From NCBI GenBank assembly GCA_024137785.1, contig JAHRHZ010000267.1, positions 13,582,711 through 13,646,710 on the forward strand: a stretch of DNA of 64,000 nucleotides, read 5' to 3'. This document shows positions 1 to 64,000 of this stretch, piece after piece. The notes below the pieces were generated by a model. It did no database searches and had not been told where the DNA came from. It was given only the letters and a program-made list of their open reading frames with translations. The position numbers were made by a program, and so were the translations under genes. Origin of the DNA: Ginglymostoma cirratum (Eukaryota). How positions within the stretch are numbered: position 1 is the stretch's first letter; each line of letters starts with the position of its first letter.

Positions 1-190
1 GCAGCTCTGGACTCAGAGTGCTTGTCTGAGTGCGCAATAAGCTTTTAAAGATGGTGTGGGTGCTAGGGATACTGATTCTTTAGCACATACCCACTGAATG
101 ATGAGTTGTTCCAGGAATGACATGTGGTAAGGTGGAGCAGAAATTGGATGTAAGGGATGCCAAAGGTGTGGTAAGTAACTAATGAAACAT

Positions 191-394
191 TTTGAATGTA
201 GTAGGAACTGCAGATGCTGGAGAATCTGAGATAACAAGGTGTAGAGCTGGATGAACACAGCAGGCCAAGCAGCATCATAGGAGCAGGAGAGCTTGACGTT
301 TCAGGCCTGGACCCTTCTTCAGTCCGAAACATCAAGCTCTCCTGCTCCTATGATGCTGCTTGGCCTGCTGTGTTCATCCAGCTCTACACCTTGT
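191..394. mobile_element. Palindromic Penelope-like (PLE) pLTR-derived mini-insertion
   Basis: Arms ~232-303 and ~325-396 are reverse complements. Direct repeat TAACTAATGAAACAT at 176-190 and 395-409 (TSD). Minus-strand hammerhead core CTGAAGA-agggtccaggcct-GAAACGTC at 295-322. Confidence 0.8.
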
Positions 395-2189
395 TAACTA
401 ATGAAACATGTTTGGTAAGATCCATTGAGAGAAGCCATTTTTTCTCACAGTGAAAAGCCCTACAAAAACTTTTAAGCAACTCAGACTTAGCTGAAGAAAT
501 ATAAGGTTCAGCTCACTGTTTCAGAACGGTGGAAATACTGGTGGCCATGCACCCAAACAGCTCTACACTGTAAATTAGAAACCATCATTCCGAAAGATAC
601 CTACATTTATCAAAATACCTTTGAAGATATCCGAGATTTTCCTAGAGGAACTAAATAATCCAGATGAACCAGAATTTATCTATGTCAATGGATATCGTCT
701 TGTGTGCTCGATAGAGGTGTAAGTCCTGTTAGATTGTTTTCTGTAACTGAAGGAGCAGAAGCTACATCCTGCAGAGATGTGACTACATGGGACATATAGA
801 TTAGCTGTCAGAAGCACAGAAATACTATGCGGTACACATAGTCCAATGCACAAAAGTGAATGGAAAATATGCACCTTGTTCATAATCTGCCAACTTCACT
901 GTTGAGCATTCGTGCATGTCTTCAACTCCGCTTCATCAGAGGTGAAGGAGATTGATGACCTCCCAGAAAAGTAACTGGTCCTGAAGCAAACCATTTTCCA
1001 AACACTGGTCCAGGAGCAAATTACTATTGATCAATTAGTCAAGAGGCCAATAGTCTGGTCTTCCCAGGCAAATGGTGGAACACAAATAGGTTAAACCTTC
1101 CAGTGAGGTCTCTTATGTTGGCATTAGAGAGCTGTTTAACATTGTTAATAAAAGGAGGTCACAGACTTCACAAGACTGTTTTTAAATGTTCAGCCTTCTG
1201 TCTACTAAAACAGAACAGTGACAGCGAGTCTGCTAAGTGAGCAGCAGTCTTTCAATAACAGACACTCTGAGAAACTTTCTCAGTCAGGAGCTCTGAGCTT
1301 CTGCAGCACGGGGAGTTGGTCATTGCCGGCTGCACAGCTTCAGAGCAGACAGTCTGGGGAACAGGGCTAACCAAGTTTGTGGAGATAGACAGGCACCAGT
1401 CAGGAGTCTGGGCACTGCAGAGCTATTTGGTTAGGTCTGCTCCAAGGACTAGGTCACAATCAGTCCATTGGTTCATCCACAGAAATTAAAGATAAAGGGG
1501 AATGGGATGTGGGGGAGTGGAGCTGAAGGGGCTGCTTCCCTGTGAAAGTTGTGAAGTTGGGCAACTGCATTTGTCAGAGTGTGATCTGGTAAAGCATTGA
1601 TGGGAAGGGCTGTCACACAGGGAGGTTTTCAACCACAGCCAGGAACACTTTGGCTTCAAGGTGGAGGCACACTTCATAATCCAGGAGCTGCAGGGACAAG
1701 GTGGATAATTGCAGGCTCGTGTTGATGGGTTGATTAGGGTCCTAGGGAGATGTGAAGCCTATGGGATTCATAAGAAGCACGAACAGAAAGGAGATCTAAT
1801 TGCTGGAGACCTCACTGACAGGTGAAAGTGGAGTTGGAAGCTGGAAGTCACTGGCCGAAGGGTTTTCACTATCCCTTCCATTGAGCTGTGAAATGAGAAA
1901 GAAAATGGCTGTGAGACCACCTGCAGTGGGTGGTGTAGGTGTCTGAAACTATGGGGGAGACCCAAGTGTTGTGCAGGTTACAGAGCTGAAGACACTATCA
2001 ACATGGTGTAGCTTGTTCATGAGGTACAGTTGCTAAGATACAGTGAGCAATCTCACTAGGTGCTGTGGTAACAATCTCTGCAAAAACCTCCGTGAAACTC
2101 AAATGTCGCCAAAAAAGGTATGTTTCAGCCCATGCTTAAAATTTTCTTGTGCCTCATCTGATTGCTGATTTTTTGTTTATTAACTGCAC

Positions 2190-2470
2190 AGATACATTTT
2201 ACATAAGCAACCACAATTTTACAGAATGTCCAAAGTCATTGTGGTGTGGGCAATTGATGGATTTGCATACATACATGGCACAAAATATTTTTTACAGACT
2301 TCATTTCTCAGCATCAAAAGGGTGAAGTGTGTTCATCTGAGTTTTCATCCCTGAGATATACAGAGACCCTGTAGTAAAATAAGGTGGCTTCTTATGTTTT
2401 TGTTATATCCTTAAGGGAGCTCGTACAGCATCTGGCACTTATGTGACTCCAACAGGCCGTCTGATTACTA
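2190..2470 (+). pseudogene. Highly decayed PIF/Harbinger (HARBI1-like) transposase fragment
   Basis: Translates to QFYRMSKVIVVWAIDGFAYIH, resembling F...GFP.V.GAIDGTH. Weak downstream similarity to LLGD.GY/LMTP. Confidence 0.4.
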
Positions 2471-2644
2471 TAATCACTTAAATGCTAGGAAATGGAACAA
2501 ATCTTTCCCACTGTTTCTTTTCTAGTTGAGGATGGTCCCTTTTTTCCCATTGTTGTAACTGGCACAGACTCTAGAGATTCACTGAAACTTTACAAATAAC
2601 AGACCACAGTGTCTCCTTGAATATCTTTAAAACCAGTATTTGAA

Positions 2645-3212
2645 TTTGCAGAAACAAAAGTAGAAATTACTGGAAAAGCTCAGCAGGCCTGGCAGCAACT
2701 GTGGAGAGGAACCAAAGCTAATGCTTTGAGTCTAGTGACCCTTCCTGAGAACTGATGGCAGCAAGAAAATGTTGTTTCTTTTTATACAGAAGATAGGGTG
2801 GAGGGAGGCAGTAAGGAGTAAACAATAGGTGGAGATAGAGCCCAAAGAGAGAGAACATTGGACAGCCAAAGGAGTGTAATGAGCAGTCTTGGAGAATAAA
2901 TAGCTACTAATAGGGACTTTTCATGGCTGACAATGGGTTGTGTGTAATAACAGACCATGTGTTAACAAGGCCTGGTGTGTGGGACTTGGGGTATGGATAT
3001 TGGAGAAGGTGCCTCAAGAACTCAATGTTGAGTCCAGGAGGCCATAGAGTTCGCAAGTAGAAAATGAAGTAATGTTCTTCCAGCTTGTGCTGAGCCTCAC
3101 TGGAACGCTGCAGTAAGCCTCAGACAGAGATGTTGGCCAGGGAACAAGGTGCTGTGTTGAAGTGTATCACCTGCGGACAAAATGTAGATGTTCTGCGAAG
3201 CGGTCACCCAAT
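2645..3212 (-). mobile_element. PLE 3' part: GIY-YIG endonuclease C-terminus, 3' UTR and pLTR
   Basis: Minus strand reads LGDRFAEHLH...HFNTAPCSLANISV*GLLQRSSEAQHKLEEHYFIFYLRTLWPPGLNIEF, typical of the PLE GIY-YIG end. pLTR-like sequence at 2645-2755. Confidence 0.8.
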
Positions 3213-3251
3213 GGGCTAGGCAGGCTTGGGAGACTATCAGCTTGGAGGCAG

Positions 3252-3695
3252 TGTGGAGAACTATTACATTATAGATGCTGAGCGCCAGCTTTCAGAAACC
3301 TCCACCTGAACCGTGACCCCACAATGGAACATCAGGCCATTGTGTCCACTACAGTCACTAACCTCATTTCATCTGTTGATCTTCTCCCACTCCCCGCTCC
3401 ACCGCCCCCCCAACCCCACTGCCTCCAAGCTGGTAGTCTCCCAATCCTGCATGGCTCAGTTCTACCACCTTCTCAGAATCCACAAACAAGACTGCCAGGG
3501 CAGGCCAATTGTTTCTATATGCTCTTGCCCCATAGAACTCATCTCTTCCTACCTCGACTTGGTTTCTTCTCCCTTTGTCTAGCCCCTTCCTACTTACATC
3601 TGCGATTCCTCTGGTGCTTTGCATCAGTTTCAGAATTTCCCGTTTGCAGGCTCTAGCCGCCGCCTCTTCACCATGAACGTGCAATCCCTTTACAA
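3252..3695 (+). mobile_element. PLE reverse transcriptase N-terminal fragment (decayed)
   Basis: FYHLLRIHKQDCQGRPIVSICSCPIELISSYLD and LFTMNVQSLY match the PLE RT motifs FYLLPKIHK..GRPIVS and LFTMDVQSLY. Frameshifts and stops present. Confidence 0.85.
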
Positions 3696-4384
3696 TGTTT
3701 GAACCATTAGGGACAGAAATGATAAAGAGCAAGTATTCAATTTTCTGATTGCATACTGTGGACATAATGAGGCTTTGATCATATTATGTGAATTAACATT
3801 TCAGGGTAGAATTAATGCCTGTGTTATTTCACTAGTCTTACTGGTCTCCTCTATCAATGATGGTTCCTTCAAAGCATGACAATATTAATCTTCAACCCAT
3901 TCTCCAATTTATTTTCAAATTCTGGTTGACCAAACACCCTTTACCTCTGAATCAAGCCTTTTGTCAAAGTTACTCCAAGTCCCCACCTCACTCCCTTCTG
4001 GAAATCTATCCTTCCAGCTCCCATACAACACCTCCCTCACCTACTCCCACTCACGTCTCACTGGGTTATTTCCTGTTCGATGCAATCCCCACTCTACTAC
4101 GCAAGGGATGGACAATAAATGCTGACCTTACTAATGACACCCATGTCCCATGACTAAAAGAAAAACATTGATGAAGATGTTTTGAGCAGAGCAAAGTCTG
4201 CATTAGCCAGACCTCAATCACTTTGTCTTTCTTCCTGTTTTCAGGAGCCATCTCAAACATGTTAGCTCCTTCCACCTCATGGTCGCCATTTCCCATTTAC
4301 TCAGGGTACAGTATGTTCTTCTCAGGGGGTGCTTTGAGATGTTTTCCTTTATATCAGAAGGAAATAGAAAGGGCACACTCCATC

Positions 4385-4590
4385 ATTAGCTCATTCAGCT
4401 GGATGGCCAGTTTCTAATACAGAAGGATGCCAACAAAGTGGATTCAATTCATGCATTGGCTGAGGTTACCATGAAGGACTCTCCCTCTCAACCTGTCCCC
4501 TCACCTGAGGCATGGTGACCCTTAGGTGAAACTACCACCATCATCTTTCTCTAATGAGAGAGCGGCCCTCTGGAACTATGGCAACTTAAC
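4385..4590 (+). mobile_element. Short tRNA-derived SINE (related copies at ~28545-28760 minus, ~31370-31450, ~56020-56190)
   Basis: tRNA-like head (agctcattcagctgg...ggattcaattc). Body GAGGTTACCATGAAGGACTCTCC...AAACTACCACC is shared with the other copies. Confidence 0.6.
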
Positions 4591-4639
4591 CGTTTACCAA
4601 CTCGAATATCCTGTTGTTGCATTTCAAAAAAAAAAAGCA

Positions 4640-4826
4640 AAGGAGTTCTCCCTAGCGATCAAGCCAATATTTATCACTCAAGCAAGTTTGTTACAGACTC
4701 AGGGATTAGAGCGGTGTGCAAATTAGCTGATGTGTTCACACATTACAGCAGTGACTGAACTTCAAAAATACTTCATTTGTAAAAACTTTGGAACATTCTA
4801 TACAGGGCACTATATAAATGCAAGTT
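4640..4826 (+). mobile_element. 3' fragment of Deu-SINE-like element
   Basis: cattacagcagtgactgaacttcaaaaatacttcatttgtaaa...cactatataaatgcaag, shared with 45320-45790 and 39975-40330. Confidence 0.5.
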
Positions 4827-6647
4827 CATGCTGTGCTATAACAGTACTGGGGTTGAAATTCCACACACAACCTGTGTTACCATAATTTAATTTATAATTT
4901 CCCTCCATTTTATTCATTGCATTCTAAATTGTGATATCAGTTGCTAGAACTGATATCTGCTCTGCACAGCTGGACTAATTATGCAATATGGCACCTTCTT
5001 CGGTACAGGGACTCTAACAGGAAAGATACAAATGGCAAATACGTTGAACTACTGAGGTGAGTAGTTAGTATTCCTGCTTCTATATGCTGCATTATTCAAG
5101 TGTATTTTTAGCTGAATGAAAAAGGATTGGATTCTGCAAGGTTGATTTCAGCTTGCTGTTCATACGGATTCTAGGTTCAATGAGGCTTGAGCCTGAAACT
5201 CATGCCAGTGTTGCTTTAGCTGTTTAACATGAAACAAGTGTCACCTTTCCTTGCTGACAATTCATTTGTATGTAATTAAGATCGGCAGCCAAGCTCCAAA
5301 AAAATACAGTGCTGTATTCCTTAAACCTTTGAATATTAAATTCTGAATGCTTTGCGATTAGGAGAAAACCTATATGTTACAAAATTGCAGTTGCAAAATA
5401 CATATGTTTTAGTTCTCTCCAAACTATTTCAGACGTCATTAGCTTTTCAGTGTCCTATTAGCCTGGGTGTTGCTTCATTATGATATATTTTAATTTTTCA
5501 AGGGAATGGATCGGACGTAAGTTAAGGAAGTCCTCAGTTGCCAAGCTATCCTTTCACGTAAACTGCAACCACTTTCTCCAAAATGGACCCCATTGTGTGC
5601 GGTTATTAGAGAGCCATCAATAATTTATTTGCAGTGTTATGATAACAAAGATTCTCCAAGTTAATTTACGGAAATAAGTAATAGCTGACTTTAATTTCAA
5701 AAGGGAGGGACCTGGATCACTTCTTGAATGGGGCAGGTTTTGTACCATGCCGAAAGTTATTGGATTAACAAATAACAAACTTATTGCCCTTCTAGACTGG
5801 TTTTGGAATGGCTACATGGAGAATTTATTAAGAGTGTCTTTTCCTCTATTAGTCTTCTTTTTTCTGTTTTGCTTTTAATCTCTCCAAAAGTCACAATAGT
5901 GTAGACAGCAGGTTGGGGAGGTGGGGGAATGGTGTGTTGTTAGAGGACAGGAGTAAGTCAAAGCTGAAGAAATCGTGGAACAGCAGCTCTTTTTCTTCTG
6001 CCTTGTTTCATTTATTTATCAAGCACTCACAATTAGCAGCCATTACTCAGGTACGTTGCATGCAATTGTCGCAGTTTCACATCTTAAATGAAGTCTGTGC
6101 CATGCACCCATGGTTCTAGGTGTGGCAGGTGTCAGACATAGGATAGGTTAATGATGTTAGTCCCAGCAGCATCAGTTAGCAGTATGCAGTTCATGATGTC
6201 AGTATGGATATAGCACTGACTTGACTACAGCGCTCTCTTCTTCGACCTCAAAGCCTCAGCTAATCACTTTTCTTAACTTTGCACACCTGAACATGCATTC
6301 AGCTGTAGTCAGGCCGCCTTCCACTTCTTACACACTACACCTCAGCCTAATACACATTGCTTTGATCATTTGCTGCAACTTCTAGATACTGTAGTCCTCA
6401 TCCATCAGGCCTACAACATGACAGGAAGAATTAAACACAGACAACATGAACAAACCATCGTAGAATTCTTACAGCGTAGAAGCAGACCATTCAGCCCATC
6501 GAGTCCACACTGACCCTCTGAACAGCATCCCACCCAGGTGCAGGAGGACAAAAGGGAATATATGATAGCACTAGAAATATGAAATGAAAACAGTGCATAC
6601 TGGAAATACTCAGTCAGTCTCACAGTATATGGGGAGAGAAACATTCA

Positions 6648-6993
6648 GATGGCATGGTGGCCCAGCGGTTAGCACTGCAGCTTCACAGCACCAATGACTC
6701 ATGTTTGAATCTACCCTCGGGTGAAGTCTGTGTGAAGTTTATACATTCTCCCCACATCTGTGTGGATTTCCTCTGTGTGGTTTCTTCCCACAGTCCAAAG
6801 ACGTTCAGGTTAGGTGGATTGGCCATGCTAAATTACCCATAGAGTCCAGGGATGTATAGGTTAGGTGGATTAGCTGTGGAAAGGGTGGGGTTATAGGGCA
6901 AGGGGCTGGGTCTGGGTGGGATGCATTTCAGGGGGTCAGTGTGGACTTGATGGGCTGAATGGCCTGCTTTCACACTGTAGAGATTCCATGATT
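6648..6993 (+). mobile_element. HE1/V-SINE-type tRNA-derived SINE
   Basis: Head GGCATGGTGGCCCAGCGGTTAGCACTGC, V-domain-like core (tgtgtgaagtttatacattctcccc...gccatgctaaattaccc), CR1-like tail (gggctgaatggcctgctttc...gattccatgatt). Confidence 0.8.
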
Positions 6994-7269
6994 TCAAATC
7001 AACAACTTCTCCCCCTTTCTGGTGCCATTTCAGAGCAATTCAAAGAGGAAGTTGGACAGAAAGAGACAAGTATCCTGAGCTTGAGACAATATCCATCGGG
7101 ATGGAACTCTGCTTGTTTAAGGAGAAGGGTCCAACATGGAACATCTTATTACATCCCTCCATTTCACTAAAGATGTGTCACTGAAATGTTGCTTAATAGG
7201 CACCAAATTTAGAAATGTACACGACTCACAATGGGGTCAACTCCCAGAATGCACTGTTGTTGGCCAGGC

Positions 7270-7600
7270 AGCCATAGAGTTCAATTCCTGCTGATACACC
7301 ATGCCATTTTTTTCTCCTCTAGCAGTTTGCTGTACTACCAGTATTTGAGGCACCATGAGGCACTGGGCTGTGGCTATTCAGAGAAAAGGGCTATCCACTG
7401 ACACACCTGTCTCACTTCTTTCACTACCCTCACAAACCTGGGCAGCATCCAGAGAACGAGAGCCATTTTGCCTCGAGGAATGCCATTAAACAGACCATTG
7501 GGAGACTTAAGCAATATTTCCAGTGCTTGGGTTGCCTGGACGAGCCCTATACTACACAACAGGGCACACGTCACACTCATCGTCATCTAGCTCTGGCCTT
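7270..7600 (+). pseudogene. Decayed Harbinger transposase C-terminal half
   Basis: WLFREKGYPLTHL...PGQHPENESHFASRNAIKQTIGRLKQYFQCL aligns to WLLGDKGYPL...YNESH..TR..IE.TIG.LKQRFRCL. Confidence 0.75.
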
Positions 7601-8094
7601 GGAGTGTTTATCTTTGAACTGTATTATGTTGGCTTCGGCAGCAGCATTCTGGACTAACTGACAGGTGACACAGGGGCACAAGCAGATTTGTATTAAATGG
7701 TGGACAAACTTTATCATCTTGAGAAAGGCACTGTCACTTCCTCAAGTCTTTCCTCAGAAATGATTAGTTAGAGCTTAGATTGCTGGACTGATATGATACC
7801 CTGTATACCATTTTGATCATTGGTATTGGCGACCATGTTGGGGGGTGCAATCTAAGTTAATGTGAGATCCAGCTCCGTTCGTAAGACTTCAGTCTGAGCT
7901 TCCTAGCACCACCAGGAAGTTGGGTGATCGCTGCTTGTGCTGATGAACATTTTAGAAAAGGAAACATTGGCTGTCAGACCATCATAATTGAGTCCCCAAG
8001 CATGCAAACGGAGTTCACAACCACTTCCACACTGGAAAGGATGGGTTCCATTCCTTGTGGAAATGACTGTACAAGTTAGTACAAATTCCTCCAG

Positions 8095-8395
8095 AACACG
8101 AAGCTAAGGTTCTTGGAGACATGGGTTCGAATCCAGCTATGGCAGATGGTGAAATTTGAATCCGATAAAAATCGGAAATAATAAAGTAGCCTAATGTTGA
8201 CCACGTAACCATTGCTGATTGTTGCAAAGGCCATCTGGTTCACCAGTGTGCTTTAGGGAAGGAAATTTACCATCCTTACCTCTAGCATACATTTGACGCC
8301 AGACATGCGGCAATGTAACTAACTCTTAACTACATTCTGGTCACCAGTGATGGGCAATAAATACTTGCCAGTGATGCCCACATTCTGTTAATGAT
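8095..8395 (+). mobile_element. tRNA-derived SINE with LINE-like 3' tail
   Basis: B-box-like GGTTCGAATCC at ~8124. 3' end gatgggcaataaatacttgccagtgatgcccacat is shared with 12310-12690, 17893-18730 (minus) and 33720-33795. Confidence 0.7.
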
Positions 8396-10419
8396 TTTTT
8401 AAAAAATTCTCAATGTTGAAGCAAGCCTGTAAATGTTGCATGTATTTGACACATCATATATCAGAATGCTGCAACTTTAGTGTATTCTCTGATTCCTAGC
8501 AGAATTCATGCATTACCACACATACCGCAAGCTAACACCTACACTATGTTGTAGGCACTTGTGCCCATGACTCATGCTGTTTTCTAAAGTGTGCGCACTA
8601 AGCCGCTTGCAAATATCAGGACATATCTTTATCATCTGCGTGTTCTTCCTTTTGCATCTGGCACTTTTGAAGTATGGTCTAGGCAGGTTGCAATTTTTGG
8701 GTATCTGGTGAGGTAGAATTGCTGTGAAAGAACCGATAAATCAAGAGGTGCAAGTTTGGATCATCTGCCGTTTGTAATTCAGAACATATTGTGGATTGAG
8801 GAGAAACGGGATGTTGAGAAAAAGATTAGGTGCAAGCAATCGGTCAATTTTGATGCTTTCAGCTCCATCACCCATCTCACCATAGTCTCAGCTATGGCCA
8901 CACCAATGATAACAACTATGATCTCATTTATAAGCTGAAACATGCAGATGGAGCTGTCTCCCATCGATTAATCACTAATGCTTGTTGTTGTGTTGAACCT
9001 TACCCTGCAAGCAACAGAAAGACATTCCAACAAAAGTGATGCAGTATTTTCTGGGTGATATGGCTTTTGATATTAAATAGCTGGAAGTGTGCTTAAGCTG
9101 TGAGAAGTGTGTGAAATGTACAAATATTGGATATTTGTACTAACATTCGACTGATATTTAAAGCAGGATTCACTCAATGGAAACATTGAACTAAGCTATT
9201 GAAGTTAACCAGAGCCCTATGTTCCTAGCTGTGCCTCAGTGGTAGCTCAAACTCCATTCCAAAGACATGAACACATAACCCAGGTTCACTCTAGTAATAA
9301 CAATAGCATGGCGATTGATTTATAGTATCAATGCCGTAGAACTCTTATAACACAGAAGGATCCCATTCACTTCTTGTGTCCATGCCAGTTCTTTACAATT
9401 TACCTAATCCCATGGCCCTACCTTACTCCTTTTTCCACTTTAGATAATTATGCAATTCCCTTTTGAAATCCATGATAGAATCTGCCTCCGCCACACTCTC
9501 AGACTCTGCAGCCAGATACCAGTCCCGACAGATGACTGCACTTTCAGAGTTGCCCAATTGTAGGTGAGACATTAAACCATTTCCCCTATCAGGCAGATAA
9601 TTGATCCCTCAGCAGATTTCGAGGGAGAGCAGCAGAGTTCTTGGAAGTCATGTCTAACACCCAGCTATTATGCTCCTGCACAAACAAGATTGTTCAGGTA
9701 GTCAAGCCTGAGCCAGACCTTTTGAAGAGTAATCCAATTAATCCCACTCCCCTGCTCTTTCTTCATAGCCCTGTAATTTTGCTCTTTCATGTATTTATCT
9801 ATTTCCTCCCTGAAGGTTACTATTAAATTTGTGTCCACCACCCTGTCAAGCGATGGATTCTAAATCTTAACGTATCTTTCTGTATTTTCTTTTGTGGTTT
9901 TTGTTCCTTCACCATTAACCTTAATATTGAACCCTCTAATTATAGACTATTCAGCCAATGGATACAGCATATGTTTTATTTGTTCTGCCTAAATGCTTAA
10001 TGGTTTCAAAAGGGTTAAATATCTTCAGTCAGAAGTGTCTTTTAGTAAAGTAAGGTGTAAGATGGAAAGAGCAGAATGGAAGATTAGCTGATGTACTCTA
10101 GACAGGATAAGGAAACAGACTAGAGTAAAAAGCATGGAAGTGGGGTCAGCTTAGATAGCACATTCAGTGAGATTTGTGAAACCTTGACTAAATAAGAACA
10201 ATGCCTGATGTATGTCTCACAGGAATGAAGTAAATAGACATGGGAACATTTGTTTAATATGTGATTGTATGTTTATTAGAATTGAGTAAGGATATGTGCG
10301 CACGACTTGAGGCGTATATAAGAAATGGGAATTTGTAGCTTTTCAGAATATTGTCTGTGAATGGCTTTCCCAATATATGCTTGAAAAACTATTTCAACCT
10401 TTACCTTGAATTTTTTGGT

Positions 10420-10960
10420 TTTTTGTCAAATTACACAACAGTTTTAAATACCTCTACTTTACCTTCTCTTAGCCTTCTTTGTTCGATGGAGAGCATCCCG
10501 ACATTGAGTCATAGAGTCTACTGCACAGAAAAAGGCCCTTTGGCCCATCAACTCTGCATCAGTCAAAAACAGCACCCAGCTTTCCAACACTTGGCACATG
10601 CCTTGTATGACTTGGCATCACAAAATATACATCTAAATACTTCCTAAATGTTATGATGGTGTCTACCTTCATCACCCTTATCAGCAGTGAGTTCCAGATT
10701 CCAAACATTCTGTGGGTGAAAAAATCATTTCCTCACATCCCCTGTACACCCCACCATCCCTCACCTTAAATCTATGACCTCCCCCACCCCGGGTCATTTA
10801 TCCTTCCACCAAAGGGAAAAGTTCCTACCTATGTACTCATTCTCTGCCCCTCATTGTATTAGGCATCTTAATCAAGTCCCCTCTCAATCTCCTCCATAAC
10901 AAGGAAAATAATGCCAGTCTGTCCAATCTCTGTTCATAATCAGAAATTTCCAGCCCAGGT
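10420..10960 (-). mobile_element. Decayed CR1 LINE/SINE 3' fragments
   Basis: Reverse complement of CR1 3'-end motifs (gtgagttccagattcc...tgggtgaaaaa, aggccctttggcccatc). Confidence 0.6.
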
Positions 10961-11247
10961 CTAGGATTAAATGCCTCATGGCTATCCTGCAAATTTATTT
11001 TTTAAAGCTACACATTTTGTTACAATAACGCATATAATGTCCAATTACCTCAACGTGGCTCCCTGCATTATATGTAATGAAAGTAAAAATGTCCGAGCAT
11101 AGCCTCAAAGCCTCCAATTTTCTGATGTGACTTCCCAATAAATGAGGCTTCATTCCAAAAGAATGCATTTACAATATTGTGAGCTCACCACTCTTTTTTA
11201 GGTGTGGGTGAGGCACGAGGGCTAAAGAGCCTAACTGGTTCTGAAAC

Positions 11248-11580
11248 AAATCACAGAATCCCTATAATATGGAAGTGGGCCATTCAGCCCTTTGAGTTCA
11301 CAATGGCCCTCTTAAGAGCATTCCACTCAGACCCACCCTTTACCCTGTAACCCTGCATTTCCAATGGCTAATCCATCTGGCCTGCACATCCTTGGAAACC
11401 CTGGGCAATTTAGCATGGCCAATCCACCTCACCTGGAGATCTTTGAACTGTGGGAGGAAACCAATGCAGACACAGGGAGATTGTGCAAACTCCACACAGA
11501 CGGTCACCCAAGCGTGGAATTGAACCTGGGTCCCTGGTGCTGTGAGGTAGTAGTGCTAACAACGGAGCCACCATGCCACC
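11248..11580 (-). mobile_element. HE1/V-SINE-type SINE
   Basis: Reverse complement of the 6648-6993 family (gggcaatttagcatggccaatccacct...tgcaaactccacacagac...gccaccatgcc). Confidence 0.8.
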
Positions 11581-12089
11581 CAACTAGAATGAAATTCTAG
11601 AGAAACAAGTAGGGTTTTCTAAACAGGCCTCTTTGGCACCAACACAAATTCACATTTTTTCTGGCATTGTTGAGCCCAGCTTGATCCTCCACACATTTTC
11701 CTGCAGTGAAAATTAAGTCTAATTTTGGTTCTTTAAATTGAGGCTGGCCTGCTAGGTTGTGAGGCTTCCTGACTTGAACTGCCAGCCTGGATAGCGAAAA
11801 TTCAGCTCAAGGGATCCATTGGGGAAAATTAATTAACTGTCAGACATTCTCTGGAGAAAAGGACTCAAGATGAGAAATTCACTATCAGTGTCAATTTCAT
11901 CTGTCGCTGGGATTTTCTCATTTCAAGGTGAAGAATGACAACGAGTGGGTTTGAAGGTATCATTACCGCTATGGTTGGTGTTGAGTGATTGCGCGCAAGC
12001 TCAGCTGGACACCCGTTCAAATGCTGCCAGACAAGAACTAACCCTTACACTATGATGCTGAAGTATCAACACATGGCATCAAAGAGAAG

Positions 12090-12300
12090 CAAGATAACCT
12101 CCTCACTTCATGGAGAAACATCTCAAGGCAATGGCACATGGTGTAATGGGCAGATGTCAGTCCTTTTCCTGGCTGAACGCAAATCGGGGCAAGCTTATCA
12201 GAGATGCCCAGCTTGGACAGAGATAACAGCATGGGTCAGCATTGTCTCCACCATCAAAAGGGATTACCAACTGTGCCACATGAAGATAAATAATTCCCTT
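12090..12300 (+). pseudogene. Myb/SANT-like DNA-binding domain remnant (Harbinger second ORF, NAIF1/MSANTD-like)
   Basis: SVLFLAERKSGQAYQRCPAWTEITAWVSIVSTIKRDYQLCHMKINN fits VLF....AW.E.A..VS..S...R...QC.KK.N. Confidence 0.65.
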
Positions 12301-12309
12301 CCCGCCTCG

Positions 12310-12690
12310 TCAGATGATGAAATTTGAATTCAATAGAAGTCTGGAAGTAAGAGTCTAATTATGACCATGAATCCATTGTTCATTCTCAGGAAAACTTATC
12401 TGGCTCACTCATGTCCTTTAGAGAAGAAACTGCCATCCTTACCTGGTCTAGCCTGTATGTGATTCACAGTCAAATGTTATGTTATCCAAAAAAACAAATA
12501 ATTAAGCAGATTCTGTCCTCACTCAACTAGCCACAGAGATATGTCAATAATGTGCTCACCAGATTGTGCACTTGAGGCTAATCTAGATACCATATCCATT
12601 GAATTGACTCACAGACACACAACAATGTGGCTGCCATCTGGGCAATAAATGCTGGCCTAGCCAACAATGCCCTCATTCCATGAATGAATT
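12310..12690 (+). mobile_element. SINE of the 8095-8395 family, interrupted
   Basis: cagatgatgaaatttgaattcaat...ctgccatccttacctggtct...gggcaataaatgctggcctagcca...catgaatgaat. Confidence 0.65.
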
Positions 12691-14194
12691 TAAAATAAAC
12701 TCTGCCAGTGTGCATGTATAGTTATCAGAGATCTATGCCAGAGAAAACAAGAATTAAGGGGAATGTTACTTATGGCCTCTATGAACTTTCAGCCTCCCCT
12801 TATTTACTTTGATCCCTTTAAATAAGTATTAATGGGTCCACCTTATTGCCAGAGCCCATGACTTTAGAAATTCCCATGTCCTTGTTGGCCATACACTCTC
12901 TCCACGGAAAGGACAGTGTTACCATGGCCGGTGTGAACACTTGCCCTCCTCCACCAGGGCGTCCAGACTACTCCTATTCTCTATGAAGTCCCACTCTACT
13001 TTCTACAATTGCCCCCTATTATCGTCACCTATCCCTTGGCAACCTGGTTCAATAAAGCCCGCCTGCAGATTTGAGCTGCCTGTTTTCCACAGGCCTCCAC
13101 TGCCCCATATTAAGCCCCTTTACTATTGTTGACCAAACCCCCAGGACTGACCATAGCCCAGCCACAGACTGATCTGCTAACAGCAGCCAGATTGGCCTAC
13201 CGGGAATCCCTGGGCTGCTTGCAGTTGAACTGGGGGACCAACTGTGTCCCAAACACTGGACTGCAAGGACATGGATCACTGTGGATTGGACCAAACATTT
13301 TACTGATTGTAGCTACACCCTCGACTGGGATGATATTAACCCCTTGACTGATTGTAGTTCACTCTCATAAACTCAGCACCTGTCCTCTTTGGCTTCCACA
13401 CATCTCCATTTTCTTCAAAGCATATTTAATGTGTTTGCCGTATAAGTTGTTGTCACATGCTGGTAGTAATGCAGCTCGGTGCTGTAGAGCAAATTCCCCG
13501 TCCTTCCTGAAACATTTACTCTTCAGTTCAATTCCCACCAACTCTCCTCTCCTTATATCAGGCCAACCACAGAGACTGCTGACCGTCGACTCAGTGCTAA
13601 AGATCTTGTGCACTAAAAAGCAGTGGATGCCTGATTCCACGCCAGTGTTAAAATTCCTGTTTGGATTCGTCAGATGTCTGATTGTCCCTCACGCTTGAAG
13701 CCTTGAAGTTATGGCTGAGTTAGGCCAAGCCTCAGTGTAATGATGCTATGGCCTGCTGATGCCAAGATTGTGTGGATGAAGGGTTTAGGAAGAGTGTACC
13801 CATTGACCATGGAGACTCCTTGTGTAGAAGAGAAAAGAGAAGCTGAACAGTCAGCTCAGCCTCTCCGCAAGCTGCAAGAGGCACTGATATGACAAGCCAC
13901 CAAGTACCCACTCCCTTTCAACAATTGGGTTTTTTTTGCAAGTTCACATTTCTTGATTAATGGAGAGTAAGATTGGAACTATGACGTCACTACCGTGAGT
14001 TTTGCTCATCATGAGATGGAACAACTGCATGAAACTGAGCTTCTCATCATCCAGCAGCGAGATTCTGGATTTGCCATTTAAGGCGGGAGGACTGAGAAGA
14101 ATTTACCTGGATGGCGAGAATCTGATTTTGGAGCTCTTAGCTGATTAAGTCGCTATTCTCGCCACCTTAAAGAGGGGGAAAGTTCCACCCATTG

Positions 14195-14807
14195 TTTATT
14201 TTGGGAAATTTGCTAAAGGTGAAGGAGTCACGGGGAGAAGTGAATCTGGGTCAGGGCACCAGTGGGCACCATTTAAAGATTATGAATTTTCTGGGAAATA
14301 TTTATTAAGATCTGAGCCCCACTGAGGAAATTAACGAATAATTGAGCTTCACTGGGGAGAATTAATGAATGAAAAGTGTTGCACTGGAGAGATTAGTTCA
14401 AATCTAGGCCCCCATTATGAAAAATGAATTAACATTGGGGTAGCTTGGGAAAGTGAAAAAAAAAATCATGATTCACCAGGGATATTAATTAAGATCAGGT
14501 CTGCACTGGAGAAGGTAATTAAAATCAGAGCATCACTGGGGAAATTATTTGCAAAGCCAAGTTATCACTGGGGAAAAATAATTAAAGATTAGGGCTTCAC
14601 TGGAAAACAAGTTAAGATCAGGACTTTACTGGGGGATCCAGGTCAGCATTACACTGGGGGAATTAATTAAAGTTTGTGGATTCACAGGGGTGAAATAATT
14701 AAAGTCAGACCTCATTTAAGAAAGTACATTACTTAAAGACAGGTCTCTGCAGGGGAAAATGAATTAAGGTTAGACCTTCACTGGGGGGAGTTCATCAAAG
14801 ATCAGGA
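14195..14807. repeat. Degenerate ~30-33 bp minisatellite, about 20 units
   Basis: Recurrent unit approximately ACTGGGGAAAATTAATTAAGATCAGGNCTTC. Confidence 0.8.
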
Positions 14808-17800
14808 AAATTAACAAAAGCAGCAAGTACAACGAGAGAGGCAATGCTGTTGTAAAACAAAGTTGCGCCGAGCAAAGTGAGCTACAGAAGCTTTGTCCGA
14901 AGTAATTGGCAAAATGGGAGCAGAGTAATGAATCATGCAAGATTTATGAGGGCTTGAGGTGAGTACCATGTAGTTACCTCTACATACCTTAAGCAAGACG
15001 CCTGCTGCTTTCTGAGAAATATGCTTTGGCAAATGTATTAAATTAGAACTGGCATAAGGAGCTTAACACTGGATGATTGACAGTAATGTAACGTTAGTGG
15101 CAAAATGTTGCAATCACAGCACCACCTGCCAGTATACCTGTAGAACCTCTTTCTTTAGGCTGAATGTGAGAACATGGCAAAAACTGAAACAATTTTTCTC
15201 AAGTTTAATTTTAGAATGTTGCTATCAATCACCACGCATTAATATAACATATCAGATTATACAGTTTAAAGGAGTGGGATTTTGAGAAGGAAAGTGAAAC
15301 AATAATTAGAATTTTGAAACCACTTCTGTAAAATTATATAAACAGTGGAACAAGTGTATTTGTGAGGTCTGTATATCCGGTATTTTGTGTGGTATGATTT
15401 CTCAAGGATTCAATGGGCAACATTTTAGTACAGACTTTGAAACCTTAAGTCAGGGTCAAATGTGGGTCACAAACCACCTGTCACCAGCAATTGGACCACC
15501 TTGGGGATTTTACTGGATGGAGTCATCAATTTGGCCTCTTCTGGCCCCACTGTCCAACTAATTACAACTGGGCTGTTGACTCTGAAGTCTCGGCAGCTCC
15601 ATCTGTAAAAATCATACTGCAATGCAAGTAATGTGCCTGAAGATACTGTCTCGAAGCATAGAAGTGCCTGGACAGGCACACGGAAAGCATAGGCTTTGGG
15701 CGGTCCGGGGGAGAGGTTCCCCTGACCAGAGAAGATGCTCCTCTGTGGAATCATGAGTTGATACAGGCTGCCTTCCTGCTTGTGGCCCCCTCTTTGGCCA
15801 TGGAGCCTCTGGCTCTGATTGTCTCCAGGGATTGGGGGGGGGGCACAGGTGGGACCACCATCATGAAGCTGGGAGTAACTCCCGCCAGCCCCCGTGGCGG
15901 TGGTGGGGGCAGGGGGGTGGGGGGGTTAGCATATGGTCAGCCAATGGGAAAGTGTCAATGGCACCTCCTCAGTGGCATTGAATGGCAGCTTTCATGAAGT
16001 AAATTGCTGGTGTCTTGTGTGGAGCGGGCGGCCAACCCACAAACTTGCCCACCACCAGCTCCTGCTGCTGTCATGTTCTCAGCTTTGTCAGGGAGCTGTC
16101 CCGCTGTGGCTTCTTGCAGTTAAATGTGTCCCTCTTCCTCCCTTCTCGGGGGCCGTCAAGATTAGACAAATGCTTCAGTCAATTCAAGATACATTCAAGA
16201 TGATATTGGATGGTTATTCAGATAGTAATGGCGTGCAGGCATATGTGGAAAAATCAGGGAAGAGGCAGTAGATAAAAGAGTTTGGACTTGGTAACAGAAC
16301 TGGTGTAGATACAATTGGCTGAATGGCCTTCTCTGTATTGTAATAATTCTGTGAATTTGCTGTTTGATAGCAATGAGTAAACCGCCATTATACTTAGGAT
16401 GTGGCTGGACTTTTGAGGAACCCAGTTGTCAGATTACCTGTGAGCAGTGTCACAGGAGATATACAAGTTTATTTGAAGGAAGCCATTACAGACAGAATAA
16501 TGCAGGCCATTATTTTATGCTCTCCACATATTGAGTTTCGAGGTGGAGAGGGCATTTAGTCAGGTGGGGTGATGATGAGTAGAGAACGTCCCACATTCCT
16601 ACCTCCACTCGAGTTAAGTCCTTTGTAGATTGTTTGTCATCTTCCAAGGTGGTATCTCGTTCACGGGCACTCTCGAGGTTCTGATCCCAAAGAAGACCCA
16701 CCGTTGACCTGGCAACTGTCTAATTAGCATTCAATAATGATGGGCCTTCCCAAAAGGCAGTGTGCATCTCTGGCTTTTAGGCAGGTGTCCAAAACTCCCA
16801 TCACCTCCATAGTGCCCTCTTCCCAGCTTCCCTCCAAAAAAATTCAATGCTTTTTCGGACCCAACTTTCTTCATAGTGTATGCTGAACAGACAGATAAAT
16901 GATAAAATGAATGCTAACATTTTACTTATTACATATATTGATGTTCATGTCAAGCATGTGTTTTTCATGTTTCCACTTACTATAGATGTATATTGTAGAG
17001 AAATGGTTTATCAGAAATACAACTATTCAAGATTGTAAGGGACTCATGAATAGTCTGGAGCCCTTTTAGTCATTGTACCACATAAAGATTAGGAAATATG
17101 TTTTCAAAGCACATGTAGCACTAGTGATGACAAAAATATGTGTGCCTTTTAAAAATTAAATTTTAAATCTTGCATAAAATATGAATTGAATAAGTCACAT
17201 CCATCAGCCAAATGCCTGAGAAGCAGGCCATAATTCAGTTAAGGTTTAATTACTCAGAATTTATTTGGTCAAATTCATTTGTGGAGGTATTTATTTTCTA
17301 TGTATGTGCTCCTGAAACAAAGGGAATCCATTGATCCTCTACGTTGGTCTGTGTTGTTGGGATAGTTTTACATTGCAGCTTTCCTGAAGGAACTCAAACC
17401 TAGATCTTAAACAAAACACACAAACGTAAACCCATTGGTACATGGAAGCCTACAATTGTTTTACTGCAGTTGCTTATAGTGTGTCTTTAAATCATAATAG
17501 GGCTAAAAATTACGCTGGGACATTACCAAATGCAGTTAACACATTCATAAGAAATTACTTAGCTAATTTTAATTGGGGTAATTAAAATCAGATTAACGCC
17601 TTTTAAAATAGCAGGAAAAGCAATTTCATACTGATGAATTAAGAATTTGTAAGGTAATATTGTGCACTGCATGACTTTCAGCATGTGAATGCCAATTCCC
17701 TGATCTTAAAGAAAACTTGGCTGCTATGACATCATATACAAAAGCTCCTATACTGACAGATTGGCTGCAAAGCAGGTTGGATTCTACAGAACCAGTGGAT

Positions 17801-18268
17801 ACAAGTAATTTAAATTGACCTCTGTGCTATTCCCTCACACACTGGGACAGCGATGGTCACTAGTGAGTGTAAAATGAAGAGCGCAGCTATTTTTTCCTCA
17901 CTCATTCATGGGATGAGGGTGGCGCTGGCTAGGTCAGCATTTGATGCCTATCCCTAATTGCCCAAGGTGGGAGTGGGGTTTAAGAGTCAACTATATTGCT
18001 ACAGATCTGGAGTCACATGTAGGCCAGACCAGGGAAGGATGGCAGTCTCCTTCCTTAATGGACTTAGTGAACCAATGGGTTTTTCCTACAATCAATAATA
18101 GATTTACGGTCATCATTAATTTTTTTTCCTTTATTTGTTCAGAGGATGAGGGCGTCGCTGGCTAGGCCAGCATTTATTGCCCAACCCTAATTGCTCAGAG
18201 GGCAATTCAGAGTTAACCACATTTCTGGGGGTCTGAAGTCACATGTAGACCAGACTAAGTAAAGGTAG

Positions 18269-18482
18269 TAGAGATAAAAGGTACTGCAGATGCTGGAGAA
18301 TCCGAGATAACAAGCATGGGTCTGGATGAACACAGCAGGTCAAGCAGCATCATAGGAGCAGGAAAACTTGACGTTTTCGGGCCCATTTCTGATGAAGGGT
18401 TTAGGCCCGAAACGTCAAGTTTTCCTGCTCCTATGATGCTGCTTGACCTGCTGTGTTCATCCAGCCCCATGCTTGTTATCTC
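18269..18482. mobile_element. Palindromic PLE pLTR-derived mini-insertion (young)
   Basis: Near-perfect inverted arms ~18304-18384 and ~18404-18482. 12-bp TSD AAGTAAAGGTAG at 18257-18268 and 18483-18494. Confidence 0.85.
18385..18420 (+). ncRNA. Minimal type I hammerhead ribozyme motif (PLE-associated)
   Basis: attt-CTGATGA-a-GGG-tttagg-CCC-GAAAC-GTC-aagt. Intact catalytic core, 3-bp stem II, ACGT palindrome for a dimeric stem III, short stem I. Confidence 0.65.
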
Positions 18483-19224
18483 AAGTAAAGGTAGCAGTTT
18501 CCTTCCCTAAAGGACATTAGTGAAATATATGGGTTTTCCCAACAATTGGCAATGGATTTGTGGTCATCATTAAACTCTTAATTCCAGATATTTATTTATT
18601 TCAAATTCCACCATCTACCATCATGGGATTCGAACCCATCTCCCCAGAACATTACCTGACTCTCTGGATCAACAGTCCAGCAAAAAATCACCGATCTGTC
18701 ACCTCCCCTCTGATGGTCTAGTGGTATTATTTTTACAAAGAAGTTTTAAGAGGCTGCAAGAGCATCATGAAGTGTTTTCTTAAAGAGAATGTAGAAAACA
18801 AAGAAACGCAACAGCAGAGTTAAAGTGAAAGAAGCAAGACAGAAGACAAATGCAGAGACAAAGAGGCACAGCAATTCAAAGGTATTAAAGTGACAGCATT
18901 ATTTTGCTACCATAGTGATGCCATTGGAGATCAACTGGTAGCTGCTGAAATATGCACATCTGTGTTGATAATTTTTCAAAACAACATTTTCAAGAGTTTG
19001 GAGTTGCTGACAAGACCAGTGTGTAGTGCTTTCATAGAACACATGGGTATTACAGAACATTTGGAATTATACTCCCATTTAGGTTGAGATGGGAAAAGCA
19101 AACTGAAATAAAGCAGAACATGACCCACCTTTTTAACAGCTTTTCATTTATGCATTGCATTTTGTGGCTGGGAAAGTCAATAAGCCCCTAGTGGCACAGG
19201 CATGTTGCTCACAAAGATTTAAGT

Positions 19225-19640
19225 AGAGAGCCGAGAGAATCTAAGATTGTTCTCCAAGGATCAGAGAAGATTATGGGTCAATTTAATAGAGGTACTCAAA
19301 TTCAGATGAGGCTCTGATAGAGTAAATAAGGCCAAACCCTTTCCATTGGCATGCGGATCTGTAACCAGAGGATGTAGATAGAAGATAATTGAGAAAAGAA
19401 TCAGTGGGGAAATTAGATTTTTTTTAATCCAAGAAGTTGTTATGATCTGGAATGCATTGTTTGAAAGAGTGATGGAACAAGATTAAATAATCGTTTTAAA
19501 AGCAGAAACATGATACATCTTTGAAAAAGAATAATATTCTGAGCTATTGGGAGAGGGTGGGGAAATGAGATTAACTAATGTGGCTTGTTCACAGAGTCAG
19601 CACTGGCAAGATGGACTGATTGGCCCCACTGTACTATAAG
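19225..19640 (+). mobile_element. Decayed CR1 LINE 3' end
   Basis: ttgttctcc..gagaagattatgggtcaatttaatagaggtactcaaa...gttgttatgatctggaatgcattg...gatggactgattggcc. Confidence 0.65.
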
Positions 19641-21015
19641 ATGATCTGTTGAATGATCACATTTCTGTTATGACTCTGTGTATTTACAGCATCAACGTTT
19701 GATTATGTCATTCACACATACTGAAATGTAGACTCCAGTAATCAACAAAATGATACTTTATGGCATTTTGAGACTGTCTGAAACATTGCCAACATCATAA
19801 AATCAGAAATCCCCTGAGCATACACATTGAGGGAGGAACCAAAAACTAAACCATAAAGTATCAGGAGAAGTGAATGAATAGAACCATTTGTGAAAATGCA
19901 TAATTAGGACTGAGAGAAAGAGATGTGGCATTTTTCTCATCTATTTATCATTAAGGAAATTCAAAAATTGCATTCAGCTAAAAGCCATTTACACTGAACC
20001 ATCGACATAGGGTTCACATAGGGCTCCCATTGTGGCAGGCAAGTTTGCAAACTTCCTGTTACCTCAGTTGTCATTTGTCAAATTATGTTGTACTGTACAG
20101 ACCAGCTCAATCTACACAGTTGGCCGGATGTAGACTTCACACGGAGCCGAGCTAGCCTCAAGAGGATCTGCACTGACTGAAAAGAATTTGTTGTTGACCA
20201 CTGGTACTGCAATTGACTGCAAGAAACAAAATTACTACAACACAGCACAGAGAGGGCTTCCCCATTCACTGATATGGCACTATGAACTTAATAATGGAGG
20301 CAAGAGGGACATCTTACAAAGAAGTTTATATTTAATATTGCTGCAAGAATTAACATTATGAGGGATGGTGGAAATAGGGATTTATTTCAAATTTTGTGGA
20401 CATAGCTGGAGTGTTTTTTTTTAAAGAGCTCATTCAAAGTTCACTGTGATCACTGGAGTTGTTTTTTTAGCAAGACTTCCTGGAAAACACGTACCTGATG
20501 ATAACTGATGCATTGCTGTAGAAAGTGCTAGGGCTGTTTGAACAGTGACTTGGAGACGTTCTTGTTTTAGTGGTTCAGTTGGAGGAAAGCTTATGAAGAA
20601 CAAGTTACTCAGCTGATCTTTCCCATTTCTGAAAACGTAACCATCCACATCAATTTGGGATGAACACTGTGTGTTAATTTGGAAGAGTGATTGAAAGAAC
20701 ATCTCCTGAGCAAACTGAGGTAGCAAGACTTCAGAGACAACAACTATTGACTTCACCACATGTGCCAGAATATCAGGACAACAGATTCCAGACCTTCCTA
20801 ACCTTTATCTTATTGCCTTCCTTTGTCAATGAATCTCTTTGTTTCAGGGAGCCAGTCTCCACAGATAAATTTATGTTTTGTTTCTCTTTTCCTGAAGAGT
20901 TTGTGTGTGTTTTAGTGTGTATATTTTGAAAATTGTTATAGGGATGAGCATTTATGCATCTATATTACTGACTGTATACATGAAATCTTGTACTGTTATT
21001 AAGTATATGTTGCCT

Positions 21016-21345
21016 GACTCTCTCCCTAACCTCAAAATTCTCCTCAGCCCCAATCATTTTGTAACCCTGGCACTCTCCTTAACCCTGACCCTCACCCTAT
21101 CCCTGACCCTCGACTTAACCCTAATCCTCTCCCTACCCCTGACAATCTCCCTATCCCTGACAATCTCCCTAACCTGAACCCCTCTCTAACCTTGATCCTC
21201 TCCCTAACCCTGACCCTTTCCCTAACCCTGACCCTCTCCTTATCCCCGCCCCTGACCCTATCCCAGACCCTCTCCTTAACTCCAGCACTGTCCCTAACCC
21301 TGACCCTCTCCCTAATCCCTACACTTTCCCTGACCCCAGCCCTAA
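21016..21345. repeat. Telomere-like hexamer array with 18-bp higher-order unit CCCTAA-CCCTGA-CCCTCT
   Basis: Directly visible. It generates the low-complexity (LT/LS)n and (RV/RE)n ORFs in the track. Confidence 0.85.
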
Positions 21346-22299
21346 TGCCAAACATTCTCTTGAACAAAGAAACTGCACATGGTCAGCCAACGCAGTCTCA
21401 GGAGTAGAAAGAGCTACATTACACCAATGATGAAGAAGTACCATCACATATAAGGGATAATCTATATGCCAGCTCACAGGTTGAGGTCACAGACAGGGTC
21501 TATGATGGGGAACACAGGTGAGGACTTCGAAGGGGTGCATACAGGACAAAGCCGAGGATGATGCTTAGAGAGCTGTTGGCCCATCAACAAGCATGCCAGG
21601 ACAGTGTCATAGGACCACTGACAAGAGGAATGGAGGAGTCCAGCTCCAACACAGCAGAGGATACAGTGCAGAGGCTGGAACCCGATCTTTTCCAGTGTGG
21701 GAATGATATTGATCTCCATGACTGCACTTATGGACCTAGGTACATACAAAGTCTGCTGGGCATCTTCTTAGCTTTTGTACAGCATGAATATCCAAATCAT
21801 CTGACATTTCAATGCTGTAGTACTAGCTCAAACTGGGATCATGTGATCTATGCTTGTTGCCAGTTGGCATGTAGAGTCAGACAGCCTCATCATGGCTGTA
21901 GATCTCACTGCTCAAAGTCACAGGCAGGCTCCTGTGGCATTTGCGGTGTGCTAAAACGGGAAAGGACATTTGGGGAATGTGCAAGGGTGAACCACACAGT
22001 TTTTGTTTGCAAAAGTAGATGTGTTTTTGGGAAAAGATGTTTTTGAACAAGGTGTTGATGATAAATTTACTTGTAGAATCTTACATTTGATGAAACTATG
22101 GATTATGAAGTGGAGAATGATGGTAAGGTCATGGTAGTGAATTTCTCTTCATGGAATCAGAGCCTGAACAAATATCTTGGACACTCTGTCTGGTCTGAAG
22201 GGGTCCTGGCTGTGTTTTCTCTGCCTTCTCTTCCTCCTGTTTCTGAGGTGGGCTATGGATCCCTCATGATAAAAGACCCATCCTTTATGGTGGTGATAT

Positions 22300-23300
22300 T
22301 GTGATGGGGTACAGCATTCCAGCATGAATTTGGGGACATACTGTGGTTTGCATTGTTAGGCTTTCTCAGGAAATACAGCCATAAGAACTGCTGCTCGAGG
22401 ACGCCAGTGGTCTTCATTGTGATAGTTGTGTTAGCTGCATGACTTCCAATGTGGATGATGAGAAGAGTGGTCATCAGCCAATGTTGAGGGAGTGTTCATT
22501 GTCTCCTAGTAGTCTCATTCTGCTCTTCTTGATTGCAGGAATTGTTTGGCTCCTTGGAATGAAGGCATCTTAGCTACTGCCAGGAAAATAGACATGCACT
22601 GGCATATCGATTTACACATGATACATGTTATAGATTGGCTGGAATATTAACCCTTATAATTTCTGTAGCTCTTCCTAATGCTTTGGGAAGCCTACAGTCA
22701 CATTGGTGTATTTGATGGGTCCCTGCACTATCAGTGTTGTAACATCAGCTCTATTCTCAGGTGATTGAACACTAACAGGTCTATTAAACATAAATATATG
22801 GAAAGGATGGTAAGAGAGGACAACGCAGAAACTCTTGGATCCCAGATCCATGCCCTCTGACATAACTAATGGCATAGCTCCTTAGCTCAGTGGGTATTCT
22901 TAGACAAAAGACATAGTTGACCCTTTATTCCACAGTCAGTAATTCTACCATCCTGGCAAATCTAAACCCATGTGCCTGATTTTGCTATTTCTCTCCGATT
23001 AGAGAGAATATGACAAAAATTGCTTTCTTTGTTAATGGGGCCTTTGTGATCTGTGTGCTGGAGCAGTTTGATGTGTCCCCTCTGCCCAGTGGAGGTTCAA
23101 TGTGACTTTACCTTTGCAATCACAGGTAGCACCATCTTCACTCTATAAGCTGTAGGTTCTCTTGAAAGAGGAAGCACATTTCTGTAACCATCATTTAATT
23201 GTGTCTGACATTGTGCCTACTCTAGGTGGAAGGATAAGAGATGTGCTTGTGAAAACCTGTGGTGCGTAGAGCTTCCATAGAGAATCTGCTCCAAGCTGTT
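22300..23300 (-). pseudogene. Decayed PIF/Harbinger (HARBI1-like) transposase, near full length
   Basis: Minus-strand motifs in the correct order: VTEMCFLFQENLQ, VLPVIAKVK, QNQAHGFRFA, IVQGPIKYTNVTV (VQGAIDCTHV), VYFPGSS*DAFI (PGS.HD), LLGDNE..WLMT, TTGVLEQQFLWL (TIGVLK.RFRCL). Confidence 0.75.
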
Positions 23301-23689
23301 CTCTCTCTTCAGCTCCTGCTCCTATCTGCCAGTCACGATGCAAACCCAGAGGTTCTTGCAGATTAGCAAGTGACCAAATTCACTGCTTTTCCTGAATAGA
23401 TGCACCAGGTGACTAGTAGACTTCTGCAAACCAACCTTGCCACCTCTGCAAACATTAACTCAGCTGAAGTAAGTCAAAAAGTACCTCACCAGTAATTTGA
23501 TAGCTGGCCCTTTGAAATATGATTCTTCATCAGAAAGTGATTATCGCAGATGTTTAATGAATCCGCTCAGTCCAAATTCAAGGAACGTGCATCGCACCAC
23601 TTGGAATGGTTGTTTGATATCACGATCTAACCAGTCCTATCACTACCAGTACGCACAAGCTGTGCCTGCACTAATTGTCTTACTGACAC

Positions 23690-23812
23690 CTGAAGAAGGA
23701 TCAAGACCCCAAAAGCTTGTGTCTTCAAATAAACCGGTTGGACTATAACTTGGTGTTGTGTGATTTTTGACCTTGTCCGGCCAAGTCCAACACCAGCACC
23801 TACACACCACAG
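23690..23812 (+). mobile_element. Solo pLTR of a second PLE family with decayed hammerhead core
   Basis: CTGAAGAAGGA-tcaagac-CCCAAAAGCT...AATAAACCGGTTGGACTATAAC. TSD TTGTCTTACTG(A/G)CAC at 23675-23689 and 23813-23827. Confidence 0.7.
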
Positions 23813-24244
23813 TTGTCTTACTGGCACAGAATACTGTGCTGGTGATAACTGAAGTAGCCAGAAGCATAGCACTTTTTTACAACAAATTTCAGCCCTACCT
23901 TGATACTGACAACAACAGTGCTTACAGAAACCAATTTCTCAGCCTCATGCAGGCCTCTTTGTAAAACATAACCTTTCCATTCTGTTTACTTCCAAAGTTT
24001 CTCCTTTATGAACAATTTTTTCTGTGCAGCTGACCTTTATGAAAAATCCCAATAAAAAAAATTCGCAACAGATATTTGAAATGAAAGAACTTTTATAAAA
24101 ATATGAACAAATAAAATCCCCAGTTTTCTGATAAGCCAGAAAGTAATTGTAATTTTAATAGTCAGAGGAACAGGCAAGAAAAGGTACTTAATTTAGGCTC
24201 TACTCTGTGCTGATTCACCTAATCTCACAGGGTTACAGTGAGAG

Positions 24245-25247
24245 TACAATACGTAAGGAAAGGGGTTAATCCTTGATATTGTGCTTCATCATGTACGCAA
24301 GCCAGCATTTTCATAGAATTTCTCACAAACCCATCCGATTATGTCAGCACAAGCATTTTCAAATGTCAACAGTGGCAGGTAGAAGCAAACACAGGCAGGG
24401 CACTGCAATACACATGGGAGACATGCGAGGAAATGTACCTGGAAAAGAGTGAAATAATATGGGCTGAACAAGTATTCACTAAATTCCCATCCCAAATTAG
24501 AAAGTGGGAAAACTATCCAGTGCCCGTTTCTTGATTCTTATCCTGAGAATTCTATTTGAAAGTCCATTATTAGTCATTAGGTGAGCCAGAAATTAGACTG
24601 GCTGTATCCATCCATTATTGAATATTCCATCTCTACTTACTGTCTGGATTCTCACTTGAAGCATAAATTCTTGCTGGATACACTAAGAACACATGCTGGG
24701 CCTAAATTCATGCCTTGAGGAAAGGAGGGGAGAAAGACAAGTAAAAGCATTAGAAAAAAAAATGCATTTGACTCTTGTCCATTCAATTTTTAAAAAAGTT
24801 GGTTAGTATCCAATTTATTTGGTACATAAAGTAATCGCAGAAATGGTCAGAAATGAGCCAATTAATTGGATCCTGGCTTGCTCAAGGCAGTTTCACAGCA
24901 GTCTGACAATTTTTAAGCTAAGTATACTTAGTAATGGAAATCACCAATTTAGATTTGCAAAATGAAAGGAGGAAGTATCAATTTTCAGACAACTCATTGT
25001 AGTCTTTGTGATATATCTTTAACTGTTCGGCCCACATTATTTCCTTCTTTTCAGGTACGTTTCCTTGCATGTCTCCCATGTGTATTGCAGTGCCCTGCCT
25101 GTGTTTGCTTCTACCTGCCACTGTTGACATTTGAAAATGCTTGTGCTGACATAATCGGATGGGTTTATGAGAAATTCTATGAAAATGCTGGCTTGCGTAC
25201 ATGAGGGAGCACAATATCAAGGATTAACCCATTTCCCATGTATTGTA
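24245..25247. repeat. Long inverted repeat: arms 24245-24470 and 25024-25247, ~550-bp spacer
   Basis: Arms are reverse complements; the central ~135 bp differ at one position. The ORF track shows the same peptide on opposite strands. Confidence 0.95.
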
Positions 25248-25964
25248 AAGCTCGTGCATCAGCATTGTTTTCCTGCCTGCAATGAAATGATTTCACAGTG
25301 GTTTACCTAGCCAGCATGGGGAATGTTGGATTCCACCAACATCAAGCAATTTCTTACATTTTGCTCCATTTATTTATTTGAGTACCGATGCAATAAATAT
25401 TTATGGTAGTGGAAGCTTCCTATGTTTCTGTTAAATCTTACCTCCATCTACTCAAATATTCTCATAGCAGAAATTTGTTATTCTGAGATTCAACTTCCGA
25501 ATAGCATCTGAAATACCGCACTTCATTTCAGCTAGTGAATGTGACCAGAACATGTACAAACCACTGAAGGAGTAGACTATTACCTATGCAACTAGCTAGA
25601 AACAATGGCAGACCATGCACGTCCCACTTGAATTACAATATTGGAGGTTGGCTCAAATTAAAACTAGAACTAAAAACTCAGAATCAATTATTTTGATTCA
25701 GTGCATAAAACTTATCACAGTTTTTGTTTGTAGTCAAACTGTGTGTACCGATGCATCTCTTTTATGCAAAGGATATTTAGAGATATGAATTTACATAACC
25801 AACATTCATCCCATCATTTATATTGCCGATGCTTCACGACTTGTAATTCTAAAGTGCTGTAACACTGTTTCAGAAATTCTCAAATTATTCGTCACCCGAT
25901 CAGGTGAATTTAATGGCCCTGACAGATGACACATCCAGCACCTGAAAGCTGGGTATAACTCCAC

Positions 25965-26128
25965 TTCAGGAAAGAGAGAAAGCAGAGTTCACGTTTTCCT
26001 GAAGAAGGGTCACTTGAAACGTTGACTTTGTTTCTCTTTCCACGCGTACCGCCAGACCTGCTGAGCTTCTCCAACAATTTCTATTGTTGTTTCAATTTTC
26101 CAGCATACACAGTTCTTTGTTTCGTTTC
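25965..26128 (+). mobile_element. Older PLE pLTR fragment with a short inverted arm
   Basis: CTGAAGAAGGGTCACTTGAAACGTTGAC...cagacctgctgagcttctcc...tccagcat. Same family as 2645-2755 and 50065-50150. Confidence 0.6.
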
Positions 26129-28544
26129 ACCACCTGTGAGTTAATTTAAAACTGGCAAAAATTTAAAGGGTAGGTGCCAAAGAGTAAGTCCATGGCATAA
26201 TTTGGACCTCCATTGCTTTCTAGATTAGTGCACCCGAGCACAACCCTTGTTCTTTTTTCAGAGATGGCGCGGGAGTAGAGCTAAAGAAGAGATTATTGAG
26301 GAAACAAAAAGACCTCGATCCAGAGGGATGATTCAAAAAAATGTATATGTTTCTCAACAACCTGCTGAGTCCTAAAAAAGAAGCCTGCATGTTAAATTTT
26401 CATCTCATTTTGTCTGATGCTGATGTTTTATCACATTACCCCTGATGTTTTCAATATATTTTGTAGAATTTGCCTTTGGCAACATTGCTTCCTGAAGCTA
26501 TTCACAGCACATTATTCCTCAAACAACCGCTATCATTTTAAATGAAAATTAGTCCCTATGATCCTGCAGATTACAGAGAAGTAAAAGAAGCAACTATGTA
26601 ACAGGTTGAGATTGTTATAAAGAGGGAGATATGGGACAACGGGCAGAGATGAAATGCAGAATTCGTGACTGAAGAAGAAAATAGTACACGATAGCAAGTT
26701 TCAACAGAATGAGAAGACATGAGGTGAGGGTCAAACAAAACGCAGGAAGAGAAGAGAAAGATAATGAGGCTAGTGAAAAGCGACAAGCTAAAGCAGTAAA
26801 TTGGTGCTGCAATACATTGTCACAGAATAGTCAGCTGGAGGTTCATACTCCCCGGCATATCCCATTTATTTCCACAAAAGGCTGCTGCACAGTTAAGTAG
26901 AAAATCAGCAGGTGAATTAGACTTGGCCACTCTAATCACTGCTAAGTGTGCAATTAGTACCATTAGCAAAGATCTGAGAAAGCGATTACTGCCCTTGGTT
27001 AGTGAATGGTGTATATTATGGAGAACTTAAATCCCGGTCAGAATAATATTGGTGAAAAGCTCTGAATATGTGTGTCCGGCAGTGGATTATGTGACAGAAA
27101 ATCTCACAGCAACTAGGTGAAGTGGAAGCAGGGGGGATTGTGCATGTGGAAGGTGCAATCATGAAAAGCTTCAGCCAGCCAAACAACAAGATTAGACAAC
27201 TAGATCGCTTCTGCCTAAAGGAAATTGCTGGTGAATCATAATTGTACTTAGGCTGGCATCATTTTGCTCAAAAGCAGCAATTTTAGTGGATAAGCCTCAC
27301 CAACAGTCACAGAACCAATGCTGGCAAATTAACTTCACATGCATTGTTAAATTTATCTTCATCCCCTGCAAGACTTTAGAATCATTTCTTTTTTCACCAA
27401 AGTTCATAATTCCACAATTGATTGATCAGATCAGGACAGCTTAATGCAGCTTCAAGGCCTTTTTATTATACAGCTGATGCAAACAGTACCGTAACTGCAT
27501 CAGGGCAGTTGCTGAGAATGTTGATTTGCATGCTGCGAAGCATCAGAGCTGCCCCTGGTCTCCATTCACAATGTGGTTGTTGCATGCCTTGTTGAAACTA
27601 CCTCATTATCGTAGTGAGGCAGCTAAATGAATTCTGAACCTAGCCATATATTGGATCAAGGAATATTTTAAATTGTTATGCCTGTTAACGATTAGTTACA
27701 CATTGCACTGATGTGATAGTCTCTCAAACAATGCCTGTGAGAAGGCCCTGGATGTTAAGCTTTACTGTGCTGAGATCTTACTACAGCATCATAGGTAATA
27801 TTATTGATATTCCTCAGCATTAAACCTTTCAGATCCAGATTCATATATCTTACACACACAAGCTTTGCTGCTCATTATTAATGTTATGTATTTGTATATG
27901 CGATTACATTTAACTTTACTCAATCTCACTCAAATTTATGAATTTGCAAAGGCAATCCAGAGTTTTCACTCTTCTCTGAGAATGTGTTCTCTTCAAACCT
28001 GATAAGACTGATAACTTGATGGATGAAAGTCTGTTACCTTTGATTCTCTTGACTGTATGAAGTCTGTAGCTACTTTCAAACTGAAAGACCTTTAATCACT
28101 TCACTATACTTCACGGAGGGTGTCTTCCCTGCTGAAAAATTGCAATATCCTGAATCTCCAAAACAGTCATTTCTTCCTTCAGTTTCTTAAATCATTGAAC
28201 ATTGGTTGATCCTTCTCAGTGGTGGATCCCGTTTACACACCACGTCTTCAATCTCTGTCAGCAGGTTTCTATTCTCAATCTGACTGTGGCTCTGTGCTGA
28301 ATTATATACAGTCTTCAACTTGTTGATTGATTTGGACATTTTTGAGGCCATCATTATTTTTATATTTGTTTTCTCATTTTTGGTTTTGAACTGCGAGTTG
28401 CAATTGAGAAGCATACTTTCAATTTTGAAATGCAGCTTGTTTTTTTTTTAAAGAAAGGAGAGAATAACAGACTGATGTTTCCTGTTGGGAGTTGGCCTGG
28501 AAACGTACTGCAGCTTTACTACTGCTATAAGGTAAAGAAAAAGC

Positions 28545-28760
28545 CACCATAGCCTTACCAGACCATAGATCTGTTCTCTTATTAGAGAGAGATAACTGGT
28601 GGTGGTTTAACCTGATGGTCACCATGTCTCAGGCAAGGGGAGAGGTTAAGAAGGAGAGTCCTTAATGGTAAGCTCGGCCAATGTGGGAATTAAACCCACG
28701 CTGTTGGCATAATTCCACATTGCAAAACTGCCATGCAATAGGTTAAGCTAACCCATTCCC
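28545..28760 (-). mobile_element. tRNA-derived SINE (4385 family)
   Basis: Reverse complement of 4385-4590 (ctggtggtggtttaacctgatggtcaccatg...gaaggagagtcctt). Confidence 0.65.
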
Positions 28761-29469
28761 ACTGCTATAAGAATGTGAGAGATAAGCTGGCACTCAGACA
28801 GTATTATGTTCAGGGGCTGGAAGCTGGTTGGATGTTGAGTTGGTCAATCAAGAGAGGAGCAGTGCTGGCCAGCCAACCACAGAGAAGGCTGAAAATAAAG
28901 GGAAAACCAAAGAGTGAGCTGTTTCTAGTTGACCAGGTATTTTTGGGCAGGAGGCAGTGTTGCTGTGGAAACTACAGGACTTAGATTTTGTGGTTTACCC
29001 TCTCCAGTTATGAACTTTTTGAAAGTCCTGAGGAAAGAACCCCAGTCTATAAGGAATCAACTCCAAATTTCAGCGGAAGTTGCTTGCATTGACTGGTGAC
29101 TTTGGAATTCAATTAAGATATGCTCCTACATGCCAGCCATACAAACCATCAGGTTTCCTGAAGGCTTGGTATTCATCATTGAAATTGTTATCTAACCAGC
29201 AAATTACATTTTTTTAAAAAGTTCCCTTAACTGTTGTTTGTCGTTTGTCGATGTGTGAGTGAGAGTTGGTGATCAAAGAATATTGGGCTTTGATCATAGA
29301 TATTAATTAGTTTGTCTTGTAATTCATCTCTGTTCTTCTATTATTACATTATTAATGATAAATTATTAATTGTGTTAAGTTATAAATTTGATGTCTAAGA
29401 TCAGTTATTTGTGACCTCTTGTTAGGACCAATTGAACAATTTTGAATTTCATCAAATATTTCAATTTCA

Positions 29470-30850
29470 CTACGTTAAAAATCTAATGTTAGTGTCAGTG
29501 AGTCTGAATTGGTCTGGTTTGTATTCCTGTGTCATAACCATATCCTCAGTCACCAACAGCCATTGCAATGATAGTAACGTGTTCATTTCTTTAGTGTTAC
29601 CATTATAAGATTGCTTCTTGCTTGGTATGATCTTTGTTAATGTTACTAAGCATTCTTTCTGGAAATTTAATAAATTCAAATATTTAGTTTGAACTTGTCT
29701 CTTCCAAGTCAACTTATCATCTTACATCAGGATTGAATTTGCCATGACTACTTGTTCACCAAATCAGATAGTACACAAATTTACATTGATTTTACATTCA
29801 TCAGTTTGTTCAAATGGTTAGTACTGATCATTGACTATCTCTTTGCTTGCCTTTCCATGGAAACCTTGCTTATTCTCGTGGTCTGGATTCTCTTCAATGT
29901 GAATAGCAGTGAAAAAACTTCTACCAAGTCAATATAGACACGTGCTTCAAAATTGGATCTGAGATCCGAGGCTACTGCCTCGGTGCCAAGTTTTAGCTCT
30001 GCACTTGATGATCCCTGAATACTTTTGGTGCAGCTTTCACAAGAAATCGTCCCAAAGTAAAGCTGGAATGACCAGTCCATCATTCCTAAGTCATCCATGA
30101 TTGTATAATGCTGTCGGAGCTAAAAAAGCTTTTCTCATGGCTGACCCACTGGCTCTTTGTTCCAGCCAACTTTGACGCAATACACAATGATGGTGAGATA
30201 TTTTGGGTCCCTTAACTGCTCCTGACAGATCTGATTAAGATACTTGTGGCTTACTAGCTACTGTCTGTGCCTGAGACTTCTCTTCTCTGCACCATTGACA
30301 AGAGCGTTTAGTGTTTGCTGCCTGTTCCACCTGTTCTGCTGGTATCTCATGTATATTATCTGTGGTTTTATACCTTAGGAATTGAATGGATTCTGCTGAA
30401 CACCTTGGCCAGAATTGATTTTCTCCTCTTAGGATTGTTTTATATTCTTCTGGACTTCTGCTTCACTTGATATCTGACATTCTTTCTCCAGAGTAAGGTC
30501 TTCTTTAGACTGTAATAAATCTAGCAAAGATTCATCATCATATCCAACAATCATTCTGGGTCTTATGAATTCTGACTTTGAATCATTCATTAGATCATTT
30601 ATGGAGTCCCATGGGGACTAATTCAAAATTTTCAAGATTCGTTTTGAGTTTAAATTAATTGTCAAAATCTTTCAGTACCTCCTCAAAAATATTTCTTGTA
30701 TCTATTACACTATGTCAAGTGATACCACCATCAGCTATATTTCCAACTGTACATAAAAGTCGATGAACTTGTTTTGCGTCTGTATCTTAAAGAATTGTTT
30801 TCCTCAAGATGTCTAATTTTCTGTTCTATTTATACCATACACAAAATTAA
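29470..30850 (-). mobile_element. Decayed Ty3/Gypsy LTR retrotransposon internal region (gag, with pol fragments)
   Basis: KQVHRLLCTVGNIAD and KSEFIRPRMIVGYDDESLLDLLQSKEDLTLEKECQISSEAE match Gypsy gag QVNTLLY..G and ELIRDRIVVG..DE.LS..LQ...DLTLEKA. Weaker protease and integrase-like pieces lie downstream, possibly to ~27950. Confidence 0.7.
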
Positions 30851-31479
30851 ATCTTTCTGCCAGGTTTATTTTTGTTGCCATATCTTCCCTGTATGGTTAT
30901 TTGTTTTCCTTGCTTAAAAGACATTTGATTTTGCAGCATTTGTAATGCTGCTGCTCTGCCCTGCTTTATTAGAGGTATTTCACATTTCTTGTTGCCAAAA
31001 CAGAAGATTCCTATCTTCTGTTGGCTAAAATTGAGGGTTTCTACCTTTCCTGGAAAATTGCATGATTCCCACTTTTTCTGTGGCTTCACTTGACAAATCC
31101 TACTGTTTGTGACCTTAATAAATCATTCCTGTTTGACTGAATAAATTCCACTGACGTTGGTTTTAATAAACAATGTTGCTTTAATCACTGTTTTACAAAG
31201 TGATTTCCACTATTCTTAGCTTTAAGAGATATAGCCCGAATCTTTAATGTTTGTTTTCTTTCTATGATTTCTCTTAGGATGATTTATAGGATGATTTCTA
31301 TTGTCTGTGCTTCTAGTAATAATCCTGCTTCTTTCAGGGATTTCTTCTGGATAACTCCCACTCAAAGAGGTTAGCCTGTTAGGCGAGATGGGCATAAATG
31401 TGTTTCAAAATGATACTAACAGTGCAGGTTCAATTCCTATTTTGGCTGTGAAGAAAGGTTGTTGTTATCGTAGTGTTAG

Positions 31480-32298
31480 TAAGACCATAAGACCATAAGA
31501 CCATAAGACATAGGAGTGGAAGTAAGGCCATTTGGCCCATCGAGTCCACTCCGCCATTTAATCATGGCTGATGGGCATTTCAACTCCACTTACCCACACT
31601 CTCCCCGTAGCCCTTGATTCCTTGTGAGATCAAGAATTTATCAATCTCTGCCTTGAAGACATTTAATGTCCCGGCCTCCACTGCACTCTGTGGCAATGAA
31701 TTCCACAGGCCCACCAAACTCTGGCTGAAGAAACGCCTCCTCATTTCCGTTCTAAATTGACCTCCTCTAATTCTAAGGCTGTGCCCACGGGTCCTAGTCT
31801 CCCAACCTAACAGAAACAACTTCCCAGCGTCCACCCTTTCTAAGCCAAGCATTATCTTGTAAGTTTCTATTAGATCTCCCCTCAACCTTCTAAACTCTAA
31901 TGAATACAATCCCAGGATCCTCAGCCGTTCATCGTATGTTAGGCCTACCATTCCAGGGATCATCCGTGTGAATCTCCACTGGACACGCTCCAGTGCCAGT
32001 ATGTCCTTCCTGAGGTGTGGGGCCCAAAATTGGACACAGTATTCTAAATGGGGCCTAACTAGAGCTTTATAAAGTCTCAGAAGCACATCGCTGCTTTTAT
32101 ATTCCAACCCTCTTGAGATAAATGACAACATTCCATTCGCTTTCTTAATCACGGACTCAACCTGCAAGTTAACCTTTAGAGAATCCTGGACTAGCACTCC
32201 CAGATCCCTTTGTACTTCGGCTTTATGAATTTTCTCACCGTTCAGAAAATAGTCCATGCCTGTATTCTTTTTTCCAAAGTTCAAGACCTCACATTTTA
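31480..32298 (-). mobile_element. 5'-truncated young CR1 LINE with open RT C-terminal frame (31580-32284)
   Basis: QRDLGVLV, LYKALVRPHLEYCVQFWAP, LERVQWRFTRMIPG, RRLRGDLIETYKI. CR1 3' UTR and tail (GACCATAA)3 on + at 31483-31506. Confidence 0.95.
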
Positions 32299-32329
32299 AT
32301 GGGAGTTATGTGTCAAGACCATGTGAATA

Positions 32330-33050
32330 TTTTTGAGGAACTGGGAACTGCTATGAAGATGAGGGCACTGAGGAGGAGGAACATCATCTTCAATGTGATA
32401 GAGCAGTGCAGCGTCAGGCATAATAAGTGAGTCAGGACTGAACCGACAACCACATCTAATACATGAGAGCTGGATGCAGTGATCACTCATCAGGTGTAAG
32501 TTTCTTCCTGCTGGAAAGTTTATGTTTGATCCCAAAAGAAAATATATCTTGCATTTGTTTGTTTTTTACCTTGGCTTTGACGATCACTGAATAAAGGTGA
32601 ACATTTGAAGGCTTTCCAGTATGTCATGGTCCCACATCGATCAATGAGAAGATGTTCGGCCACGTTAGGCATAGGAGAAAAGGTAACATATCCAGAGGCA
32701 GCGTACTGAAATGGGATGATGCTAACTTGCCTACCACGGTTCTTAAATAGCAATGGATTTATTAATGTGTTCTTCTATTCACAGTGAAGTGTCAGTTGTA
32801 CAACTACATGCCCTGAGAACGGGTTTCTTTTTGGTTTCCACCTCACTGTGTCCATGGTGAATGATAACTCCTGGCTGGCAACGCTTGACAAATGGGCTTT
32901 AAAAACGTTGCTGGCACTGGAAATCCCAGGTAGTCCCGGAAGTGGTAACTAATTCTTCCTCTGGCAAAAGAAGATAAAATGAGAAAGGCACCTAAGAGGC
33001 ACAGTGCATAGGAAATGAGGTCGCTTTCAGAGATTAGCATGAGAGCTCAC
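32330..33050 (-). pseudogene. Highly decayed Harbinger transposase
   Basis: LSSFARGRISYHFRDYLGF (LRFFATGSF...GD..GI), VLRACSCT (VLGAIDCT), LFKNRGRQVSI (F.NRKG.HSI), LIMPDAALLYHI, in the expected order. Confidence 0.5.
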
Positions 33051-33569
33051 AAAGAGTATTCTTGCCAGAAATGGCACAACCAACTCCTGGTAAATTCAGA
33101 CGTGGGTTTCCGATCCAGATGGGAAGATCTGGGCCATTGTGTTCCACCTTCCAGAATAGATGTACCAAGGTGGTCTAAGAGTTGTAACTGGAAATGATTC
33201 ATCTATAAGTCACTGTGAATTTATGGAATAGTGACAACAGCATAGAGTTTTAGTCAAATCTGAATTTTCCACCTGATTTTCCTCTGCCTTGCACTTATTT
33301 TCTGTGAAGACAAAAGAGAAAATTAATTATAAACATAAAAATGACAAATAATAAATATTATACTAATTGGTACAGATTCAAGTGAAGAAAGGAGACAAAC
33401 TCCAAAACTTACATTCTCTGTATTGTTCCTGTACATCGATATGAGTAAAATATAACGCTTAATAGAAAAGTTTTAAGTTTGTTTCTAAATACTTGAAACA
33501 TTATGAACAGAAGTAGGCCATGCAGCTCCCCAAGTCTGCTGTGAGATCAAAATGGAACTACATCTCAAA

Positions 33570-34520
33570 TGAACTTATCTACATCCATCCAATGTGATCG
33601 TGACAAAGACAAACTTTCCCTCCTGCTACATTTCGATGTGTCACTAATCTTTGAAACACTTGAGCACACCATCCATGACCGATGCCTCTCCGCAGTCATT
33701 CAGCCATGTAGGACTGTCATCTCACCACCTTCTCCAAGACTATTAGGGATGGGCAATAAATGCTGGTACAGCCAGCACTGCCCATATCCTGTGAATGGAT
33801 TACTTGCAATAGCTTCTCTTTTAGTCCTTTCCCGGTTACCCCAGGATCGATCCTTGGCCCCTTCCTATTTCTTATCCATGTTTCTTCTCAGTGAGATTAT
33901 CTGAAGGCACATGGTTTGGTTCTCACTTGTACGATGTTGGTGCCCTGCTATACGTTTTCACCACATTTCTTAACTCCTCCACTGTCACTAAGTTATTAGT
34001 CTTCATATTTGACATCAAGTACTGGATGACCAGAAACTTCTTCCAATTAAATACTAGAAAGGCTGAAGCCATTGTTTCAGTTCCTGCTCCAAAAAAACCC
34101 AATTCACTACTTATTCCATTCTTATCCCTGCTGACTGAGAGAGATTAAATCAGTGAGTTCACGAGCTTGTTGTCAAATTTTATCCTTAGATGAGCTTCCA
34201 AACACAACTTTGTACCATCTCTAACACCATCTGTTTTCACCTCGGTAACATTACCTGACCTTCTCCCTGTTTCAGATCACCTAATGCTGGTTATCCTTAT
34301 TTGTACATTTGTTCTATCTGAGCTAATTCAATGCCCTCATGGTGAGTCTTCAACATTCTATCCTCCATAAACTTGAGAACATCCAAAATGCGGTTGCTTG
34401 TCTTAACTTGTAGCAAATGCATTTCCCTAACACCACCAATCTCATTGACATTCATTGGCTCTCCCAAACAATGACTTGCCTTTAAAATTCTTACCGTTGT
34501 TCACAATCCCTTATGACTTT
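33570..34520 (+). mobile_element. Decayed L2-clade LINE RT fragment
   Basis: SLLLHFDVSLIFETLEHTI (LLDLSAAFDTVDH.I), HLYDVGALLY (YADDTQLY), DIKYWMTRNFFQLNTRKAEAIV. Confidence 0.8.
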
Positions 34521-34839
34521 ACCTTATGTGGGGTAAATATTACTTTTTTTGCCCCTTCCCATTTCGTCAAGTTTCGTGGAGGGTTTCACGCTGTGAGACC
34601 TAGCGGGACTGCTCACTGTACTTTGCCAAACTTGCATCCCAAACTACCTAAACTTCCCATACAGTCCTTGCTTGATTCTAGCCCCTTTCAAACACTGTCT
34701 GTACCCAGAACAATTTGCCACTGCCAGGATATCCTGGAATGGACTGTCATCTTTGGAGCCGGCATCTTCTTTAAAAGGCTGTTGCGTACTTGGACAAGCA
34801 TAGTTTCTGCACTGGATATGGCAAACAAAGGAAAGTTTC

Positions 34840-35060
34840 CATCCTTCTTTCTGGGCAGTGAGCTGGAGGCCCCAGTGAATGCAACGGTGCAGAGGTGGGA
34901 AGGCCACTCTCTGGTGAACTGACAGTGCAGGCCACAACACCGTACCATGCCAGCCATCCTGTAGTTGCTACCCAGGTCCATGCAGTCTCAACTGTCTGAA
35001 GGAATGCTCAGCACTGAAGGAGGAAGATCACTAACATTTTCCACTCCACCAGGGTAAGTT
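34840..35060 (+). pseudogene. Myb/SANT-like domain remnant (Harbinger ORF) ending at a GTAAG donor
   Basis: PSFFLGSELEAPVNATVQRW...VATQVHAVSTV*RNAQH*RRKITNIFHSTR followed by gtaag. Confidence 0.6.
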
Positions 35061-35379
35061 TCCAACTTCTCTCCAGTGCTTCACTCTCATTCTAACTCTT
35101 ATACGGCACCCACTTCCCACCAAGGCTCATGCTCTACAACTCTCACTCTCACTTGCTGTCATTCTCACCCACCCCAACCCTGAAACCATTAACCCTACAT
35201 GCCCTCTGTGCTACCTAATCACCCACTCAGGACACCATTCTATCTATAGCAAAAGTAATAGTAACGTCACTCACTTAACTTTTATACAGAGGGACAGCAC
35301 TCCAGTATGCACCTATCCACTCCAAATTTTCTTCAAAAGGCATTTGCTCATTTCAGGCCTATTATTTCTCCTATGAACT

Positions 35380-36780
35380 GCCATCAACACATTTTCATTC
35401 TTCTTTAAATAAAATATCTGATACACAACACTCCAGATGTGGTTTCACCAGTGCCCTGTATAAGCATATTTTCCTATTTTTATATTTAATTCCCCTCACA
35501 ATAAATAGTAGTATTCTATAAGACTTCCCAATTGCTTGCTGTAACCGCATAATGACCTTTCATGATTTGTACATGAGGACACCCCGATCTCACTGCATCT
35601 CAGAACTCTACAGTCTCTTACTGTTCAGATAATATGTATCATTTTATTCTTACCGTCAAAATGGACAATTTCATACTTCCCTCATTATAAAATTCAGCAC
35701 ATATTTCCCACTAACTTAGTCTATCAATTATTTTTTTCTGACCTCCTCTTCACAACTTACTTTCTTACCTATCTTTGTTTCATCAGAAAAATTGACAACC
35801 TTTGCTTCCATCCCTTCATATATGCCCTTCAAGTAAGTTTTAAGTAGCTGGAGTTGTAGAACACCACCTTTACATCATCCAACCTGGAAAAACTCATTTA
35901 TACTGACTTACACTTGTTAGCCAGCCAATCTTCTATTGATGAAAATGCACCGCCCCTACATCAAGAGCTTTCAACTTCTTTGATAACCTTTGATGTAATA
36001 CCATATCAGATGCTGTCTGGAAATCAAAGTGTATTACATTCATTGCAAGCTATCTGCTCAAAGAACTCTGAAAGATTAGTCAAACAAGACTTCACTTCTA
36101 CAAAACCATGACCCTGCCTGATTACCTTGAACTTAACCAAGTGCTCTTCTCTTGTTTCTTTCATAATAACTTCTAATATTTTCCAAATGACATATGTTGA
36201 GCCAACCATCCAATAGTTTCCTGTTTCCCTCCTTTTTTTTGTACAAAGAAGTTAGTTACTTTCTCTATTTTCAAATTGAATGGGACAATCCCTGAATCAA
36301 GGGAATTTTGCCCAATTAAAATGAATGCAGCAACTGTCTCGTGAGCCATTTCTTTTGAGACCCCAGGATCAAGTCCATTAGGAACTGGTTACTTGTCAGC
36401 CTGTGGCTCCATAGATTCACACAGTATCACTTCTTTGGTGATGGTGATTTTCCTGAATTTCACATCTCTCTTCCATTTCCCAATATATATCTGTATCTGG
36501 GCTGTTACTTGTACCCTGTATATTGAAGACTGATGCAAAATACCTGTTCAATTCATCTGCATTTGCCTTGTTTTTGATTATTAATTCCTCAGCTTGAATT
36601 CCAAATGACCAATGCTTTCTTTATTAACTTACCCATTCTTTAAATATTTATAGAAACTCTGACTATCTGTTTTTTAGAGTTCTACCCAGAATTCTGTTGT
36701 TCTTCAATTCTTCTCTCTTTTCTCTGGTAATTCTTTGCTGTTTTTATGCAAGGCTAATTTATTCTTTGTGTTATATAAGC
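35380..36780 (-). mobile_element. Decayed CR1 LINE ORF2 fragment
   Basis: KILEVIMKETREEHLVKFKVIRQGHGFVEVKSCLTNLSEFFE (QHGF..GKSCLTNLLEFFE), plus other CR1 segments. Confidence 0.8.
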
Positions 36781-39700
36781 AGATTGAGTAGAGCTAATGC
36801 AGCTTCAGCTATAATTCTTTCAGAGCCACTTACCTTATACAACACCTAGGAAATTACCAAACGCAGGAAGAAAACAGGGATTTTTTTCTAATGCAATTTC
36901 TACTGATATTACAAGACCTCCATCCTCAAATCATCCCAGATGGCTGAGAAAATTCAACCCTTGCTCTGCAAGTTTGACTTTAACAGTTCATTAAAAAATT
37001 ATATGGAGGGTCAATACAGCTCTCCTTTTAAATTGTTTTTGAACTGCTTAAGTACAAAGTTCAGCATGGACCACAGAAGCAAAACACATTCAACATGGTA
37101 ACTCTATTTGCAATACATATAAAGATTGCCACACATTTTTTTTGTGTGGAATATCATTTGAACAGAAGTCAAAGAACAGATGGCAGCAGGAGAACCGGTA
37201 CAGTAATAACAGGATCAATGAGAGAGAAATATGTTGGGACAGATAAGGTGGCAACTTTTAAAGGTCAGAGAGAAGCAGAAGGGCCAACTGAAAGGATTGT
37301 CAGAAAAATGGAAAATGTGAATGAGAGGGGAAGTGGGGTGTGGTGGTTGCGTGGAAAACAGTCAGACATGTCTGAAAAAAAAATGGGAAGAGAACCGGTA
37401 AGATAAATAAAAAGGAGACAGACCGAATGTGTGATGAGGTTACATTACATAATAAGCATTCATGCCTAATGCAACCATTTTCTTTAAGAGTTGAATGGTA
37501 TTCAAAATACATTTGTAGGAAGCAAAATAGCTCCGAAACATCAATAAATGATAAGCATGCAATTTGGGTACCAACCTTACTCCATGGGCAATTAATTCCA
37601 TGCACTGCAATGCATTGCCTTGCAGATTATAAATAGATCTTTAATATAGCATGTGAGGCTTAGCTTCCAGAGGTAGAAAGAAAGAGACATTTCATTATTA
37701 GATATCTCCTTTACTTCCAAGAAAGCAGATGCCTCCTATGAATGATTGCTGCTATGTCACTTTTGCATTGTCTAGTGGCCGCAGGAAAATAAATAGGAGA
37801 ATATATATTTGCAAGCTGGTCCCTCCTTGTGGTTCCAATCATTGAGCACGTGAGATGTAGGAAGAATTGAACTGTCCCTCTGCAGCAGATGTGCATCTCC
37901 CCAGCACTCAGTTAAAACTGGCATTTGTGACTCTGTTGCACATGCCCTCGGAGAAACTGATATTATCATCATTTAAAAACGGAATAGACATCTCAGTAAC
38001 AGCTTTGATTATGCTATCAATAATTTATCATTTATGAGTGAAAATATCTTTTTACTTGTGATGCTGAATATTTAAATTGAACATTTTGTTAAATGTTACT
38101 TGTTAGTATTTTGAATAAGAATCAACAGTGTTAAGAGGCAATTTATGTAGATAATCTGTTTGGAACAATTGCAAAGTGTCTGCTTTGAATGTTCTATTCA
38201 AAGATAATTTCTGTAACAGGATGAATTCATGCTGCACCAGATAGCTGCAGTAAAAATGCTTTCATTTGTTTGTCAAATACAAAAGCATTAATGTTCTCTC
38301 CTTCAGCTATAAAATCAATAACACATTATCATTGAGATACTTGTGCATTCTTTTAGTCAATGTTTTCAGTTCTGATTTTATAACATCTCACTTCATCTTC
38401 CTTTTCTCTGCCTCAAAAAGACCACATTTTGCAGGGGAGCTGACAGGATGCGATTAAATGAAATTTTGCTCTCAATAGTTAAAATCCTGGTCCACTTTTT
38501 CAGTTACTCTTTTGCTGGGGTCTAACCAATTATCTGCAGCACCTTACCATGCATTTGCATCCTTTTTTAAAATTACCAACTACCTTTGTACTTTTGGCAT
38601 TACATTAATGTTAATGTAATAGAATCTATGCTTTTCACCACAGGTAATTTCTCTTTCCCTCAAGCAAACACATCTTTTCTCTGTTGACCTCCTTCATGAA
38701 GAAATCTATTAATTCTTCAAAAGAAAATTTCTCTGACTGACATCAGTAGTTTCAACCACATTGCAGCCCTGATCCCAGCGTATCATTACTTCTGAGAAGT
38801 GTTTGCCTTTTCCAATTCTTCTAAAAACACCTTTTGGACATGATGCATGCAGCACCAACATGTGCAAATCATCAAACTACATGAAGCATGATGAATAACT
38901 TTGTGTTTTCACAGTTTGGCAGAAATCTGCATTTGGATGAATTTTCCGAATTATGAAGTGACACAATTTGGGATGAAGAATAATGAACGGTGACAAAAAG
39001 AAAAAGGTGGGGGGACAAAAGGGATTAACACTTCTCCGGGGGCTATACTGTCAGCTAGCAGTTCTGTATCTGGGAACTCTACATTCTAAAGCTACTAATA
39101 GAGACCCCTGTTCTATCCTTATGTGTATCAACAAGGGTGGAGGAGGGGTTCTACTGTTGCTATTTACGCATTACCAGGATTGTCTATCAATGGATTCAAT
39201 GATCCCTGTCCAATGGAAATGATGCATTGGACCTAACATTAAGTGGAACCGTGATTAACACAGTGGTCATTGCCTGCAGGACTGAGAAAAAAACTATCAA
39301 GATACAGTTCTACAGTAATGTAACAGAGCTATTTGCTACTCATTTACTGTTAGCTTCAGACAATCCAATATCTTTCTTGTTGCTAATGTACGTGCCCAAA
39401 GCCAAGCAAGTAGACAAGAATGTAACTTAAAATGGAAAACCTCTCAGCTCATGACATCTGTGTAGGGTTTAACACAACAAACATTTCACCAAAACCTCCA
39501 ATTTCAGTTAAGAGGGACATTGATTGAATTGTAGGTTGGGAATGTGCCCATCTCTGTGTTTTCAACTTGCAATCTCTCAAATCTAACTCTCTGCTTGTGT
39601 GATAAGCCAGTCATTTCAAAGACCAAGTCTGACTCCAAGGAGAGTGCAGAAATCACAAGCTCTTGACTCTCTTTGAGCTACCTAGCTCCTGTTGCATTTG

Positions 39701-39974
39701 TTCACTTATCGTATGCTCACTCAGCCACACATTTGCTTACTCACATTCAGTCAAAATCACGTAGAGTAAGTATTGTGTAATGTGAGTAGAGTGTCAAGAT
39801 ACGTCATGGGTCAAACACTCTAATTGGTTGTTCTTTTTCAGTCATTGTTGCCTAAATGTGCATTTTGTTGCAGTGCCTGTGATCTAGAAGAAGAAAATGA
39901 ATCAACACACCTTGCATTACCATCATCAGTGCTTGCAAGCACTAATAGATCCCAGTAGATGAAGTCTGGAACTT

Positions 39975-40330
39975 AGAGAAAGAAAATTCTGCATTTATAC
40001 AGCACTTTTCATGACCTCAGGGTGCCACAAATTGTTCTGCAACTTATTAAGTGCCTGTAAGTTGTAGTCAGTTTGTAAAGCAGGAAACAGTGCAACCAGT
40101 TTACTCAAAGCAAGTTTCAAAAAGAGTAATGTGATGATGAGCTACTCTATTGCTTTTAGCTATTGAGGTATAAGTATTAGCCAGAACTGCCAGAATGATA
40201 CTGCTCATCTCAAAATAGTGCCATATGAGTTTTTACATTAGGCAGCAGAGAGGGATTTGATTGCATGTCTGAAGCAACAGATTGCATGTCTGACTGTCAG
40301 CACTTTCACAGTGTTGCACTGCATCAGTCA
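39975..40330 (-). mobile_element. Deu-SINE-like element, decayed
   Basis: Reverse complement of the 45320-45790 family (tgcatttatacagcacttttcatgacctcagg...cagcactttcacagtgttgcact). Confidence 0.55.
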
Positions 40331-40747
40331 CAGAGCACAGGAGAAGTGCAAGCAATGGTGTTAGGTGAGGAGCAGGAGACGATATTAGTCAATAATCTCT
40401 ACTTTAGGAAATGCAACAGCATGGTGATTTTGAGTAGTCATTTTCTGGACCTATTATTTTCCATTGAGTAGGAAAACAGAACTGTCAGCTCTACTGACCA
40501 ATCAGTCAGCTTTCCAATCTACAGATAAATACCAGCATGCTGGCTGATCCTAGAGGTGATTCCTATCTTTCTTGGAAGGACTTAGAGACAAATGTTGTAA
40601 AACTAAGAGTACTGATGACCTTTAATGACATTGCCATTTTTATAATTCAGTTCACGTGCAAATGACCCTTCAAGAACAAAAGGAGAAAATTTGGGGTTGA
40701 AGACTGTCTGTACAGTAAGTCTATTAAAAGACATGCAAACTATTTCT

Positions 40748-40984
40748 ATGATAACAAGGTCTGGAGCTGGATGAACACAGCAGGCCAAGCAACACCAGAG
40801 GAGCACGAAATCTGGCGTTTCGGGTCTGGACCCTTCCTCAGAAATGCCATTTCTGAAGAAGGGTCCAGACCAGAAATGTCAGTTTTCCTGTTCCTATGAT
40901 GCTGCTTGGCCTGCTGTGTTCATCCAGCTCTACACCTTGCTATCTCAGATTCTCCAGCATCGGCAGTTCCCACTGTCTCTCCCC
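40748..40984. mobile_element. Palindromic PLE pLTR-derived mini-insertion with two back-to-back mutated hammerhead cores
   Basis: Inverted arms around the centre gaaatgccatttc (~40841-40853). TSD CAAACTATTTCT at 40736-40747 and 40985-40996. Confidence 0.8.
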
Positions 40985-41384
40985 CAAACTATTTCTGTGT
41001 TTACTTTTCACAAATTTGCCAATCTCACGATAGGACTGGTACATTAAGTGTAGTTTCTGTTTGTTTCAAGATATACTACAAGATCTGAATCTCACTTTGC
41101 TATTACTTTTAGTACAGCAGAGGTTTTCTTTTTTAGTTCCACTCCTGCAACAGTTATGACAAATTTTAAATTGTACCATGGGGGTAATATGACTAATTAT
41201 ACAGGCCATAGGTTTGTCAGGTTCAGTGTGAAGGTCAAGTCAGCTATGTTTCTTATGGCAACAATAAATTCTTCGTTTATTGCTAAAAGCAAACTTGTTC
41301 AAACAAAGATACAAAGGCTGTTGACGAACAGTGTGAATTATCCAAAGACACATGAATATGAATACACTATGAAAATAAATGAGT

Positions 41385-41430
41385 ACACACACACACCCAC
41401 ACACACACCCACACACACACCCCCACCACA

Positions 41431-41466
<36 letters not shown>

Positions 41467-41467
41467 A
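41385..41467. repeat. Interrupted (CA)n microsatellite
   Basis: Directly visible. Confidence 0.98.
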
Positions 41468-42149
41468 GTTTGAGGAAAAAGAAAACCTCTTGAGAGTTTC
41501 AACTTCAAAGTCTTTTGGCCAAAGAATACTTTGCCTTGGGGTAAAAAAGGATAAGTCATGAATTGCCCCAGATAGTATTCTGATTCCAAAGTTGTTTTGC
41601 ACACAGAAGCTCCAGCCATAATTCTGGAACAATTATAACTGACCCTTGCTGGAATTGATGCTGTAGAATCCAACAATTCTTTACCAGGAATTCTACACAA
41701 GTACTAAAGATGATTTCTTGTCAATGTTCAGCTCTCAGTTTGTTTTGGAGTTGGAACGAGAGAGGGAATAATGAGCTGTTGCTTCCTGGCATTACACATC
41801 TGTCTCTCTTTCTAAACTCAAAAAATACAACAGTCTTATCACACTCAAATTGGGGCCATGTGATCTCCCTACAAAATTCTTCCAAATTGAATTACTACAA
41901 CTGAGTTCCCTGCTCCTTCACAGGTGCTACATTGTTGCTGCTCTAACCAATGCTTTCTCGTTTGTTTAAAAGTTCAGGATATGCTCATACAGGCCCACAC
42001 TACCCTCTTCAAAATAATATTTTGGACCACATCTCTTCATATCAACTTCCTGACATCAGAACTGATCATTTGAGTGTTCTTGACTTGCAGGTGTGTTTCT
42101 GCTTTGTGTATTGTTAGAAGTCTAATTGTTTTCATGGTGGTGTTTTACA

Positions 42150-43960
42150 ACTTTAATCTTGAGTTCAGTTTGAATGTGTTCTAGGCACAGCTAGAATGCT
42201 GTGCGTTATACAGTGGACAATTCTCTGAGTTGGCTTCTTCCTATTTGGTGTTGTGTCCGCGTAGGATCTAGACTATTTGCATACTCTAGCTATTTCTGCT
42301 ACTGACCAAGTAGTAATCTGAATAAGATGAATGACTTGATATATTTGCCCTGTTAGACTAGGCATTTCCACACCTGTGTGTTAGCCATGCGCTGTCTTCA
42401 TTACCCTTTTTTTGAGACATTTCTCCTGTATTTCTCAGAATTTAACAAGTGATGGCTCTGTAAGGTTGTCTTAAGCTGGCTTCCAAATACAATTTCCTTT
42501 GGCAACACTATGCCCATATCTAGGTGTGTTTCTGTTAGGTGCAGCATAGCAACACAGAGAAACTGAGTTGGCTCCTTGCACTGCATGATTAAGGCCTTTA
42601 TGTTGCGAACCATTCATTCAGCAAGACCAATAAATCAGGGATAGTATTAAGAGGCTATCACATGGTCTATGCCCCATTTAGGCACCCTTATCCCAAAAAG
42701 ATTTGCCAGTTTATTGTGGCCCATTGCTGATCTGATCTCATCCAGTGTATCAAACATACTGAATATTTCATTGTCCCTGATCCTCTAGTCAGAGACCAAA
42801 TGAACTGTGAAAGATGTATATCAGGACCATGTGGATGCTCCACTGGACCTACTGTCTAGGAATTGCCTGGGAATTTTAATGAAAAGGTCCCTATCTCTGA
42901 TTTAAGTGGTGAAATATTCAGATGATTCCAAATGACATATCTGAATAGTTAACAAGAGAAAAAGAAAGTTAGAGGATTAAAGTCTGTTTAACTGGCTAAT
43001 TATAAAACTGACCCCTCAATCACTCATACTGACCAATCACACAGACACATGAGCCCCTCCTCCCATCTCCCTCCTCCCACTCCACCCCTCTGCCTCCAGC
43101 TCTTGGCTCAACCCAAGCCCTAGGCACCAGACCTCGAACGCACATGGCAATTCTATCCCTCACTCACATTCCCCTCTACTCCCTCTCCCACCTTGCACAC
43201 ACCGTTTCTCAGCAGTTGTTGAAGTGCCTTCAGGACCTTTAAATCTTGAAACGTTGTAGCTAGTGTCAAGAGAAGGGACTGTGATATCATTGCTGGTCCA
43301 TCACTGCAGCGGTGGGGATTCTTGGCCTGGGTTAGCCTGCTTCAGCCAGGAAGGCCGTTTGCTCAGAAATTCAAAACAGGCAACTTGGAGAACTTGCCTT
43401 CCTCGAAAGGCAAGTGAGCATTTCTTTTTTTAATCCAAACAGAATCGAAAATAAGGTTTCTGATTCAATCAGCAGAATGCAGTGATTGTATCATCTGCAA
43501 ATGCACCCGAGGTATCCTTTGGTTTTGTGATGATTGGAGAAGTGGTCAGTGTCTAGGAGCAAGTCATTGTTACGGATAAATTTGTTGTAATTTTGGACCA
43601 AGTTGCAATGGGTCAAAAGTTCTTCATCTTGATGTGGCTGATAACTCTCATGTACGGTCACAAGGTTAAGGTTTGGTTCAAGTTAGCAACAACTTAATTA
43701 CTGGTTCACACATGTCCAACAGGTAAAGTACTTGTGCTTCCCATACAGACTTCACATGACTTCATTTCACAGTAAGTGTGCCAATATGAGGAATAGGCAG
43801 CTCATTATAAGTCGTCAGTTTGGCAGTCGCAGGTTGTATCAATGACTTCCAGTGATCTAGATTTATATCTTTCAGAATTCTGACTGACAGAATGTTTCTG
43901 GTCATTCCCATGTTGACTTTAATTGCGAGCATGTGATAATGCAATAGCTGCCGGTCAGAT
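42150..43960 (-). mobile_element. Decayed Ty3/Gypsy pol fragments (protease and integrase) with internal deletion and insertions
   Basis: Protease-like HMLAIKVNMGMTRNILSVRILKD...AKLTTYNELPIPHIGTL (43762-43944). Integrase SNGPQ, KWGIDHVIAS*YYP*FIGLAE*MVRNIK...LPKEIVFGSQLKTTL (42400-42770). Confidence 0.8.
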
Positions 43961-44640
43961 GTTCTGCACCCTGGTCATTTGGATTCCTTTCTAAAGTTGT
44001 TTCACAACGGAACCAAGATTGGTAAATGGAATTCAGGTGCCCACCAGCTATGATTTAATTGAATGGAGGAACTGCTTGAGATGTTGGGAATTCTACTTCT
44101 ATTTCCAAACTTTTAGCATTTTCCAGCTAGAACTATGCTGATGCAGTTGCTGTAAAAATGGACTGGTGTGCATGTAAGCTGAAGGTCTCACAAACTGCTT
44201 TTGTTTAAAAATGTCATGTTAATTTATGTTGTCACATGTGCAGGCATGCTAGGATTTGATATAACATCACCATCTGAAAGGTGACATCTCTGATATTTAG
44301 TAATATACAGTCAACTTACATTATGCATTTGAGTGTTGAGAGGAGATTAAAGGGTTGTTTTGCAGATGCATTGCGATGGCCTTTTTTTATTAATGAATAT
44401 GCATGTTCTGGAAGAGCATTTCAGTTCTTGCTACCTGTCATTTGTTAATAGGTGAAAAATAACAGTGAAAAATGATACAACGTTGGTTACATTGGCTACT
44501 GAATCCAATTTTGCATCCAATAAACCAGTTGTTGGCTGATGATTATAGCAGTTAGTTCTATTTCTTTTACTGCGGCACAAATTTCTTTACAGTCTGCACA
44601 ACCTTCATGTAGAACTCGAACATAGTTTCTGAATCTAAAA

Positions 44641-45236
44641 GTATATTTCCTTCAATCGCAAAGACGTTGGCGGCTGTGGAGTAGGCAGCGTCTGGGATCT
44701 TGAGCCTGGGCATGTCCATTCCGACTGCATTTTTATTTACTTCTGTTCCCTTTTTTCTCTTTGTTAGTTTGTTAGCGCAGTTTTATTACTTTCTTGAGAG
44801 AGCTCGGTCGTGGAGGCAGCAGTGGCGATGGAGTGTGGCAATTGCTGGGGCCCAGATGGTGGTCAGCAGTACATCAGCTGGTGAGCCTAGGTGGGACTTC
44901 ACCCAATGCGGGTGAAAGTGTGCCCAACACGGTTGGTGGGGCTGTGGGGGAGGGAGGTGAATCCACATGGGTAAAGCCCAGCCTGGAGCGACTGCAGACT
45001 CATGCTTTAAGAAAACACTGTGATGTTTAACTTCTAACCTTATCTCTTTATTTGTCTATTTTATACTAACAAGAACTGTAACGATGAACTTATTTCTTTA
45101 TTAATCTATATTTGTACCTAAGATTTTGTACCGAGGTATCTTTATACCCAAGGTGGTGCCAGGAATGGCAATATTATACATGCTTCACCATATTCCTGTA
45201 CTTGAGTACACATGACAATAAAACCTAAATCTAAAA
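44641..45236 (+). mobile_element. Non-autonomous retroposon with Rex/Babar-like 3' tail
   Basis: GC-rich 5' part (gttggcggctgtggagtaggc), 3' end gtacacatgacaataaaacctaaatctaaa. Candidate TSD AATCTAAAA at 44632-44640 and 45228-45236. Confidence 0.55.
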
Positions 45237-45319
45237 TATGATTATTTCTATATTTTACTCACCAAAACCTGATCGTCTGATATGTAGGCTGGTTTCTTAG
45301 ACTTAGCTTTTTGCTGCTG

Positions 45320-45790
45320 AGCTGCATGTCAGTTGTAGCAGTCTCACTATGGAGTCAAAAGGTTGTGGGTTTAAATCCGACTCCAGGGACTTGAACAGAA
45401 AAATCAAGGCTGATAGTTCAGTTCAGCACTCAGGGAGTGTTGCATTGTCACAGACTGTCATTTTAAGACGAGATGTTAAACCAAGGCACCAACTACACTC
45501 TCAACTGAACGTAAATGATCTCAGGAACTATTCTGAAAATGAACAAGGCAGCCAACGTCACCAATGTTTGTATCATTTTTCATTGTTATTTTTCACCCAT
45601 TAAGAACTAAATTATTCCTGTCATAAGAAAAATTATCTCGTCATTATGGTGTTGATGTCTTTTGGAGTTTGCTGTGCACAAATTGGTTCCTGTTTTTCCT
45701 GTTGCTTAAATGTAATTATACTCCAAGATTACTTCATTTGCTGTAAAACACTTTGGAGCATCTGAGATCAGAAGGGTTTTATATAACTTC
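45320..45790 (+). mobile_element. Deu-SINE-like (SacSINE1/AmnSINE-type) element
   Basis: tRNA-like head (gagtcaaaaggttgtgggtttaaatcc), central gagatgttaaaccaaggc and tttgctgtgcacaaattggt, tail tacttcatttgctgtaaaacactttgg. Confidence 0.65.
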
Positions 45791-48700
45791 CTCTTTACTG
45801 TACAAATTGATTTAAAAATATTATTGTTCTGTGCCAAAGCAGACTCCAATAGCGTGAATAGCATGTTTTCCCTCCTACATCTTATGGTCTAATGTAGACT
45901 CACTTCAAATGGACTTTAGCTAACTAAATGGCAACAGGTCACCTTCTATGTTGTTGGATGATTCGCTTTATTGCAAATGGAATTAGCATAACATTCAAAG
46001 TGAAGGTTCTTGGGGAAGACGGTGGGAGCTTTGAAGCCTGACTTCTTCCAAGCTCCACCAGAATTATGTTCATTTTGGGAAGGTCCATGATTGACCTTTC
46101 CTCCCCACCACCAAATGGAATCCCTTAAGTGATCACGTAGTGACACCTCAGGAGTGCCAATGGTATTGAGACAGCTAATACCAAGTGACATGCACGATAA
46201 CCCCCGATTGTGTGGCCAGCTTGTCAGCTCCTGGAGGATGGGGAATGACCCAGTAAAAGGCCTGGTGCCTGATCAAAGGACGTAACATTGGGAAGGGGGT
46301 GGGGGTGACTGGACTCACTGATAGCGAAGATTCTACCCTTTCTGTCAATGCATCTGTAACCATTTCCATATGAGACCTACCCCACAGTACTCCTCCCAAC
46401 ACTTCTCAACACTCTCTGTGTCACTCCATGATCCTGGGACTCTGAAGCCTGTCATTCAGGCAGCAGTCTCCTGCTCCACTGAGGCACTGCTGAGTGCAAC
46501 AGCTGCCAGTCTCTGATTGGATAGGTGAACCTTCCACCTTGAGGTCTTGATTCCAGGGAATGGCCTCAGCAATGCCTAATTACCTAGTGGTTTGGTGACC
46601 CTTCTCAAAAGCAGGCAATGTGGGTCTCTCACTGGCTTTGTAACTGGCAGCTAAGGCCGACAACAATTGAACAAAACTCTGCCCTTTGTGTTTTCATTCA
46701 GATCAACAGCAATGTTGCAGATTTTCAGCCGAACTACTGTCAGTAAAATGAAGCAGTTAAAAATAGAATTCAGCCCTTAGCTTTTAGCAATATTGTGTTG
46801 AAATGAACTACGCGGATCTTGAAAGCCATTGCCACAGTTATGTATGTACTTAACCTTTCTGCTGGAATAAATCATGGATTTAGATAAGAATATAATGCCT
46901 TAGGGATATTGTAAACCTATATTTGGTTTCAACTTTCCTTTTATTGTGAAGTCAATAAATAGAAAGTACACAATTGGGAACTGCTGAATGCCCAGTTTAT
47001 TCCATGGGGAAAAAAGTGACTAATAAATTATACAGTTTCCTAATGAGTGGAATAATTTGACTATTTCATTGGCCTCTGTTGTTTATTCAGTTTATCTAAC
47101 AAGTGGGAAGACCACAAAAACAGAAATAATCATTTGTGAAGATAATTGTAAGGGAGTAAAATATTTTATAATCTACTATATTTAAAACCTAACCCCAACC
47201 TTGCTTTAGACATGACTGACCATTTGAAAAAAAAATCCCTGTCGAGTCACTTGCTACAAATCTCAGGCACTGTCACGGCTGAAATGGTGCCAGTGATGCA
47301 GGAAGCCAGTTTGAATATTTATCTCTGCACAACTCAATGCAAAGACAAACAAAATTCAGGTTCAGTTCTCAATATTCAATTTTGCTGCCAAATGTCTGTT
47401 CTTCCAAATGTAATTTTATACAAGCAGTCTGTTACTGCAGTCCAAAGTAATATTAGTTATCGTACCTTAAACACTCGACAGTTGCAGATAGAGAGAAACA
47501 AGTCTCCTCTTGCATCAAAATACAAAGATTTCCTTGTGTCATTGTTACATCTGTGTAGACTGATTGATGAAAATTGATTGCTAGTAATTAGATGATGAAG
47601 TTGTTGACTCTCAGATTGGCAAACTGACCCAGCAATGCTCTTTCTCTTGTTTTGATTTATACCTTTATTGTGATCATCTAGCTATGTAAATGTTTATGTT
47701 CAGTTTGATGCTTCAAATAAACCTAAACTTATTTGCTACAACCAGGATTTTCACATTTGCAATGTCCATAATTCTGTCAATCGATCTCTGTTCTAGTAGT
47801 ATGCTTCAAATGTGCTCCTGATATTGTTGAAAGCTGTAGGAGACAGGAAGAATCATCACAGATTGTCAGAGGATTAATGGCCTCCTGGATGTTGACTTGA
47901 TGACAAAATTGTATCACGACCGCAACTTCCACAGGAACAGAGAAAATATTACATTTCAGTTACATTTTAGACCGCCTTATGCCTTAATGCCTGAACTTCC
48001 CCTCTGCCTACATCTCTCCCAAGGTAAGATAACTTTAAACTCAGAATTAGGCCATTCAAACATGATATCAGAAATCACTTCTTCACATGGTCAAGAAAAT
48101 CTGGAACTTTTTCTCCTAATAGCTGTTGAGAGTGGGTCTGTTTTAAAACAATCTTGATAATTAAGATTGACATTTTTTTGTGAGGGAGGTAACAGTAACA
48201 GAATCAAGGTGCATAGCTGGAGTTAAGATTCAGATCAGCCATTATCTCTTTGAATGGTAGAATGATTGTGATGGTTCCTGATGCCAATATTCCTTGGCAA
48301 ATAAATCAATGGGAGCTAACACTGAGATTTAAACTTAGAGAGTTGTTTGATTCTCAAATGTTTCACTGCTTCATTTAGGTGTTCTCTGAGAAATATTTAT
48401 GATATATGATATTAAGAGGGTGTTACTGCATAACACTGGGTGTTCACCAAGACTTTTGTTAAGCTTAGCAATGAAATGCCAATAATTAGGTCCTGCGTTT
48501 CAGGATCCAGATTGCTGACATGGTAAAATGTAGCAGCATCTTATTAGCCAATTAGGGATCAATTTAAATTGAATCTGCAATAATTATGAATAACGGTGCT
48601 ATAATGGTAATAATTTTCTCCCACAAGTGATACCATTTCTATATGAGTGTGATGTAACAAATTGCAAATAATTCTCTTTATCAGGAAAAGCATACATAGC

Positions 48701-50214
48701 ACATAATTTTTCATGTAAGCTGTTGAAGGAGAAATGTGTTTTTCACTTTTGGATGCTTGTGTCATGATAGACAAAAAGAAGATGTTTCTGCATTGAAATT
48801 GGTTATAAGTTTTGTCAGAGAAATAAACCAAAAGAACTGAAAGTCCATAATAGGGAAATGCACCAAAAAGTGAACATTATTTTGCAATTAAATGACAATT
48901 ACAAAGTATGCAAGTTAATTAGCAAATGATACATAGTGGGAACAAATCTCAATTCAAGATTATATTAATCTTCAGTTATATATGGCGATTACTTAATGAA
49001 AAGCATCATAGCAAAATATGATATATGATTTATTCGTACATTAAAATATGCATAATGGAGGAAATAGCTTAAGTATCCATTTTCCCCTATTGTAATCATA
49101 TAATCAGTCAGAATCCATGTGTCTGAAATAGACGAAAATATAATTTCAAAAGGTGTTTATCATGAATCCCACTGATTCAACATAATTCTTAACATCTACA
49201 TCATACTGTGTGTAATCAGATGGCATTTTAATTGCTGAGTTCCAATGAAATCTGAGAAAAACTAATCTGAAGTTCACCATCTTTCTCTCTGCTTCCCAGC
49301 AACTCAGGCCAATCCATTAATGGATTCCTTGAAGGCACTGCAATTCTCAATGTAGAAATGCAAGAACATTTTTAGAAGCAATTTATGTGTTGCCTCTCTG
49401 AGTGCTTGGAGCAGTGAAAAGTAAATGGAAAGGGCAAGTGAACAAAGTGTGTGGGATCAAGTCCATAAAGACTTGTATAAATCATGTGCGTTAAAACTTT
49501 TACAGATCCAAAGAGGATCAGTAAGGGAGTTGGACCTGCATCTGCAGTCCTGAGACACGTGAGAAAGTGAACAATTTTGCTAACCACATCATATTGCCTA
49601 TTAGTCCTCAAAAGTATCGTCACCTACTTTGCTGTATCTTTCTAATGTTACTGCTGGGATTATGAGTTATGAATTATTTTATTGTCGCATCTATTTTACA
49701 GTGAGAAATGCAATAAAGTACCGTAAAAACCTTTCATTCATCTCAGTCAAGAATTTAGTGTTTCCTTCCATTCTTAAAGGAGTGGTGCAGCAGGTGCCAA
49801 AGAACGTTTGCTGACTTCAAGGATTTTGCGCAAACTGATTACTTCAGGAAATGGGTGGTAGTAGAATGGCAAGGAGAATGAGCTATAAGAGGATAGAGGA
49901 AAAAAAGGAGTAGGGCTCTCAGCAGAAGGCCATACTTGCACATGATCTTCAGGGAGAAATTTTACGGCCACAACCCTAATGAGGGACAATGCATCCCATC
50001 TCTGTCCTCCAGGAAAGATTCCAGCCCTGAGATTTGATACCTGCAGCAGAGTTAATTTTGATGCTCAAGAGCAGAATTGCTGGAAAAGCTCAGCAGGTCT
50101 GGCAGCATCTGTGAAGAAAAAAATCAGAGTTAATATTTCAGCTCTGGTGAGGTAGGGCCATCTCATTCTTCTAAACTGTACTGAAAGCAAGCCCGGATGA
50201 ACCAATTTCTCCTC

Positions 50215-50478
50215 TCAAGATAGTTGTGCCATCCCTGGTATAAGCCTAGTGAACCTTTCCTGCACCTTGCATTTCTGAGTGGGGCAGTATTGTAGCTGTA
50301 TTTGAACAGCATGACATAGGCATTACTGGATCTGGACCACAAGCTTTCAGCAAAATTGTGAGAATGTTGTCAGTTCTGATCGTCAGTGCAGTATTCGGTG
50401 TCATCAGTTGTATCTTGATATCGCATGGAGTGAATTGAATTGGCTTAAGGCTGACATCCATAATGCTGGGGACCTCAG
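50215..50478 (-). mobile_element. LINE ORF2 internal fragment (CR1/L2 group)
   Basis: PSIMDVSLKPIQFTPCDIKIQL...RTDNILTILLKACGPDP resembles the pre-RT K(A/S)xGPDNIP..VLK.CAPEL segment. Confidence 0.6.
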
Positions 50479-50484
50479 CCGGTG

Positions 50485-50640
50485 TCTTTAACCAGGTCCT
50501 CCTGATGGCCTGATGATTACTGACCACATCTTCCACCTCCATCCAAGCTTGTTTGGTATGGCAAAGAGGTCTCTTCTTTTCCTCCAGAAGGAGAATAACC
50601 TCCCACTGTTCAGTCACTGCCTTCAGGAGGACACATCGGG
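50485..50640 (-). pseudogene. Myb/SANT-like domain remnant (Harbinger ORF)
   Basis: VTEQWEVILLLEEKKRPLCHTKQAWMEVEDVVSNHQAIRRTW. Confidence 0.65.
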
Positions 50641-51089
50641 ATACATCATCAAAATATAGGACTGAATGTTATCTTGGCTCGGACATTACTCCTGGAAGGC
50701 AGTTGTTGTTCAGTTTGTGCTGGGAGACTTGTATATTGACTATACCAGCCTCACCTTCATGAACTGTGAATTTGTTGAGGTGGGTTACAGCCACATATTA
50801 GTTTTAAGTGGGTTCTATTTAAACAAGAAGCAATGTCAGGATGAAAGAAAATGTCTCTTTTCTTCACTGGTTCTGCTGGAATGATGCTTATAATCTGTCC
50901 TGTACAGATCAAAACTTAAAATGGCTGCTATCTCAAACTAGTGAATTATAAGATTTAGATGGAAAGTAGGACTTGGAATAGAACATTGACCCCCTCAATG
51001 CGCTCTGCTGTTCAATATCTTAATGGGTGATCCTCTATCTTAAAACCATGCACTCATCCTCCCCCTAGACCTCTATCAAGCCTCCATAT

Positions 51090-53620
51090 GAAGTATTGTG
51101 TTGCCTAGGTCAGGGACATAGATCCTATCCATTGTTTAATTGTCAAGGTAACCGACATTTCAGAGATCTGTAGGAATAATAGGGTTGTAATGATAGGGGA
51201 TTTCAAATTTCCAAACATAAACTGGCACTGTTAAGGGATTGGAAAACTTTCTTGTTCAACATGTGAGCATATCTCCTGCAGAAGGAGGAAGACTTGAACT
51301 TCTCTTGGGAAATAAGACAGGGTAAGTGAATGAGGTGTCAATGGGGGAGCAGATTGGGGGCAAGTGATCATAGTTCTATTAGTTTAAAATAGTTATGGTA
51401 AAGGATAGACCTGTCTAAAAGTTAATGTTCAACATTGGAGTAATGCCAATTTTGACGGTATCAGACTGGAACCTTCAAAAGTTGATTGGGGGAGGCTATT
51501 CGCAGGTTATGGGACAGGTTGGAAGTGGGATGCGTTTAAAAATGAGATAACGGGAGTTCAGAGGTACTATGTTCCTATTAGTGTGAAGGACAAGGCTGGG
51601 AGGTGTAGGGAACGCTGGATGACTAGAGAAGTTGAGTTTCTGGTCAAGAAAAAGAAGGAGGCATATGTTAGGTATGGGCAGCTGGGATCAAGTGAATCCC
51701 TAGAGGAGTATAACGGCAGTAGGATTATACTTAAAAGGGAAATCAGGAGGGCAAAAAGGGAAGATAAGATAGATCAGGCAAATAGAGTCAAGGCGAATCC
51801 AAAGACATTCTATAAGTGCATTAAGGGCAAATGAGTAACTAGGGACAGAATAGGACCCCTTAAAGATTAACGTGGCCGTCTATGTGTGGAACCACAAGAG
51901 ATGGGTGAGATACTAAAAAGTATTTTGCATCAGAATTTACTATGGAGACAGACATGGAAGCTAGCGAATTTGTGGAAATAAATAGTGATGTAGATAAAAG
52001 AGTTCATATTGCAGAAGAGGAGGTGCTGGAGATCATAAAGCACATAAAGGTAGATAAATCCCCAGGACCTGATCAGTTATTTCCCATAACTGTGTGGGAA
52101 GCTAGGAAGAGATTGCTGGGCCCCTTGCTGAGATATTTTTATCATCGACAGCCATGGGTTAGGTGCTGGAAAAATCAAGGTTGCCAGATGTGGTGCCGTT
52201 ATTGAAGAAAGGCTGTGAGAAAATACCAGGGAATGATAGACTGTTGAGTCTTACGTCACTGGTGGTAAATTGTCAGTGGGGATTCTGAGGGACAAGATTT
52301 ACATGCATTTGGAAAAGCAAGGGCTGAATAGGAATAGTCAACATGGCTTTGTACACAGGAAATCGTGTTTCACTAACTTGATTGACGTTTTTGCAGAAGT
52401 GACAAAGAAGATTGATGAAGGCAGAGTGGTGGGCATTGTCTATATGGACTTCAGCAAAGCATTCAACAAGGTTATGCTTGATAGACTGGTTAGTAAGGTT
52501 AGATCACATAGTATCCCGGGGGAGCTAGCCAACTATTACAAAATTAGTTTAAAGGTAGGAGACAGAGGACGGTGGTAGAGGGTTGCTTACTGGACTGAGG
52601 TCTGTGACCAGCAATGTAACACAAGGATCATTGCTGTGAGCACTGCTTTTCATCATTTGTACAAATTATTTGAATGTGAATATGGGAGGCATGGTTAGTA
52701 AGTTTGCCAAAGACGCCAAAATTGGTGGTGTAGTGGATGGTGAAGAAGATTATCTCAGAGTACAATGAGACCTTGATCGGACGGGCCAAATGGCATAGAG
52801 TGGCAGATGGAGTTTAATTTTGATAAATGTGAGGGGTTGCATTTTGGTAAGGCAAACCAGAGCATGACTTATGCAGTTAATGCAGGGCTCAGGGGAGTGT
52901 GCTGAACAAAGAGACTTAGAGGTGCAGATGCATAGTTCCTTGAAAGTGGAGTCCCCGGTAGACAGGGTGGTGAAGAAGGTGTTTAGCACACTTGCCTTCA
53001 TTGGTCAGAACATTGACAATAGGAGTTGGGACGGCATGTTGTACCTGTACAAGAAATTGGTAAGGCCAATTTAGAATTTTAGAATACTGCTGACAATTTT
53101 GGTCACCCTTCTAAAGGAAAGATGTTGTTAAACCTGAAAGAGTTCAAAAAAATTTACAAGGACGCTACCGGGAATGGAGGGTTTGAATTATTGAGAGAGG
53201 CTGAATAGGATGGGACTTTTTTTCCTGGGGCTTCAGGGGCTGAGGAGTGAGCTTAAAGAAGTTTATAAGATCATGGAGGGCATGGATAGAGTGAATAGCC
53301 AAGGTCTTTTTCCCAGGATAAGGCATTCCAAAACTAGAGGGCATGAAGGTGAAAGGGGAAAAATTTAGGAAGGACCACAGACTTAACTCTTTCACACAGA
53401 GGGTGGGGCGTGTATGGAACAAGCAACCAGAGGAAGTGGTGTAGGCTGGTACAATTGCAACATTTAAAAGCTATCTGTATGGTTACATAAATATGAAAGG
53501 TTTACACGGATAATGGGCCAAATGCTGGCAAATGGAACTAGGTCAGATTCAAATAGCTGGTCGGTGTGGACGAGTTGGACCAATGGGTCTGTTTCCATGC
53601 TATATGACTGTATGACCTCT
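51090..53620 (+). mobile_element. CR1 LINE, 5'-truncated and decayed (endonuclease C-terminus, RT, 3' UTR)
   Basis: IGDFKFPNINW, SDHSSI, KSPGPDQ, SQHGFVHRKSCFTNLIDVF, VYMDFSKAFNKV, EQRDLEVQMH. Tail tatgactgtatgac. Many stops and frameshifts. Confidence 0.95.
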
Positions 53621-55426
53621 GTCATACTTCGTCAAATTGTAGCAGATTTGTGTGAACGGGAAGAGAAAGTACACAGTCTTTGCAAAGGGACACTTTGCCC
53701 CTGACATGTGTCCCATAATGCTCCAGGTTGTGCTCTCACAGAGGGTTGTGTTTTGCCTGGCAAAGGCCCCAGGCATGTTCTCCAAATGATTCTGCATTGC
53801 CATGTTTATTGTCACCGACCTCACAGGATCATGGAGGCATGCACTACCGCAGGGCTACCTTCAACCTGATAATACCTCTCAGGCTTTAAAGAATCTGTAA
53901 GGAATAAGGAATGACGACAGTTAATGTCAACTCCACCACCAGATGCAACGACGAGTGTGTATTTGCAGGAGCATGACATCGTGGCCAGCTGACAGCCCTG
54001 GCCCCGACTACAAGGGAGTAGCATTATGTACCAAATCTGTGAATTGAGTGCAGCAAGTAGGTTATAAGATTGAAGCAAACAGTCAATCTTTTGAATCAAA
54101 TTACATCATTCTTCTGGTTCTCTGTGTGTGGAGTACTGTGTTGTTTTTCAATCACCACTTCAACAAGTGCAGTGAAAAGAGATCAATTCAAAATTTATGC
54201 TAACTGCGAGAAGTTAATTGCTAAATATTTCTAATAAGAAGTGAATGGCTTGGCTCTTGACTAGCAAAACTGCAAAGAAAACTAACTGGAAGGAGTGGGA
54301 ACCTACAGTTGTAATTAAACCATTTTCTATGAACAAATAGAATGGTTTGAAACATTCAAGAAATGCTTATATTAGAGAAACATTGAGAATAATTCTGATG
54401 ATTGGCCAATAATTTAAAATGGACAAGGTTAGATCAGTTGTGGTTATATGTTTGGATTGATTTTCATTTTCATCAAAGTGAATGGAAATCAGTTATCCCT
54501 TTACGTGATAATATGAAATTGATCTCTCAACCATTTTTTTATAACTATCACCATGAAAATAACAGAGTGAAATATTGGTGACCATGTTAAAGGTTCATGC
54601 ACTGGCACCATCACAATTTCAAAGGTGAAATTTTGCTTGCGTTTCAATTTCTTAAATGGTTTAAGCATTCCTTCTTTCTCCTTCCTTGGGTGTGGTCTCT
54701 TGAGAGGAGCTATTTTCCATGGTAATATTTTGGATGTTCTAATGACATCCAGAATAGCACTACAACATATATCAAGTCAGTCAGACAGTCACACAGAAAG
54801 ATTGCCAATATCTAATAGAGTTCCAGTGTGAGAAATGTATCTACAAGAAAACCATTGACATGTATGTTGGGGGTAAGTGGGTGCATGGGAAAAATGGGAG
54901 ATAGCAAATTGGCTCCCTGTTTTAAACCTCTGCTGAAGGGCTCTTGTGGTGAAGTGGTAGTGTCCATTCCTTTGAGCCAGAAGCCATGCCTGCTGCAGAG
55001 GTGTGTAATAACTTAATACAATAACAGATTAATTCGAAAATCTTTAAACTTCTGTACAAGAAAGGATTGATTATAGTCTAAGGTTATTAGTGCGGATAAT
55101 TTTTGAAATATTACCTGGGATTAATAGATATATTTTGTGATTGTATTCTGGTACATTTAATGCGTAACAAAATTAGTCATTGAAAACATGTGATGCTAAC
55201 AAGCTATTTTGTTTATATTGCAACTAATTGCATGTATTGTCAACAGTTGTGATGAAATAGACTTTTCCATTTTTTTGGATTGTGGTCCAACACCTGTTTT
55301 TTAAAAAAATCATTGCTGAAGGCATTCATTTAAGAATCAGTGTATTACTATGACTTTGGTGTTATGTATAAGATTAAATGAGTCAGACAGAAGGTTTCCT
55401 CCCATAAAGAACATGACTGAACTAGA

Positions 55427-55963
55427 GATAACAAGCATGGGGCTGGATGAACACAGCAGGTCAAGCAGCATCATAGGAGCAGGAAAACTCGACGTTTCGG
55501 GCCTAAACCCTTCATCAGAAATGGGGGAGGGGAAGAGGGTTCTGAAATAAATAGGGAGAGAGGGGGAGGCAGATAGAAGATGGATAGAGGAGAGGATAGG
55601 TGGAGAGGAGGCAGACAAGTCGAAGTGGCGGGGATGGAGCCAGTAAAGGTGAGTGTAGGTAGGGGGGTAGGGAGGAGATAGGTCAGTCCAGGGAGGACGG
55701 ACAGGTCAAGGGGGCGGGATGATGTTAGTAGATAGGAGATGGGGGTGTGGCTTGAGGTGAGAGGAAGAACAGGTTAGGGAGGTGGAGATGAGCTGGGCTG
55801 GTTTTGGGATGCGGTTGGGGGAGGGGAGATTTTGAAGCTTGTGAAATCCACATTGATGCCATTGGGCTGTTCCTGCTCCTATGATGCTGCTTGACCTGCT
55901 GTGTTCATCCAGCCCCATGCTTGTTATCTCGGATTCTCCAGCATCTGCAGTACCTTTTATCTC
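55427..55963 (-). mobile_element. Young 5'-truncated PLE with inverted pLTR, GIY-YIG tail and hammerhead core
   Basis: Minus strand QPNGINVDFTSFK (end of PLE ORF), pyrimidine-rich UTR, pLTR. Inverted pLTR piece at 55869-55963. TSD TGACTGAACTAGA at 55414-55426 and 55964-55976. Confidence 0.88.
55487..55522 (-). ncRNA. Minimal type I hammerhead ribozyme motif (PLE-associated)
   Basis: Minus strand attt-CTGATGA-a-GGG-tttagg-CCC-GAAAC-GTC-gagt, same core as 18385-18420. Confidence 0.65.
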
Positions 55964-58900
55964 TGACTGAACTAGATTGGGTTTTAATGGCAATCCAGTA
56001 TTCATGCAACCAATATTGGTGTGTTAGCTCAATTGACTGGCCCCCCGGTTTAAAATGCAGAGTGATGCTAATACTGTAGTTCAATTCCTCTACCAGCTGT
56101 CACTAGTGTGAAAGACTCTCTTTCTTTCCCTCTGCCTGACTCTGAGGTTAAATCACCACCAGTTGTTTCTTTCAAATGGAGACTTCACCTTCATTGATCA
56201 GAGATATTCTGTTTCTTTCCAGATTAAATGAATTACCTGAATCTAAATTCTCCAATTGTTGTGGTTGGGATTTGAATTTTAGTCGCAAGTTCAGTCACAC
56301 ACCAACACTGTAACCATACCTGCTACCAAATAAAGCCAAATGACAACTTTTGTTTCAGATGACACCGGGGTTGAACAGATGGAACCAAGGTAAATGAGTG
56401 GATTTAAAATGGATATCAGCCATGACTGGCAGAGCAGGCTCAAGGGGTTGAATTAATCTGTTCCTGTGTGTATCTACAGGAGGTTTGAGTAGGCAGGGGC
56501 AATCATCTTAACAACTTCCCAAAGGGAACACAGGGCAGTTTTGCTAACGTTTTATTGATGTCGATAGTTATTTTAAGTATCATTCATGATAATAAAAGGG
56601 AGCTTTATTTTCTACTCTACTAAATCCCAGGCTTTAAAAATGTTACTCAGATGAGGAATAACATTGCAGGAGGACCTGCATCCAGAATGTTATTTTTGGT
56701 GGGAATAGTACAGTGTCCATACCGAAGAGTCAATGCTCCTAGAAACTGTTTATTGAATACTCTAAAGTGGCAATGACTTGCTTGATGGTCGCCTTTTATT
56801 GAGTAGTTTCACATTGCCCACTTGCTCGTCCAACTCCCGTGTAGATCATCTACTCTTTCCTCACTGATTCACCTTCTGGTGATTTATCAGACATTAGCCA
56901 GAGTGTGTTGTTCACTTGTATGTAATATGCTACAGGATCATCCATTCATATAAGAGATATGGAGCAAGAACTGAAAAGACAGCGATCGATCTTTGTTGTT
57001 GCTGATACCTTTAGCACGTTGGCTGTCACAAACCAATTGCACGTGGAGATAAGGAGCTCTGTAATCAATTACAGGGCCAAACCAACAAGGCTTCCATTCA
57101 ATTCATGTGTCAGTGGCTGAAGATGCAAAGTGTGAATCTTTTCAGGTTATCCAATATTTGACTCTGTCCTTAGTGAGTACCTCGAGCTGCAGCAATTAGT
57201 AAAAATGCAAGGAGGGGTGAGGGACTAAAAGGTCTAAAGCATGATGAAACTGAATAATATACAGACTCCAGCAAAATGTAAGTATAAGTGTAAAACAGAT
57301 AAAAATGACAGTTTCAGCTTTGTTGCAATTTTACGAACTAAGGAAAACATTTCTTGTTCTCCTGCCAATACATACTAGTGGTGTATATGGTTCCAAACGT
57401 TTGATGGAGTTTCTTCTGTGATGTGGGTATTGGATACTCTATGTCATCTTGACAAACATCTTCTCTACATTGTTGCTGAACCAGCTTTCTGGGGAGAGTT
57501 TGACATCAAACCTTTGCAGTTTACAACCAAATTGGATTTGTAGTACATCATTAGGTTGCTTCTAATTAATTGGTAATAATTACGGTTCAACTCCATTTGA
57601 GCAATGGGTATCATGGTGCAGTGCCTATTTGTTTGCAAGTGTTTTCACCTTACATGAACACAACCTCTCTAAAAGATTAATAGACGTATTCTACAGGTTG
57701 CTACACTCTGAGTGCTACAAAGTAATACAAGAGTGATCTTGTCACCCTCGTCCAAAATCACACTGTGACTGATAATCCAAGTTTACCAACTAAAAATGGT
57801 CACCTGAGTCATTGCTTTGAATTAAGGAAGGATGCATGGAAAATCTTGAGTGGGAAATTTGGAGAACGATATTAATAACTCTACATCAAGCACCACAACT
57901 TTTATTGTTTCCAAAGTTTTGTATTAACTCATTTGTAATTCTGCAGAAAAATACAAATAATTAGTGGGTGGGGCAACCAAAAGAATTGATTCACTGAAGT
58001 TGCAATGTTCCTTTCCATGTCGTGCGTAAGAATATGTGTCCATTTTCAATATAGCAATCTCTGCGATGATCAAACTATTGCCATTCATATCAAGTCATGT
58101 CTTTGCCTTTGGAGATAATGATAACTGTGCTTGCTTGTATATAAAACAGTAGTTGCTGCATGAAAACTGGTTGAGACTAAATTGGAAATTTATTTTCCGT
58201 CTCTTCTTGGTTTTATTTGCTGTCTCTCCTTGATTTTATTTCCACTGAAGTTATTGGAAATGAAAACAAAAAGTGATGTAAAATAGTCTGACTGAATCAT
58301 TATCTGTAAATTCACGATATTGCTCAAAATCAAGTTCGATCCCAATGTACTATGGCAAGAATTCCAGATCCAAATTTTGATCCAGTGACTTGGAATTTTG
58401 TCTGTAAAACATACATTTGAATGCTTCCAATTTACACAAGTTATTTGTTATAAATTATCCAAACTCAGATCCTCAAACACTGCAGACTTTATAGATAATT
58501 TCAGACTATCCACAGACGTTAACATTTCATTCTGCCACTGCATATTGCTACTGCACGTAGCTTCCGCCACACCTCAGCTTCATAATTCAGTTTGATTGAC
58601 TGCAGAGGTCAACAGCATGTTTGCATAGTACTCTGGCAGCTGTCTGATCATTGAGCAGTATACTTTTTTTTAAATTGCACCGGTCCAAAAGCAGAAAATA
58701 AGTGCTCTTACTCTCAACTGTGCCTTGAGATGCAGAGCTGGGAATGGTCAGATCCTGATAAGAGACTCATTAAATGTAACATTGCAAGTTTGGCAGATCT
58801 GATATGATTCTCTTTTGGGAATAGAGGAGAACTAATAGAAAGGAAAGAAGGTTCTTATTCTTCAGAGAATCACCAAAGGTCAAGAATAAAAATGAAAAAT

Positions 58901-61900
58901 GGTGGAAGTGCTCAGTAATCAGCCTGCTTCTCCAAAAAAGATAGGCTGACATTTAGGTATATACTGTTCATCAAAATTCATGAAAGTATGCATTTATTAG
59001 GGCAGAAATGTCCCTTGGAATCTTCAACATTACTTCTGGACTCCGGGAACCTCATGAACTCTCAATGCATCAGGTCAAACATGATTGAGGAAACTTTCTA
59101 CCACCTGCTGGTTATTCTCATTTGACAAATCAATACAATGTTGAACACTGCTTGGAAGAATCACTCAAGCTAATAAGGGTACTGAATGCACTCTGTATGG
59201 AGGGACGTCACTCAACATTTCAAAGAGTGGCCCAGTCACACAATGCTAAATGTGTTAATCAAGTTGTCAAAGACTATTTATGAGACTGAGCCTGTGATTG
59301 GTGGTGAGAGGATCAGCAGGAAAAAAAAATTAGTGTAATCTTCAATCTATTCATCACAGAGCTTTCTTTGTTGAAGATACATCTTTCTCTATACATATTA
59401 GTAGGAATAACTAATATACAGCTCTTGTGGAGTCAAAGTCCTGTCTTCAAACTGACAACACCCTCTATTGTGCTACGTTGCGTTAGCATTGTGCAAAGTG
59501 GGATTGATTCAGAATAAATCTAATGACCCAAAATTTGGCTTCCTCAGACACTGTGGACATTCAACAGCGGCAACACTATATTCCACTACAATCTGTAGTC
59601 TCATGGCACATCCCTCCTTCTACTATTATTGCCAAGCCAGGCACTCAACCTTGTATGTAAAAGAGTACACCAGAGCAACACCAAGCTTACCTAAAAGCAA
59701 GGGTCCAATGTCATGAAGCTGCAGCACAGGTCTGTCTGCATGTATGTCCGATAGCAGGTGCAGCATGCGATAGACAAAATAAGTGATCCCACAATGAATA
59801 TATTGGGTCTAAGTTCTCTATTTGCAGCCCAGTCTCATTCTGATTTCTGATGGGCTACTCAACAACATGGCTGGAGGAAGAAACGCATGAATATTCTTAT
59901 CTTCAATGACAGTAAAACTAACACCCAAGTACAAAAGAGAAGCATGAAGCTTTTGCAACTGCTGCAGGCACATAGGAATATCAGCTGCCAGTTCCCCTTC
60001 GGCAAAAACACCTGCTCTATTTGGAAATACATCGGCATTCCTTCATTGCTGCTGTGTCAGTTCCTGGACCTGCCTACCTAACAGCTCCATGAGTCTAGCT
60101 CCACTCTATGACTGCAGTTTTTTTTAAGGAGGAGCCTCATCACCACTTTCTCATAGACAATTAGAAATGGGTAATCAATGTTGACTCTAACAGTAATGAA
60201 CATTTGAAGAACAGCTTTTCAAAAGTCCAACATGTGAACTTGTCTTTCTTGTATATTTTCAGCATTTTCTATATCTGCTTTCTACAATTTGCACATTGAT
60301 CTGCATTTTCTGTTCATAATTTCTTCAGATTTTGAATTGTGCTCACGTCTATTCATTGTATTTCTGTAAAAATGCAATGGCATTGCAAACAATCTGATCA
60401 ATGTCAAACTTCTATGTCACAATTATTCACTTTACAATTAACCTCAAAAGTAAAAATGCCTAGCACATTTTGGTCACGAGTAACTGTGATCCATTTTCCA
60501 AGAGGTTGAGAGGTCTGTTTCTAAATTATGGAATGCTCAGAAAGTAATGAATTATTTAATGGGTGTCTGCTTTGGATCGAAAACCAGAAACGGAAAGAAT
60601 ACAGATGTCGCTGAATGCTGGTGCGCACTTATTATTAGACTCTATTCTTAAGAATTTAAGTCTTCTAAATGATTTAGAATGTCATTAGGGAATGATAACT
60701 TAACTTTTCAAAGATTTAATCCAGAAAGTGTTGTTCTGTACCAGGAGAAAGAATTCTGCTTCTTCTATACACTACTATCTATTTCTCCCTCAAAAGGAAG
60801 AAATTGTTTGCATTGGTTGTTCCCTGAGGGGGAGGATAGCCTCTGTCCTCAACACTGATGGACTCACCCCACCCATTCGCTGGGATAGAATTAATTGGCC
60901 CTGCTGTGCCAATCATGCTAACCACTTTGTCTAGGCTCCTGCTCTGCTCATGGTCCAGGTCATGCTGTAGTCATCACTCTCATTGGTGCCACAAGGACTG
61001 AAGAGTTGCTGCTCCTCTGATTAACTGGCAGCTCTTGGAGGCAGAATCATCACCTTAAAAGGCCCAGGAACCTCAACTGTAGGTAGGTAAGTGCCAAATT
61101 GGAATTTATCCCTGTCAAGACTCCTGGAAGTGTTAACGGAAGGGATGTCACCAACTTTTTCAACATTGTCACAGTCATCAAAGTTCAACATCTCTCTTCT
61201 TCATTAATTTTGGAGGCAGAAGAAGAAAAAAAGAAGCTAACAATGCAAATTCTGTTCAAATTGATTTAATTTTATACCTTTCCTGTACATAATGTATTGA
61301 CAATACTGTAAATTTAAATTGAGGGGATATATCGTACACAAAACTGATACATAGCATGTGCTTTGAAAGGTTGCAGACAGACACAGTTTTAGCAAGGCAC
61401 TAAGCATGAGAACAACAATGAAATTTTGCCCACGATTCACTGTATGCAGAAAGTAACAGACATGATTACATTGCCAACATTACCTACTTGCTGCTTGTTC
61501 ACAGACACACACAAGGTGGTTGCCAATCTGGGCACTTGGCTGGAGCATATCATTTCTCACATTCTTCATTTTAACATATGTCTATTTTCTATCAGTTTTC
61601 AGAAGCCGGCAAATAACACAATTCAAGTAAACAAGACATGAATCATCTGAGTTATGACACAGCTCATTAAGAGCAGAGAATCTAATTGAAATTAAACAAT
61701 GAATTTAAAAGCTTCCCCAAGCCCATGGCTAATATTTTCATTTCCTGATTCTTATCTCATTATCCTCATGTATAACAGACATTAAAATCCAACTAGTTTG
61801 CCAATGTTGTTCATTGGAATAAAACCTGTCAGTTTTCCAGAATCTGACCCATATTTGAATTCTATCCCGCACAAACCTGGTTCATTCTTAGCCGCTTTCT

Positions 61901-64000
61901 GAAGTGGTCAAACAATTCATTCAAATGGACTACAGAACCACAGGAAGTGGTATCAATGGTTAAAGGAGAAAGCTCATCACCATCTTCTCAAAGGCAACTA
62001 GGGATGAAAAATGAACGGTGGCTCTGCCAATGACTCCTAAATCTTGAGAAGGAGTGAAACAAATGCCTTGTAAAGTAAAACATGCTTAAGAGTTTCCTGT
62101 TACCATCAATTTGAAATATCTTTTTCCTCCGCTTCTGCAGCTGCACTGAAGCAGCAGATGTGATCTAGCGTTGTGTGTATATTAATGCATGACATAGCAC
62201 TCAGTATGATTCATTCCCACAGGGGTAAGCACCGAGACAGCTGCATCGATACTGTGGGAATCAATTAATGACTGTCAGGAAGGAGCACTGCACCTATCAC
62301 AGAATGAGTATGAAGACAATTATATTAAGATGGAATTTAAGGTGTTGCAACCTGTAGACCAGATGCCCAGTTCAAGAATAACTTCAGGAAATGGAAATCC
62401 AGAAGTGCGCTTTGGTAAGAATGCAACCGCTGGACAATGCATCAGCAAACCTCCTCAGACCAGCTAAGCTTCAAGAACCTCTGCAGCAAAGCCTCTGATA
62501 CATGAGATCCAAAGTCCAGGAAAAATTTCTATAATGATGTGCCATCACTAGGGCTTGAGGAATGCAGCACTTTTCAACTGTCCAGAATCTTCCTATCCCA
62601 CTGAAAATTGGACAGGTTGAATAAGCAGTAACTTTAAATACCCAGCTGGACGCAACGCAAGGCAATGGTTAGAACTGATTGAGTAGTCCTTCAATCTGTC
62701 TTCCAAATATTTCAAAGTTTACCATAAATTCTTGGAGCATATGCAATTCCTTTGGACATATCAAACATTGGTTACCTTGGCACGTGTACAGGAATGAAAA
62801 TGTAAGGGCAAGTTCTGCTAGCTAGCCTAGAATATCTATATTTTAAGGCCATAGGCTATAAAACATAGGAGCAGAAATTAAGCCACTCAGCCCATCGAGT
62901 CTTCTCCTCCATTCAATCATGACTGATAAGTTTCTCAACCCCATTCTTCCGCTATATTTCAGGTGGTGACCATCAATCTTGTGAACAAGTATGGACAAGA
63001 GGTCAGAGAACAGTCACCAAACTTGAAATTGTACCCAGAAAAATGCCAAAATGTTCAGAGAATGAAAAATAATTGGTGAGAAAGGGGGGTGGGGTGTGGG
63101 GAGCTGCCTTAAAAACAACATGAATCCTCAGTGGAGTGAGGTTGTTATTGACTAGCGGAGCTCAGGGTATATGGCTCTTTCATACAATCAGAAAGGGAAA
63201 TGAAAGCAGAAAGGAATTGTCATCCCTCAGAGCTACTTTGCAAAGAAATGGGGTTGCAAGCAAATAGCAAATTCCCATTAAATTGTAGCCGTTATGTACG
63301 TGCTGCCTGCATATTCTTCCACCTTTATACTATTTTCTAATATTGAGGTGATGAATCTGTGCTGTTTTTTCCCCAGTTCACTGTAAAAAATATCTGCATT
63401 GTTTTAAACAATTTGAAAAGGGCCATTTAAAGCATTTAAGAAAGAAAATAGTTTTCTTTGCAATGTTTTTTCTGATCTTGAAAGTATCTTGCGAAGTAAG
63501 TATTACAAACGATAATAATACAAAAATACAAAGGCATGATTAATACAGTTATTTTGGAGGGATATGGATTCTTAACTATAACTTTTATATAATCAGCATC
63601 ATAAATAAATGAGGCAGATTGTGCTGCCAACCATTGATTATCCTTTGTATACCTGGTATAAAATATTCATGCTCTTTGCTGTCTGTTTTACATATTGTGA
63701 ATAATGAACCAGGTAAAACTCATTTACAAAAAGCTACTGGCTGGTATTAAATAAAACATAACACAGATGCTCATTGATGAAGTCTATCAGTAAAACCTGG
63801 GATAAATGGTTGCAGATGTCTTCAATCCATACTTAACATCTAGGTGCACTGTCAACAATGCTTTGCATAAAGTCTAGAATGCAGGATAGTCAATCTGTAA
63901 GTACCATATAGGCTATAAACTTAACTTCTAAATAATTTCCAAACTGAGTTGAATTACCACATTATCTACAGTGCACAATGAATGGTGTGTAATTTATGTA

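Follow-up and report, generated by a model that had tools for sequence, protein, structure and literature searches.

The four palindromic inserts in a 64-kb window of the Ginglymostoma cirratum genome (the window being the whole stretch of 64,000 nucleotides analysed here) are very probably dead-end integration products of a Penelope-like element (PLE). Each was probably formed by two reverse transcriptions primed from both strands of a staggered cut, once, at integration. Taken by themselves the inserts are unremarkable PLE by-products, and what makes them valuable is the record of integration that they preserve.

Four palindromic inserts and their parts

All four inserts lie where the initial annotation had placed them, each between exact target-site duplications (TSDs) of 12-15 bp. 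Copies 1 to 4 are 204, 214, 237 and 537 bp long, and their arms are complementary over 74 nt (97%), 73 nt (99%), 102 nt (85%) and 61 nt (100%), respectively; inverted arms are present in every insert as proposed, with a measured size of 61-102 nt in place of the earlier estimate of about 80-110 nt. When the eight arms are aligned in one sense, each proves to be the 3' part of the same terminal repeat (pLTR), with differing 5' cut points. The arms of each insert are joined 5' to 5', and their 3' ends face outward. In all four inserts one arm ends at a common point while its partner continues 33-38 nt further; this 34-nt tail, found on exactly one arm in 4/4 window inserts, had gone unmentioned in the initial annotation.

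Positions within the repeat are numbered on a natural copy (L104), in which 0 is the first and +33 the last base of the tail, C3 of the hammerhead is -95 and the cleavage base is -68. The predicted fold of copy 2 is one long stem (-162 kcal/mol; z = -24.9, 200 shuffles), and its arms overlap by 2 nt at the joint. Copy 2 is itself nested, lying in the second of two adjoining copies of another repeat (window 17890-18616; families D11, D12 and D17). The parts of the inserts, in window coordinates, are:

176-190: copy 1, left TSD (15 bp), exact
191-322, minus strand: copy 1, left arm, with the tail at 191-227 and the pLTR back to -95; hammerhead core at 322-295
323-394, plus strand: copy 1, right arm, from about -78/-75, tail-less, ending about 6 nt before -1
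395-409: copy 1, right TSD, exact
18257-18268: copy 2, left TSD (12 bp), exact
18270-18303, minus strand: copy 2, 34-nt tail (0 to +33), on the left arm only
18304-18383, minus strand: copy 2, left arm, pLTR -80 to -1, without a CUGAUGA box and with one extra base in the GAAA box
18382-18482, plus strand: copy 2, right arm, pLTR -102 to -1, tail-less
18389-18416, plus strand: copy 2, minimal type I hammerhead core, with a predicted cut after 18416, predicted to be masked by the left arm
18483-18494: copy 2, right TSD, exact
40736-40747: copy 3, left TSD (12 bp), exact
40748-40846, minus strand: copy 3, left arm, from -100, tail-less; degenerate core at 40841-40814
40847-40984, plus strand: copy 3, right arm, from -101, with the tail at 40947-40984; degenerate core at 40853-40880
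40985-40996: copy 3, right TSD, exact
55414-55426: copy 4, left TSD (13 bp), exact
55425-55869, minus strand: copy 4, long arm, -463 to -1, tail-less; intact core at 55518-55491
55869-55777, minus strand: copy 4, last 31 codons of the PLE ORF, within the long arm
55870-55963, plus strand: copy 4, short arm, from -62, with the tail at 55931-55963, core absent
55964-55976: copy 4, right TSD, exact

The parent element

The suggested link between the inserts and PLEs is borne out by the parent ORF and by the pLTR layout. Locus L083, which is continuous with the long arm of copy 4, is a broken copy with Pfam matches in two different frames, one to RVT_1 (E 1.2e-4, a partial domain under the gathering score) and one to GIY-YIG (E 1.4e-4, at the gathering score). 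As judged from these matches, the parent ORF has the order that defines EN+ PLEs, a reverse transcriptase (RT) followed by a C-terminal GIY-YIG. The L095 frame and the N-terminal L262 frame had no Pfam match. Copy 4 retains the last 31 residues of the ORF, 31/31 identical to the parent; the end of the PLE ORF is there, as had been claimed, but the GIY-YIG domain itself is not, since the retained residues are 276-306 and the Pfam GIY-YIG match covers 192-269. The pLTR layout by which EN+ PLEs are defined in PMC8557442 and PMC3846280 is also present, with a partial tandem of pLTRs, an inverted 5'-truncated copy and a tail of 30-40 bp at one end.

In L083 a linker motif, CNRRKCYTC (CX4CX2C), precedes the GIY-YIG. 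A CX2-5CxxC linker is a feature of Neptune and Nematis and not of Poseidon (PMC8557442). The parent therefore appears to be a Neptune-type PLE, by a linker motif that is common to Neptune and Nematis. A Poseidon-like identity was rejected, since the parent has the CX2-5CxxC linker that is absent from the Penelope/Poseidon clade.

Joints and abundance

Our sample of the 4.36-Gb genome comprises 26 blocks, each of 50 kb and placed at a round coordinate of a large contig (827,654 readable bases; 472,346 of 1,300,000 bases are N). The sample holds 31 adjacent head-to-head pairs, or 2.4 per 64 kb, which by a rough extrapolation that leaves N-split and wider-gap pairs uncounted is about 160,000 per genome. 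The 30-nt hammerhead core of copies 2 and 4 has 31,257 exact matches genome-wide, and these two counts confirm the high abundance that had been expected.

A genome-wide joint search covered copies 2 and 4, and each of these two joints has a single exact match, itself. In the sample, the 25 resolved one-tail pairs all have different joints (25/25), and their arms run from about 50 to more than 1,300 nt, with sizes grading continuously. The comparison of central junctions that the initial annotation had put forward as a test thus favours independent truncations; many copies with one internal joint and fixed ends, as a self-propagating element would have, are not what we find. The loci closest in sequence to copy 2, 25 after removal of five duplicates from 30 and with copy 2 itself included, fall into 13 joint classes. 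The commonest of these occurs at nine of the 25 loci and has 17 matches genome-wide. At the 16 places that these represent (two of the matches read as one), the short arm is tailed in 12 and tail-less in four, and both arms of one place share variants missing from other places, such as -51G in L202. The occurrence of the tail on either arm, together with place-specific haplotypes, indicates that this joint has arisen recurrently at two preferred stops. Sequence beyond the tail is missing from the short palindromes, which for that reason are likely to be dead ends.

The one-tail rule

Among the 31 sampled pairs, 25 have one tail, none has two, one (weak and old) has no tail and five are obscured by N; the one-tail arrangement therefore holds in 25 of 26 resolvable pairs. 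The tail arm is the longer at its 5' side in 13 of the 25, the tail-less arm in nine, and the two are equal in three; in eight of the 25 the tail-less arm reaches further 5' by at least 5 nt. Copies 2 and 4 are likewise non-nested, each arm holding bases missing from its partner. Bases missing from the partner rule out that either arm was made as a fold-back DNA copy of it, and the non-nested pairs (8/25) therefore favour two RNA-templated primings over cDNA fold-back.

The joints mostly show an overlap of 0-3 nt or a short filler. TSDs surround the whole insert in 4/4 cases in the window and in 15/25 of the sampled one-tail pairs (12-19 bp, at most one mismatch), the other 10 being without a recognisable TSD; TSD-like repeats of equal score occur in 15 of 31 real pairs versus 2 of 112 mismatched flank pairs. 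At subfamily columns, arms agree in 270/303 comparisons within an insert versus 5780/10086 between inserts, and the arm's own partner is its best match in only 6 of 31 inserts, which demonstrates a shared subfamily and not a shared molecule. The agreement within inserts can reflect one subfamily being active at a time or later gene conversion. A further 65 strong arm hits are unpaired, some of them beside N runs, and not all are explained.

Two smaller regularities concern the ends of the arms. In joint filler, 4-17 nt of the hammerhead's 5' edge are often repeated (L016, L020, L022-L025, L239, L277), which looks as if a cDNA end had annealed, extended and slipped several times. About one-fifth of tail arms end at +38 to +41 rather than at +33, a possible third start site.

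In vitro, the Anolis Poseidon protein nicks and extends both strands, with dimerisation predicted, and initiates synthesis at two sites within the RNA, which delimit the tail (PMC11167929). By analogy, the simplest account of the pairs would be one priming per strand and one per start site; both-strand priming and the two start sites come from in vitro work on Poseidon, whereas the parent here appears to be of Neptune type. We consider it likely that twin RNA-templated priming made the pairs.

Where the arms stop and the probable 5' end of the RNA

Of 117 strong arms, 86 have a readable 5' end, the rest lying near N or a block edge or exceeding 600 nt (11 arms). The stops of 33 of these 86 fall at -104 to -95, just before the hammerhead, where the stop rate per nucleotide at risk is 0.098, compared with 0.009 downstream and 0.006 upstream, a roughly tenfold excess. 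Stops at -101 to -97 are likewise seen in 14 of 30 young loci picked only by an intact core. The inserts can thus be described as truncation products, one of the two readings offered initially, but not as random ones, since the stops cluster just 5' of the hammerhead. A second preferred stop, at -74/-73, lies at the foot of stem II and implies that structure can stop the enzyme.

At two loci the tail continues into shared sequence, the 5' body of the element. We examined the best 30 of 1,120 candidate 5'-body loci (40 scored, one of them the query); within these 30 the upstream pLTR begins at -100 to -98 in 11 (two beside N), further 5' in six, and is shorter in 13. The body start is entered by at least 4 nt in five of 24 long tail arms and in eight of 42 short ones. 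In an unstranded poly(A) RNA run, 42,832 reads were placed on the family copy (12.9 million records), and 87% of them continue into other sequence; a pile-up of read starts was sought in this run on the family copy and none was seen. A second run gave 42 reads; neither run bears on where the RNA starts.

We lean towards placing the 5' end of the element RNA at about -99, a base that is the A of what we take to be an initiator-like motif. The body-start, stop and jump data fit an RNA that starts at about -99 and is primed 100 and 133 nt in.

Jump joints, proposed template jumps and tandem derivatives

Among the same best 30 of 1,120 candidates, three loci have long bodies versus 27 in which the sequence passes from some point in the body (156-1188) directly to the start of a pLTR; this start lies at -105 to -98 in 14 of the 27, mostly with 0-3 nt of overlap. 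These 27 of the 30 loci (L250-L279), at about 300-1,300 nt, have a short pLTR-body-pLTR structure and are not full-length elements; such units may be a major RNA source of the stumps. In L278 an unusual start, -119, is reached twice, and in L255, L256 and L268 one switch point is common to both arms. The switch joint of L268 is found in the genome only in its own two, non-nested arms, and that of L255 in four separate inserts (L255/L286, L282, L283 and L284). Because the latter recurs in four inserts, a joint shared by two arms can come from a deleted source locus, and the L268 joint could likewise be inherited if its source is absent from the assembly. A 403-nt non-coding unit, composed of pLTR -214 to +33 plus 156 nt of body and bearing one hammerhead per unit, is a small propagating, retrozyme-like derivative, a deleted tandem unit present at four sites.

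Post-insertion deletion as the cause of the jumps is disfavoured by the clustering of one end at -105 to -98, less so for the other 13 loci. Reads going back match genomic jump structures and thus do not demonstrate circular RNA.

We suggest, tentatively, that an obligatory jump is needed for long copies. To a wider reading we give somewhat less than even credence: the palindromes may represent a frozen first step of PLE replication, in which an enzyme dimer primes both target strands at two sites close to the 5' end of a single RNA, runs off this end in the manner of LTR strong-stop DNA and has to jump back to the RNA if a longer copy is to be made. If this is true, failed jumps would join two short cDNAs into a hairpin, mis-aimed jumps would produce deleted tandem units and so provide a birth route of non-LTR retrozymes, and about 10^5 inserts would map the start site, the priming sites and the stagger of the cut at base resolution.

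The hammerhead core and its predicted masking

A minimal hammerhead in the pLTR is recognizable by motif in copies 1, 2 and 4, which contain the minimal type I arrangement that we tested (CUGANGA, stem II, GAAA, a palindromic 15.2-16.2 and NUH). The initial annotation had proposed a core in every insert, and this is correct for these three copies; in copy 3 the core is degenerate on both strands, reading GAAATGTC on one and GAAACGCC on the opposite strand. The cut predicted after 18416 was correctly placed. In the suggested search with Rfam hammerhead models, none of the four cores matched at E <= 1. Two kinds of weak match were rejected as chance or hairpin effects, namely a Hammerhead_3 match at 19272-19342 (25.5 bits, gathering 48.5, core CAGAUGAG) and the Rfam microRNA matches of copy 1 (mir-3202, E 1e-6, below gathering).

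In an equilibrium model without kinetics, freeing the core is predicted to cost 19.6, 21.5, 27-31 and 6.3 kcal/mol in copies 1 to 4, and 2.3 kcal/mol in a lone arm; in three copies, at 20-31 kcal/mol, the model has the cleavage site buried in the hairpin. Of 76 sampled arms long enough to include the core, only 35 still match its consensus, which, with the predicted burial, speaks against the idea that the family is a rich source of self-cleaving RNA. The substrate proposed for a cleavage assay, 18360-18450, contains the antisense arm 18360-18383, which pairs with the cut site, and would therefore test the hairpin and not the ribozyme. For minimal PLE hammerheads, monomers were uncleaved and dimers were cleaved weakly (PMC4209133). 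Opposite-strand motif pairs 100-700 bp apart are mentioned for metazoan PLEs in the same paper; in the palindromes studied here, since opposite-strand cores are not on one RNA in the sense orientation, dimerisation in cis is impossible.

Hammerhead-cut RNA as the main template was rejected, only 1 of 86 random arms ending at -70 to -65; ends at exactly -67 occur at four loci (L004, L005, L227 and L258, from selected sets), too few for a claim. The hammerhead of the short palindromes is likely a passenger masked by the opposite arm.

Alternative explanations and the proposed course of integration

The recurrence of the commonest joint (9 of 25 copy-2-like loci, 17 times genome-wide) could be taken to mean that the short palindromes are a non-autonomous family, retrozyme- or MITE-like, that is transcribed and re-inserted as a unit, and the coding-less 403-nt unit, with the same joint in four inserts, establishes that small derivatives can propagate. 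However, that joint has 17 matches against 31,257 cores and carries the tail on either arm in several haplotypes, the joints of copies 2 and 4 are unique, all 25 sampled joints differ, sizes grade into arms of more than 1 kb, and the propagating 403-nt unit is a direct tandem with no palindrome. A unit of this kind is very improbable, and the self-propagating, retrozyme-like palindrome family of the initial annotation is already largely refuted. We attach hardly any weight to the further idea that the inserts have been retained for a function as hairpin or self-cleaving RNA modules. The cores of copies 2 and 4 are intact, and family sequence, including head-to-head joints at -100 to -98, is present in the poly(A) reads. 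Against this, cores decay (35 of 76 remain intact, and neither strand of copy 3 has an unbroken one), the cleavage site is masked by the hairpin in the predicted folds, the 87% of family reads that continue into unrelated sequence resemble passive read-through in a library that is unstranded, PLE minimal hammerheads are uncleaved as monomers and weak as dimers (PMC4209133), and just one arm of 86 ends close to the cut.

The remaining alternatives concern how a pair is made. Self-priming or fold-back, on cDNA or on an antisense template, within a single target-primed event is the published reading of palindromic head-to-head PLE joints (PMC3846280); it would also account for identical arms, and a fold-back origin of the tail-less arm is compatible with 16 of 25 pairs, those in which this arm does not exceed the tail arm in length. 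It is nevertheless quite unlikely here, as eight of the 25 pairs, along with copies 2 and 4 and L268, have arms that each hold sequence missing from the partner, the joints are mostly 0-3 nt overlaps or filler and not long palindromes, and the side of the tail is independent of arm length (13 versus 9). Twin priming might instead take place at the 3' pLTR of a long RNA, with the pile-up at -99 due to stalling at the hammerhead or at a C-rich tract. This tract starts at -100 in all subfamilies, the stop at -74/-73 shows that the enzyme can be halted by structure, and the poly(A) reads do not reveal the RNA start. We nonetheless think such stalling unlikely, though worth keeping in view: copies that run through the whole 5' body likewise begin at -100 to -98, jumps start at -105 to -98 in 14 of 27 loci, and the tail arms that enter the sequence after the 5' pLTR by at least 4 nt (5 of 24 long, 8 of 42 short) look as if primed at the pLTR-body border.

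We therefore retain twin priming on an RNA that begins at about -99. Two nicks 12-15 nt apart would give the TSD. One enzyme would start at the outer site and make the tail arm, and the other at the inner site and make the tail-less arm, both on RNA from one source and perhaps on one molecule. The two sites would lie about 133 and 100 nt from the RNA 5' end, and many cDNAs would run off this end or stop earlier. The two cDNA 3' ends would then be joined through a 0-3 nt overlap or a few filler bases to form the palindrome, while some cDNAs would jump back onto RNA and continue, giving longer or deleted tandem copies.

Significance

The formation of PLE pLTRs, inverted ends and tail has been called undefined (PMC8557442), and the in vitro PLE system ends at first-strand initiation (PMC11167929). 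The one-tail rule, the non-nested arms, the stop at about -99 and the jump joints provide exact predictions for an in vitro assay. The roughly extrapolated 160,000 pairs also mean many perfect hairpins in host transcripts, and hairpin repeats of this kind can be mis-annotated as microRNA precursors, as the mir-3202 match of copy 1, below gathering, illustrates.

Other features of the window and the assembly

The window also holds remains of another, diverged pLTR family, single arms of greater age whose hammerhead-like cores are worn, at 2670-2758 (minus strand), 25996-26120 (plus strand) and 50078-50146 (minus strand), and a decayed fragment at 3415-3600 (plus strand) that is 70% like the start of the PLE RT region. 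An inverted pair of 189-nt segments, 24257-24445 and 25048-25236, is 96% complementary with 602 nt between them; it is unrelated to the pLTR, has no long ORF, and is possibly a DNA-transposon derivative or a local inverted duplication. A degenerate 18-bp tandem array with TAACCC-like units occupies 21013-21355. In the sample blocks and in L220-L279, N runs of fixed length often lie in the middle of palindromes of young copies, and the assembly therefore probably under-counts or distorts them.

Comparison with known systems

A head-to-head layout with a one-sided tail is already published. PLE insertions of Adineta vaga have an inverted pLTR, a one-sided 31-bp tail and a TSD, and antisense self-priming was proposed for them (PMC3846280); the inverted-pLTR layout is drawn as typical of EN+ PLEs (PMC8557442). 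The shark inserts resemble those of A. vaga in the inverted, 5'-truncated head-to-head pLTR, the 30-40 bp tail at one end and the TSD (PMC3846280), and EN+ PLEs more generally in that the tail is the first part of the body (PMC3846280, PMC8557442). They differ in often having both arms of about 100-133 nt, in TSDs of 12-15 bp in the window inserts versus 8-10 bp (PMC3846280), in a copy number of order 10^5 and in 5' ends that pile up at one position. The non-nested arms here do not favour the antisense self-priming proposed for A. vaga over twin priming (PMC3846280).

The hammerhead motifs share with the minimal hammerheads of metazoan PLEs the CUGANGA box, an unpaired base before stem II, GAAA, a palindromic ACGU replacing helix III and a short helix I (PMC4209133). 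Unlike the motifs described there, the opposite arm of the palindromes studied here pairs with the core. The Anolis carolinensis element PAc (Poseidon) similarly carries a minimal hammerhead close to where pLTR and ORF meet; the two internal positions at which its RT starts match the two end positions that bound the tail here, and its extension on both strands fits the two arms (PMC11167929). Inverted insertions, run-off at the 5' end and template jumps are not treated in the available portion of PMC11167929. Unlike PAc, the parent here has the CX2-5CxxC linker.

In L1 twin priming, two primings from two cut strands copy non-overlapping segments of the RNA, whereas the copied segments here overlap and yield a palindrome. 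The minus-strand strong-stop DNA of LTR elements is a short cDNA that runs off the RNA 5' end and is then transferred, with a tRNA primer and an integrase that are absent here. Our searches, which covered the literature outside subscription papers and repeat databases such as Repbase and Dfam, turned up neither a PLE for which twin priming, strong-stop or run-off had been described nor any shark-specific description.

What defines retrozymes is a head-to-tail tandem arrangement in which two or more consecutive units each carry a hammerhead (bioRxiv 10.64898/2026.07.22.740005). The four inserts are like non-LTR retrozymes in being non-coding, hammerhead-bearing and pLTR-derived (10.64898/2026.07.22.740005), but are arranged head to head, with at most one core per strand, and not in tandem. 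The 403-nt deleted unit found at other loci is nearer to non-LTR retrozymes than the four inserts are.
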